NCBI GenBank assembly: GCA_036785375.1
Contig: JAWMAR010000406.1
Coordinates: forward strand, 1,240,001-1,304,000
DNA: 64,000 bases
Reading direction: 5' to 3'
DNA from: Leucoraja ocellata
Taxonomy: Eukaryota
Below the pieces are notes generated by a model. It was not told the DNA's origin and searched no databases. It worked only from the letters and a program-made list of their open reading frames with translations. The position numbers and the translations under genes were made by a program. Shown here piece by piece: positions 1-64,000 of this stretch (its first letter is position 1; the number at the start of each line of letters is the position of its first letter).

Positions 1-102
1 GAGCGGGGCCCAGGGCGGAGCCATGGGAAGATACGCCGCCCCACCGCAGCACCAACAAGAACATCCTCGGGCCAAACCCATCGGAAACGCTCCCAGAAAT
101 AA
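1..102 (+). CDS. C-terminus of DIRS gag-like ORF1 (partial)
   Basis: Frame 1 is open from base 1 (ERGPGRSHGKIRRPTAAPTRTSSGQTHRKRSQK) to TAA at 100-102, two bases before the pol ATG at 105. The tail is basic and low-complexity. The gag assignment is by position only. Confidence 0.6.
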   Translation, partial: ERGPGRSHGKIRRPTAAPTRTSSGQTHRKRSQK

Positions 103-104
103 AC

Positions 105-2005
105 ATGGAGGTAGGTGGGTCTGGTTCCTGTCGACATACACAGACAAAGGGTGTTGTATTAACAGGAGGGCGTTTGAGGTTCTTCAAACATGTTTGGTGC
201 TCCCTTACTAACAACGAGTTTATACTCAACAGTATCAGTGGATACAAAATTGAATTTAAATCTGGCATAGAACCGCCAGTTCAGCACATGCCCCAAAGGG
301 TATTCCTTCCCTCACATTCGGAGAAGGTAGAAGGACAAGCTGAACTAGACAGGCTCGTGGCCAAAGGCATCATAGAAAGGACCAGACACGAGCCATTGGA
401 ATTTGTATCCAACATCTTTCTAAAAACTAAAAAAGATGGTGGATGTCGTATTATCATTGATTTGACATCACTTAATCAGTCTGTTGAGTATCAACATTTC
501 AAAATGGAGACGTTTGTCACTGCCAGACAACTGATCTCCAAGGGATACTTCATGGCAAGCATAGATATCAAGGATGCTTACTATCTAGTACCCATTCATA
601 AAGATCATTTCAAATATCTGAAATTTATCTGGATGGGGCAACTATGGCAGTATAGAGCATTACCCAATGGTTTAACGACAGCTCCCAGATTATTTACCAA
701 AATCCTTAAAGTGGCCATGAAAAAATTGAGAGAGCAAAATCATTTAGTCGTGGCCTATCTGGACGATGTTCTCATATTAGGGAGAACAAGGGAACTAGCT
801 GTCGCAGGAGTTTTAGCCACTAAACAACTCCTTGAAAATTGGAGCCAATTACTAACATGGATTACCTAGGCTTCACTATTGACACTATCCGTATGACTGT
901 TACTCTGCCTAGAGATAAAAAAGTTACACTTACAGAAGCCTGTAACAGTTTAATCGCAAAACCGCAACCAAGGATACGGCACGTAGCCAGAGTCATTGGT
1001 AGCATAGTAGCAGCATTCCCAGCTGCTCAATTTGGGCCCTTGCATTATCAGAATTTGCAAAGAGCAAGGACATATGCACTACGTCTAAGTAGGGGGCATT
1101 ATGACCGTAAAATGGATTTACCCGCTGAAGCCAAATCAGAACTTCAGTGGTGGGTGGATAATATTTGGCACAGTTACAGTCCTATCGCTGTCACCAATCC
1201 TAACATAACCATCACTACGGATGCCAGTGCTTTAGGCTGGGGAGCTACTAACTCTATAGCCAGCACAGGTGGCAGATGGACTAACTCAGAGGCATCGCTA
1301 CTACAATCACTTGGCATAAACTACTTGGAGATGCTTGCCGCATTTTATGGGCTAAAAGCATATGTATCCGACATGCGGCATGTACATGTCAGGGTTATGA
1401 TTGATAACACAACGGCGGTGTCTTACATCCAGCACATGGGTGGTATAAAATCAGTATCATGCGACAAATTGACTACTATAATCTGACAATGGTGTGTCGA
1501 GCGACATATTTGGCTATCAGCTGCCTACTTACCAGGCAAGCTAAATTCAGTGGCGGACACCAGGTCACGAAAATTCAATGACAACATCGAATGGATGTTA
1601 GACCCAAAAATATTTGCTAGAATTGTCAAGCAATACGGTACGCCAGATATAGATTTGTTTGCATCTAGACTAAATCACCAACTACCCATGTATGTGGCTT
1701 GCGAACAAGACCCAGGGGCAGCAGCGGTAGATGCCTTCACGCTGGATTGGGGAAATTTCTTTTTCTATGCTTTCCCTCCCTTCTGCCTCATCAGTCGGGT
1801 ACTCCAGAAAATACAAGCTGACTCAGCTTCAGGTATTCTGGTCGTGCCCGACTGGCCTACCCAACCATGGTTCCCTATTTTCCACGACATGGTGGTAGAG
1901 TCACCTATGGTTTTTCATAGCCACCCACAACTATTGACTCACCCGGTATCTGGCATAAGCCATCCATGCCATCAAAAATTGAACCTCCTGGTTTCCAGAT
2001 TCTGA
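105..2005 (+). pseudogene. DIRS pol (reverse transcriptase + RNase H + N6-adenine-methyltransferase-like domain), disrupted
   Basis: RT motifs are KKDGGCRIIIDL, IDIKDAY, LPNGL..APRLF and YLDD. RNase H motifs are TTDAS..GWG, INYLE and DNTTAV. The MT domain has DLFASRLN and YAFPPF. There is a frameshift near 840 and an in-frame TGA at 1484-1486 (I*QWC); ORF 1550-2005 continues the same frame. Confidence 0.92.
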
Positions 2006-2976
2006 ACAGACCTTACCAGGGATTGGGGTTATCAGAACGAACAATCACCACCATGTCGGCATCCCTGCGAGATTCCACCAAGAAACAGTACTTGACCTAC
2101 ATCAGGAAATGGGAACAGTACTGCCTCAATGCAGGGACATCTTACAAGACAGCTTCGATAACGGACGTGCTGGAGTTCCTAGGCCACTTGCACCATGACC
2201 AAAAGATGAGCTACAGTGCCATCAATGCAGCACGAAGCGCCCTGTCCGCATACCTCATGCCCCAAGGACATCACAGTATTGGATCCTACCCCCTGGTTAT
2301 CAAACTCCTTAAAGGGATCTATAATACCAAACCCCCTACACCTAGATACACCCATGTGTGGGATGTTAGTGTAGTTTTGCAACACCTTCGAGGTTGGCCT
2401 CCGGTGGGATCATTGAGCCTGGAGCAGTCCACTATTAAGACCCTCATGCTCATGGCGCTCGTCTCTGCTCAGAGGGTTCAGTCGCTGCATCTTTTAAGAC
2501 TGGACTACTTGGTGACCACCCCAGATTCCATTACTTTTACCATACCGGGGTTGGTTAAACAGAGCAGGCCAGGTACATCCAACACTCCGTTAATTTTCCG
2601 GGCTTACCCTCCAGAACCTAGGCTTTGTGTTGTGACCCACCTACATGATTACATAGACACAACCCAACCACTTAGAGGGAGTGAGAAAGCCTTATGGGTC
2701 AGCCATAAAAAGCCTTTTGGACGGGTTACCAGCCAGACAATATCTAGATGGTTGAAACAGGTCCTACATACCGCAGGGATTAACACAGATGTTTTTAAAT
2801 CCCATTCAACCAGGGCAGCGTCCACGTCAGCGGCGACAAGGATGCAGGTTCCCATAGACCACATCCTTGGTACAGCGGGATGGTCAAGGGAATCGACATT
2901 CCAAAAATTCTACCACAAACCGCTGATGGAGAAGGACGTCTTTGCGGAGAAAATTTTAGAATCCGCAAATTTATAA
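1966..2976 (+). CDS. DIRS tyrosine recombinase (phage-integrase family), intact ORF
   Basis: 336-aa ORF with catalytic R (AQRVQSL), H-x-x-R (HSTR), W (AGWS) and Y (FQKFY). AATAAA lies at 3013-3018. Confidence 0.93.
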   Translation: MPSKIEPPGFQILNRPYQGLGLSERTITTMSASLRDSTKKQYLTYIRKWEQYCLNAGTSYKTASITDVLEFLGHLHHDQKMSYSAINAARSALSAYLMPQGHHSIGSYPLVIKLLKGIYNTKPPTPRYTHVWDVSVVLQHLRGWPPVGSLSLEQSTIKTLMLMALVSAQRVQSLHLLRLDYLVTTPDSITFTIPGLVKQSRPGTSNTPLIFRAYPPEPRLCVVTHLHDYIDTTQPLRGSEKALWVSHKKPFGRVTSQTISRWLKQVLHTAGINTDVFKSHSTRAASTSAATRMQVPIDHILGTAGWSRESTFQKFYHKPLMEKDVFAEKILESANL

Positions 2977-3172
2977 TTTACAGCCCAGGGGAGCTATTTT
3001 TTGTTATTGTGAAATAAACATTTTTGTTTTAAAAAACTAACAAATTCGTTGGTCTTTAGATACCACTTCCTCCCTCGATGATCTTTCGGCAGTGAGTGAT
3101 ATAACTGTTACACGGTTTGAAATCACAGACCTTTGAAGTCTTCACGTAGTCACTCACGTGACTCCGAAGTAA

Positions 3173-3475
3173 AATAGTGAGATTAAACGAGTACTTACCA
3201 GTACGAAGTTTGATCTGTATTTTATGAGGAGTTACGATGAGGGATTACGTGCCCTCCGCTCCCACCCTCATTGTATAGATCAAACTCGGGCTGATGTCTC
3301 ATTAATCTTTACTATCTTTACTTCAATATTGTGTCTACCTGTGATTCCACACCGCTGCTTGGAAGTATGCCGCGCCTGCGCGCTGGGTGGGTTCTTCACG
3401 TAATCCCTCATCGTAACTCCTCATAAAATACAGATCAAACTTTGTACTGGTAAGTACTCGTTTAATCTCACTATT
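3173..3475. repeat. 79-bp inverted repeat: DIRS internal complementary region (3173-3251) vs right terminal extension (3397-3475)
   Basis: The arms are reverse complements with a single mismatch (3205/3443). Confidence 0.95.
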
Positions 3476-3877
3476 CTGCTTTAGCACTTGTCACCTTATG
3501 AACTTAAAATCGTACAAGCCAAATGCAAACATGGAATAGGTTGGAGAATGAAAAGTGAAATGTTGGAGAAATCCTACATTTTCTTCGGTTACAAATTACA
3601 ACACGGATGTGTGAGGCTCCAAGGTCTCCTTGTGGATAAAATGCGCTTGAGTTTCAATATAATTTGCGGGGTGGGAGATTGCAACCTTCACGTGGTCCGC
3701 CCTGTTTCAACGAATGCAATCTACCTGGCGTGCACAATCAAATAAGATCAAACAGAACAAGTTGTCCTACAACTTTAGACTGTGCACGCCATACGCAAGA
3801 TGAAGAAGAATACAATTAGTAGTGCTTACGATAGTCCACCTCCAGCATAGTTTTGGAATTAATTTAAATCTGTTAGT

Positions 3878-4562
3878 TCCAATAGGGGAGATAGCTGAAT
3901 GGATTCATGGAAGGAAGCAGAGGGTGATGGTGGAAAGTTTCTTGGTTTCTTGGTTTCTTGGTCCTCCAAAATATTCCAAATGGAATTTAAACTGGAAGGT
4001 TGCTTTTCAGACTGGAGGCAAGTGAGTAGTGGTGTGCCTCAGAGTTTGGTATTGAGCTCATTGTTGTTTGTTATTTATGAGAACACATGATTAGCACGTT
4101 TGCAGATGACACTAATGTGGGTGGCACTGCAGATAGTGAAAATGGTTGTCAAAACTTGCGGTCGAGCAGGTGGGCTGAAGAATGGTTGATGGAATTGAGG
4201 TATTGCATTTTGGGGAATTTATCAAGAGCAGGACCACTACAGTAAATGGTAGAGCTCTGGAGAGTATTGTCGATCTGAGGGCTCCAGGTGTGTATGTGCA
4301 TAGTTGCATGAAAGTGCCGTCACAGCTAAATAATGTGGGCAAAATGCCCTTGGTCTTCTTCAGTCAGAGTACTGAGTATAGAATTTGGGAGGTCATGTTG
4401 GATTTATATAAGACATTGGTGAGGCCACATTTAGAGTATTGTATTCAGTTTTGGGCAGCATGTTATGGGAAAGATGCTGTCAAGCGGCAAAGGGTGCAGA
4501 GACGATTTACAAGGATGCTGCCAGAACGTGAGGGCCTGAGCTCTAGTGATGGGTTGAGCAGG
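3878..4562 (+). mobile_element. Degenerate CR1-clade (HER1-like) LINE RT fragment
   Basis: Motifs SGVPQ, FADD and LYKTLVRPHLEYCIQFW..RVQRRFTRM are spread over several frames. Confidence 0.85.
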
Positions 4563-5534
4563 CTAGAAATTTGTACGTTCTCCCTGTGACCGTGAGGGTT
4601 TTCTCCGGGAGTTCCGGTTTCGTCCCACACTCCAAAGACGTACATTTTTGCAGGTTAATTGGCTTTGGTAAAATTGTAAATTGTCCCCAGTGTGTAGGAT
4701 AGTGCTAGTGTATGGGGTGATTGATGTCCAGCACGGAATTGATGGGCCAAAGGGCCTGTTTGTACACTGCATCTCTAAAGTTTAAAGAACCAGGATTCAG
4801 TAAGTAATTCCAAAATTGATACATAGGACACATTTCTCTTAACTAAACAGGATTTTTACTGTGGAACAACACTAATTTGTTACAGTGTATGTGCTCTCTT
4901 CACGGGATTATCTATGTATGAAAGAACGGTGAAATATGACAAGCTTTACAGCTATAAATAATGAGAGAGACTGACAGCTCACATCATTCAATCAAAGAAA
5001 GGATTTGCATTGGTTGATAATCACTGCAAAACATTAATGCAAATATCTGTTCAATACTATTCATCTTCAGTTTGCTTGCAAATGTCATTTCTCAGAGGAG
5101 GAGATTAATTCTTTCCTTTGAGACATGGCCTTGAATGAGAAAACCCAGAATATATCTCAAGTAAACCTTGTTTGTGACTAATGCAGATTCCTGGACTCGT
5201 GGCAGGAACTCAGTAAGGATGGGCTAATTCTACTTCTATCGCTTATGATTTTATGACATGATCTCCTGAGGATAGGTGAGAAAACGGGGCATTAGTACTT
5301 GATTAGTATGGGTATCAGGGGTTATGGGGCAAAGGCAGGAGAATGGGGTTGGTTAGGAGGGAGAGATAGGTCAGCCATGATTGAATGGGCTGAATGGCCT
5401 AATTCTGCTCCTATCACTCACAAAAACCTCCTTCCAGATTATTCCCAATACCGGTGCCCCACACAGCTGATGCCTCCGCTCCTTACTATCCTCCTCACAC
5501 ACTCACGACTGTGCGGCCAAATTCTGCTTTAATT

Positions 5535-6720
5535 CCATTTACACGTTTGCAGCTGACACCACCGTAGTAGGCGGACCTTGCACAATGACGAGACTGAGTA
5601 CAGGATGGAGACAGAGAGCTTAGTAGCATGGTGTCAGGACAACAACCTCTCCCACAATGGGTACTTTAGTTTAGTTTATTGTCACGTGTACAGAGGTACA
5701 GTGAAAAACTTTTGTTGTGTGCTAACCAGTCAGTGGAAAGACAATACATGATTACAATCGAGCCACATACAGTGTACAATGCTTGATAAAGGGAATAACG
5801 TTTAGTGCAAGATAAAGTCTGATTAAAAGTGTCCGATTAAGGAGGGTCTCCAATGAGATGGATAGTTAGTAGCTCAGGATTGCTCTCCAGCAGTTGATAG
5901 GATGAATCAGTTGCCTAATAACAGCTGGGAAGCAACTATCCCTGAATCTGAAGGTGTGCGTTTTAACTGTAGGTAAAACTTCAGGAAGTTGGGTGGAGCA
6001 CTCAGTCTTCAGGAAATGGCCAAAAGGTTCACATTTCCCAGTGTAAATATCACTGACAGTTTGGCTGATCCAACCACATCGAAGCTACAGAGCAGAAAGC
6101 GCAAATACGCCTCAACTTGCTCAGAAGGCTCGGTGGCACAGCGGTAGAGTTGCTGTCTACCAGCGCTTGCAGTGCCATAGACCCAGGTTCGATCCCGACT
6201 ACGAGTGCTGTCTGTACGGAGTTTGTACGTTCTCCACATGACCGCGTGGATGTTCTCCGAGATCTTCGCTTTCCTCTCACACTCCAAAGACGTACAGGTA
6301 TATAGGTATGTAGCTTATTAGACTTGGTATAAATTGTAAATTGTCCTTAGTGTGTGTATGATAGTGTTGGTGTGCGGGGGGTCGTTGGTCGACGTGCACT
6401 TGCTGGGCCGAAGAGATTGTTTCCATGCTATAATCTCTAAACCAAACTAAACCAAACCAAAGGTTCAGGAAGTTCAACATGTCTCCAATGACTGTTACCA
6501 ATTTCTACAGATGCACCTTAGAAAGAATCCTATCCGGATGCATCGCAGCCTTGTATGGCAACTGCTCTGTTCACGACCACAAGGAACTCCAGTCCATCAT
6601 GTAACCCACTCAGGTCGACTCAATCTGCACTTTATGCTGCCTTGGGCAAGTAGCCCAATGTGACAAAAAACACTCGCACTCTCCCCTTCAGGCAAAGGAT
6701 ACATATGCATCTACCCACTT
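5535..6720 (+). mobile_element. Old Rex1/Babar-like LINE fragment split by later insertions
   Basis: An FAADTTVVG..NDETEYR..AWCQDNNL-like segment lies at 5545-5650. The NFYRCTLE..WYGNCS-like segment resumes at about 6460, after a minus-strand LINE tail and a SINE. Confidence 0.65.
6128..6458 (+). mobile_element. tRNA-derived V-SINE (HE1-like)
   Basis: A box (ggtggcacagcggt), B box (ggttcgatccc), V-domain-like core, LINE-derived tail and (aaact/aaacc)n end. Confidence 0.85.
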
Positions 6721-6739
6721 TCAGGAAACAATGTACCTA

Positions 6740-7575
6740 TGATCCATCTACCATACTCCCCAGGATCTTTCCATTCACTGTGATGGTCCTGCCCTTCTTT
6801 GACTTCCCAAAATGCAACACCTCACACTTATCTGCATTAAACTCTATTTGCCATTCTTCAGCCCATTTGCCCAGCTGTTCAAGATCCTGCTGTAATTATT
6901 GGTAATCTTCTTCACTGTTGGCAATGCCACCTACTTTAGTGTCACTTGCAAACTTACTAATCATGGCTTGGACATCCTCATCTAAATCGTAAATATAAAC
7001 CACAAACAGCAATGGGCCCAGCGCTGATCCCTGACACATACCATTCGTCATAGGCCTTCACTTCAAAAAAACAAACTTCATCTACCACCCTCTGCATCCT
7101 CCCATGAAGCTAATTTTGTACCCAGGCAGCTATCTCTCCCTGGATGCCATGCAATCTAACCATTCAGACCATCCTACCATGTGGAAACATACAAAGGTCT
7201 TACTCTAGTCTTTGCCCTCATCAACCTTCTTGGTTACTTCGTCCAAAACACAGTCAATTTTGTGTATCTCCCACATACAAAACCACATTGACTATCCCTA
7301 ATTAGCCTTTGTATATCCAAATGCAGATATATATTATCCCTCAGAATCCTCTCCAGTAACTTACCTACCACAGATGTTAGGCTCACTGGTCTATAGTTCC
7401 CATGCTTTTCCTTGCAGCCCTTCATAAACAGAGGCACAACAGTAGCCACCTTACAGTCATCCACCCATATCTAACAATTCATTTATCTACATCAGGGCTC
7501 CTGCAATTTCTGCTCTAATTTCCCACAGAGCTTTTGGATATATCGGATCAGGCCTTGGAGATTTATCTACCTTCT
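6740..7575 (-). mobile_element. CR1-clade LINE ORF2 fragment
   Basis: The minus-strand ORF 7234-7464 has VVPLFMKG..NYRPVSLTSVVGKLLE. The degenerate RT continues towards 6740. Confidence 0.85.
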
Positions 7576-8726
7576 AAAGGACTAAAAATAGATCCCAATA
7601 AATGCTGACTTTGTAGTTCTGGGATGAGAGATTGAACGTAAATATGCCTTAATACTGAACTCTTGAGATTGAAGAAATCATCAGATAAAAGATCGGATTC
7701 AATTTATTTCCAGATTTGATCTGGCAAAAGTAAATGCCTGTTTCTACTCCAGTCTCAATGCAAAATTACAAATCAGCATTTCACAGTTATGATGATAGTA
7801 ATTACAGATTGGTTGCATTGATAATTCAAGTCATTTCATGTTTCAAAACAGTGATTTTCAATAAAATGATTCACACTGTGTTTTGAAGTTCACACACAAA
7901 CATGTTGAGATTTAAGCTGTCGTTGGCTGAAGCAAAGTAATTGAGAATATTTTGTATCATATCCCGCAGAGATTGCTGATTGCCCCTCGAACGATGACCT
8001 TATCCACGACCAACACTCGATACGACATATCATCAATTGTTCCCATCTAGCGGGGGTGAAAAAAAAAAATCAGATAGATCATTTCATAGATTTGTATTTC
8101 AGTAGGTTCTGGGCACATTACGACGCAGCATGAAAAGTTGTTAACAGCACGCACAAACTGTACTCCTATTTTCCAATTTTCCATTTGGCACTTCTCCAGA
8201 AACATTGAATAATAGAGTATTCTTCTCAGTTCATATCTCATGTTCTCGCTGTGCTTTTTTTTTTTTTTTGCATTGCTTGTATTTTTCAATTCTCCAGGCT
8301 GTTATTCATTGTTCAGAAACGGAGGTTGTTGTGATACAGGTCAGAATGGCTTCATCACAGGGGTGCCTATTGCGGGCCCTGCTTGGGTGTTTAAAGGTGA
8401 TTTAAGAAGGCAATGTCCAAGTAATTCAATTTCAAGAAAAGAGGTGATAAATTGAAAGCTGGAGCTGGGGCTGGAACAGTGACTTGTTACATAGCAGTTC
8501 TGGACATGTCTTTTGTTTGTCGACCTGATGCATTAAGTAGGATCAATTGTCACTTTTGCATCAATGTACAATGAACATCAATAATTTTAGGAGTACTGTG
8601 CACCGGAAAAAAAACTAACCAGGAGAAATTGATGATAATGTTGTAGCTCTTAAAAGATTACTATCTCCAACCATTGCTGAACATTGTGCTGCAGCTTGTG
8701 AAGTACTGTCACCAAGTACGGTGACG

Positions 8727-10166
8727 TCAGATCAGAGTCAGATTCAGATTCAGATTCAATTTTAATTGTCAATTTTCACCACCCTCTGCAATGCCTTCCG
8801 GTCGGAGACAGAGCAGTTGCCATACCATACTGTGATGCAGTTGGTAAGGATGCTCTCGATGGTGCAGCGGTAGAAGTTCACCAGGATCTGAGGAGATAGA
8901 TGGACCTTCTTCAGTCTCCTCAGGAAGAAGAGACACTGATGAGCCTTCTTGATCAGAGTAGAGGTATTGTGGGTCCAAGAGAGGTCATCGGAGATGTTGA
9001 CTCCCAGGAACCTGAAGCTAGAAACACGTTCCACCTCTGTCCCGTTAATGTGGATGGGGGTGTGCGTGCCGCCTCTGGACTTCCTGAAGTCTACAATGAT
9101 CTCCTTGGTCTTCTTGGCGTTAAGGGCCAGGTTGTTGTCAGCGCACCATGTTGCTAAGTGCTGGACCTCCTCCCTGTAGGCCAACTCATCGTTGTTGCTG
9201 ATGAGGCCAATCACCGTTGTATCATCTGCATACTTGATGATGGTGTTAGTACCATGTACAGGTGTGCAGTCATAGGTGAAGAGGGAGTAGAGGAGGTGGC
9301 TCAGCACACAGCCCTGTGGAACGCCGGTGTTCAGGGTGAGGGTTGAAGAGGTGTGCTTGTCTAACCTCACAGACTGGGGTCTGTTGGTTAGAAAGTCCTG
9401 TATCCAGTTGCAGAGGGAGGGGTCGATGCCCAGGTTACCGAGTTTGGTGATCAGTTTTGATGGTATAATTGTGTTGAATGCTGAGCTGTAATCGATGAAC
9501 AGCATTCTTACGTAAGTGTCTCTGTTGTCGAGGTGGAAGAGGGCGGAGTGAAGTGCCGTTGAGATGGCATCTTCCGTACTCCTGTTCTTGCGGTAGGCAA
9601 ACTGATAGGGATCCAGTGTGGGGGGTAGGCAGCTTTTGAGGTGTGCCAGGACCAGCCTCTCGAAGCACTTGGTGATGGTGGGGGTAAGTGCAACTGGGCG
9701 GAAGTCGTTGAGGCTTGCCGCAGTGGAGTGTTTTGGCACTGGCACGATGGAGGTGGTTTTAAGGCACGTGGGGACAACTGCTTGGGCAAGTGACAGGTTG
9801 AAGATGTCAGTCCAGACGTCTGTCAGCTGCGCAGCACAGGTCCTGAGCACGCGCCCGGGGATGCCGTCAGGGCCAGCAGCTTTACGTGCATTAGTCCTAT
9901 CAGTGCCACGTATACGTCGTAGGGGGTGAGTGTGAGGGGTTGGTGATCGGCAGGTAGCACAGCCTTGATGGCTGTCTCTAGATTGTCCCTGTCAAAGCGG
10001 CCATAGAAGTGATTAAGCTCCTCAAGGAAGGAGGCGTCGCTGGATGTGGGGGTGGTGTTGGAGGGTCTGTAGTCCGTGATGGCCTGTATGCCTTGCCACA
10101 TGCGTCGGGGGTCGGAGTTATTGTTGAAGTGCTCCTCAATCCTGAGCTTATGGCAGTGCTTGACAT
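8727..10166 (-). mobile_element. Rex1/Babar-like LINE, 5'-truncated, RT largely intact
   Basis: 362-aa ORF with [33 protein letters not shown] and KYADDTT. There is a frameshift near 9895 and a (GAATCT)n 3' tail at about 8727-8760. Confidence 0.93.
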
Positions 10167-10347
10167 GGAGATGGGCTCGGGTGCCCCCTTTCACCGCAGT
10201 GGGCATCAATATTCTGGTTGAAGAACAAGATCTGGGTTTTCGGGGTTATCAATCCCTAACTCAGAACTACAAAGTTAGCATTTAGGGGGATCTATTTTTT
10301 TATCATGTGCAGTTTTAATGTGCTGTTAACACAATGCATTAAATTTT

Positions 10348-10790
10348 AAGCGGAGGCTGGGCGATCGTTTCGCCGAACACCTTCGCTCAGTCCGCAATAA
10401 CCTACCTGAACTCCCGGTGGCTCAGCACTTCAACTCCCCCTTCCCATTCCCAATCCGACCTCTCTGTCCTGGGTCTCCTCCATTGCCAGAGTGAGCAACA
10501 CCGGAAATTGGAGGAACAGCACCTCATATTCCGCCTGGGTTGCTTGCGTCCGGTTGGCATGAACGTTGAATTCTCCCAGTTTTGCTAGCCCTTGCTGTCT
10601 CCTCCCCTTCCTTAACCCTCGAGCTGTCTCCTCCCATCCCCCCGCCCTCGGGCTCCTCCTCCTCCCTTTTTCCTTCCTTCTCCCCCCCACCCCCCATCAG
10701 TCTGAAGAAGGGTTTCGGCCCGAAACGTCGCCTATTTCCTTCGCTCCATAGATGCCGCTGCACCCGCTGAGTTTCACCATCATTTTTGTG
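10348..10790 (+). mobile_element. Penelope-like element 3' fragment (GIY-YIG C-terminus + pLTR)
   Basis: Encodes RRLGDRFAEHLRSV..PVAQHFNS..RKLEEQHLIFRLG..GMNVEF, followed by a pyrimidine-rich tract and a hammerhead-core motif. Confidence 0.88.
10698..10733 (+). ncRNA. Minimal type-I hammerhead ribozyme core in Penelope pLTR
   Basis: CTGAAGA (10702-10708), GGG/CCC stem II, GAAAC and a GTC triplet (10727-10729). Stem III is reduced to the palindrome ACGT and stem I is weak. Confidence 0.6.
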
Positions 10791-10825
10791 TGCCTGCATT
10801 AAATTCAAGTCTGTGTTATTCACTC

Positions 10826-11130
10826 TTTAGACTTTTAGACTTTAGTGATACAGTGCGGAACCAGTTCCTTCGGCCCACCGAGTCCGCGCTGACCAGCGAT
10901 CACCCCGCACACTAACACTATCCTACACACTAGTGACAATTTTCAATTTTACCAAAGCCAATTAACCCACAATCCCATACATGTGGGAGGAAACCGGAAC
11001 ACCTGGCGAAAACCCACGTGGTCACAGGGAGAACGTACAGATGCCGAACAGATAGTGCCCATGGTCAGGATTGAACCCGGGTCTTTGGTGCTGTAAGGCA
11101 GCAGCTCTATCACTGCGCCACTGTGCCGCT
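10826..11130 (-). mobile_element. HE1-like V-SINE
   Basis: Reverse complement of the same SINE consensus, with tRNA-like head at about 11060-11130. Confidence 0.85.
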
Positions 11131-11616
11131 CCATTTGCTAACTTATTCATTTTAAACATGTAATGGAACAGGGAATCCACAAAGGTTTAACATGAAGCAC
11201 TCAGAAAGTGAACTCAAGAGGGATGTACCTAGAATTTAGTCCCAATATAGGGAAAAAAGTATAATGACCTTACATGTATTATTAAGGTTATCAACCAAAG
11301 TTGACAATAGTTCCATAAATCATCCATAGGATCTATGACCCAAAACAAATACACATACACTTCCCACAATTTACACAATTTGCGTCATTCTCATTACAGA
11401 TGCCCAAAGATTGCCACGAGTCCCAATGCTGAGCCAGTGGAAGGTTCAGTCACGAAGCTAGAGACAAAGTGCAAGTGTAACTCAGCGGGTCAGGCAGCAT
11501 CTCTTGAGAACAAGGATGGGTGACGTTTTGGGTCGTGACCCTTCTTCAGGCTGAAAGTAGAGGGGAGGGAACTGGAAATAAGGAAAAAAAGGCTATGTTT
11601 CACGTATTGGTCATTT

Positions 11617-11902
11617 TTAGTTTAGAGATACAGCGCGGAAACAGACCCTTCGACCCATTGGGTTCGAGCTGGCCAGCAATCCCCGCATGTTAACACTATA
11701 TGACACACACAACAGGGACAATTTTTTACATTTACCAAGCCAATTAACCCAAACCTTTACGTCTTTGGAGTATGGGAGGAAACCGAAGATCTCGGAGAAA
11801 TCCCATGTGGTCACGGGTTAACGTACAAACTCCGTACAGACAACACCCGTAGTCGGGATCGAAACCAGGTCTCTGGCACAGCAGCTCTATCGCTGCACCA
11901 CC
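11617..11902 (-). mobile_element. HE1-like V-SINE
   Basis: Same family, minus strand. Confidence 0.85.
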
Positions 11903-12279
11903 GATGTTTCATCTGACGATCAACTTTCATCTGCTCCAATCTTGTCCCTTCTTGAATCAAAGAATGGTTCAGAGCTTTGGGAGCTGATGTGGTTAAAGCA
12001 TACAACGGGGATGTATAGGTCCACCACCGATTTTCCGGCACCCTTGGTTCCAGAGCCTTTCCTTCATTATCTGCTGTGCTAGAGGTCTCAGCCTCCGAGA
12101 GGAGTCCAATGGTACTGGAATGGCCATTTGGAACAGAACAGCTGGAGCAGAATTACATTGTCCCCTGGTGCATATGATAATAAATAACCATTGAGTTGTT
12201 ACCATCCATTTGGTAGATCGTACACACCTCTCCCATTTAAATATTTGACCAGTTCTGCTCTCACCCCACTTGCTCCCTA

Positions 12280-12780
12280 ACAGAACAGGAGTAGAGTTCC
12301 TTTGGATCTCACCTTCTACCAGACCAGCCTCCGCATCCAGAATCATCGCCCTTCGACATTTCCACCACTCACATCTCCAGCACCTCATATTTTGCTTGGG
12401 CAGCTTACACCCCAGCGATGTGAGCATTGACTTCTCTAACTTCAAGTAATCCTTGTTTTCCCTCTCTCGCCATCCCCTCCCCCCTTCTCAGTCTCAGACC
12501 AGTCTTACTGTCTCCGATTACATTTTATCTCTGTTTGCTTTGTTGTTACCTTCTCCCACCTGACAATGATCTATTCTGCATTTTCCTTGATCTACATTCC
12601 CTTTGTCTGGTTTTCACACCTAGCACTTCATTATCTATGAACCTCCCAGTCCCCTGACATTAGTCTGAAGAAGGCCACGACCCAAAACATCATGCATTCC
12701 TTCTCTCCAGAGATGCTGCCTGTCCCGTTGAGTCATTCCAGCATTTCGATTGAAACCAGCATCTGCAGTTCCTTCATACC
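12280..12780 (+). mobile_element. Penelope-like element remnant
   Basis: QHLIFCLGSLHPS..IDFSNFK-coding segment plus pLTR/hammerhead-derived sequence. Confidence 0.75.
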
Positions 12781-14289
12781 ACACACATCTCCCTCTCTGC
12801 ACCTCTACCTATTTTTTGCAGAGTCCACCTTCTCCATGAGCCCCTGCTTCGTTCTTCCCTCTTCACCTATTCTTTCCACTCCCCAGGTACTTTCCCCGGC
12901 AACTATAAGAGATATAGCACGTGTCCTCATGTCTTCTCCTGCACCTCCATCCATAGGCTTACAATATTACATCTGCCATCTCTTGTGCTTCAATGACAAC
13001 GCTACATCTCAGTGAGCTCACAGTCTAAGCAGCTCCAGGTGTCTTTTCCTTGCCCCTTCTCAAGGACAAATATGAAGGCTGGGTTCTGGGTGATTGTAGG
13101 CTTCACCTATGCAGGAATAACACGGGTATATCGCTGGAACACTGCAGGACGAAGATGGCAGACCTCTGCTACCTTTGAAAATCTGAGTCTTTGGGTACAT
13201 CATCAGGTTTGGCACAGACATTGTGGGCTGAAGGGCCTGTTCCTGTGCTGTACTGTGCTATGTTTTAAATGTTGGCTCTATTGAATACCCTAAACGCCAG
13301 ATGGTTACTCTCGCCTGGTCTATTGATGTAGTACAATGCTGAGTGCCAGTGGGGAGGTTATTTTATATATTCGCAACATGACATCAGAGTCTAATTACTG
13401 ACGGACCTTTCTAAAAATTAACAACAGTTTATCTGGATATTGCACTTGGTCTCAATATTGTGTGAAACATTGTGGGAGTCCTGCTCGCATTAAATTAGTT
13501 CCCTTCCAATATATCCTCAGGTTCTGCTTAGACTGATAAATTAAGGGTGTCAGTGAAACCTTCATTGGACAAAATACTGGATTACTGCAAAATGAGATCA
13601 AAGGGCACAAGGGAATGGCAATAGAAATCTCCATTACATCGAGTCCATGCAAATTCTGCAAGTCCACACCAGTTAGAGCTAAAAACTAGCTATCCAGTGA
13701 GGGTTTTATGCATTCTTTCAACGTTGTCAAATGGAATGAAGGTTGAATTAGTCGTTATATAAAATTAATGACTCCATTTATACTTAGGTTTTAGAATATA
13801 GCAAAGTTTCGACCCAGATCTGTCAAGAACCACGTGTTGTCTGTCTGTGCACCAGTCTCCCCACTATAAACAAAGTCACGCACAGGTGTTCTCCCAAAAG
13901 AGGACAGTCATACTCGTTTCAAGTGACCGCCGATGAATAGGGGGAAATGAGCTGGAAAAAGGGTGGATTCGGGACAATGACTGGCAAGTGATAGATGGAT
14001 ACTGGTGAGGGGAAAGCTGATCGGCAGATGGGTGGACAAGGGCTGGAGATAAAAAGGAGACAAAAGGGTGTGAGATAAGGAGAGAAGAGGAGAGAAATGG
14101 GAAGCCAGAGGAAGGGATATAGATAGACGGGGATAATTGGAAAAAGAGGGGTGGGGGGTGGGGATGGGGAGGGGGTGGGGGGGGGAGTAATGGGAGAAAT
14201 GAGTGTTCACCCAGGTCGGGCACAGTCAAGAGAGGGAAAAAAGAAGGGCGGGGGAAAGAGCAACATCAAATAAATGGGGGTTGGTCAAC

Positions 14290-14600
14290 ATTTTAACTCC
14301 CCCTCCCATTCCTACTCTGACCTTTCTGTCTATTGTCAGAGTGAGGCCCAGCGCAAAATTGGAGGAACAGCACCTCATATTTTGCTTGGGCAACCTACAC
14401 CCCAGCGGTATGAACATTGACTTCTCCAACTTCAAGTAGCCATTGCTTTCCCTCTCTCTCCATCCCCTCCCCTTCCCAGTTCTCCGACCAGTCTTACTGT
14501 CTCCAACTACATTTCATCTCTGCACCGCCCACTCCCCTGACATCAGTCTGAAGAAAGGTCTCAACCCGAAACATCACCTATTCCTTCTCTCTCTCTCTCT
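14290..14600 (+). mobile_element. Penelope-like element remnant (interrupted at about 14610)
   Basis: Encodes KLEEQHLIFCLGNLHPSGMNIDFSNFK. The pLTR resumes at about 15475 after an insertion. Confidence 0.8.
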
Positions 14601-14610
14601 CTCTCTCTCT

Positions 14611-15450
14611 CAATCAATCAATCAGATTTATTCATCACATACACAATAAAGTGCAGTGAAATAAACTTGCCAGCAGCTGTACAATCAAAAAGAACACACA
14701 ATACACAACAACATTTAACACAAACATCCACCACAGCATTCTTCACTGTGGTGGAAGGCACAAAGCATAGTCAGTCCTCCTCCATTTTTCTCCCGTGGTC
14801 GGGACCATAAACCTCCGCAGTCGCCGCTGCGGGCCACCAGATGTACAGGCCCTCCCTTCTGGAAGGTAAGTCCCAAATCGGTGCTTCCCTACCCGAGACT
14901 GCGGTTTCAAGATGATGTAGGCCGCAGGCCGGCAGTCGGAGCTATTCTCTGGGGAGCCCTGGCAAGGGATCCCGCTCCGGATGGTAAGTCCACGCTGCGC
15001 CTGCGGCTAGAAGCTCCGCAGACCGCGGCTTCAAGATGATGTAGGCCGCGGGCTGGCGGGTCGGAGCTCTTCTCCTCCGGGGATCCCCAACAAGGGATCC
15101 CAGGCTCCGGGACGCCGCGCCCGCAGCTAGAAGCTCCGCTGATCGCGGCTTCAGGCTGAACAGTCCGCGGGCCAGTGATCGGAAAAAGTCCATGCTGCGC
15201 CCGCTGCTGAAGCTCCGGGTCCGACTCCGGGAAAGGCCGCGCCAATCCTTGGTGTTAGACCGCGAGGGAGGCGCCATGGAAAAAGTCGCATCTCCGTGGA
15301 GGAGGCGCCCAAAAGCGGTTTCTCCCTTACCACCCCCCACACAAGACACACCGAGAGACATTAAAACAAACATTTGGACATGCTAAAAATTAAAAAAAAG
15401 TAGAAATGACTAACACGCTGCTGGCAGGGCAGCACAGCGCACCTACCGAC
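14611..15450 (-). mobile_element. Non-autonomous GC-rich retroelement with (TGAT)n tail and internal ~120-bp tandem units
   Basis: It interrupts a Penelope pLTR. The 3' end resembles 33089-33286 on the opposite strand. The body is CpG-rich with duplicated units at about 14897-15020 and 15021-15140. Confidence 0.7.
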
Positions 15451-15996
15451 CTTGGAGATGTTGCCTGCCCCCGCTTCAGAGATGCTGCCTGTCCCGCTGA
15501 GTTACTCCAGCATTTTGTGTCTATCGAATAAATGGGACTAGTTTTGATGGGGCATCTTGGTCCGCATGGGCGAGTTGGGCTAAAAGGCCCGTTTCCATGT
15601 TTCTGTGCTGTATGAGTCTAAAGAGAGAGTGAGAGAATTGCCAAAAAACTGATTATGAATGCCCAGGAGCATGGTCCCCCAATCATTCTAATTGCAACTT
15701 TAATCCCACTTCATTCTGATAAGTCTCACTGAAGCCTTCAAGGAATGAAAAGAAAATCATATTTTTTGCTCTTGGTGTGATTATTCCCCGAGCTCTTTGT
15801 TAATCAGGACTAGACAAAAGAATCAATGTTTTTTTTAAACTTTCCAATTATAAATCCAGATCAGCAGAGGAAACGTACATCAATCATTCTGTCAATAGCA
15901 GTGAGCTCTGCTGACAATCTTCCCCTCCTCTCACTCAGTGTTTGCTGCTGATGGCAGAGCCTGCATATATTGCAAGGCACAGGTGACCAGAACAAG

Positions 15997-16290
15997 TCCT
16001 GAGTATAGAATTTGGGAGGTCATATTGGAGTTGTACAAGACGTTGGTGAGACCGCCTTCAGAGTATTGTGTTCAGTTCTGGGCACCATGTTATAGGAAAG
16101 ATATTGTCAAACTTGAAAGGGTTCAGAGAAGATTTACGAGGATGTTGCCAGGACTAGAAGGTCTGAGCTATAGGGAGAGGTTGAGTAGCCTGGGTCTCTA
16201 TTCCTTGGAGCACAGGAGGATGACGGGCGATGTTATAGAGGTGCAACTGATCATGAGAGGAATAGATTGGGTAGATACACAGTCTCTTCC
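15997..16290 (+). mobile_element. CR1/HER1 LINE fragment
   Basis: Encodes LYKTLVRP..EYCVQFWAP..LERVQRRFTRMLPGLEGLSYRERL. Confidence 0.88.
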
Positions 16291-16521
16291 CGCTCCACTA
16301 TCCTCTCAGGCTATCCATTCCAAACTCCAACTAGCTTCTGGGTGAAAAAAATCTTCCTTATGTCCCCTCTAAACCTTCAACACCTTACTGTAAACCTATG
16401 TTATCCTTAATCCCCTTGCTGATTATGAATCTATCACCACCTAGAAAATATTTTCATCGATTATGCATGAGGATGAGAAGGAGGGAAGGAGCATGGTGAC
16501 AGGGGACTGTGGTGGGAGAGA

Positions 16522-16885
16522 AGTCATAGTCATAGAATGATACAACATGGAAACAGGCCCTTCGGCCCAACTTGACATCACCGTCCAACATGTCCCAGCT
16601 ACACGAGCCCCACCTGCCTGTGTTTGGCCCATTTCCCACCAAACCTGTCCTATCCATGTACCTATCTAACTGTTTCTTAAACGTTGGGATAGTCCCTGCG
16701 TCAACTACCTCCTCTGGCAGCTCGCTCCATCCACTCACCGCTCTTTGTGTGAAAAAGTTACCCCTCAGATTCCTATAAAATAGTTTCCCCCTTCACCTTA
16801 AACCTATGTCCTCTAGTCCTCAATTCACCTATTCAGGCCAGGAAACTCTGTGCATCTACCCGATCTATTCCTCTCATGGTTTTAT
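16522..16885 (-). mobile_element. HER1-like LINE 3' end
   Basis: W(N)ELPEEVV.AGTI.TFKKQLDRYM coding tail plus the conserved 3' UTR (gggccgaagggcctgtttcc). Confidence 0.85.
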
Positions 16886-19800
16886 CCTGCGCAGAGGCGA
16901 GGGAAAAATGGGAAAGAAAGAAAGATAGCAGGGGGTATTGCATAAAAATTGATGGTAACCAAAATATGTACAAGAATCTTAGCAACAGATGAGATGAAAG
17001 AACATATTAGTCCAAGGCATCAATGCATCATGAGTTGTAAAGGGATTACTTGGAACACATTACTTCACCTGTCTCTTACACATTTGAAAAGGTTTTAACA
17101 TAATGGACAGCTCTTTAAAACATTTTTAATCTTCATTTGCAATGGAACAGTCAGTGTCAAAGCAGTAGGTGTCTGATTAACTACAGTGTGATCAGAGAAT
17201 AATGGATCATTCCCCTTCATCTCTCCTTGTTGTTGCACACAGACATGATACATTCCCCATGTTCTCCAGCTGTGAAGTTAACAGATGTTTTGCTTTTTTT
17301 TTTACACAATTGCTTTATTAACCTGCAGTTGCATCAGACGCTCTCCGAGATCTGAAGAAAAAGAATGGGGGGAAAAACACAAAAACGTTCTATTTTTATC
17401 TGAATTTACGTATAGCAAGCACTCGGAATTACAAAGGCTGCGGATGATCGAGAATAGACTGTTTTAACATTCCCTTTTCTCTGCTCCTGCATATGATCAG
17501 TTCCACAAGTGAACCTGTCATACATATTAAAGGAACAGTATACCACATAGACGCGGAGTGTGGGCCAGTTATTAGGTTCAACGGGTGAATGATTGTACCC
17601 GCTAAACAGGTGTCTCAAGCCTTTCTCACTCACTCCACCCATCTGACAATCACCCCCCCCCCCCCCTCCCCCCTCCCCCCCTCCACCCCCACCTCACCTG
17701 TACCCACCTATCACTTGCCAATTATGAGCAATTGCAAGGTGCTGGTTTAAACCAAAGATGGACACAAAATAGCTGGAGTAACTCAGCGGGTCAGACAGCA
17801 CATCTGGGGAAAAGGAGTGGCTGACGTTTCGGGTCAAGACCCTTCTACAGTCTGGAGAAGGGCCTCGATCCAAAACGTCACATATTCCTTTTCTCCAGAG
17901 ATACTGTATGACCCGCTGAATTGCTCCAGCTTTTTGTGTCTATCTATCACTTGCCAGGTTTTGACACATATTGCTTGTAAATAGAAGCAACAAAGAAGCA
18001 AAGTTGCATGCCTGCAATTTTGGGTGCTTTAATTTTGATAAAAACACATAGCCTTGTGTTGTTCTGTAAGGCAATGCCAGTACTGATCTCTGTGTAGACT
18101 GTGGGTATGGTGCTGAGGTGGCAATTAAATTACCATGTTAATAATTTGGCAACCGGGACTCATAACCCAGAGTTCAAATCTTGAAACTGGCCAATGTGAG
18201 ATTTAAATTCAGATAATAATCGGAAATTTGAAGGAGAACTACTGTTTTGTACAAACTACCAGATTATTGTTAAAAACTGAAGAAGGGTCCAGACCCGATT
18301 CGTCACCTATCCATTTTCTTTAGAGATGCTGCTAAACCCACTGTTCAAAAGGGATAGGAGTAGAATTAGGCCATTCAGCCCATCAAGTCTATTCTGCCAT
18401 TTAATCAAGGCTGACCTATCTCTCCCTCCTAACCCCATTCTCTTACCTTCTCCCCATAACCTCTGGCACCCATACTAATCAAAGCAATAATCCAGCCTTT
18501 TGTGTCTATCTCTGGTATAAACCAGCATCTTCAGTTTCTTTTTTATTACACACAGCATTGTTGAAACCAATTTGGTTTACTGTTACGCAAGATAAGAATT
18601 CTGCCCCCTGTTACATATACAACTCCAACTCCAGGACCATATACAACACCAGACCCTCCCTGTGTGGTTGACTCTTAAACACCCTCTGAAATGAACCAGC
18701 GAGACCTGTGATTCAAAGGCAGTTAGTGATGGACAATAAATGTCAGTGACTCCCAGAAATGGAAACATTAAGATTGGCCATCCCGGTTACGAATAGGTTC
18801 CATTTTTATAGATGTCCTTAAATCGATTTTGTTCAAAAGTTGGGAAATGCACAAATTGACGATGTAGTAACCAGTTAATTGCTCACTTGCCTGATAACAG
18901 CTGGGAAGAAACTGTCTCTGAATTTGGAGGTGTGCGTTTTCACACTTCTGTACCTCTTGCCTGATGGGGGAGGGGAAAAGTTGGAGTTACCGGGGTGAAA
19001 CTCATCCTTGATTATGCTGGTGGCCTTGCTGAGGCATTGTGAAGTGTCGATGTAGTCAATGGAAGGGAGGTTGGTTTGTGTAGGAAGGCAGATGCTGGTT
19101 TAAACCAAAGATAGACACAAAATGTTGGAGTAACTCAGCTGGACAGACCGAATCTCTGGAGAGACGTAATGGGTGTAGAAGAAGGGTCTCGACCCAAAAC
19201 GTCACCCATTCCTTCTCTCCAGAGATGCTAATGTCCCACTGAGTTACTCCAGCATTTTATGTCCAGGTTGGTTTGTGTGATGGTCTGGGCTCCATCCTTA
19301 TGACTGAAGTTGCTGCCAGTTTAGATACAATTGAATGTGAGTTCTACAGGAACAAGAATTCAGTACGAACGATTTCTTGCAACTACTGTATGCCTGTATC
19401 CTGAACATTGAGTAGAGTCGACATGTTGTATTAAAATTGTACAATGTGATTGCGAGGTCACACTTGGAGTATTGCGTTCAGTTTTAGGCGCTCTGCTATA
19501 AGAAAGATGTCACAAAGCTGGACAGAGTGCAGAGAAGATTAATGAGAATCTTGCCAGCACTTGAAGTACATATTTTTCCTCATTGACTGACTGCATTTGG
19601 TTCTGGTATACCGGTATCTGTTCATCATTAGTTGTTCTTAAATAAGTGAAATAACATTGTTATGTGCTATTAAAGTTGCCAGGGGTAAACAAGATGAAAA
19701 AGATTGAGAATGCCTGGTGTAAGGTGATCGGGGAAAGATTTAATAGGAACCCAAGAGGCATTTACATGTGTAGGAAGGAACTGCAGATGCTGGTTTATAC

Positions 19801-21315
19801 TGAAGAAAGACACAAAATGCTGGAGTAATTCAATGGGACAGGCAGCATCTCTGGATAGAAGGAATGGGTGACGTTTTGGGTCGAGACCCTACTTCAGACC
19901 TGAAACGTCACCCATTCCTTCTCTCCAGGCAACACTTGCTCACAGAGGGTGGTGAATATATGGGACGAGCTGCCAGAGGACGTGGCTGTGGCAGGTACAA
20001 CAACAACATTCAAAAGTCATTTGGACAGGTAAATGAATAAGATAGGTTGAGTGGGATTTGGTCAAATGTGGGCAAGATGGGACTAGCATAAGATGGACAT
20101 CTTGGTTGGTATGGACGAGTTGGGCCAAAGGGTCTATTTCCATTCCGAATGTCTCTAAGACTGAGACAGCCTAATGCTCTACAATAATCAAGGAAGCAAA
20201 TTCTCACACCTACACCAATCAATGTGGTTAAGTACAGGTTAACCAATGTCAAAGATACGTTTGAATAAACAGGAGACATAATATAAACAGTGCATTAACA
20301 CTGCATTCTTTGCTGCAGCCGTGCCTAACAGTGCAGTTTCCAGTTGGGAAAAATGATTTTCGCGGATTTGTGTTAGGATTTGGAATCATAAAAGATGCAA
20401 GAAAGCTGTTCTCATCACACTACAGTTGTGAACAACTGCCGTATACCTGTGCAATGTTCTCACTAGCAGCCAGTGGCTGTAAAGGGGCAGCAGTAGCAAT
20501 GACTGAATATGTCACAGCAGAATGTGGAGAATCAGATCCCTGTGTTCCAAATGCCAATGCGTAGGAGACTAAAGAGACAATATTCAATATCATGAGCAGC
20601 TGAAACAACTAGCCACAAAATGCAGATTTATAGCTGCTCTATCATTGCAAGTGACAGTAATCTAGTTAGAAAAATGGATGTGGGTTCACCTGGACTACAT
20701 CGAAGTCATAGCTAGGTGATGTAGAAACAAGGTACTGCAGATACTGGTTTACAAAACAAGACACAAATTGCTGCAGACTTCTGATGAAGTCATCTATCTA
20801 TGTTCTCCAGAGATGCTACCTGACCCACTGAGTTACTCAAGAACTTTGTGCCCTTATATAGCTTGGTGACACCAAGTTTTCCCAATTGAGCCAACCCTTG
20901 AACGATGTAATAACTCAGCAGCAATAAGGAACGGTAATATATTTCTAAGTCAGAATAGTGTGAAACTTGAAGGGAAACTCAGACGTGATAATGTTCCCCT
21001 GCATCTGATGCTTCACCTTAAGCGGTAGAGTTACAGCCTTATAGTGCTAGAGACCTTGGGTTCGTCCCTATGGGTGCTGTCTGTACGGAGTTTGTACGTT
21101 CTCCCTGTGAACTGCGTGGGTTTTCTCCGGGTGCTCTGGTTTCCTCCCACACTCTAAAGACGTACATGTTTGTATGCTAATTGGTTTCAGTATGTGAGTA
21201 GGATAATGCTAGTGTGCAGGGATCGCCAGTGCCACAGACTCAGAGGGCCGACGGGCTTGGTTCCACGCTACACAGTACCTCTAAACTAAAGTAAGCTAAT
21301 TAGATGTGCTTACTC

Positions 21316-21857
21316 GTTCCAGGTGCGACAGAGGTTTACCTGCATCTCTTCCAACCTCATCTATTGCGTCCGCTGCTCTAGATGTCAGCAGATCTATATC
21401 GGTGAGACCAAGCGGAGGTTGGGCGATCGTTTCACCGAACACCTCCGCTCGGTCCGCAATAACCAAGCTGACCTCCCGGTGGCTCAACACTTCAACTCCC
21501 CCTCCCACTCCGTCTCCGACCTCTCTGTCCTGGGTCTCCTCCATGGCCACAGCGAGCAGCACTGAAAATTGGAGGAACAGCACCTCATATTCCGTTTGGG
21601 GAGTCTGCATCCCGGGGGCATGAACATCGAATTCTCCCAATTTTGTTAGTCCTTGCTGTCTCCTCCCCCTCCTCAGCCCCCTGCTGTCTCCTCCCATCCC
21701 CCAGCCTTCGGGCTCCTCCTCCTTTTCCCTTTCTTGTCCCCGCCCACCCCCGTCCCCGATCAGTCTGAAGAAGGGTTTCGGCCCGAAATGTTGCCTATTT
21801 CCTTCGCTCCATAGATGCTGCTGCACCCGCTGAGTTTCTCCAGCTTTTTTGTGTAAC
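21316..21857 (+). mobile_element. Penelope-like element: GIY-YIG endonuclease domain + pLTR
   Basis: Encodes FTCISSNLIYCVRCSRC..YIGETKRRLGDRFTEH. There is an in-frame TGA at 21563-21565. A hammerhead-like core at 21765 has a mutated stem III. Confidence 0.92.
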
Positions 21858-24800
21858 CATCTTTCAATCATAGGCAGTTTATCATGGTCAGAGTCAGTAA
21901 TACACAAATCATTCCAAATCACTCCAGACACAGGAAAAAGTGAATAATTTCACACGACACTTTCATACCAATGTATTAAGGCTTTTAAATCCTTAGTTTG
22001 AGCTAGGATGGAACCCACTAGTTCCTGAGATGAAAGGTTATAATGTCACTCCCAGCACTGGCTCAAATCCCTGCTGCATTTTGTTCTACCGGTTTGCCAT
22101 GTTCCAAATTGGAAAATAAACTTCATGGTAATCAGATAAGAATTCCAATTAGCGTTTCTGTGCTTGTGTATATTTGTTGCATCGTAACAGCTGAATGAGT
22201 CTCATCTTCGAATATTAGCATATCATTACACTTCTAAAAACCACTTTTATATAAAGTCAATGCTCTTAATTGTGGCACCGTGCTAGAAATTACATTTCAC
22301 GGATGAAATCACTGGTGTTAAAGCAACACAAATCAGGACTTAGGTAGATACTTTGGTTCTCACTTAGCGCCAGGCACCAGCAAATATACTCTCGAGTGCA
22401 GCGATGCTTCAGAGTGGTGAATCTCCTCAGGACTTCGTCAACTCATTTCTGAGGTTCTTCGGTCTTCAGTCTGAAGAAGTGTCTTGGCGCGGAATGTGTT
22501 AGGAATTGTGTTATCTCCACAATCACCACCGGGTGGCGCCAACAATGGCTGCCTCGCCAGCCGTCTGTCACGTCCCTTCTCTGTTTTTACTATTTTAAGT
22601 ATGTTTTAAAGGTGTGTTTTAATGTTGTTTGGTTAGTTTATGTGGGGGGGGGGGGGGGGGGGGGGGGGGGGAATAGAGGGAAACATTTTTTTGTCACTTA
22701 CCCGACAGAGATGTGATGTTCTCGGTGTCTCACCCCCCCCCCCACTGGCCTAACAACTGGTATGGTGCGGCCTTTCCAGGAGACCGGCCTGATGCTTCAA
22801 GCCGAAGGCACAGCGCAAACTTTAACATCGCTGCAGATCGTTCCCATAGCCAATTTTGTGGGCCGGTATCTCGGCTCTTCGGTGGCCCTTTCTGTTACCA
22901 ATTGGACTCCTCCTCAGAGGCCGTCGCCTCTGTTGGTCCAGCAAAACAGATTAATCCAGAAAGTCTCTGGAAACCAAGGGTGTCTGAAAAATTGGACCTG
23001 GACATGAAAGTGGTGTCGCTCCATAAGTTGCTGACCACTATCTCACATGTGTGGCTCCGTTGCTGCATCCAGAATAAAAGGTTTGCTGAGTCATTGATGA
23101 GTGCAGTTATAGTCGCAGAGTCACACAGCGTTAGCCATTCAGCCCACCATGACCATACCAACAAGTGGTCTCCTAGTCATATTAATCCCATCTTCCAACA
23201 CTTGGTCCGTAGCCTTCTATGCTTAGGTGATTTAAAAGCTCATCCAGTCACATCTTAAATGTTGAAGATAGACACAAAGTGCTGGAGTAACTCAGCTGGG
23301 TCAGGCAGCATCCTGCGGTAAAAGGATGGGTGACATTTTGGGCTGGAACCCTTGTTTCGGGCTGAAAATAAAGGGGAGGGAACTGGAGGTTGGAGAAGGC
23401 CAGATCGCATCAGGGCCGGCAACAAATGACCAATGGAACCTACAATGGTCCATTGTTGCCTGGGGAAGAGGTGATAACGAAGGGATACAAGGATGCGAAC
23501 AGCGGAACTAGTAGGATGACTAGGGTGGGGAATTGGAGGTGTGGGGTAAAGGGGGGAGAAAGGAGGCAATGAAGTCGTTACTTACAATTAAGCCATTATG
23601 AAATTACCTCAAATGCTGGTGGATTCCACCATTCTCTCAGGCAGAGCATTCCAGGTAATCCCTACTCCATGAGTGAGATAAGCCTCTGTCATCTCCCTAC
23701 TAAACCTCTTGCACTTGCCTGTTGCCTTTATGAGTCTCTCAGGCATTGCAGATTAACATGCAAGAAGCTCAATTAAAGGAGTATTGGCCTCCTCGGCATT
23801 GAAAGAATCTGCAGAAAATGCAGCCTCAAGGAAGCTGCCAATACAGGTCCATCGCCGATTTTCCCAGCAAGTGGTAGGCCGCCCCCTCCCTCCCTCCCTC
23901 CCCAAAGGCCGTGACCTCTGTTGGTCCGGCAAAACGGATAATCCAGAAAGGCTCTGGAAGCGAATGTGCTGGAAAACAAGTGGTGGACTTGTATCATTAC
24001 CCTAAATCTGTGTCACGTTGTGTGGTTCTACCAAATGTGCAGAGGAGGAAATGAAAGACTGACAGGGACTGAACAGAGCAGATATAAAAAGGATCACACT
24101 TGTTTTTAATAGTTGAAAGTTGGTGCCCTCTGGTTGGGGAATGAGTAATAAGATATAATTAAGTGATTAGAGGTTGGGGAAGTATCTTCTGTGGAAGGAA
24201 GAGGAGAGAAAACAAAATTAAAGGATTCCTTGCTTGGCATCTGATCTCAGAAGCCGGAGATTTTATGTATCTTGTATGAGGAGATTATTTTTACATTGAA
24301 ATGTGACCTAAATATTAGTCAGAAGAAACAGCAGAATTATTTGTTTTCCCAAATTGTGCGATAATAACTGTGTTATCAAACTGCAAATGGAAGCTTGTTA
24401 ATCATTTAAATGTCTAGTCTATTATTAGGCTTCAGTCTCTGAGCATTGGTTTTACTTGATCTAAACTGAACAATAATGCAGCTTGAATGCCCGAGTCAGA
24501 CATTAAAATTCCACGCAGACTGACTTCCCAAAAACACATATTCAGTCCAATTTATCACTGTGTTTTCAAACCAGAGGATTTAAATTCATGACAATGTCTC
24601 CACCAATTTACAATATTTTTTTGTCACTGTGAGTGCCAGAAGGGACTGAGATAATAGACTCACAGGGAAAGGTTATTTATGACCAAACAGAAACCATTTA
24701 CGCACATTAGATGATTTTCAAGTGTTGGAAAAATTGGGCTGTTCAGCGCACCTGGCATTTCCTGGTGTAAATCGTGCATCTGATAATGTGTAGGAAAGGA

Positions 24801-25135
24801 ACTGCAGATGCTGGTTTAAACCAAAGATGGACACAAAAAGCTGGAGTAACTCTTGAAGAAGGGCCTCGACCCGAATCGTCACCCATTCCTTGTCTCCAGA
24901 GAAGCTGCCTGTCCCGCTTAGTTACTCCAGCTTTTTGTGTGCATCTACTAATGCCGTCTGGTGAGTCAAACAAAGACTGGCTGTTGAAAATGTGACCCAG
25001 TCATTGTTGTAATGAAGTGCCTCGAGAGGTTAGTTATGGTGAACATCAACTTCAATCTTAGTAAGGGACTGGACCAGTTTCAAATGGCTTACCATACAAC
25101 AGATAGACACAAAAAGCTGGAGTAACTCAGCGTGA

Positions 25136-25482
25136 CATTGAAACATATAAGATTGTTAAGGGCTTGGACACGCTAGAGGCAGGAAACATGTTCCCGATGT
25201 TGGGGGAGACCAGAACCAGGGGCCACAGATTAAGAATAAGGAGTAAGCCATTTAGAACAGAGACGAGGAAACACTTTTTCTCACAGAGTGGTGAGTCTGT
25301 GGAATTCTCTGCCTCAGAGGGCGGTGGAGGAGGCTCTCTGGATGCTTTCAAGAGAGAGCTAGATAGGGCTCTTAAAAATAGCGGAGTCAGTGGATATGGG
25401 GAGAAGGCAGGAACGGGGTACTGATTGGGGATGATCAGCTATGATCACATTGAATGGCGGTGCTGGCTCGAAGGGCCAAATG
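25136..25482 (+). mobile_element. HER1-like LINE 3' end
   Basis: Encodes NMFPMLGETRTRGHRLRIR..FFSQ..FKRELDRAL..GYGEKAG. Confidence 0.85.
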
Positions 25483-27288
25483 GCACAGCATTCAATACAT
25501 CAGCCCATCCAAGCCTATCTTCAAAGTTTGGGAAATGAATCTCAGGTCGTCTCGATCCAGCTGGGTTCTTGACTTCCTCCTCGGCAGACCTCAACTAGTA
25601 TGAATTGGCAACTACCTCCTCACTGGTCATTAGCTTAGGGGCATCTCAAGGCTGTGTGCTCAGCCCCTTGCTCCATCCTCTCTGTACCCATGACTATGGA
25701 AGGTCAGGCAGCATCTCAGGAGCACTGAAGTGTTGGAGTAACAAAGTGTTAGAATACCTCTGCTGGAGGGCTCCAGAGATGCTGCCTGACTTGCTGAGTT
25801 ACTCCAGCGCCTTGTGTCTATCACAGGGAAGTGTATGGTTTATCGAACAGCAAAGGAATTCTAAATTCTCTTTGCGAAACCTGTTACGGGTTCAGCATCT
25901 AAAGATCACACAAATCTTTTTTCAGTGATCAGCCAGTGAGACTGTTCCCAGCGATCGTTGTATTTGACGCTCTTAAATAATGTACTGTCTGCCTTGCCCG
26001 ATCTTTGTGGCGTGTTTTAAGCTTACTTCAACAGGAGCTTGCAAGTGAAGATTTTGCGGCAGTGTCGTCCATAAGGCAGTAAATTGTTATGTAGCAATTT
26101 GTAAAGTTAAATATTCATGTGAAACTACGGTTATCAGGCAGACATTCACACAGTCCACCAGCATTAACCATATAACCATATAACAATTACAGCACGGAAA
26201 CAGGCCATCTCGGCCCTACAAGTCCGTGCCGAACAATTTTTTTTCCCCCTTAGTCCCACCTGCCTGCACTCATACCATAACCCTCCATTCCCTTCTCATC
26301 CATATGCCTATCCAATTTATTTTTAAATGATACCAATGAACCTGCCTCCACCACTTCCACTGGAAGCTCATTCCACACCGCTACCACTCTCTGAGTAAAG
26401 AAGTTCCCCCCTCATATTACCCCTAAACTTCTGTCCCTTAATTCTGAAGTCATGTCCCTCACTCATTATTATATCGTTTACAGTGTGCTATGTTTACATA
26501 TTCTGCTGCGCTGCTGCTAGTAAGAATTTCATTGTTCTATCTGGGACATATGACAATAAAACACTCTTGACTCTCTTGACTCTTGAAACCCACACGGTCA
26601 CTGGGACAACGTGCAAACTCCACACAGATCGTGCTCGAGGTCAGGGCTGAACCCAGGTCGCTGTAGCTATGGATGGAGGAGGAATAACAGGAAACAAAGA
26701 GAAAGTAAAAGCCCCAGAGGAAGGTTTTCATTGACAATGAATAGAAATTTATTTTGATTTGAGTTAATGCAGCTGTAAATACAACAATTTGAATGTCAAA
26801 TAAGTCAACAACAGTTCCTAAAACAAGGAACATTGTTCAAAAATCAGTTCTTTCTACAAAATTACTTAATTTACACAATAAGGAAAAAAAGTACTAAATC
26901 TATCACTATGCAGTAATTAGTGCCACTCTTCTATTTTCAAGACTTTGTTAGATGTTGGTATTAATGTACATGTACTGGACAGATCAATATTTCGGAACTG
27001 ATTGCCTTCAGGTCCTTGTTAAATAGTCATAACAAAATACATTGGGGTAGATATCCTTTTGGTCATTGAGTATAGATTGGGGAAACTGTTATTATACCTC
27101 TCCACCTGACCTTTTACTTGCTCCAGGCATGGGTGGGGAAAAAAACACCTTGTCGACTTAGAGTAACTCCTTGCAAATGGTCTGCAATTTTAAGGAAGTG
27201 AAGGGTGAATTGAAATAATGCCTTTCAATAAGCAACATATTTAGGCAGATGTGTCCAAATAACTGGCAGATTCTATACATTTTATTAG

Positions 27289-27717
27289 TTCATAAGTGAT
27301 AGGAGAAGAATTAGGCCATTCGGCCCATCAAGTCTACTCCGCCATTCAATCATGGCTGATCTATCTTTCCATTCTAACCTCATTCTCCTGCTTTCTCCCC
27401 CTAACCCCTGATACCCATACTAATCAAGAATTTATCTATCTCTGCCTTAAAAACATCCATTGACTTGGCCTCCACAACCATCTGTGGCAATGAATTCCTC
27501 AGATTCACCACCCTCTGACTAAAGAAATTCCTCCTCATGTCTTTTCTAACGGAACATCCTTTAATTCTGAGGACATGACACCTCTGGTCCTACTCTTCCA
27601 CAAGAGGAAATATCCTGTCCACATCCCTTCTATCTAGGCCTTTCACTATTCGGTAAGTTTCAATGAGGTCCCCTCCCCCTCATCCTTCTAAATTCCAGCG
27701 AGCACAAGCCCAGTGCC
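27289..27717 (-). mobile_element. HER1-like LINE 3' end
   Basis: Reverse complement of the CR1 tail (RNFFSQRVVNLWNSLP, GYGEKAG) and its 3' UTR. Confidence 0.8.
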
Positions 27718-30700
27718 TCTCACCAATTGTTGAGGTAAGGTTCCCCTGCACAATAGGTGCTGAGGCACAGAGGGAAGTGAACCTGCTGCCATACTCAGTC
27801 CACTCCTGATATTACTTCAGTGGAGGGAAACTTGTAAAGCACCAAAGTATATCCGATCATACACGCAAAAAAACAGTTGATAAAATGGAGTCCAATTCTT
27901 CCTGCTGAGCTCTGAACTGTTTGCCACCAAGCATCACAAAATGGTTTCAGCAACACTTTGTAACTTATCTTTTCTCATAACTGTTATGCAATTTATATCA
28001 ATCAGTTTGCATTTATTTATTTGTCACAACTTAATTAAACTGCCAATAACCTTAGCTTGTTATTTACTTTTATACCTCTCCAAACTGACAGCCATCATCC
28101 TGTTTTTATTAAAATATGTTGTTAAGCATAACTGTATTTTTAACCTTTTAAACGTGGTTTAGGGCCAGCACATGACACTTTGTATCTGCTATTTTATGCG
28201 ATACAGAGACAGGATAAATAGTCATAGTCCTTTTCCCAAGGCAACACAGTCTAGACCAACAAGGGTTTACAGCGAGAAGGGAGAAATTCACAGGGTATCT
28301 GAGGGCTAGGTTTTTCACACATAGGGTAGTATTTATCTGGAAAGAGTTGCTAGAGGAGGTGATAGAGGTTGATGCAATGTTTAAAATCCATTTGGACAGG
28401 TACTTGGATATAAAACGTGTAGAGATACAGGCCTAATGAAGGCAAGCGGCATTAGCACAGATAGGCATCACTGTTGCCATGGACAAACTGGGCCAAAGGG
28501 CCTGTTACTGTGCTATTGAATTCCATGATTCTATTTAGAATAAAATAGATGTGAGGAGTGAAAGAGCCAACCAATCGCCACTCAGGTGTCATCGCCAGGG
28601 TTACTGTCTAGCAGACTACTTGGCCTCTGCATTTCTGCCTCATACATGCAAAGTGTACGGATGTCCACAGTCCTTGACATAAAATGTGTCGGTCTTCTCT
28701 ACCGAGTGGACCATGGTGTAGTAAAGAAATATATTAATTATACAACATTTTCACCTTTGTTACATTCTAGTTCCAACTAGTTTAAGCACCTAAGTTTGGT
28801 CATACTGGCAATCATCATGGGTGAAGGTCATCCTGACTCGGGTAACAGCAACATTTCAGTCATCTCTCGGTTCCTACAGCTCTGTCTTCCTCCAAGGTTT
28901 TGCCTTTCTTCACGTGGAATAACTTTGGTTTGAAAGTGAAATTTTCCTTCGAAGGATGAGCATGCAATGAAGCAGAATCAAGATGAGAGGGAGGAGGATT
29001 AAAGAGGATCTGAGGGGTAACATTGTCACACAAAGAGTAGTTGGTATCTGGAAATTAGCTGCCAGAGGAGTTAATGGAAGCAGGAACAGTATCAATGTGT
29101 ATGGGGCATCTCAACAGGCACTTGAATGAGCAGGACGTAGCGGGATATAGAATTGGATTAGTATAGATAGGCATGATGGTTAACATAGATGCAGAGGACC
29201 CAAAGACCTGTTTCTATGTAGAACTCTATGATTCTGATCCATCTGACATTTTTTGTAGGTCCACACAACATATTTGAGAAACCACTTTACTGAAAAGCGA
29301 GGACATTGGCTTGGCTCAAAGCGCAGTGTCCTACGGAGGCAAATGCATTGTTGAAGATGCTACCCCCCCAAACAAGACCCAAAACCGAGGCCTCATTCAT
29401 TTTGAAATTGCAAACATTATGTTCCACTGTTTGGGGGGTTTCACTGTTGCTCTGATCAAGACTTTAACAAAGCCCATTTGTTGCCCATTTGCTGGGACCA
29501 CCTTGTACGTCTGTTTACTTTATAGCAGCTGCCATTATTAAAAGAGCGTGAGGTGCTTTGAAACATCCAGAGGGCCGTGACAGATGCAAGTTTCATTTCT
29601 TGTTATAACTTATTGAACATCCCTTGAAAAGGATGAATAGGAATTGATACCATTGGTTTGCCTGCTGTCACCTATAAAATGTTTCTGGTGCTATCCTGCT
29701 GTATGTATGTCTGGACATCTATTCTTATTTTGGATGGCCATGGAAAAAGCAAATTACTTGGCTCACTGGACCAGAGATAGGCCAACACCAGCATTCAGAC
29801 GATCTTGGTTGGCAATGTGTGTCAAGACCAATGTAGCACCCATGGGTGAAGAACAGCACTTGGGTGATACAGTGCACCCATGGAACCAGAGGAGAAGAGA
29901 GGCAGTGGCAAGAACCTGAGGACGTCTCAAGCTACACAGTTAAAAACATAACAACAAAAATAAAAATAATCTTAACTAAAACTTATCCTGTGACATGGTG
30001 GGTCAAAGAACCTGTTCATTTGCCGCGCTCCATCTCAGCCCTTCTCAGGTGGGTTCCTTCTCAGGGAGAGAGAAGAATAGAAGTGATGTGAATACACACA
30101 AAACGCTGGAGTAACTCAGCGGGACAGGCAGCATCTCTGGATAGAAGGAATGACACCTGTCCCGCTGAGTTACCCCAGCATTTTGCGTCTATCTTCGGTG
30201 TAAGGCACCATTTGCAGTTCCTTCCTATACAGGTGGATTCACTGTCCCGGTTTGTATTCCCAATGCCCAACCATGGATATTGACAACAGTTTGGAAGAAA
30301 CCAATTCACCTTGACTCAGCCGGAAGTTGGAGCATTGCAGACGGAAGAAAAAACAGGTGAAGGCAAATAAAGAGGCGTTTCCCAGTGCTAATTTGACAGT
30401 TTTCAGTTTTCAGAGGCGATTTCTTTATGGTTAAATGTAAGAAATACAATAGGCATAAAAGGTAACTAAAATCTATTGAGAAAGATCATTCATTCCACTG
30501 ATTAAACTTTCCCCTTACAAATGGTGAAAAAATCGGAACGTGTTCAGAGTCCATCTAATCAGCAGGAGAACTGCACTCATTCCATCCCTTGCAGGTACCT
30601 CGTTGTTAGTGGACTCAGCGAGTCAACAATGATCAACCATGAAGGAAGGAAATGGCAATGGCCCTCTTTATTTATTTTTTGCTTTGTGATGAATTTCCCT

Positions 30701-30752
30701 TTTATTTAGCACTATTTTTTTTGAAGTCTCTTATATTATCTGTATAAATAAA

Positions 30753-31124
30753 TTACAGTGCTGATACATTGGGGAATGGGATTTTGAACCCCAATTTAAT
30801 CAGTAGGAGACAGATACAGAACCCTCCGCTCCCAATGCCAACTACTCCTAGGATCGCCTTGAGGAAAGACTTTCTCGAGCGATAGAAGTCATTTGGAGCC
30901 AGAATGCTGAGCAGGGCTGTGTTAACAGTTAATGTGTACAGAATGGAGATGGCGGTATTCAGGGCGACAATCTTCCCAAACTTGGCAAATGGAATTATGA
31001 TGCAAAAGAAAAGGGGGATTGTCGCAATGACTGTGGTGATAGCACTGATGGCACTGGAGACGATGGCGACACCCACGTGTCTCACCGCGGCCAGAGTCCT
31101 CCATTTCCCCGTGTTACATTTATC
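30753..31124 (-). CDS. DISP3: DISP3/PTCHD2 last coding exon (TM11-TM12, stop)
   Basis: WRTLAAVRHVGVAIVSSA..TTVIATIPLFFCII.PFAKFGKIVALNT..GFKIP closely matches the vertebrate DISP3 C-terminus as I recall it. The acceptor is cacag|GAT (phase 0) and the stop is TAA at 30753-30755. Confidence 0.95.
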   Translation of the reverse strand, partial: DKCNTGKWRTLAAVRHVGVAIVSSAISAITTVIATIPLFFCIIIPFAKFGKIVALNTAISILYTLTVNTALLSILAPNDFYRSRKSFLKAILGVVGIGSGGFCICLLLIKLGFKIPFPNVSAL

Positions 31125-31236
31125 CTGTGAATTAAACAAGGCAGAGCGTCAGCAAAAATAGGTTCAGCCACGACTTGAAATACATGAGAAATGGCGATGC
31201 TGGAAATCGGAAAAACCCCCCGAAATAACTGGGAAC

Positions 31237-31525
31237 GCACGGTGGCGCAGCGGTAGATTTGCTGCCTCACAGCGCCAGAGAACCAGGTTCGATCTTGACT
31301 AGGGGTGCTTGCCTGTACGTTCTGGCCGTGACCTGCGTGGGGTTTCCACGGGAGATCTGGTTTCTACCCACACCCCAAAGACGTACAGGTTTGTAGGTTA
31401 ATTGGCTTCGATTAAATTGTAAATTGTCCCTAGTGTGTGAAGGATAGTGTAAGTGTGCGGGGATCGCTGGTCAGCACAGACTCGGTGGGCCGAAGGACCT
31501 GTTTCCACACTGTATCTCTAAACTA
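31237..31525 (+). mobile_element. HE1-like V-SINE in DISP3 intron
   Basis: A box ggtggcgcagcggt, B box ggttcgatc, and SINE body and tail. Confidence 0.85.
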
Positions 31526-34500
31526 AGGTGAAACTAACACTCAACAGTTCAGGCAGCATCTGTGGACAGAGAAATTGAATTAATATTTCATGTCATTTAT
31601 TTTTCATCAGAATTACGAAAAGATTATAAGATCATAAGATCAGAATAATGAATGGATGTGGAGAGAATGTTTCCACTAGTGGGAAAGTCTAGGACTAGAG
31701 GTCATAGTCTCAGTATTAAAGAACGTTCTTTTAAGAAGAAGTCAGTGGATATATTTAAGGCATAGATAGGTAGATTCTTGATTAGTATGGGTGTCAGAGG
31801 TTATGGGGAAAAGGCAGGAGAATGGGGCTAGGAGGGAGAGATAGATCAGCCATGGTTGAACGGCGGAGTTGACTTGTTGGGCTGGATGGCCTAATTCTAC
31901 TCCTGTCATTTATGATGTTATGAATTAAGGAAAAGTTAGAAATTAAATATATTTCCAGTTGTAGAAAGTGGGAAGGGTGGAGAGGACAAAAATAATGTTT
32001 TCCATCATCCTGTTCATTTCCCCTAATTGCTCTGTTGTTCTGGGTGACACTATCTCATGTTTTTTCATCTGCTATCTTTCCCTCTGACCCCAGCCCTAAT
32101 TATAATGTCCCATTTTCCTCTACTTTTCCTCTAATCTCCCCATTCGGTGGTATTACGCTCATCTTGTCCACAGACCCATCTCCTGATCTCACAGGTAAAT
32201 ATAATCCCTCTCCTGCTACTCAAGCCAGCTAAGCATGGTTCTCCCTCTTTGTGTGTTTGCTTTGGCTCCGGACATGTGTTTCATCTTCCTTTCTGCTAAA
32301 CAAAACACATTTCATTCCATTATCTTTACTAAAACCTCTAATCTTCCCCCTTTATCGTTTAAGTCCTCGCAAGCATTGCTTTCTGAATCCAAGTCATGCC
32401 TCTATAAAAGTAGTGTTTTAACTTGCCAGGCAGAGCACAAACTCAAAGCACACTGGCTTTGTTGCAAGAAACATGAGCTGAATCTCTTCCGTTTCCACAG
32501 TGGCCATTGCATAGTCTCCAGATTCCAACAGAAGTATCCAGATCAGACATAACAAATCAACAGAGGGAGTTGGGTTCAGGACTTCCATTATGAGTTCTTT
32601 CTACCAGGTTAACAACTACACGTAAAAATAACACAAACTATTCATAAGTTCATAAGTGATAGGAGCAGAATTAAGCCATTTGGCCCAGCAAGTCTACTCC
32701 ACCATTCAATCGTGGCTGATCTATCTCTCCCTCCAAACCCCATTATCCTGCCTTCTCCCCATAGCCCCTGACACCAGTACTAATCAAGAGTGCTTGGCGC
32801 GTCAGGGAGCATCTCTGGAGAAAAGGAATAGGTGACATTTTGGGTCGGAACGCTTCATCAGACTGGGGAGATGATAAAAGTGGGCCATGCAGGACTGGGG
32901 AACGATAAGGTTGGAAGCTGTGGAGGGCAAACAGCTGGCAGTGATAAACGGAGGGTTTTGACCCAAAACATCACCCATTCCTTTTGTCCAGAGATGCTCC
33001 CTGATGCGCTGAGCGACTCCAAGCATTTTTTGTCCATCTTCAGATTAAACCAATATCAGCTGTCAGTGTGGGAATGGGAAGAGTAGTTATGGCCCCGACC
33101 ATGGGGGGAAATGGAGGAGGACTGACTATACTCTGTGCCTTCCACCACAGTGAAGAATGCCGTGGTGGATGTATGTGTTAAATTGGTATTGTGTATTGTG
33201 TGTTCTTTATTATTGTACCGCTCCTGTCAAGTTCATTTCACTGCACTTTATTGTGTATGTGATGAATAAATCTGATTGATTGATTGAAATTACTGGCAAC
33301 TGGGAGATCCAGTAGGCCTTGGCGGACTGAGCGCAAACGTTCGGTGCAGGTTATAAATAAAAGCGGTGTGAAATAATAAACATTCTAACCAGCATTTTTG
33401 CTGCAGCGCCTAAATAATTTTTCCATTGATTGATAAAAAACACATTGAAAAATACTCAGCCCCTCACAGGGTTTTCTGCTGCTCTGCACAGCTGGTTACC
33501 ATGACATTATGTGATCATTCAACCAAGTGTGCGACTAGCCTTAAATGTCTCTCGGATGTTCAGGATTGCCATTGATCAGTGCAGCCAAATGTTCTCTGTA
33601 TTTCGCCAATACATATATATATTCTCATTTACTTTGTTTCACAACAATTTGCACAGAAGTAACTCTTCACCTGAAGCTGTATTGCTCACTTAGTTTGAAC
33701 ACATCGCTGCAGGAGTCTGAGGAAGGGTCTCGACCCGAAATGTCACCCATTCCTTCTCTCCAGAGATACTGCCTGTCCCGCTAAGTTTCTCCAGCTTTTT
33801 GTGTCTATCTTCGGTTTAAACCAGCCTGCAGTTCCTTCTTACACATCCCTGCATGAATCTCTCTTAGCTCAACAGTGCTTGCACAATATATAAAATACCT
33901 TGTGTACGCCAATAGACAAGTAACATCAGGGGAACAGATGCACAGATTTGTTTACCCACAGTAGGGAAATAAAGAAACAGAGGACATTTTAAGTCTAAGG
34001 TGGAGGGGAAAGATTTATTTGGAACCTGAGGGGCAATATTTTCACACAAAGGGTGGTGGGTATATGGAACATGCTGGCAGAGGAGGCAGGTTCTAGAACA
34101 ACATTTAAAGGACACTTGGACAGGCACATGGATAGGAAAGGTTTAGAGGGATATGAGCCAAACACAGGCAGGTGGGACTAGTGTAGATGGGGCATCATGG
34201 TTGGCATGCGCAAGTTGGGCTGAAGGGGTTGTTTCCATTCTGTATGACTCAATGACTCGTTTATTTCATTCTATAGGCTAAAACCTTTTGAAATCCTAAC
34301 TTAATTTCCTCTATTAACTAGTTCTTAGCCCCAAATTGAATCTGCTTGATCCACAACTTCCACTGTTATGTGGATGCTATTGTAAGGGGTGGAACCTCTG
34401 TCTGACCTTGATTAGCCATTTGAATGTGGTTTTAGGAAGATAATTATTGCTTTACTTTGCTGCTTATCTGCTTTACTTTGAATGATAACCTCTAGTTCAC

Positions 34501-35183
34501 AACCATCTGTTAACTTGTAAAATAACATTTCTATTGCCTCTGATTATGCTCCTTCCTGTGTTCTTTCATCCCAAATGAGATTAATATAAAAAAAAAGCCA
34601 GAATAAAAATGACAGCTTTCTTTTTTATTTTTTCATGTCGTAACTCTGCAATTCTCCATCTTACCTTTTTTAATTAGCATTAATACTATTTTCATTTCAC
34701 TCAATCTCTGACCACATATAAATAGAACGTGTAGTGAAAGATCTGGATAGTGGATGTGGAGAGGCTGTTTCCACTAATGGGAGAGCCCAGGACCAGAGGT
34801 CACAGGCTCAGAATTAAAAGACGTTCCTTCAGGGAGAGGATGAGGAGGAATTTCTTTAGTCAGAGGTGGTGAATCTGTAGAATTCATTGCCACTAAAGGC
34901 TGTGGAGGCCAAGTGAATGGATATTTTTAAGGCAGAGATTCTTGAATAGTGCGGGTATCAAAGGTTATGGGGAGAAAGCAGGAGAATGGAGTTAGGAGGG
35001 AGAGATAAATCAGCAATAATTGAATGGCAGTGGTCTTGATGGGCCGAATGGCCCAATTCTGTTCCGGGCACTATTGAACATGAACAAATGACATCTCCAC
35101 CAGGTTACAGGTTACACAGTTTGATGCTAAGAAGATAGGCCGATTATCAAAAGACACTTCCATATTTTGTTGCTTCCACTTAC

Positions 35184-35350
35184 ATTGGTCTCGGCTGTCA
35201 AAAGGGTTTCCCCAGCCAGCAGGTAACCCTCAACGAGGTGGACACAGTAATCCACAGAAGAGCCCATCAGGATGGACAACGAGATGGCTTCCACCGCTCC
35301 CATTTCCCAGCCTAACCAGTACATGAGAGCAACCATCAAGCATATCACAC
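35184..35350 (-). CDS. DISP3: DISP3 coding exon (TM9-TM10, GSSVDY motif)
   Basis: Encodes GVICLMVALMYWLGWEMGAVEAISLSILMGSSVDYCVHLVEGYLLAGE. Sites are ccag|GT and AAT|gtaagt; 167 bp, phase 1 to 0. Confidence 0.95.
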
Positions 35351-37892
35351 CTGGTGAAACATAACGGGCGTGAACGTCATTGTACACAATACGCAATCCT
35401 GCTCATCTCCAAGGACAACTGGAAAACAATGGAATCGGCAGCAAAATATACATAGACACAGAATGAAGAAATATGTTACTGACATTTATATAGTGCCTTT
35501 GCAACCCGTGAATCATCACTTCTGCAGTTATAGTCACTGGTGCATTTTTGGTAAACAAGGATCCAATTTGTGCTTATCAATGTCTTACAAATGGACATGA
35601 TCAATAACCAGGCAAACCTATCTTTTTTAAATTATATTGATTACTTTTTCACACAAAGGGTGGTGGGTGTGTGAAGCAAGTTGCCAGAAGAGGTAGTTGA
35701 GGCTGGGACTATCCCAATGTTTAAGAAACAGTTATACAGGTACATGGATAGGACAAGTTTGGAGGGATATGGACAGGCAGGTGGGACTAAGTAAGTGTAG
35801 CTGGGACATGTTGGTTGGTGTTGGCAAATTGGGCCAAAGGGCCAGTTTCCACACTGTATCACTCTCTATCACTCTGTGATTGATTGATGAACACCGGCCT
35901 GTTCTGTTCAACTTCCAGAAGTGATAGGTAATGACTTGCCTCTGAAACAGTACCTGTAAAAATCCAATTGCATTGGAATATCAGCATAGATTACGTGCTC
36001 AAATCTCTAGAATCCCCAGAACTCATAGCCTTCTATATTAGAGATGAAATTAACTCCATGGGATATCAAGAAATAGCTGATAACTATAGATGCGGCAAAA
36101 CTAATGGGTAGGAAGGAACTGCAGATGCTGTTTTACACCGAAGATAGACACAAAACGCTAGAGTAATTCAGTGGGATAGGCAGCATCTCTGGATAGAAGG
36201 AATGGGTGATGTTTCGGGTCGAGTCCCTTCTTCGGACTGAGAGTCAGGGGAGAGAGAAACTAGAGATATGAAAGGGTAAGGTGTGAAAACGACAGATCAA
36301 AGCAGATGGTGATCAAGGAGAGGGCGAATGGTTCATTGTTGGCTGAGGGGAAGGTGACAACAAGACATACAAACAGTAACATTAATCAGGAGGATAGTGA
36401 AAGCAGTCGGAGAACTAGGACGGTGGAGGGACGGACAGAGAAGGGAAGCAAGGGTTCCTTGAAGTTAGAGAAATCAATAGCTGTAGGCTGCCCAAGCGAA
36501 ATATGAGGTTCTGGAGACATTGATGTGATTCCCTGAATTCGTTTATATCTGTGCATTTACTCAGAATCTGATACGGGAAGTTCAGATATGTTAATCAACG
36601 AGTGGCAGGCACTGTATTTATCCTTCTGTGTGCCAGCCATCCACTCTCGGCATATCTCCCCTTCCAGTAGGGGTATTCCTGCCTCTTCACTTTGCAACGC
36701 GCACTCTTTCTGCCAAGGTTCTGTGCAGATGATCTAGGCAGATAGTCAGCGCGCTTTCAAGCATTAGCAATGCTGCTAGAGTAGAAATGGTTTGTTAGTG
36801 GACAATTAATATTAATTATACCTGAGGAAATCCATCACTTCCAATTTCACTGGCTCGTGTTCTGCTGTCACAAACCGAATCACAAACAACAGCTGGGTAG
36901 GTCTTCATTAGGAGACCGCAATAAACTCCCAGAATGATGGCATTGTTTATTTATGTGTGGAAGGAAATTCTTTTGAGTATTTTTCGCATACATCTAAATG
37001 TCCGAATTTAGGAAATCTTCATTTATATCCAATGACTTCCAGCATCTATTTCAAAATCTGCATTTGCAAACTATTCCACTCTCACCAATTCCATACATTT
37101 TGGAAATTTGCTGGAAAAAATTCCAGGCACCAGTATTAATATCTACTTGCAAAGGCATTGATCGGTGTCATTCTGCATGGCTATTTTTGATGGGCGATCC
37201 TGTCTAAAAATACATTGAATGTTTTAAAGGAGTATTTGAATATATGAGCATGTGGGTGTACTTCACAGTATCATGGGAGCTGCTGCTTCACAGTATCAGG
37301 GACCCAGGTTCAATCCTGATCTCAGGTGCTGTCTGTGTGAGCATATTAAAGTGGGCAGTGCTGTTGATGTTGTCTACATGGACTTACAGTAAATAAGGTC
37401 TAGAACAAAGCCCTGATGGAAGGCTGGCCTAAACATTTAGAGCCAATGGACTCCAATGCAAGTTGGTAAATTGAATAATTTTTACATTTTGATAAAAGTT
37501 ACCTTTACTTCTTGAATATATTATGTGTTATTTAGTACTATTCACATCATTAAATAATGACAAAAACTAAGTGAACTATAATAGACCAGTCCATCTAAAA
37601 AGATAACTGACATTGATTTGTAAATATTGAAGAAAGCGGAAAGATGTTGGACTGTCTCAATGCACAGATTGACACAGCTAATTACAGTCAATCCTACATC
37701 AACATTTTTCACGGCGTAAAGTTATTTCGCCGCTGTCTTACAGACACTGAGCAGTAGTCAAGAGTCAAGAGTGTGTTATTGTCATGTGTCCCTGATAGAA
37801 CAATGAAATTCTTACTTGCAGCAGCACAACTGAATATGTAAACATAATAATCTGTAAACAATATAGTAAATGAAGAAAAAGTTCAGTGTTTG

Positions 37893-37898
37893 TATACG

Positions 37899-37931
<33 letters not shown>

Positions 37932-38061
37932 GTACACACACATATATATATAGACACACACACACACACGTACACACACGTACAGACTCACACACGCACC
38001 CACACACATATATATATATATTGATCGCTAGTTTAATTAGAAATGTCCTGCTATATCTATG

Positions 38062-38095
<34 letters not shown>

Positions 38096-38135
38096 CACAC
38101 ACCCACACACATACACACGCACATATATGCATAGA
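37893..38135. repeat. Compound (CA)n/(TA)n microsatellite
   Basis: Two interrupted CA/TA tracts are directly visible. Confidence 0.95.
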
Positions 38136-38245
38136 TACAGCAGCATCTCTCCAATTAAACCAGAGATAAATCTGATAATTAATCTACTAATTTCAAACAA
38201 CTTTGCAATCAATGGACAGCACAAAAAACATATTGTTATTCTTAC

Positions 38246-38359
38246 CTAGAATGGTCATGAGCACTGGTAAAAGTAATAGGATGTGCGTGGTGAAAATAGC
38301 AACTGCTGCAACACAGATTATCAGAGAAAGCATCAAACTGTACAGTGCACTCTGAACAC
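38246..38359 (-). CDS. DISP3: DISP3 coding exon (TM7-TM8)
   Basis: Encodes GVQSALYSLMLSLIICVAAVAIFTTHILLLLPVLMTIL. Sites are tgcag|GT and G|gtaag; 114 bp, phase 1 to 1. Confidence 0.94.
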
Positions 38360-38654
38360 CTGCAGAGGGAGAAGAGACATCATAAAGTTTTCTGAGCCAT
38401 TGCAAAGTATTATGGAATATTGAATCAGTATTAATATAAATTCCCAACCCACACCATCGACATGCCACAATTCAATTACTACCTGTAACTTACTTCTCAA
38501 TTTTGAGCTTTTGTAAATATCTGTTGGGAAACTCATAGTTAGACTCACATTCAGATTTGTTTATTGTCAATTGCACCAAGGTGCAATGAAATTCCTTGTT
38601 CATTTGAAACTCATATAGTATACATATAGTGTATATACAAATACACATCCACAT

Positions 38655-39088
38655 ATGGGGCTGGAGGTGGATACACTGGAGGTGGTCTTGGACGGGAGGA
38701 TTCTCCTTAACCTGCAGAGCATCTTGGACAATACAGCTCACCCTCTCCATGACACACTGGTCAACCTGAGGATCACCTTCAGCAACAGATTGGGTCCACC
38801 AAGATGCAGGACAGAATGCCACAGGAGATCCTTTTTCCATGTGGCTATCAAACTGTACAACTCCTCCTCATTTGTCATTTGTCCCCCCCCCCCCCCCCCC
38901 ACCCCTCATCCCCCCCCCCCTCCCCCCCAATCTTTGCATATCCCCAATCCTGGACTTTCCACTTATCACTTTAATTTCATGTTTCATGTGCTTTGTTGTG
39001 TTTTATGACTGTTGGCACCAATTTACCAATTTCCCTCCTGGGATAAATAACGCTCTATTGTATCGCATCATATTGTATCGTATCGTAT
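38655..39088 (+). mobile_element. Rex1/Babar-like LINE 3' end
   Basis: Encodes ILDNTAHPLH..RCRTE.HRRSFF.VAIKLYNSS, followed by a (TATCG)n tail. Confidence 0.8.
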
Positions 39089-39727
39089 ATATTAATGCCA
39101 AATGCAGCAATAAAGACAATGATGAATGAAAAAGCAGCAGGATGGTGCAAGATTGTCCTGCAATCTCAAATAGTGCACAAATATAGACATATACTGAATA
39201 ACTGAATGAGCTAGTGTTAAGTGGTTTAGTAATTGGCTTTGGTAAAGTTGGAGATTTTCCTTAGTGTATACGATAGTGCTAGTGTACGGAGTGGTCGCTG
39301 GTCGGCACGGACTCGGTGGGCCAAAGGACCTGTTTCTGCGCTGTATTTTTAAAGTGTATCCAGGAAAGCTTCATGAGGCAGTACATAGTTTCACTAGAAA
39401 AGGGATGCGCAAAGTTTAGTAGTTGGGAATATTGTAGGGAAAGTGGAAGGAATGTCAATGGGAGTATTTTTCAGAAGTGGTGACCATGAATTTCTAAGCT
39501 CTTAGGTTATTACGAAAGAAGTCTGGGATGAACAGGAAACGTTATTTTCACACAACAGAGGGTGGTGGGTAGATGGAATGAGTTGCCAGAGGACTTCGAT
39601 GAGGCAGGTACAATAACACCATTTAAAAGATATATGGACAGGGGAGGCACAGCGGTAGAATTGTTGCCTTTCAATGCCAGAGACCCGGGTTCGATCATGC
39701 ATCAGCACAGAATTCCTTGAGACTTGC

Positions 39728-39887
39728 CTATTATTTCCATGAAAATCTGCTTCCAGTGCTCACACGTCTGAAATCCGTGGCGTAGTGATGATTGCTCGGA
39801 AAACTGTAGGAGCTGGTCCTGGAGGTAGTTCTCCCATTTCAAGTAGTCTGCATAGGTTTGAAACGAGGACTTTCCTTTGTAAGTTGT
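39728..39887 (-). CDS. DISP3: DISP3 coding exon with GC splice donor
   Basis: Encodes TTYKGKSSFQTYADYLKWENYLQDQLLQFSEQSSLRHGFQTCEHWKQIFMEII. Sites are ccacag|ACA and ATAG|gcaagt; 160 bp, phase 0 to 1. Confidence 0.93.
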
Positions 39888-40159
39888 CTGTGGAGAATCA
39901 AGGAGATGAATATGGTGACAGCAAACAGAATCAAAACACTGTGCAGCACATATTCTGTCGGATCAATGAGCTTTCCACCGATGCACAGCTTCAGTTTTGT
40001 GGGTCGCATTAACAACCTGCACTTATATTGCAATTTAAATGCTGCAAACACTCTCAGGCTACTTAATGTGTACAATAAGATTAATACTGATAATGAGCTG
40101 GGGAAGCAGATAGTAAGGTAGAACATTTAAAAACTCAGACATAGAAGTACGTATTTTTA

Positions 40160-40703
40160 ATTTAGTTTAGAGATACAGTGCGGAAGCAGGCCCTTAGCCC
40201 ACCGAGTCCGCACCGACCAGTGATCCCCGCACATTAACACTATCCTACACACACTAGGGACAATTTACACTTACACCAAGCCAATTAACCTACATACCTG
40301 TATGTCTTTGGAGTGTGGGAGGAAACTGAAGATCTCGGAGGACACCCACGCAGGTCACGGGGAGAATGTACAAACTCCATACTGACAGCACCCGTAGTCA
40401 GGATCGAATCTGGGTCTCTGACGCTGCAAGCACTGTAATGCCCCTGTCCCACTTAGGAAACCTGAACGGAAACATCTGGAGACTTTGCGCCCCACCCAAG
40501 GTTTCCGTGCAGTTCCCGGAGGTTGCAGGTGGTTGCCGGAGGTTGCAGGTAGTGGAAGCAGGTAGGGCGACTGACTAAAACCTCCGGGAACCGCACGGAA
40601 ACCTTGGGTGGGGCGCAAAGTCTCCAGAGGTTTCCGTTCAGGTTTCCTAAGTGGGACAGGGGCATAAGGCAGCAACTCTACCGCTGCACCACCGTGGCCG
40701 CCC
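40160..40703 (-). mobile_element. HE1-like V-SINE interrupted by a MITE
   Basis: The SINE consensus cactgtaaggcagcaactcta is split at TAA. Confidence 0.85.
40439..40664. mobile_element. PIF/Harbinger-type MITE (226 bp)
   Basis: 86-bp TIRs (40439-40524 and 40579-40664) with 2 mismatches. TAA target-site duplications lie at 40436-40438 and 40665-40667. Confidence 0.9.
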
Positions 40704-40739
40704 ATAAATTGTATTAAAATGGTCGCAGGAAACTTTTGC

Positions 40740-41110
40740 AGAAGAAGGTCTTTAAAATGATGAGAGGGACAGACAGAGTTGATGTGGATACGCTTTTCCC
40801 ACTGAGAGTAGGGAAGATTCAAACAAGGGCACATGACTTTAGAATTAAGGGACTGAAGTTTAGGGGTAACATGAGGGGGAACTTCTTTACTCAGAGAGTG
40901 GTGGATGTGTGGAATGCGCTTCCAGTGAAGGTGGTGGAGGCAGGTTCGTTTTTATCATTTAAAAATAAATTGGATAGTTATATGGATGGGAAAGGAATGG
41001 AGGGTTATGGTCTGAGCGCAGGTATATGGGACTAGGGGAGAATACGTGTTCGGCACGGACTAGAAGGGTCGAGATGGCCTGTTTCCGTGCTGTAAATTGT
41101 TATATGGTTA
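40740..41110 (+). mobile_element. HER1-like LINE 3' end
   Basis: Encodes VFKMMRG.DRVD..LFP..GNFFTQRVV.VWNALP..FKNKLDSYM, with a (ttatatgg) tail. Confidence 0.85.
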
Positions 41111-43072
41111 TGGAGCATCTCTGGAATTGTTTATCCTGGGATACTGTGGAGGCCGAGTCATTCGTTCAGTTTAGTTTATTGTTTAGTTTCATGGGATTGT
41201 TTTAAGATTCACGTGGGATTCTACATGGGACTGTTTTATGATCGTGGGGCAATTTAAAGAATATGTACTTATGCTCCACAGAGTCCCCACAACCCAAAAT
41301 GTTTTACAATTCAAAATGTTCACAGATTATAAAAACCCAGGAAGCATATAAATTTAAATCTGGAAACCAATCAAAGAAAAATTGGTTGGCAGGAACAGGA
41401 GACAGATTAAAGCGTGTCTTTAAAAATCATGATAATGGATTCAAATATTCATAAGATTAGATTGCTCAGATTTTCACAGCCATACAATGCTTGGGAAGTT
41501 TCAGGTGTGAAATATCCAGCACTAAGCACTAAATTAATTTCTAGGCTTAAACAGAAATGGGCTGAAATTAACTTGGTATATTGGCACAAGGATTCATGGA
41601 AGAATTGTGAGAATATGATAGGACCACACGGTCTCTCAGGCTGACAGAAATAAAGAGATTGGAATCTCAATATTAACATATTAATTTAATATTTTTAAGT
41701 GACCATTCTGTTTTTTTCCCTCTCCAGATATTTGTCTGTACATTTTTGTTTCAATTTGATTCTTTTCCTTTTTTCACACTCTTTTTAAAGTACACGTAAT
41801 TTTGCGATAAGCCGTGTTTCCATATTGTAAAATGGATAAAACGTGGTGGATGAATATGAGAATGTTACTTGTATTATGTGGGTCGAATTGATTATAAAGT
41901 AATTTCGATTGGGAATGAGAGAGCCACTTATAAGTTAATTTGGAAATCGCCAAACAGGAAAAAAAGCTGCCTCTTTTACTTTTACCCAGAGCAGGGGAAT
42001 CAAGAACCAAGGGACATAGGTTTAGTGAGAGGGCAAAGAATTAATAGCAACCTGAGTGACTACCTTTTCCGCACAGAGGGTGGTGGGTATATGGAACGAG
42101 ATGCCAGAGGAGATAGCTGAGGCAGGTACCACAGCAACATTTCAAATACATTTGTACAGATTCATGGATTGGAAAGGTTTAGAGAGATATGGGCGAAATG
42201 CAGATAGGTGGAATTAGTGTAGAGGAGCCTATTCATTCAATGTATGTATTCAAGAGAGAGTTAGATATAGCTCGTAGGCCCAACAGAACCAAGGGATATG
42301 GGGAGAAAGCAAGAGAGAGGAGTACTGATTGTGGATGATCAGCCATGATCATATTGAATGGCAGTGCTGGCTCGAAGGGCCGAATAGCCCACTCCTGTGC
42401 TTATTTTCTATGATACATGGTGTTATGACTCCAATGCAACTATCATGATGTACCAGAATTGTTACCCCGATAATTTTAGTCCGCATCCTATTACAGAAAT
42501 GTCCTCCATCTCTCCACCCACCAGCTATCTCCCCCCCCCCCCCATTCTGGGAAGGGTGGGGCATTTTGGGACGTTTTCTGGAATGTTTTCTCATGTTTCC
42601 ATTTCTGATGAAGGATCTTTGACCTGAACATATTTCTCCCCTCCTCACTGATTCTATTAGGCCTGCTGAATGCTTCCTGCATTCCTTGATTTTGTTTTCA
42701 ATTTCCTTTAGTTTGATGCTTGAAGGTTCTTGGTTCTTGGTTCTTGGGTCCTCCAAAATATTCCAACTGGAATTGAAACTGGAGGTGGTGAAGGGAGGGA
42801 TTAAGCCAGAAAGGGTATAAAGAACACACACTATAGAATTTAACATAAAACATCCCCACACAGCAGAATCAAAGTTTCCCACTGTGTGGGAAGGCACCAA
42901 AGTCAGTCTCTTCCTCCACTGTTCCTCGTGGTCAGCGCCTCCCCAAGCCCTCCGCAGTTGCCGCTACGGGCGGCCCGATGTCCAGGACCGCTCGCCGAGA
43001 TTTTTTGATTTTCAAGTCAATTTGACTCAGATTTTAGCTGTACAAAAATTAATAGGAGAGGATTGTTGCCAC

Positions 43073-43378
43073 AGTGGCATTGTGGAAGCGGTAGACTGCT
43101 TACTTACAGCACCAGTAGACCCAGGTTCGATCATGATTAAGGGTGCTGTCTGTACGGAGTTTGTTTGTTCTCCCTGTGACTGCATGCGTTTTCTCCGGGT
43201 GCTCTGGTTTCCTCCCACACCCCTTAAGATGTACTGGTTGCTAAGTTAAATGGCTTCTGTAAATTGTAAATTGTCCCTAGTGTGTAGGACAGTGTTAGTG
43301 TATGGGGTGAGTGCTGGTCGGCGCAGACTCAGTGGGCTGAAGGGCCTGTTTCCACGCTGTATCTCTAAAGTAAAGTCT
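43073..43378 (+). mobile_element. HE1-like V-SINE
   Basis: tRNA-like head, V-domain core and tail. Confidence 0.8.
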
Positions 43379-43685
43379 AATGGGTGCAAAAGATAGAAGT
43401 TTTCAGCCACTCCAGAGATATTACAGCTAGATGGGATGGGGGTCTAACTGGATGTGTCAGAGATGAAGACCACCAAGGAATTCAAGGGTCGATAATATAA
43501 TTACCACTCAAAAACATGGTTCTCTGTCCGGTGGATGCATGGCGCTTGTTGGAACAAAATAAGTTTATTTCCCACATGAACACACAGCAAAGAGCTCAAC
43601 TCAAGGGTAACTCCCTCAGGCGTTTCAACAATGCAATCGGGCAGCTGTAAAAATGATCTACATTTTATTTCTTTGCAATGCTTAC

Positions 43686-43831
43686 AGATTCAAAGGCCAT
43701 CGAGATCCACTGAACCCTGCCATCTCTCACTCCTACAGCGCCGTGGGAGAGCTGCCCAGGAAGCAGGTTGGGTTCTGGTATGCTCTTGCATTCCGGGTGC
43801 AACATCTGCAGGAATGTAGAAACGCTGTAAC
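43686..43831 (-). CDS. DISP3: DISP3 coding exon
   Basis: Encodes GYSVSTFLQMLHPECKSIPEPNLLPGQLSHGAVGVRDGRVQWISMAFES, which is not in the ORF track. Sites are cctag|GT and TCT|gtaagc; 146 bp, phase 1 to 0. Confidence 0.94.
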
Positions 43832-45105
43832 CTAGGGCACAAGAAGAGCTTGATGTTACTTACCAGCAACAGTGTTTATAAATCATCAGCTGACGTCAGT
43901 CAACAAAACAAATTACACATTCAGATCTCCATTCAGCAGAAGGGGCCTGGTGTTTTGCTTTGAGTTTCGTAGCTATCAAACTTTACAATTCCATCCCCTT
44001 CTGTCGTGGGGTAGACTAAGATTGACTCCCCTCCCCCCTCTGCCCTTCTCCCCAATCTTTGCACATCCCCAATCCTTTCCACTCGTCATTAATTTCATGT
44101 TTCATGTATTTTGTGTTTTTTATAACTGTTGGCAGATCAATTTCCCTCCTGGGATAAATAAAGTTCTATTGTATCATATGCTCTCTGTCCGGTGCCTCAG
44201 ACGGTGACTGCAATCCTCAGTACGATACAGATGTTGACTCGAGGATTGTTCCAGGAATCTTGTGCCAAATCTGGGACCTGCCGCAGCTAAAATTAGTTTC
44301 AAGGGTGCCAGATTGTAAACGTATGGAGAACATATTCTGGTTCATCTAGCAAGATGCGTACATCAAGAGTGGTACAGTGGTACAGTTGCTGCCTCACAGG
44401 GTTAGAGACCCAGGTTCAATTCTGACCTCGGATGTTGTCTACGTGGAATTTTTATGTTCGCCCTAGGACTGTGTGGGTTTCCTTCGGGTGCTCCGGTTTC
44501 CTCCCACATTCCATAACACATATAGCTTGGTGGGTTAACTGGCCACTGTGAATTACCCCAGTGAGTCTGGGGGAATTTGATGGGAATACAAAATGGAATT
44601 AAGGTGGTGTCAGCACAGACTTTGTGTTTCTGTGCCTTATTTCTCTACATCACATTACTTATATCCTCCTTGGAGAGCATTTAATAAAGGGATTATCTCC
44701 CATGCTCATTTGAGGGACGGCATCTCAGGAGTTTTTCTCTACCTTACCATTTCCACAATCCAGGTCTCTTCTAGGATGCTTCTCTCACCTACTTTAGCAA
44801 AAATGAGAGCTAACACAACCAAGACTAAAGATAACATACTCATCATCGCCTCTTTGATTAAGTGTCAAAATTCATCTAATCAGCCTTCATTCATCTCTAA
44901 TATTTTCATAACAAATAAAAAATTGAAAGAAGGTGGAGAAACATTTATTTTTTCTTATTGGATTTTCCCAACTTGCTTGCAGCAGTAACCAGGAGATTAA
45001 GCTTCAATCCTGGGACAATTTGGGAGGGGTGGGGTCATTCTTTGATTCCAGGCGAGGGAGAAAATCTGTCAAGTAAGCACTTCAGGTTTTCACAGACTGC
45101 CATTT

Positions 45106-45412
45106 TAGTTTAGTTTAGAGACACAGCGTGGAAACAGGCCCTTCAGCCCACCGAGTCCGCACCGACCAGCGATCCCCGCACATTAACACCATTCTACACA
45201 CACTAGGGACAATTAACATTTATACCAAGCCAGTTAACCTACAAACCTGTACGTCTTTGGAATGTGGGAGGAAACCGAAGATCTCGGAGAAAACACATGC
45301 GTTCACGGGGAGAATGTACAAACTGCATACAGACAGCACCCGCAGTCGGGATCGAACACGGGTCTACGGCGCCGCAAGGCAGTAACTCTACCGCTGTGCC
45401 ACGGTGCCGCCC
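45106..45412 (-). mobile_element. HE1-like V-SINE, near full length
   Basis: Clear head gggcggcaccgtggcacagcggtagag on the minus strand and an (aaact)n tail. Confidence 0.88.
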
Positions 45413-47028
45413 TGTATGACCAGGCTGCACTGTATAGAAATATCCCAATGCATTGTTTCAAAGATGGGCAATGATATACTCACAGTGTCATGATAAACAT
45501 ATATCCTGCAACCAAGTTCACTAAAAGCAGACGATTGCGTCATTATCGTGCCCATTTATAATCTCCTACTGCACACAAATGTGAAGCTGTGTATCATTTA
45601 TTTTAAATGCCTGACTTCAAATCTACTTAGCTGCCTGCGAAACACTTTTGCACGACCCAAGAATGTGAAAGATGCAATTGAAATTTGTCTTCCTTTTCAG
45701 ATTAAGAAAAGACATATACATAACATAGAGACGATATTCTTGTTAAACATAACTGCACTGTGAAAGCCTGTTTTAATCAAAGTTTTGCAGAGATTGAATT
45801 GGAGCAATTAAAGAGAATACATTGCTTCTGGAGAAGGTAAATGGATGAAGCAATTACAAGGATGTTGGTGAATTGGTGACCTCTGCTCATAGCTCATTTG
45901 ACCCATCATTAACGTAAATACTGATTCAAACTGCTGCTTTATCCTGAGGCGTTTATTCGAAGTGGCTGTCAATGCTTTGAAAATCTACTTTGAGCTTTTA
46001 TGCAGTTGGGATACGTGAAGATTTCCTTTAAAGAAAAGTTCATTCTCCACATTCTGAATAAATACTTCCAGTGAAACAGATTCAGTGAAGTTGGCTAAGT
46101 GACCTTGTTGAAATGCCTAAAGGATCAATCAACTTTAATGCTGACAGGAATGTGAAACTACAGCAGTTACCAATCAATACAGCTACGTGCCAAACCTATG
46201 GTTTGTGCATTTTATTCTGGTTCTAAAGGACATAATAAATTTGGTACCGAGGAACTGCAGATTTGCAAAAAAAAGCACAAAGTTGCCAGGACTAGAGGGT
46301 CTGGTCTATAGGGAAACATTGAGTCTATTCCTTGGAGCGAAGGAGTATGATGGGTGATCTTTTAGAGTATATTAAATCATGAGAGGAATAGATTGGGTTG
46401 ATGCACAGTCTCTTGCCCAGAGTAGCTGAATCGAGGACCATACAACATTGGTTTAAGGTGAAGAGATTTAAAAAGATTTAATAGGAATGTGAGCGGAAAA
46501 TTTTCACACAAAGGGTGGTGGGTGTATGGAACAAGCTGCCAGGGGAGGTAGTTGAGGCTGCAACCATCCAAATGTTTAAGACACAGTTGGACAATTACAT
46601 GGATAGGACAAGTTTGGAGGGATATGGACCAAATGCAGGCAGGTGGGACTAATGTAGCTGGGACATGTTGGCCAATATGGGCAAGTTGGGCTGAAGGGGC
46701 TGTTTCCATGCTGTATCACTCTATGACTTTAAGTGCTGGAAAAACTCAGTGGGTCAGACAGCGTCTCTGGAGAACATGGATAGGTGACGTTTCGGTTTGG
46801 GCACCTTCTTCAGACATAATACATTTGTTTGTCATGAGCATTGAAGCTCTATCATACAATAAACCAATTACTATCTTTAAAAACAAATGGTCAATCACAG
46901 TTTCCAAAATGGACCCACAATTTGAATGGCAATGCAAACAAAAAAAAGGTTACATTGAAAAAAAATGATGTTGCATTTATTGGAAAGGGCAGTGTGACAT
47001 GAGGGAGGGACTGGAGGATGAGGAGATG

Positions 47029-47047
47029 CAGCGCCATCTGCTGGCCA
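47029..47047 (-). promoter_or_regulatory. CTCF core motif
   Basis: The minus strand reads TGGCCAGCAGATGGCGCTG, matching the CTCF consensus TGGCCASYAGRKGGCRS. It sits in non-repetitive intron sequence. Confidence 0.6.
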
Positions 47048-48882
47048 TGTATGTGCAAGTGACGTTCATAGAATTGGAGCCCATCCATGTCAGCCTGAAG
47101 AAATGTCCCGACTCTTTGACACCTTCAATGCCTCAATCATTGTCACTCACGTGCAATTAGCTGCTCCCTCAACTCCAAGGGGCATTGACTTTAATGGATT
47201 TGGCAGGCAGCCACTTTAGGCTTTGACTGCTGAGTCAACTGCTGGACCACACACATCACCACTGTAACACTGACAACCACTCCAGGATCATCTTCACACG
47301 TCTTCCATCACTATAGCCACACTTATGCAAAGGAATTGGCCGAGTATCCCTGAGCTGGCCCCAGTTTCTAGCGATATTCACAAAATCCTGGAGTAACTTT
47401 GGGCAGCACAATGGGACAGCAGTAGAGTTGTTGCCTTACAGCGCCAGAGACCCAGCTTCAATCCTGACTGCGGGTGCGGTCTGTACGGAGTTTGTACGTT
47501 CTCCCTGTGATTGCGTGGGTTTTCTACGGGTGCTCTGGATTCCTCCCACACTCCAAAGACATGCAGGCTTGTAGGTTAATCGGCATAGTGTACACCGGTC
47601 AGCATGGATCCGGTGGGCAGAAGGACCTGTTTCCCTCTTGAAGGAGCATCAAAACTTGCACCTGGCACTTCAGAAAGTGGTCTAATGATTAATCTGTACT
47701 AATTTATTCCCTTCACAATTCGTATTCTTTGTTGGATGAATTTCCTTGTTTAAAATGCTAGATAGAACCATGCATTTGTTGCGCTTTGCATGATTGCAGA
47801 TTCAGGGTGCAAACGTCAAAATAGGGCAGCAGACTAGCTGTAAAGTTGTGACAAATTGCTGCAAATGATTTGGATACAGATTCCTGCTGCTGCTCTCAGT
47901 ACAAAATAAAGAGGAGACAGTGATATCAAAAGAAAACTAAAACGGGACAGGTAGGGGTCAAAATGATTATAAACATATCAAATTAACATGCAGAAACAAG
48001 AGGACATTATAAAGTTTTATTAGGAATCTGTTGTTGAGGCAGAGACTATCGTTTCTTAATTGTTTAAGAAACAATTGGACAGGTGCATGGATAGGACAGG
48101 TTTATAGGGATATGGGCTGAATGGGACATGTTGGACGGTGTGTGCACTTTGGGCCGAAAGGCCTGTTTCCACACTATAAGTCAGTAGATCGAGATGGCCC
48201 CGACCATGGCTGCCAGGAAACCCTCATCAGAACCATCTGAGGAAGGTCCCCGACCCGAAACGTCATCTGACAAAGTTCTCAGAATGCTGCCTGACTGGCT
48301 GAGTTACTCCAGTAACTTCTGTCCTTTAATGCGTTAACCTGCATCTGCAGTTCCTTGTTTCTTCATCAGATCCTTTCTCACATACCCACTGCTCCTCATG
48401 TCCCATCGCCACAGGCCAATGAATCTGTCAATTAAGTCAAGATGTGGAGGGGATGTTTCCACTAGTGGGAGAGTCTAGGACCAGAGGCCTCAGAATAAAA
48501 GTACGTACCTTAAGAAAGGAGATGAGGAGGAATTTCTTTAGTCAGTGGGTGGTGAATCTGGGGAATTCATTGTCACAGAAAGCGGTGGAGACCAAGTCAA
48601 TGGATATTTTTAAGGTGAAGATTGATAGGTTCCTGATTAGAACGTGTGTCAGGGGTTATGGGGAGAAGGCAGGAGAATGGCAGTGAGATAGATCAACAAC
48701 GATTGAATGGCGGAGTAGACTTGATGGGCCAAATGGCCTAATTCCACTCCTGGAACTTATGAATTTATAATCTCCAGCACTGTTGTATTGTTTTAAAGAC
48801 AGGTTGTGCGCTGCACCCAAGTGCAGTCCAGACTGAGTCGCATTCAGGGTAGACATTGGCTCTGACTGCATTCTCCACTTAC

Positions 48883-49009
48883 CAGAAGGTAAACATTGAG
48901 CTCCTCCTGGCTTCACCAACTCATGGTTGCCGCCAATGGCCTTGCAAATCTTACACAGATTCCCAATTTCTTGGAACAAGTCGAAGCTCTCATCGTAGAT
49001 GACACTGCC
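48883..49009 (-). CDS. DISP3: DISP3 coding exon
   Basis: Encodes GSVIYDESFDLFQEIGNLCKICKAIGGNHELVKPGGAQCLPS. Sites are gaaag|GGC and G|gtaagt; 127 bp, phase 0 to 1. Confidence 0.93.
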
Positions 49010-49230
49010 CTTTCAGGAGGGAAAGAGAGAGAAGCTGGTGAAAACGAAATTTCAACATTAAACCGCGGAGGTAAATAAAAGAAGTGGAAGATGGCAAGAC
49101 TTGGCTGATGGAACAGCAGAAGATTACACAAAATGCTGGAGTAACTCAGTGGGACAGGCAGCATCACTGGAGAGAAGGAATGGGTGACATTTCGGGTCGA
49201 GACCCATTCTGACAGAAAAGCAGCATGTAC

Positions 49231-49412
49231 CATATCTCCTATCACATGGTTGTCTTGTTTCCGTGTGCGGTTCACTCCCAGAATCCCAAACACAACGAAG
49301 ACCATGGCTCCCGTGTCCACTAGGGGGCGGACCGCTGGCTTCCCACAGCCGTCGTTCATGCAGGGGTTGAAGTCAAACGTTGGGGCCTCTTCAACATTTG
49401 ACACCGAGAAAG
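49231..49412 (-). CDS. DISP3: DISP3 coding exon
   Basis: Encodes FDFNPCMNDGCGKPAVRPLVDTGAMVFVVFGILGVNRTRKQDNHVIGDM. Sites are cttag|CT and ATG|gtacat; 182 bp, phase 1 to 0. Confidence 0.93.
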
Positions 49413-51109
49413 CTAAGGGAGAACACATCATTAAACGTGAAGCAAAATTATGACACACATGTATCATCTAATTGTTTAAAGCACTTTAAACACAAGAAAA
49501 TAGGTGCAGGAAATGCAAGACTGCCCCAGCATTCAACATCATGGCTGATCTATGCCAGTTCTGAAGAACCTTTCAGTCCTCAATTGTTCAACTATTTATC
49601 AATTTCTATCTTAAGTATATCTAATGATCTAGCCTCTTACACCCGGTGGTAAACAATTCCAGAGAGTCCTTCTAGGCTAGGATGAATTTTTTTAAAGAAT
49701 TCATCCCACACTCTATTGCTAAGTCTCCATGTTGTCACAGTGTGAGGTAGAGAGGGGGGGGGGGGGGGAGGAGGGGAGGGGGAGGGGCGGAACCAAGCTG
49801 GAAACAAGAGGCGGGGGCAGGACAGAACTTGACAAGTGATAGGTGGATATACGTGATGGGGGGGTGGGTTGATCGGCAGATGGGAGAAGATCGTGACAAA
49901 AAGGTGGAGGTGAAAAGGAGACAAAAGGGTTTAGGATAAGGAAAGAAGAGGAGGAGTGAAATGTAAAACTGGAGGGAGGGATATGGGTGGAAGGGTGAGG
50001 GGGAGGGGAAAGGAACGATAAAATAAAGTAGGCAGGAGAGCACTGTGTGGGGAGTGGTGAAGCCACAGGATGACCAGAGTAGTGGGAGATGGGTGTGCAC
50101 TGGTGAGGCAGGGTGGGAAGGAGGGGTGGGTAAGGGGTATATTACTTGATATTGGAGAATTCAATGTTCATACAAGTTGTAAGTAACATAAGCAGAATAT
50201 GATATTCAGTTCTTTCACTTTGCGTGTGGTCTTGCCCTGGAAATGGAGGATGCCAAGGCCATAAAGATCAATATGGGAATGGGATTGGGAAGGGGAATAG
50301 AAATGGTTAGAAACCAGGAGCTCCAGCAGGCTTTGGTGTACTGAGTGCAACTGTTCGTTAAAACAGTCGCCTAGTCTACGTTTGGTATCGTTGACGTACA
50401 GGAGGTCACATCAGGAGCACCAAATGGAATACACAAAGACTATTCCCCTCCAACCCGAATACTTTGCATAAGATTCCAGCATCTGCAGTTTCTTGTGTTT
50501 CCTTAACTCTGTCTAACTCATGTCACTAAATTACTGATCGGATGATCTCATCTGCAGCTTTCTTATCCCCAAACTAATCATGGCCCCCCTGTAAAAAGGA
50601 TGTTCTCTTTGCCTTATCCATTCCACCTCACCCTCTCTGCAATTAAAACAAACGTATGGTCTCTGGTCCTCAGTTCGGGCAAAGTATCTACAATCTGAGA
50701 CATGGTCCTGTCTCTCTATCCACACATGCTGCCTGAGATGCTGAGTGTTTCCACCATTTTCTGTTTCTATTTGAGATTTCCAGCAGTTATTCTGAATTTT
50801 ACTTAACAGTGAATTTTTTTCTTTTAAGCTTGGCTTCAATACTCCAAATACAAACACTTTGGGTTTTCCTTCAATCCTATACTTCATACATCTGACCGTA
50901 AAGCCAAACGTGGTCCTTTACCTCTGGAGAAAGGGGAATAGCTGTTGATTCAGGTCGAGACTCTTCTTCAGACCCAAAAACGTCACAATTCCGTTTCTCC
51001 AGGGATGCTGTCTGACCCACTGAGTTACTCCAGCTTTGTTGTGTCTGTCTGCGATTTAAACTAGTATCTGCAGTCCCTTCCTACACATTTCATGTGATGG
51101 TCAACCTAC

Positions 51110-51240
51110 CTTTCTTGTAGGGGACAAAGAAGTAGCCTTGATTGGCACCATTGGGTCCTCCACTAAGAATGCAGCCAGGTGGTGCCAGGCAAATTCGACT
51201 GTGGTAGGGAGCCTTCCTCAGCTGGGCATAGTACAGCTTC
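51110..51240 (-). CDS. DISP3: DISP3 coding exon
   Basis: Encodes KLYYAQLRKAPYHSRICLAPPGCILSGGPNGANQGYFFVPYKK. Sites are ctccag|G and G|gtaggt; 131 bp, phase 2 to 1. Confidence 0.92.
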
Positions 51241-52385
51241 CTGGAGGAACCAGAAATTAGACACAGGGACCAACTTGGAACATATTCACAGATTCAATTG
51301 CAGCAGATAAAATGAGTACTTCCTACTAAGGACATCCTGTTTTAATCTACGATGTTACTAACAGACCAAGTCAAAATAAATAAGTTCTACACACAATGAA
51401 AGGAATATTCCTTTTAATTCAAATACCACCCCTTAGAACATTTTCACCCCACACTGTTGCTGAATAAGGATAGACTTGAATTTTCTCACAAATAACTATT
51501 ATGTGAAAATTGAGGTGGGGGGGGGGGGGGGGGGGGGGGAGATAGAAACACACTGAATTGGGATGCCCTCATTAATGAAGTGTTTATCAAACTCATTTTC
51601 TAGGACCATGAATTATGAATGGGCATCTCCAGAGTGTGAGTTTATGGAATCAGTTTGCAGAGAAGTGCCCCATAAAATTATAATTTGCTTTGAGACATAA
51701 TACTTGGCAATGGTACTTTAGTAGCTTTTATTACTAAAGGCGGCTACGCCTTTCCCAGCTGTATCAGGCAACTGTTATGTGAGGCAACTGAACCATCCTA
51801 CTAGACTGGAAACTAGACTGGAAACTGAGCTAATATCTACCTCACTGGAGACATGCAAACGATCTTTAATCACACTTTACTGGACTTTACCTTGCACTAA
51901 ATGTTATTCATTTTATCCTGTATCTCTACACTGTGGATGGCTCGACTGTGGTAATGTATTGTCTACAGCTGATGCATTAGCATGCAACAAAAGCTTTCTC
52001 CTGTACCTCGGTACAGGTGACAATCAACTAAACTATAGTAAATTAAACTAAAAGATTGCAACATTGGTCTGCCAGGTTTCTACAAATCAATTTCGAATGT
52101 AAATGCAGAATGTTATTGATCATAATTTTTGTACAACTTTGATACTATGGATATCTTTGTGGATATTTTCCAATACAGACTGCCCTAAACTTAGACGACT
52201 TTGATCTCTGTGAGCAATTTCTTTCATAGGACTCATAAGCATGGTGAGATCAAATAAAGAGAAGATTGCTAATCCATGTTGGACGTCACCTTGATGTTTA
52301 TGCTGGTAGCGAATAGTGGATGAAATTCTGCTTCCACAGTATTGGTCTTCATTATCTTATATGCAGCATTTCCCCATAAAGGCTT

Positions 52386-52735
52386 TATTTGAATTGAATT
52401 GAATTGAATACATTTTTTATCCAAGTTTGTATACATACAAGGAATTTGGTGCTTTGCTCGCAAGGATAACAACACAATATTCAGTAGACAATTAAAACTA
52501 AAACATTATAATTTAAACATGTGAAGAATAAAATAAAATACCAGAGCAAAAGGAGGCTACCGACTTTTGGCTGTTGAGTAGAGCTACGGCTCGTGGAAAA
52601 AAAGCTGTTAATATGTCTGGCTGTGGCGGCTTTGACAGTCCGGAGGTGCCTCCCAGAAGGAAGTGGTTCAAAGAGTTTGTGGCCAGGGTCAGAGATGATC
52701 TTACCCGCTCGCTTCCTGGCCCTTGCAGTGTTACA
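52386..52735 (-). mobile_element. Rex1/Babar-like LINE 3' end
   Basis: Encodes RARKRAGKIISDPGHKLFEPLPSGR..SFFPRAVALLNS, with a (TTCAA)n tail. Confidence 0.85.
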
Positions 52736-53438
52736 GGTGTCCACATACTTTGCAAATAACAGGAGGGACATGAGAACAACAGTTTTGTCATTCGATTAAA
52801 TCAAGTTTGATCTGAAGCCGAACTCCGTGCAATTAAGTTATCAATCCGATAATTTAATTCTGCTTCTCTTTCCACAATGGTGAATATCTCCAGCATCTTC
52901 TGTTTTTATTTCATTCACTCAACTAGGTTGCATATCCTTTTGCATCCCTGTCGTCTAAGAACAGGTTAACCTCAGTTTTAAGGTTCTCACTACCCATCGG
53001 TGTGATGAAGAGCTTCCTAACAATGTCACTCTAATTTTAAAAAGCATGCTGATTTCTGCCTGCCGCTCTTCCCCACCATGGTACACATAAATTCTTACCA
53101 AGTAAATCTTTCAATCATCTTAAAATACCTCATGCAAAAAAACCCCAGAAGTGCATCGATACCCTGCATAAGGTTATACCGCAGAGCACTGATTCAGACT
53201 AACAGTCTATGACCACTAGTCCAAATGATTACAGTTACGATCTCCACTGTACTTTATAAAAGTCTTGCTCAGGTTGCATACTCTAATGCTAGGTAGTTGA
53301 TGCAAGTCCCTGCTGTGTGTCGGTGCTCCCCCACCAAAGAACTTCTCCAAGACTGACTCTGGAGAGATTGATTTGAATCTAAACACAATATGCTGGAATA
53401 ACTCAGCGGGACAGGCAGCATCTCTGGATAGAAGGAAT

Positions 53439-53475
53439 GGGTGACGTTTCGGGTCGAGGCCCTTCTTCAGACTGA
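53439..53475 (-). ncRNA. Minimal hammerhead ribozyme core, sense to DISP3 pre-mRNA
   Basis: The minus strand reads tcagtCTGAAGAagggcctcgacccGAAACGTCaccc, with both core boxes and the GUC triplet intact. Confidence 0.6.
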
Positions 53476-53997
53476 GAGCCAGGGGAGAGGGAGACACAGA
53501 GAAGGAGAACATCTCCCTCTCCTCTGACTCTCAGAATGAAGAAGGGTCTCGATTAAAAAAGTCACCCATTCCTTCTATCCAGAGATGCTGCCTGTCCCGC
53601 TGAGTTACTCCAGCATTTTGTGTCTATCTTCGGTGTAAACCAGCATCTGCAGTTCCTTTCTACACGTTTCCGCTTGCCCTGGAAGCTGCCAGATGTTGGA
53701 GGAGTTGAACAAGTAGTGTGGTTGCTCAGGGCTGAATGAGGGCCCTTATTGGGCACTGCCAGCACCTGATCTGTGCATTGATGGAACACACAGATCCTAA
53801 GGTCTCTCTCATCATCTCCCGTTGGAGGAGATGGAAATAGTTCTGGGCTAGGGAGAGCAAAGCAACAAAAAAGGGAGAGACAGCAACTTCCATTATATCC
53901 AACAGAGTAAGTGATTCAGCCCCTTAAATTTGGTCCACTATCTATTGAAGATGCCGCAGTAACGCAATGAGTCTGCAGCTCTGGAGAACATGGATAG

Positions 53998-54352
53998 TTA
54001 ACAATATCATGAGAGACCCCTTCCACCCCTGCAACGGACTGTTCCAGCTGCTACGGTCAGGCAAACACCTCCGTTGCCATGCGGTGAGAACGGAGAGGTT
54101 GAGAAGGAGTTTCTTCCCAGAGGCCATTCGGACTGTAAACGCCGATATCACCAGGGGCTAACTCTACTGAACGTTTTTCCTTCCATTATTTATTATGTAA
54201 AAGAATATGTGTGTTATGATTGTGTTTATAGTTTGTTTGGTTGTTTGGTTGTTTGTCTTTTGCACAAAAGTCCGCGAGCATTGCCACTTTCATTTCACTG
54301 CACATCTCATATGTGTATGTGACAAATAAACTTGACTTGACTTGACTTGACT
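53998..54352 (+). mobile_element. Rex1/Babar-like LINE 3' end inserted in a Penelope pLTR
   Basis: Encodes IMRDPFHPCNGLFQLLRSGK..RTERLRRSFFPEAIR, with a (CTTGA)n tail. The flanks rejoin as catggatag..tgatgtttcgg. Confidence 0.85.
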
Positions 54353-54610
54353 AGATGATGTTTCGGCTCAGGACTCTTCTTCAGGACTCAAATCTTCTTT
54401 GGTAAACCAGCATCTTCACTTCCTTGTTATTGCATTACACCTTCTATTAAGTTCAGGACTGATCCCGATTTTAATTATTTACCTACCTGACTTTCATTGT
54501 ACCATTCGGGAATCAAATTGGGTAAAGGGAGTTAAAATGAAGATGTTAATTTTTCCAGGCTTAAGGTAATAAATGACAAAATGAGACTTTTGTCCTATCT
54601 TTCCACTTAC

Positions 54611-54792
54611 TGAGTGTGGTGTTGCTCCTTTGCTGATGCATAGAAATGAAAATCAAACTTCCACCCTTTCCTAACGTTGCAGGATAATGTTGTGATCATC
54701 CACTTTCTCGGACACTTGGGACTTGGCAACCCAACAGTTGATGAGCACACGGTCAGCTTCTTTGTGAAGTTGCCATTTGGCACCGTGTACAC
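54611..54792 (-). CDS. DISP3: DISP3 coding exon
   Basis: Encodes VYTVPNGNFTKKLTVCSSTVGL..RKWMITTLSC..KGWKFDFHFYASAKEQHHT. Sites are ccaag|GTG and CA|gtaagt; 182 bp, phase 0 to 2. Confidence 0.93.
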
Positions 54793-55337
54793 CTTGGAAG
54801 TGGAAAGAGAGTTAAGTTTAGTTTAGCTTAGAAACACCGCATGGGATCAGGCCCTTCGGCCCAACGAGTCTGCACTGACCACATCCCTGCACGTCTGGGC
54901 CGGTGACGGGTGATCTCTGTACTGAGTTTTTTTGCCATTCTCTACATGACCGCGTGGGTTTTCTCCCAGAGCTCCGGTTTCCTCCCATGCTCCAAAGGCG
55001 AACAGGATTGCAGGTTATTTGATTTTGGTAAAAATTGCAAATTATCCCTAGTGTGTGTGGGATAGGGATAGGGCTAGTGTACGGGGGTCACTGTTTGGCT
55101 TGGACCTGGTGGGCCTGAGGAAGTTTAAAAGATTTAAACTTGACAAAAATCGATTCAGCTAAAACTACGACAGGCTGTTACCTTTCTTACAAGGCTCTTA
55201 CAAGGCTAACAAGATGTTCATGTTCATTTTCCCCATATACACAAGCGAGATAACAAGTACAACTTCATGAATGTCTCCTCTATAATATAAACATTAAGAG
55301 GATAGTCAAACTCTCAGCTCCTACCCATGCTCTATAA

Positions 55338-56378
55338 GTAGCAATGTTACAACATTTTGAGATTTAAAAAATCAAGTCTGCAATTTATCCCATCAGATAA
55401 AGCATAACAATAAGTTTAATTTGACACCTAATTCACTTTCATATATCAAGTAATAAAAAAGTTATGGCCATTTGCATACTCGGAAATTAGCATCTGGTTC
55501 CCTATTGATTTTCTATGGACATAACAAAAAAGCTGTGATCGAGGACAGTCAAAAGCCCATAACCTTCTTAAAAATTAAGAGAACTGAATGAAATTTTCAG
55601 TTATCATAGATTGAACCATTCTGAAACAAATATAAAATAATCTTACTTGGAGGACCTGAAATTAAAGCATATAATTAGTTAGTTACCCAATTGTAGCTAA
55701 TTTCAAACTTCAATTACTAGATCTAAACATCTATCCATTTCTTAATAAATGATTAACATTTTTAAATAGCCTAAGTGTCCAAATAATATTCACAAATAAT
55801 TCACGATAAAACATGATTTTTAAATCTCAATTACATCAATTTATAGGCCAAATGGAAGGAATTTAGTGTTCAATTGCTGTAAATTAAAGTCAATTTAAAT
55901 CGGCTTTCTAGTGGGTTCCTGTGAACGCGCTGGTTTAGAACGTTCACATTGCAGTGGATTTGTGCCCCCAAATGCCCAGAAAAACACTGCGGGATATAAA
56001 GAGCCCAAAATGAACTATTCGCTATAGAAAACTTTATATACAGGGTTCTTAAGAAGCCCCTTTTAATGTAAAAATAAGGTACATACCTTTAATTGTTTGC
56101 TTTATAAAACCCTGGGGCTGCGAGAGGTCACGGGTTTAGAGAGTGGATTTTAAACTACTATAACTATTATACAAGGCCATAAAAACTAATAATACCTTTT
56201 GCGGCGGGGTCTTTCAGCGATTTTCCGTTAATGATTTACTAGGCTGAACATTTTCGATTGCAACAGCCTAGTAAAAATCGCGTTTTAAACCCGCCCCCTC
56301 TAAACAGCGCCAAAATCACACACAAGGGGTGGGGCAGATTCTCAGACACGATTCAGGTAGGTTTTGTAACATACCTAC
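55338..56378. mobile_element. Non-autonomous DNA transposon (~1.04 kb), superfamily unclear
   Basis: The ends GTAGCAATGTTACAA and TTGTAACATACCTAC are imperfect inverted repeats. TATAA flanks both sides (55333-55337 and 56379-56383). There is no ORF. Confidence 0.75.
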
Positions 56379-56752
56379 TATAAGATTATAATGTGCATCA
56401 TTAGTTAAAAAAAACCAAAATGCTTTTTCCGCAGAAAAATAGCCTTCTCATATATGGCGAACCCTTCCTCTCTCGGAAGAACCTGTCAATCTTAAGAAGC
56501 TGTCAATCCCCTGTCAGGGGATATGGGGAGAAGGCAGGAATGGGGTACTGATTGGGGATGATCAGCCATGATCTCATTGAATGGCGGTGCTGGCTCGAAG
56601 GGCCGAAGGGTCTACTCCTGCACCTATTTTCTAATGTCTAAAAAGAGACACATTTCCAGCTGAAGGCATGCTCTAATGAGACTCTCTTCTTCTTGCAGTC
56701 ACTGACAAGAGATAATTTTAATGGATTTGTAATCCCTTTGGCAAGAACTTAC

Positions 56753-56889
56753 TTTAAATGATGGGATCTCCCCATTCCTCAGCGACAGGAGGTGCCATGG
56801 TGACGGAACTGAGGGATGCAGAGAAAACCTGTAAATTGGGGTTTGCACGTCATCTTCGTACTTTGTCACATACACCGTCCATAGATCAT
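56753..56889 (-). CDS. DISP3: DISP3 coding exon
   Basis: Encodes DLWTVYVTKYEDDVQTPIYRFSLHPSVPSPWHLLSLRNGEIPSFK. Sites are ccccag|AT and AAA|gtaagt; 137 bp, phase 1 to 0. Confidence 0.9.
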
Positions 56890-59425
56890 CTGGGGAAAAT
56901 AACAATCACAATGAGATAAAAAGGAAAACTTATTCCCAGTTAAAAGCAATGGATCAGAATGAAACATTTATTTTCAATTTCTCTGCTGTCCTGCTTTCAT
57001 CGAACTTCTACACCATCCCTCATTGCTAGTTTAGTTTGTTTGGTTTAGATTAGTTTAGAGATACAGTGCGGAAACGGGCCCTTTGGCCCACCGAGTGCGC
57101 GCTGAGCGGCGATTCCCGCGCATTAACGCTATCGTTCCCACACTAGGGGCAATTTACATTTATACCAAACTAATGGCACCTGTAGTCAGGATTGAACCCG
57201 AGTCTCCAGCGCTGTAAGCACTGTAAGACAGCAACTCTACCGCTGTGCTACCGTGCCGCCCAGCCGCAAGTGTTTGGAGATTAATTTCTATAAGCGGGTC
57301 GTGACTGAATCACAATGTGGCGGATTTGGTAGAAAGAAGCCAAAGAGGGGGGCTTCCCTGGGTTAGAGCGGCTCGTCCATGTAAGGGGTGCCTGTGCACA
57401 TGTGGAGCATTTGCCCGCATGTGGTGGTTTTGTCCAGGCAAAGAAGGTGTGCCCTCAGATAGAAGAGTTTTTGCTAAGGAGGTGTGATGACCTGTTCATG
57501 TGATGTCTATGTCTAGCACACTTCATGAAACCTTGTTAGATTGACACAAAATGCTGGAGTAACTCATCGGGCCGGGCATCATCTTTGGAGAAAATTGGTC
57601 GGTGACATTTCGGGTCGGGACACTTCTTCAGGTCGATCGTAGTAAGGGGAGTGGGGATAAAACTGGAAGCGGGAAAAACGGAGGACAAATCAGGTCTGGC
57701 AACAGATGACCACAGGCAAGGAGGTTCCCTGATAGGCGGATTGTTGGATCGAGACAGGTGTGAGGCCGATCGTTCTGAATTTTAGAGCTAGTTAATGTGC
57801 CTTTAATGGAGGTACCTTGTTCCCTGTGTAGGACTCCTGTTGGTTCACTGTGGTGAAAACTAAATCACATTCGCTTTTGAGCCCCCAATACACCTGAAAC
57901 AACTAGGTGTTTGTAGTACGGGGCCAGGGTGTAAGCAAACATGGTTAGTTTTGTCTCTTATCCTCAGCACTCCACTCCATGGTATTCTCTGCCCAAGACA
58001 TTTTGGTGCGTCGGTTAGATTCCAATTCCTCAACCTCCTGCTGTCCAGTCCCTGACCTCTCTCAGACACCAACCTTCCATTGTTTAACCAGCAATACCCG
58101 AGCAATGTGATTGTCACCACATTTCCGAACAACGGAGGCTATACAGCCCATCGAGTACATGCCGGTATTCAGCGTAATCGTGTGAATCTGATACCCTTGC
58201 TTACTGCCTTTTAACCTATTCTCTCTCACCAATTGATTTGCAATTTGCAGAGGTCAAGTAACCGACAAACCTGCACATCTTTGGGCTGTGGGAGAGAACA
58301 GGAGCACCTGGAGGAACCCACGCAGTCTTTGAGTTTAGAGATACAACGCAGAAACAGGCCTTACGGTCCACCGAGACCTCACCAACCAGCAATCCCCATA
58401 CACTAGCCCTATCCAACACTATTAGGTTGGAGCGGGACAATTTACAATTCTTACCAAAACCAATTAACCAACAAACTTGTATGTCTTTGGAATGTGGGAG
58501 GAATGGTTTCCTGTGGGAGGAATTAGCTCCCAGACAAAACCCACACGGTCACAGGGAGAATGTGCAAACTCCACACAGGCAGCACCTAAGGTCAGGATCA
58601 AATCTAGCTTGCTGGAGTTCTACAGTTGCAGTTCTACAAGCAGCACCACTGCTCCCCCCCCCTCCCCGGAAACTCCCCGTGTAGATGATTGCCAACCCTA
58701 GCTCCAAATAAACTTACAACGCCTGACAATCCACCCTCTGCCCGTAAAAACGTCACCCTCTCTGAAACGGTGCAACACCCACTCAGCCGGCCAACAGACA
58801 TCCTTGAGTTCATGAGCAAAATGGTCAAAGACACACACAAAGACAGCAGGGTAGCACAGCGGTAGAGCTGGCTTACAGCACCAGGGACCCGGGTTCAATC
58901 CTGATTACAAGTGCTTGTCTGTACGGAGTTTGCACATTCTCCCCGTGACCTGCGTGATCTCCAAGACCAACATTCCAAGGACGTAAATGTAAAATTGTTC
59001 CGAGTGTGTGTAGGGGAGTGTTAATGTGTGGGGATCGGTGGTCGGTGTGGACTCGCTGGGCCGAAGGGCCTGTTTCCTCGCTGTATCTCTAAATGAAACG
59101 ATTGTGATTAGATTGCAGAGCCTTCAGCACAGAGTACAATGTAAAGGCCACAATCTCTTCAGACCAATTTCTACTGGTGATTAGTCTGATACCCTCATAG
59201 AATGGGCTGATGGAAGAGGGGGTGGGAAGACAAACTGTGCATGAAGGAACCGCAGATGCTGGTTTATACCGAAGACAGGCACAAAATGCTGGAGTAACTC
59301 GGCAGGTCAGGCAGCATCTCTGGAGAAAAGGAATGGGTGACGTTCTGGGTCAAAATCCTTCTTCAAGGTGGGAAGGTGCTGATTACAAATTAAAAATAAA
59401 AGTTGTGTTTGACCAATGTTCATAC

Positions 59426-59533
59426 CTTGTGCTGGATTTGCTTCATTCCATGGGAGTCTCTGTCCTCGTTTTTTCTTGCCTGAGGATGCTCGGATATTAT
59501 TTAGCAGAGGCTGGGGTTTCTCCTGAAACAGAC
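59426..59533 (-). CDS. DISP3: DISP3 coding exon (most 5' one found in window)
   Basis: Encodes GLFQEKPQPLLNNIRASSGKKKRGQRLPWNEANPAQ. Sites are cattag|GT and G|gtatga; 108 bp, phase 1 to 1. Confidence 0.9.
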
Positions 59534-59825
59534 CTAATGCATAAGAGTGCGGCATTAGTCAACCAAAACTGTGCTGACAGTTGTTAAATCATGTCATTAC
59601 AGATTTTCGCTGCAAACATTCACCCACCATAAGGAAATGAACCGAGCACTGGAATTAAAAGCATCAGAACAGCATTGCTCAGAGTCTATGGATCTGAAGG
59701 AGATATCTCGTCTTCAGACCAACCTCTTCAAACAAAAGTCAAACAAAATAGACCTTTCAGTTAAGGATGCTGCAGGGATAAGTGCAGATTTTGTAACTTC
59801 AGGGCAAAAACTCTCCCACTGCTGC

Positions 59826-60140
59826 CTCTTGCCCAGAGTAGGTGAATCGAGGACCAGAGGACATAGGTTTAAGGTGAAGGGGAAAAGATTTAATATGAAT
59901 CTGAGGGGTAACTTTTTCATGCAAAGGGTGGTGGGTGTATGGAACAAACTGCCAGAGGAGGTAGTTGAGGCAGGGACTATCCCAACATTTAAGAAACAGT
60001 TAGACAAAACCTGGATAGGACAGGTTTGGAGGGAATTGGACCAAATGCGGGCAGGTGGGACTAGTGTAGCTGGGACATGTTGGCTGGTGTGGGCAAGTTG
60101 GGCCGAAGGGCCTGTTGCCCACACTCTATGTTACCTTCTA
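59826..60140 (+). mobile_element. HER1-like LINE 3' end
   Basis: Encodes LLPRVGESRTRGHRFKVKG..GNFFMQRVVGVWNKLPEEVVEAGTIPTFKKQLD. Confidence 0.88.
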
Positions 60141-60567
60141 TGAGTTGCTATCAACAAATCCAAAGCAGTAATGGAGGTCTGGGCATTACACCGAGTTTAA
60201 TTCCCTGTCTATTCCCAGCTTTATTTTCATTATTTCATTTTCAAATATTTATACAATATTTATATTGATACCATTTATTTATATTATGCAATATTTAAAT
60301 ATGTATGACATCATGTACAATAACAGAATAAACACATTTGGTTATGCAATTATTGTATGTTAATTTTCTTTGTCACTATTCAGGTTTTGCACTACAATCA
60401 CTCTTGCACCATCCGTGTTGTTGTAATTAAAGTTGTCATTATCATTAGTATATGTATACTGTTTACACTGTGAGCTTCAGATGAATAAGGAATTTCATTG
60501 CATCCTGGTGAATATGACATTAAACAACCTAATCTAATTTTCTTTCAGTAGCTTGCTTTTCCTTTTA

Positions 60568-60883
60568 GGGCAGCATGGTGGCTCAGTGGTAGAGTTGCTG
60601 CCTTACAGCGCTTGCAGCGCCGGAGACCCGGGTTCGATCCCGACTACGGGTGCTATCTGTACGGAGTTTGTATGTTCTCCCCGTGACCACGTGGGTTTTC
60701 TCCGAGATCTTCAGTTTTCTCCCACATTCCAAAGACGTACAGGTTTGTAGGTTAATCGGTTTGGTATAAATGTAAATTGTCCTTGGTGTGTGTAGCATTG
60801 TGCGGGGATCGCTGGTCGGTGCGGACACGATGGGCCGAAGGGCCTGTTCCCGCGCTGTATCTCCAAAGTAAAACTAAACTAAA
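60568..60883 (+). mobile_element. HE1-like V-SINE, near full length
   Basis: A box, B box (ggttcgatccc), V core and (aaact)n tail. Confidence 0.88.
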
Positions 60884-62947
60884 CCAGCTGTTATGTGTTC
60901 TTGGTTTCACCATTCCGACCACCAGCCGAGCAAGCCTTCATGCGGAAAAATATTCTCCTTTTATTTGTTTGATGATAATTTTAACCCTTGGTCTCGTGCC
61001 TTTGATCACTGCAAATGGATACACCTGAGTTTCTATTGTCAATTACAGAAGGAATCTATCTAACAATATCCAGGAACAGTGATATCATGGCTTGAAACCT
61101 CATAAAACATTTGTCTGCAAATAATAAAACTTATACATTTATACAGGAAAATCATTGCTACACTGTTCAGGATTATACTGCAATTTTAGTAGCATTAAAA
61201 ATGATATGACTTAAAGTATATGAGAAAGTAAAATGATCAAGGTTGTTCAATACTGCCTTATGCATAAAGATGTAACTGTAAGATGTAACTGTAAGCAGTG
61301 AAAAATGCCATCAAAGCTATAAGAGTTTATTTTAGACCACCTTGTTTTATAGCTAGAAAAGTTAAGGGAAGGAAACTGTCCATATGTGTGTGTGATGTTG
61401 CTGGTACATTATGGCAAGAGGAAATTTCCCATTCTGGAATCGTGTCAGTTACATGCCCCTGGTGTAAAGCAGACTGTGAAGCATCACTAAATATTAGCGC
61501 ACACAATAATAACAGGTCATTATAACAAGCATCTCTTTTCCCAGCACCCCATTGGAGTCTGAAGAAGTGTCTCGATCCGAAACATCACCCGTTCCCTCTC
61601 TCCGGAGACGCTGCCTGTTAATCCAGTTTTTTGTGTCCACCCTATTATAATAGATACACTCCAGCACAGTCCATGCTTGTCTCATCTTTGAAATATTGGT
61701 TAAATAGTTTGTTTATTTATTGTCACATGTACAGATACAGTGAAATGCTTGTAGAATCGTCGCATACATGAGTACATTAGAATCTGCCTCAGAGGGTGGT
61801 GGAGGCTGGTTCTCTGGATGCTTTCAAGAGAGTTAGATAGAGCTCTTAGGGATAGCGGAGTTAAGGGATATGGAGAGAAGGCAGGAGCGGGGCACTGATT
61901 GTGGATGATCAGCCATGATCACATTGAATGGCGGTGCTGGCTCGAAGGGCCGAATGACCTACTCCTGCACCTATTGTCTATAATCTCTTCTGGAACAGCG
62001 CACAGAATGGTGCAATCTTGCAACTTTCAAGTCTTTGAAAAGTCTGATCCAGGCAAGGACAATTTCTTATTTGCTCACTTTAAGGTGCTCCAGTGCCACA
62101 ATTTACCTTCTTTAAGTAACAGTCACTGGGAAAATGCCAATTTCAGAATTACATAATTTTTTTTCATTCCTCATCAACTGCACTGATTAAAAAGTCAGAT
62201 GTTCCTATCTTACTTCTGCGTAGAATTATACAGCACTAAGACATCCCAGGAAGGAAATCTACTATCTTTGACCAATCCAGCAATAAATGCAAATCCAGAC
62301 AGTGGACATCTCCATCCAGAAAGAGTTCAACCATCTACCACTGGTACTCATTGCTATGACTGTGTTCCCACCCATCAACATCCTGGGGGTTCTGTACACC
62401 ATCCACGATAAATAGCTCACTTGATTGATCATCCGACCACCACCATAACCATTCATTCCCTTCACCACTGCTGCAGGATGGCTGCAGTGTGTATCATCTG
62501 TAGAATGCACTGTGTTCTGATAGTGCCTTCCAAACCAGAGACCTTTACCATGAAAGAGGACATGGACAGCAGATACAGGGGAATACCGCCACCTCCGGGT
62601 TTCATTCTAAATTACACTACATTCTGACTTAGATCATAAGCAATAGGAGCGGAATTAGGCTATTCGGCCCCAAGTCTACTCTGCAATTAAATCATGGCTG
62701 ATCTATCCCTCCTAACCCCATTATCTTGCCTTTCCCCGTACTAATCAAGAATCTATCTATCTCTGACTTGGAGATGATGCACATTCTGTATTAAAAAAAA
62801 CTCCTTTCTCAAACAAAGGAGACCAAAATTGAATATAATATTCAAGGTGTGGTCTCACCAAGATCCTGTACAATTGCAGTAAGGTATTTCTGCTACTATA
62901 CACAATTTATGTAACATTTGCCATAGTAATCACTTGCATTCTACATA

Positions 62948-63285
62948 TGGTCATAAGGCCATAAGTAATATAAGCAGAATTTGGCCATTCGGCCCATCAA
63001 GAATACTCTGCCATTCAATCATGATTGATCTATCTTTCCCTCCTAACCCCATTCTCCTGCCTTCTCCCCATAACCCCTGACACCGGTACTAATCACGAAT
63101 CTATCTGTCTCTGCCGTAAAAATATCCATTGACTTGGCCTCCACAGCCTTCTGTGGCAATGAATTCCGTGGATTCACTGCCCTCTGACTAAAGAAATTCC
63201 TCCTCATCTCCTTCTTAGAGGAATGTCCTTTAATTCTGAGACTGTGACCTCTAGTCCTAGATGCTCCCACTAGTGGAAACATCTT
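62948..63285 (-). mobile_element. HER1-like LINE 3' end
   Basis: Encodes MFPLVGASRTRGHSLRIKG..RRNFFSQR..GYGEKAGEWG. Confidence 0.85.
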
Positions 63286-64000
63286 ATTATCATTCACTCA
63301 TGTACAAATGCACCGGGTCCAATGATACATCGTCTTTGCTTAATTTATCGCCATTTGGATAAGAATGTCTTTCTGTTATTGTCAGCAAAATGCCACTTTA
63401 ATTCACATTGTAGTGCATCTGCCACTCCCTCAACATGGCCAAATCAAGCTGGAGTCTTTCTTCATGTTCCACTTTGTTCACTCTCCCACCCAGATTTGTG
63501 CCAGGGTGTTGAACATGTTTTTTTTTTTGTCTGTAATTTCTCCAATTCCACTCCCAGTTTGCTGGCGAATAGCCTGTGAAATGCTCAGGGGTGTAACCTT
63601 TTTGAGATTGTGTATGTCGGAGGGAGGAACAGGAAGAGATTGAACGCCCATCGTATAGTCATTCAATTAGATCAAGACTGATTTAATCTGGCCTCAGCCG
63701 GCTCCACTTTCTGGTCTGGCTCCCATAACTATCAAATCTCTGGATATTTATGGGGACATTAGAATTTGCTTTGAAATTTAGAATTGATTGTTAACCTGCA
63801 GAGCAAATATAAAATCTAATTAGTAGAGCCATCTAGTTACCCCGTGCATGTAACAAAACTGGTTCTGTTGTACCTTGTAGTAATTAAAACATATTTTTAT
63901 AAATCAACACATTTTTGAGATCCACAATATTCACGAGTCTGCCTATGGGGCACGAGGGTCAGCAAGTACAGCTTCTTTTGTGATAGTTGCTAACTAGCTC

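Follow-up and report, generated by a model that had tools for sequence, protein, structure and literature searches.

How are the second and third of the overlapping genes of a DIRS1-like retrotransposon translated? In the parts of the literature that we covered this point is unaddressed, save for a frameshift quoted as a guess for Ngaro elements, and it is raised in a direct form by a 4.8-kb DIRS1-like element at the start of the 64,000-nt stretch of DNA analysed here (the window). The window begins inside the element, whose 5' end lies about 1.3 kb ahead of it; the element spans L001:3695-8475, and window positions are L001 positions minus 5000. Read on the forward strand, it comprises ORF1 (408 aa), pol and a tyrosine recombinase of 325 aa, has inverted termini and ATT ends, and includes an internal complementary region. 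ORF1, the gag gene, starts at L001:3876, upstream of the window, and its 3' end covers positions 1-102, with a TAA stop at 100-102. It is followed by pol (105-2005), which carries the reverse transcriptase, an RNase H-like region and a methyltransferase-like region, and by the recombinase exon (1999-2976), with SAM-like core-binding and catalytic domains. The internal complementary region at 3139-3251 consists of the complement of the element's 5' end and that of its 3' end, joining at AAT, and the right inverted terminal repeat (3367-3429) is continued by a right extension to the ATT that ends the element at 3475. The inverted repeats agree over 64 bp at 89%, and among 20 close copies the 5' end is ATT in all 20 and the 3' end ATT or ATC in 19.

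Pfam places a reverse transcriptase domain in pol (RVT_1, E=4.5e-13), 3' of the gag-like ORF1, and both recombinase domains (PF00589 and PF13495) score above the Pfam cut-off, with residues R159, K187, H269, R272, W295 and Y305 invariant or almost so in 30 homologues. The methyltransferase-like region matches Dam (PF05869) at E=0.011, under the cut-off, and has a conserved FPPF motif. ORF1 has no Pfam match, no protease domain was found by Pfam in the element and no RNase H domain in pol, which has a TDAS motif at what we take to be the position expected for the RNase H region. The window family is young: its best 40 matches to bases 1-400 are 98-100% identical, and its pol-start motif occurs at 1,415 places in the genome. 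A protein labelled Leucoraja erinacea matches the genome at 99%, which makes a skate the probable host. The window copy's own pol carries two lesions, a frameshifting deletion of 34 nt near 838 and a stop codon at 1484-1486, and the other 19 close copies have neither. Three copies with a common 1,048-nt deletion in pol form a non-autonomous lineage and were probably copied in trans, and two adjoining pairs of copies were seen, one tandem (L021) and one divergent (L018). The 5' end of the element (L001:3700-3820) holds a probable promoter, with motifs kept across families, one of them GC-rich; others we take to be E-box-like (CACGTG) and TATA-like. In run X24, 13 read starts are stacked at L001:3761, which is element base 67, just past the left inverted repeat; this pile-up, present in one run only, is a possible transcription start.

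The preliminary description of this DNA had proposed that pol is a removable intron whose excision hands the pol ATG to the recombinase, and its reading of the two sites proved accurate. The ATG at 105-107 is followed by GAG (108-110) and GTAGGT (111-116), so that GAG|GTAGGT at 108-116 is a near-consensus candidate 5' splice site (D2), in phase 0 in the pol frame. The candidate 3' splice site (A3, 1985-1998, ending CAG) has its AG at 1997-1998, immediately before the ATT at 1999, and falls between codons of the recombinase frame. Joining the two would skip 1888 nt (111-1998; 1922 nt in copies without the deletion), which is nearly all of pol, would cut between codons at both ends and would give an in-frame product of 2 + 325 aa. 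Both sites also encode protein, as had been cautioned: D2 overlaps the pol codons for Glu-Val-Gly, and the A3 region those for Cys/Ser-Arg and Phe-Ser. Part of the conservation of donor and acceptor described below is due to this overlap.

By simple consensus counts, D2 is tied for the best match (8 of 9) among the 168 GT dinucleotides in 1-3500, and it is retained in 38 of 40 copies of the window family. With single-base variants it was also located, by motif search, at 34 of 40 divergent loci in the same genome, the remaining 6 yielding none. In one own-genome family GTAAGT replaces GTAGGT (GAG|GTAAGT) while the encoded amino acids change, and Thr replaces Met. When relatives from metagenomes were compared over the 126 nt that precede their conserved GGRL motif, a phase-0 donor matching at least 7 of 9 positions was present in 21 of 27, against 14 of 297 control windows within pol; a good phase-0 donor is missing in the other 6. 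The 12 nt just 3' of the donor (117-128) are conserved even at third codon positions and form a possible cis-element of the unspliced RNA; one might speculate that this conservation at silent positions fits a packaging signal, placed as in retroviruses. We also observed tandem donors 4 nt apart (GTAG-GTRRGT; window 111-120), the second out of phase, and similar pairs occur in distant families (L041, L065, L076, L096 and L155).

Upstream of the donor, the sequence holds a candidate for how ribosomes enter the pol frame. TTTTTTA and AAAAAAC are textbook retroviral slip sites, and a U UUU UUA heptamer lies in gag at L001:4994-5000 (window -6 to 0), the following G being window base 1; from this predicted -1 frameshift site a transframe segment (1-110) is open in the pol frame. 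Of the 30 loci from relatives that include a pol start, 27 entered the comparison (L074, L078 and L097 excluded), and the heptamers, TTTTTTA in 16, AAAAAAC in 9 and TTTTTTG in 2, are in the -1 phase in 27 of 27 cases (26 of the 27 loci), a count for which the list of heptamers was drawn up after an earlier look at the relatives. Between heptamer and donor the pol frame is interrupted by stops in 2 of 33 loci and open in 31, as against 11 interrupted and 22 open for the third frame, and the 40 codons upstream of the heptamer contain pol-frame stops in 30 of 33. Single sequences give weak GGCC hairpins after the slip site (-3.7 to -14.7 kcal/mol); no consensus fold was found in the 34 nt after the site, and no conserved long-range fold between it and the donor. 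A -1 ribosomal frameshift at this heptamer would produce Gag-Pol from unspliced RNA, and from spliced RNA the same frameshift would produce a Gag-transframe-recombinase fusion. We favour this fusion, made by splicing and slippage together, as the main recombinase product, and from the phases and conservation of the sites would give it a probability of roughly 0.55.

The switched pol ATG of the preliminary description fared less well. ATG 105 has A at -3, G at +4 and the gag stop 2 nt before it, and if the same splice were served from this codon the products would be free Pol and a free Met-Glu-recombinase, reached by ribosomes that reinitiate past the gag stop (TAA-AC-ATG) or from a doubly spliced RNA in which a leader donor is joined to TTTTTTAG. 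We consider this unlikely, in spite of good conservation close to home: of 34 own-genome loci, 31 keep the ATG, all 34 have A at -3 and 33 have a gag-frame stop at -5; the leader donor is conserved in 19 of 19 loci in which the 5' end was found; and in 3 of the 4 window-family copies examined no other ATG intervenes between TTTTTTAG and ATG 105. Against it, an in-frame Met stands between slip site and donor in only 3 of the 21 metagenome relatives that have the donor, and out-of-frame ATGs, which would hinder a leader-spliced pol mRNA, occur between TTTTTTAG and the pol ATG in 28 of 33 loci. The leader junction was found neither in the 8 RNA datasets described below nor, in searches with exact patterns for variants already seen, as a retrotransposed form in the genome. 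AAAAAAC, which takes the place of this motif in 9 relatives, cannot be an acceptor, and after these results a role for TTTTTTAG at window base 1 as splice acceptor for a pol mRNA was dropped as its main one. As a switched start codon ATG 105 is probably not the core mechanism; in the own-genome clade it may be a second route that adds a short Met-Glu-recombinase.

The recombinase fusion that we favour depends equally on the acceptor. A3 by itself is ordinary, with 11 pyrimidines in 16 nt and 7 of 216 AGs scoring higher, and judged from the window copy alone it could be a product of chance, so the case rests on conservation. Among 40 divergent loci of the same genome, with recombinases 50-68% identical, a YAG stands right before recombinase codon 1 in 38 (TAG in 16, and re-registered by 1 nt in two), and in 38 an in-frame Met upstream of codon 1 is absent. 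The first internal Met is not fixed either, lying anywhere from residue 2 to 55 or missing from the first 100 codons. In 10 families, it is at the acceptor that third-position variability ceases to follow the pol frame and follows that of the recombinase. Recombinase residues 1-18 are thus coding, yet they lack a dedicated start codon. In a weak alignment with Cre, recombinase residue 23 is paired with Cre 35, and residues 1-18 may match the first helix of Cre.

An ATG belonging to the recombinase frame is indeed present at 1966-1968, as the preliminary description had pointed out, but it appears to be dispensable. An open recombinase frame of exactly 325 aa was found in 29 of the best 150 own-genome matches, and of 20 loci chosen for the length of this frame, 13 have TAG, a stop in the recombinase frame, as their acceptor; because this in-frame stop follows ATG 1966 in a multi-copy subfamily, that codon can be done without. 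The description had also looked to intact family members for retention of both sites: five copies with the TAG acceptor have gag, pol and recombinase all unbroken, and the donor is kept with variants. It had called the branch point not clear-cut, and so it remains; a possible T-N-A lies at -27 to -25 (1972-1974), and of 39 loci 33 share its T and 37 its A, a conservation confounded by pol codons.

The metagenome relatives, whose hosts are presumably marine invertebrates, comprise 80 loci, of which 68 passed length and start filters and fell into 41 families; 39 were used after exclusion of L078 and L107. In 38 of the 39, a phase-0 YAG with at least 7 pyrimidines lies within the open recombinase frame, and in 38 that frame opens at, or shortly before, a phase-0 acceptor. 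Where the frame is open for at least 60 codons, an acceptor is present at codons -75 to -64 in 23 of 24 families, as against 2 of 15 families with short frames. This upstream acceptor mostly coincides with the methyltransferase codons for PPF-S, whereas the short-frame families mostly have PPF-C and, as in the window, codon 0 as the predicted acceptor. In 14 of the 39 families a pyrimidine-rich TAG marks the precise start of the frame, and the T fraction in the 14 nt before codon 0 is 0.55 where use of that site is predicted (12 loci) versus 0.31 in 19 loci. In a quick tree the acceptor classes cluster and the codon-0 class needs 2 changes, so these counts are not independent and represent a few evolutionary events rather than dozens, and p-values computed from them are overstated.

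Several other arrangements were seen at this end of pol. Further phase-0 YAG sites lie at window positions 1794 and 1920, corresponding to recombinase codons -68 and -26, which are predicted acceptor positions in some relatives. L107 stands apart from the other families in its layout, with an upstream stretch of 647 open codons in the recombinase frame. Two loci (L037 and L038) have pol and recombinase in single frames of 1014 and 1016 aa; these arose from different small deletions, private to each, which rules them out as a lineage.

While conservation across families thus supports pol as a removable intron, the spliced RNA that the preliminary description had hoped for was not encountered. 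No read or contig joining 110 to 1999 was found in 8 RNA datasets from unspecified tissues, with low, two-stranded coverage: four raw runs, searched in 1-6% of each run's reads, and four contig sets guessed to be RNA. In the four runs the donor was covered to a depth of about 8-89 and the acceptor to one of 52-104, with reads on both strands and most of them 85-95% alike to the window copy. This looks like read-through of many old copies, not the element's own mRNA, which makes the RNA test a weak one, but one that lends the splice no support. Nor did the genome, when searched with exact patterns for variants already seen, yield a copy with the exact spliced junction, whereas the unspliced donor motif is present in 10,535 + 1,415 copies (about 12,000), and this although the copies with the common 1,048-nt pol deletion did multiply. 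This leaves two readings: a splice that occurs seldom or not at all, or an intron containing a signal that copying requires. Among 9 copies with internal deletions, the gaps that could be resolved, those outside L012 and L078, lack GT..AG ends. In one metagenome copy (L078:1273-1530) a deletion fuses the pol start in frame to the recombinase.

The missing spliced RNA and DNA speak for an alternative without splicing, in which the recombinase is reached by a second -1 frameshift from pol within the overlap or by reinitiation after the pol stop, the splice-like motifs arising as side effects of pol codons or serving U1 binding for some other purpose. Relative to pol, the recombinase lies in the -1 frame, and a frameshift has been proposed for Ngaro (Poulter and Butler 2015, as quoted in a passage of PMC13003380). 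We nevertheless hold this explanation to be quite unlikely. The usable overlap shrinks to 1-2 codons in TAG-type families, only 2 of 40 own-genome loci have a slippery heptamer within the overlap, and 14 of 39 metagenome families have one at scattered places, and residues 1-18 are under coding constraint even though no Met is conserved.

Least probable is a direct join of the leader donor to the recombinase acceptor with a start at the internal Met at window 2053 and another role for donor 111, since, for all that the leader donor is conserved and a perfect CAG|GTAAGT in the window family and the sequence around Met 2053 is a fair context for a start, this residue is not conserved, several families have no Met for 40-100 codons, the 18 upstream coding residues would be lost, and the junction was found neither in the genome searches nor in the 8 RNA datasets. 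In each of the 19 loci with the 5' end found, the leader donor itself (L001:3827-3853; L127-L159) lies 104-150 nt from that end, and in 18 of them it is followed 23-63 nt on by a YAG just before the gag ATG, a spacing often below intron size. In a passage of PMC4495291, DIRS gag is inferred to carry an acceptor when exonised in TMPO and ZNF451, and an acceptor before gag fits that inference.

In the plan that we favour, then, pol is an optional intron, quite likely spliced out, as judged from the conservation and phase of its ends, between the phase-0 donor at 110|111 and the phase-0 acceptor at 1998|1999. An unbroken copy is predicted to make Gag of 408 aa, Gag-Pol of about 1050 aa and Gag-recombinase of about 740 aa, and fusion to Gag would bring the recombinase into the particle. 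For animal DIRS1-like elements at large, we would lay even odds on the joint claim that one HIV-like -1 slip in gag and an optional pol intron together switch the partner of Gag between reverse transcriptase and recombinase, that a moving acceptor (codon -72, -26 or 0) makes the long and short overlaps of the reading frames reported in the literature, and that a block inside the intron keeps spliced RNA from being copied. If this is true, the annotated N-termini of DIRS recombinases would change, the variable overlap of pol and recombinase would be explained, and frameshifting and splicing would act in series in a retroelement that has given more than 10,000 copies to a genome. The model names exact junctions and a slip site and is open to direct test.

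Parallels exist in retroviruses. The gag-pol slip site of HIV-1 is U UUU UUA and that of delta- and betaretroviruses A AAA AAC; retroviral env is made by splicing, and avian leukosis env retains the first codons of gag. The DIRS elements have the same types of heptamer in the same phase, and the proposed splice likewise removes pol to express a 3' gene. They differ in having the slip site ahead of the donor, which would turn the product of the spliced RNA into a Gag fusion made by frameshifting, in that the 3' gene encodes the integrating enzyme, and in having no protease recognised by Pfam.

Among DIRS relatives, the element resembles the DIRS1-like elements described by Piednoel et al. (2011, PMC3266345) and Gazolla et al. 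(PMC9210276), which, in the passages covered, likewise have gag, reverse transcriptase, a methyltransferase-like region and recombinase in overlapping frames, and share with it the inverted termini, the ATT ends and the internal complementary region. Those passages do not mention splicing and refer to frameshifts only as sequence damage; the proposed splice and gag-pol slip would explain why some recombinase overlaps are long and others short. More widely, no natural splice or gag-pol slip for DIRS1-like elements was found in passages of PMC7192593, PMC3950715, PMC3266345, PMC9210276, PMC6681497, PMC4157794 and PMC4495291, a set that does not extend to the main reviews and supplements, and the novelty of the plan is not certain. 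With Ngaro, for which the quoted proposal is that the recombinase is made by programmed frameshift, the element shares a recombinase frame that is -1 to pol and overlaps its end. It differs in that this overlap lacks a conserved slip site, the conserved one lying between gag and pol. Finally, the plant Ty1/Copia element EVD has a conserved alternative splice that yields a subgenomic gag RNA, with a role for U1 at the donor, according to the passages covered of Oberlin et al. (2017, PMC5580714). EVD and the DIRS elements would thus both be retrotransposons in which a conserved alternative splice sets protein ratios, but the splice in EVD provides Gag alone, with early termination, whereas that in DIRS elements would provide the recombinase.
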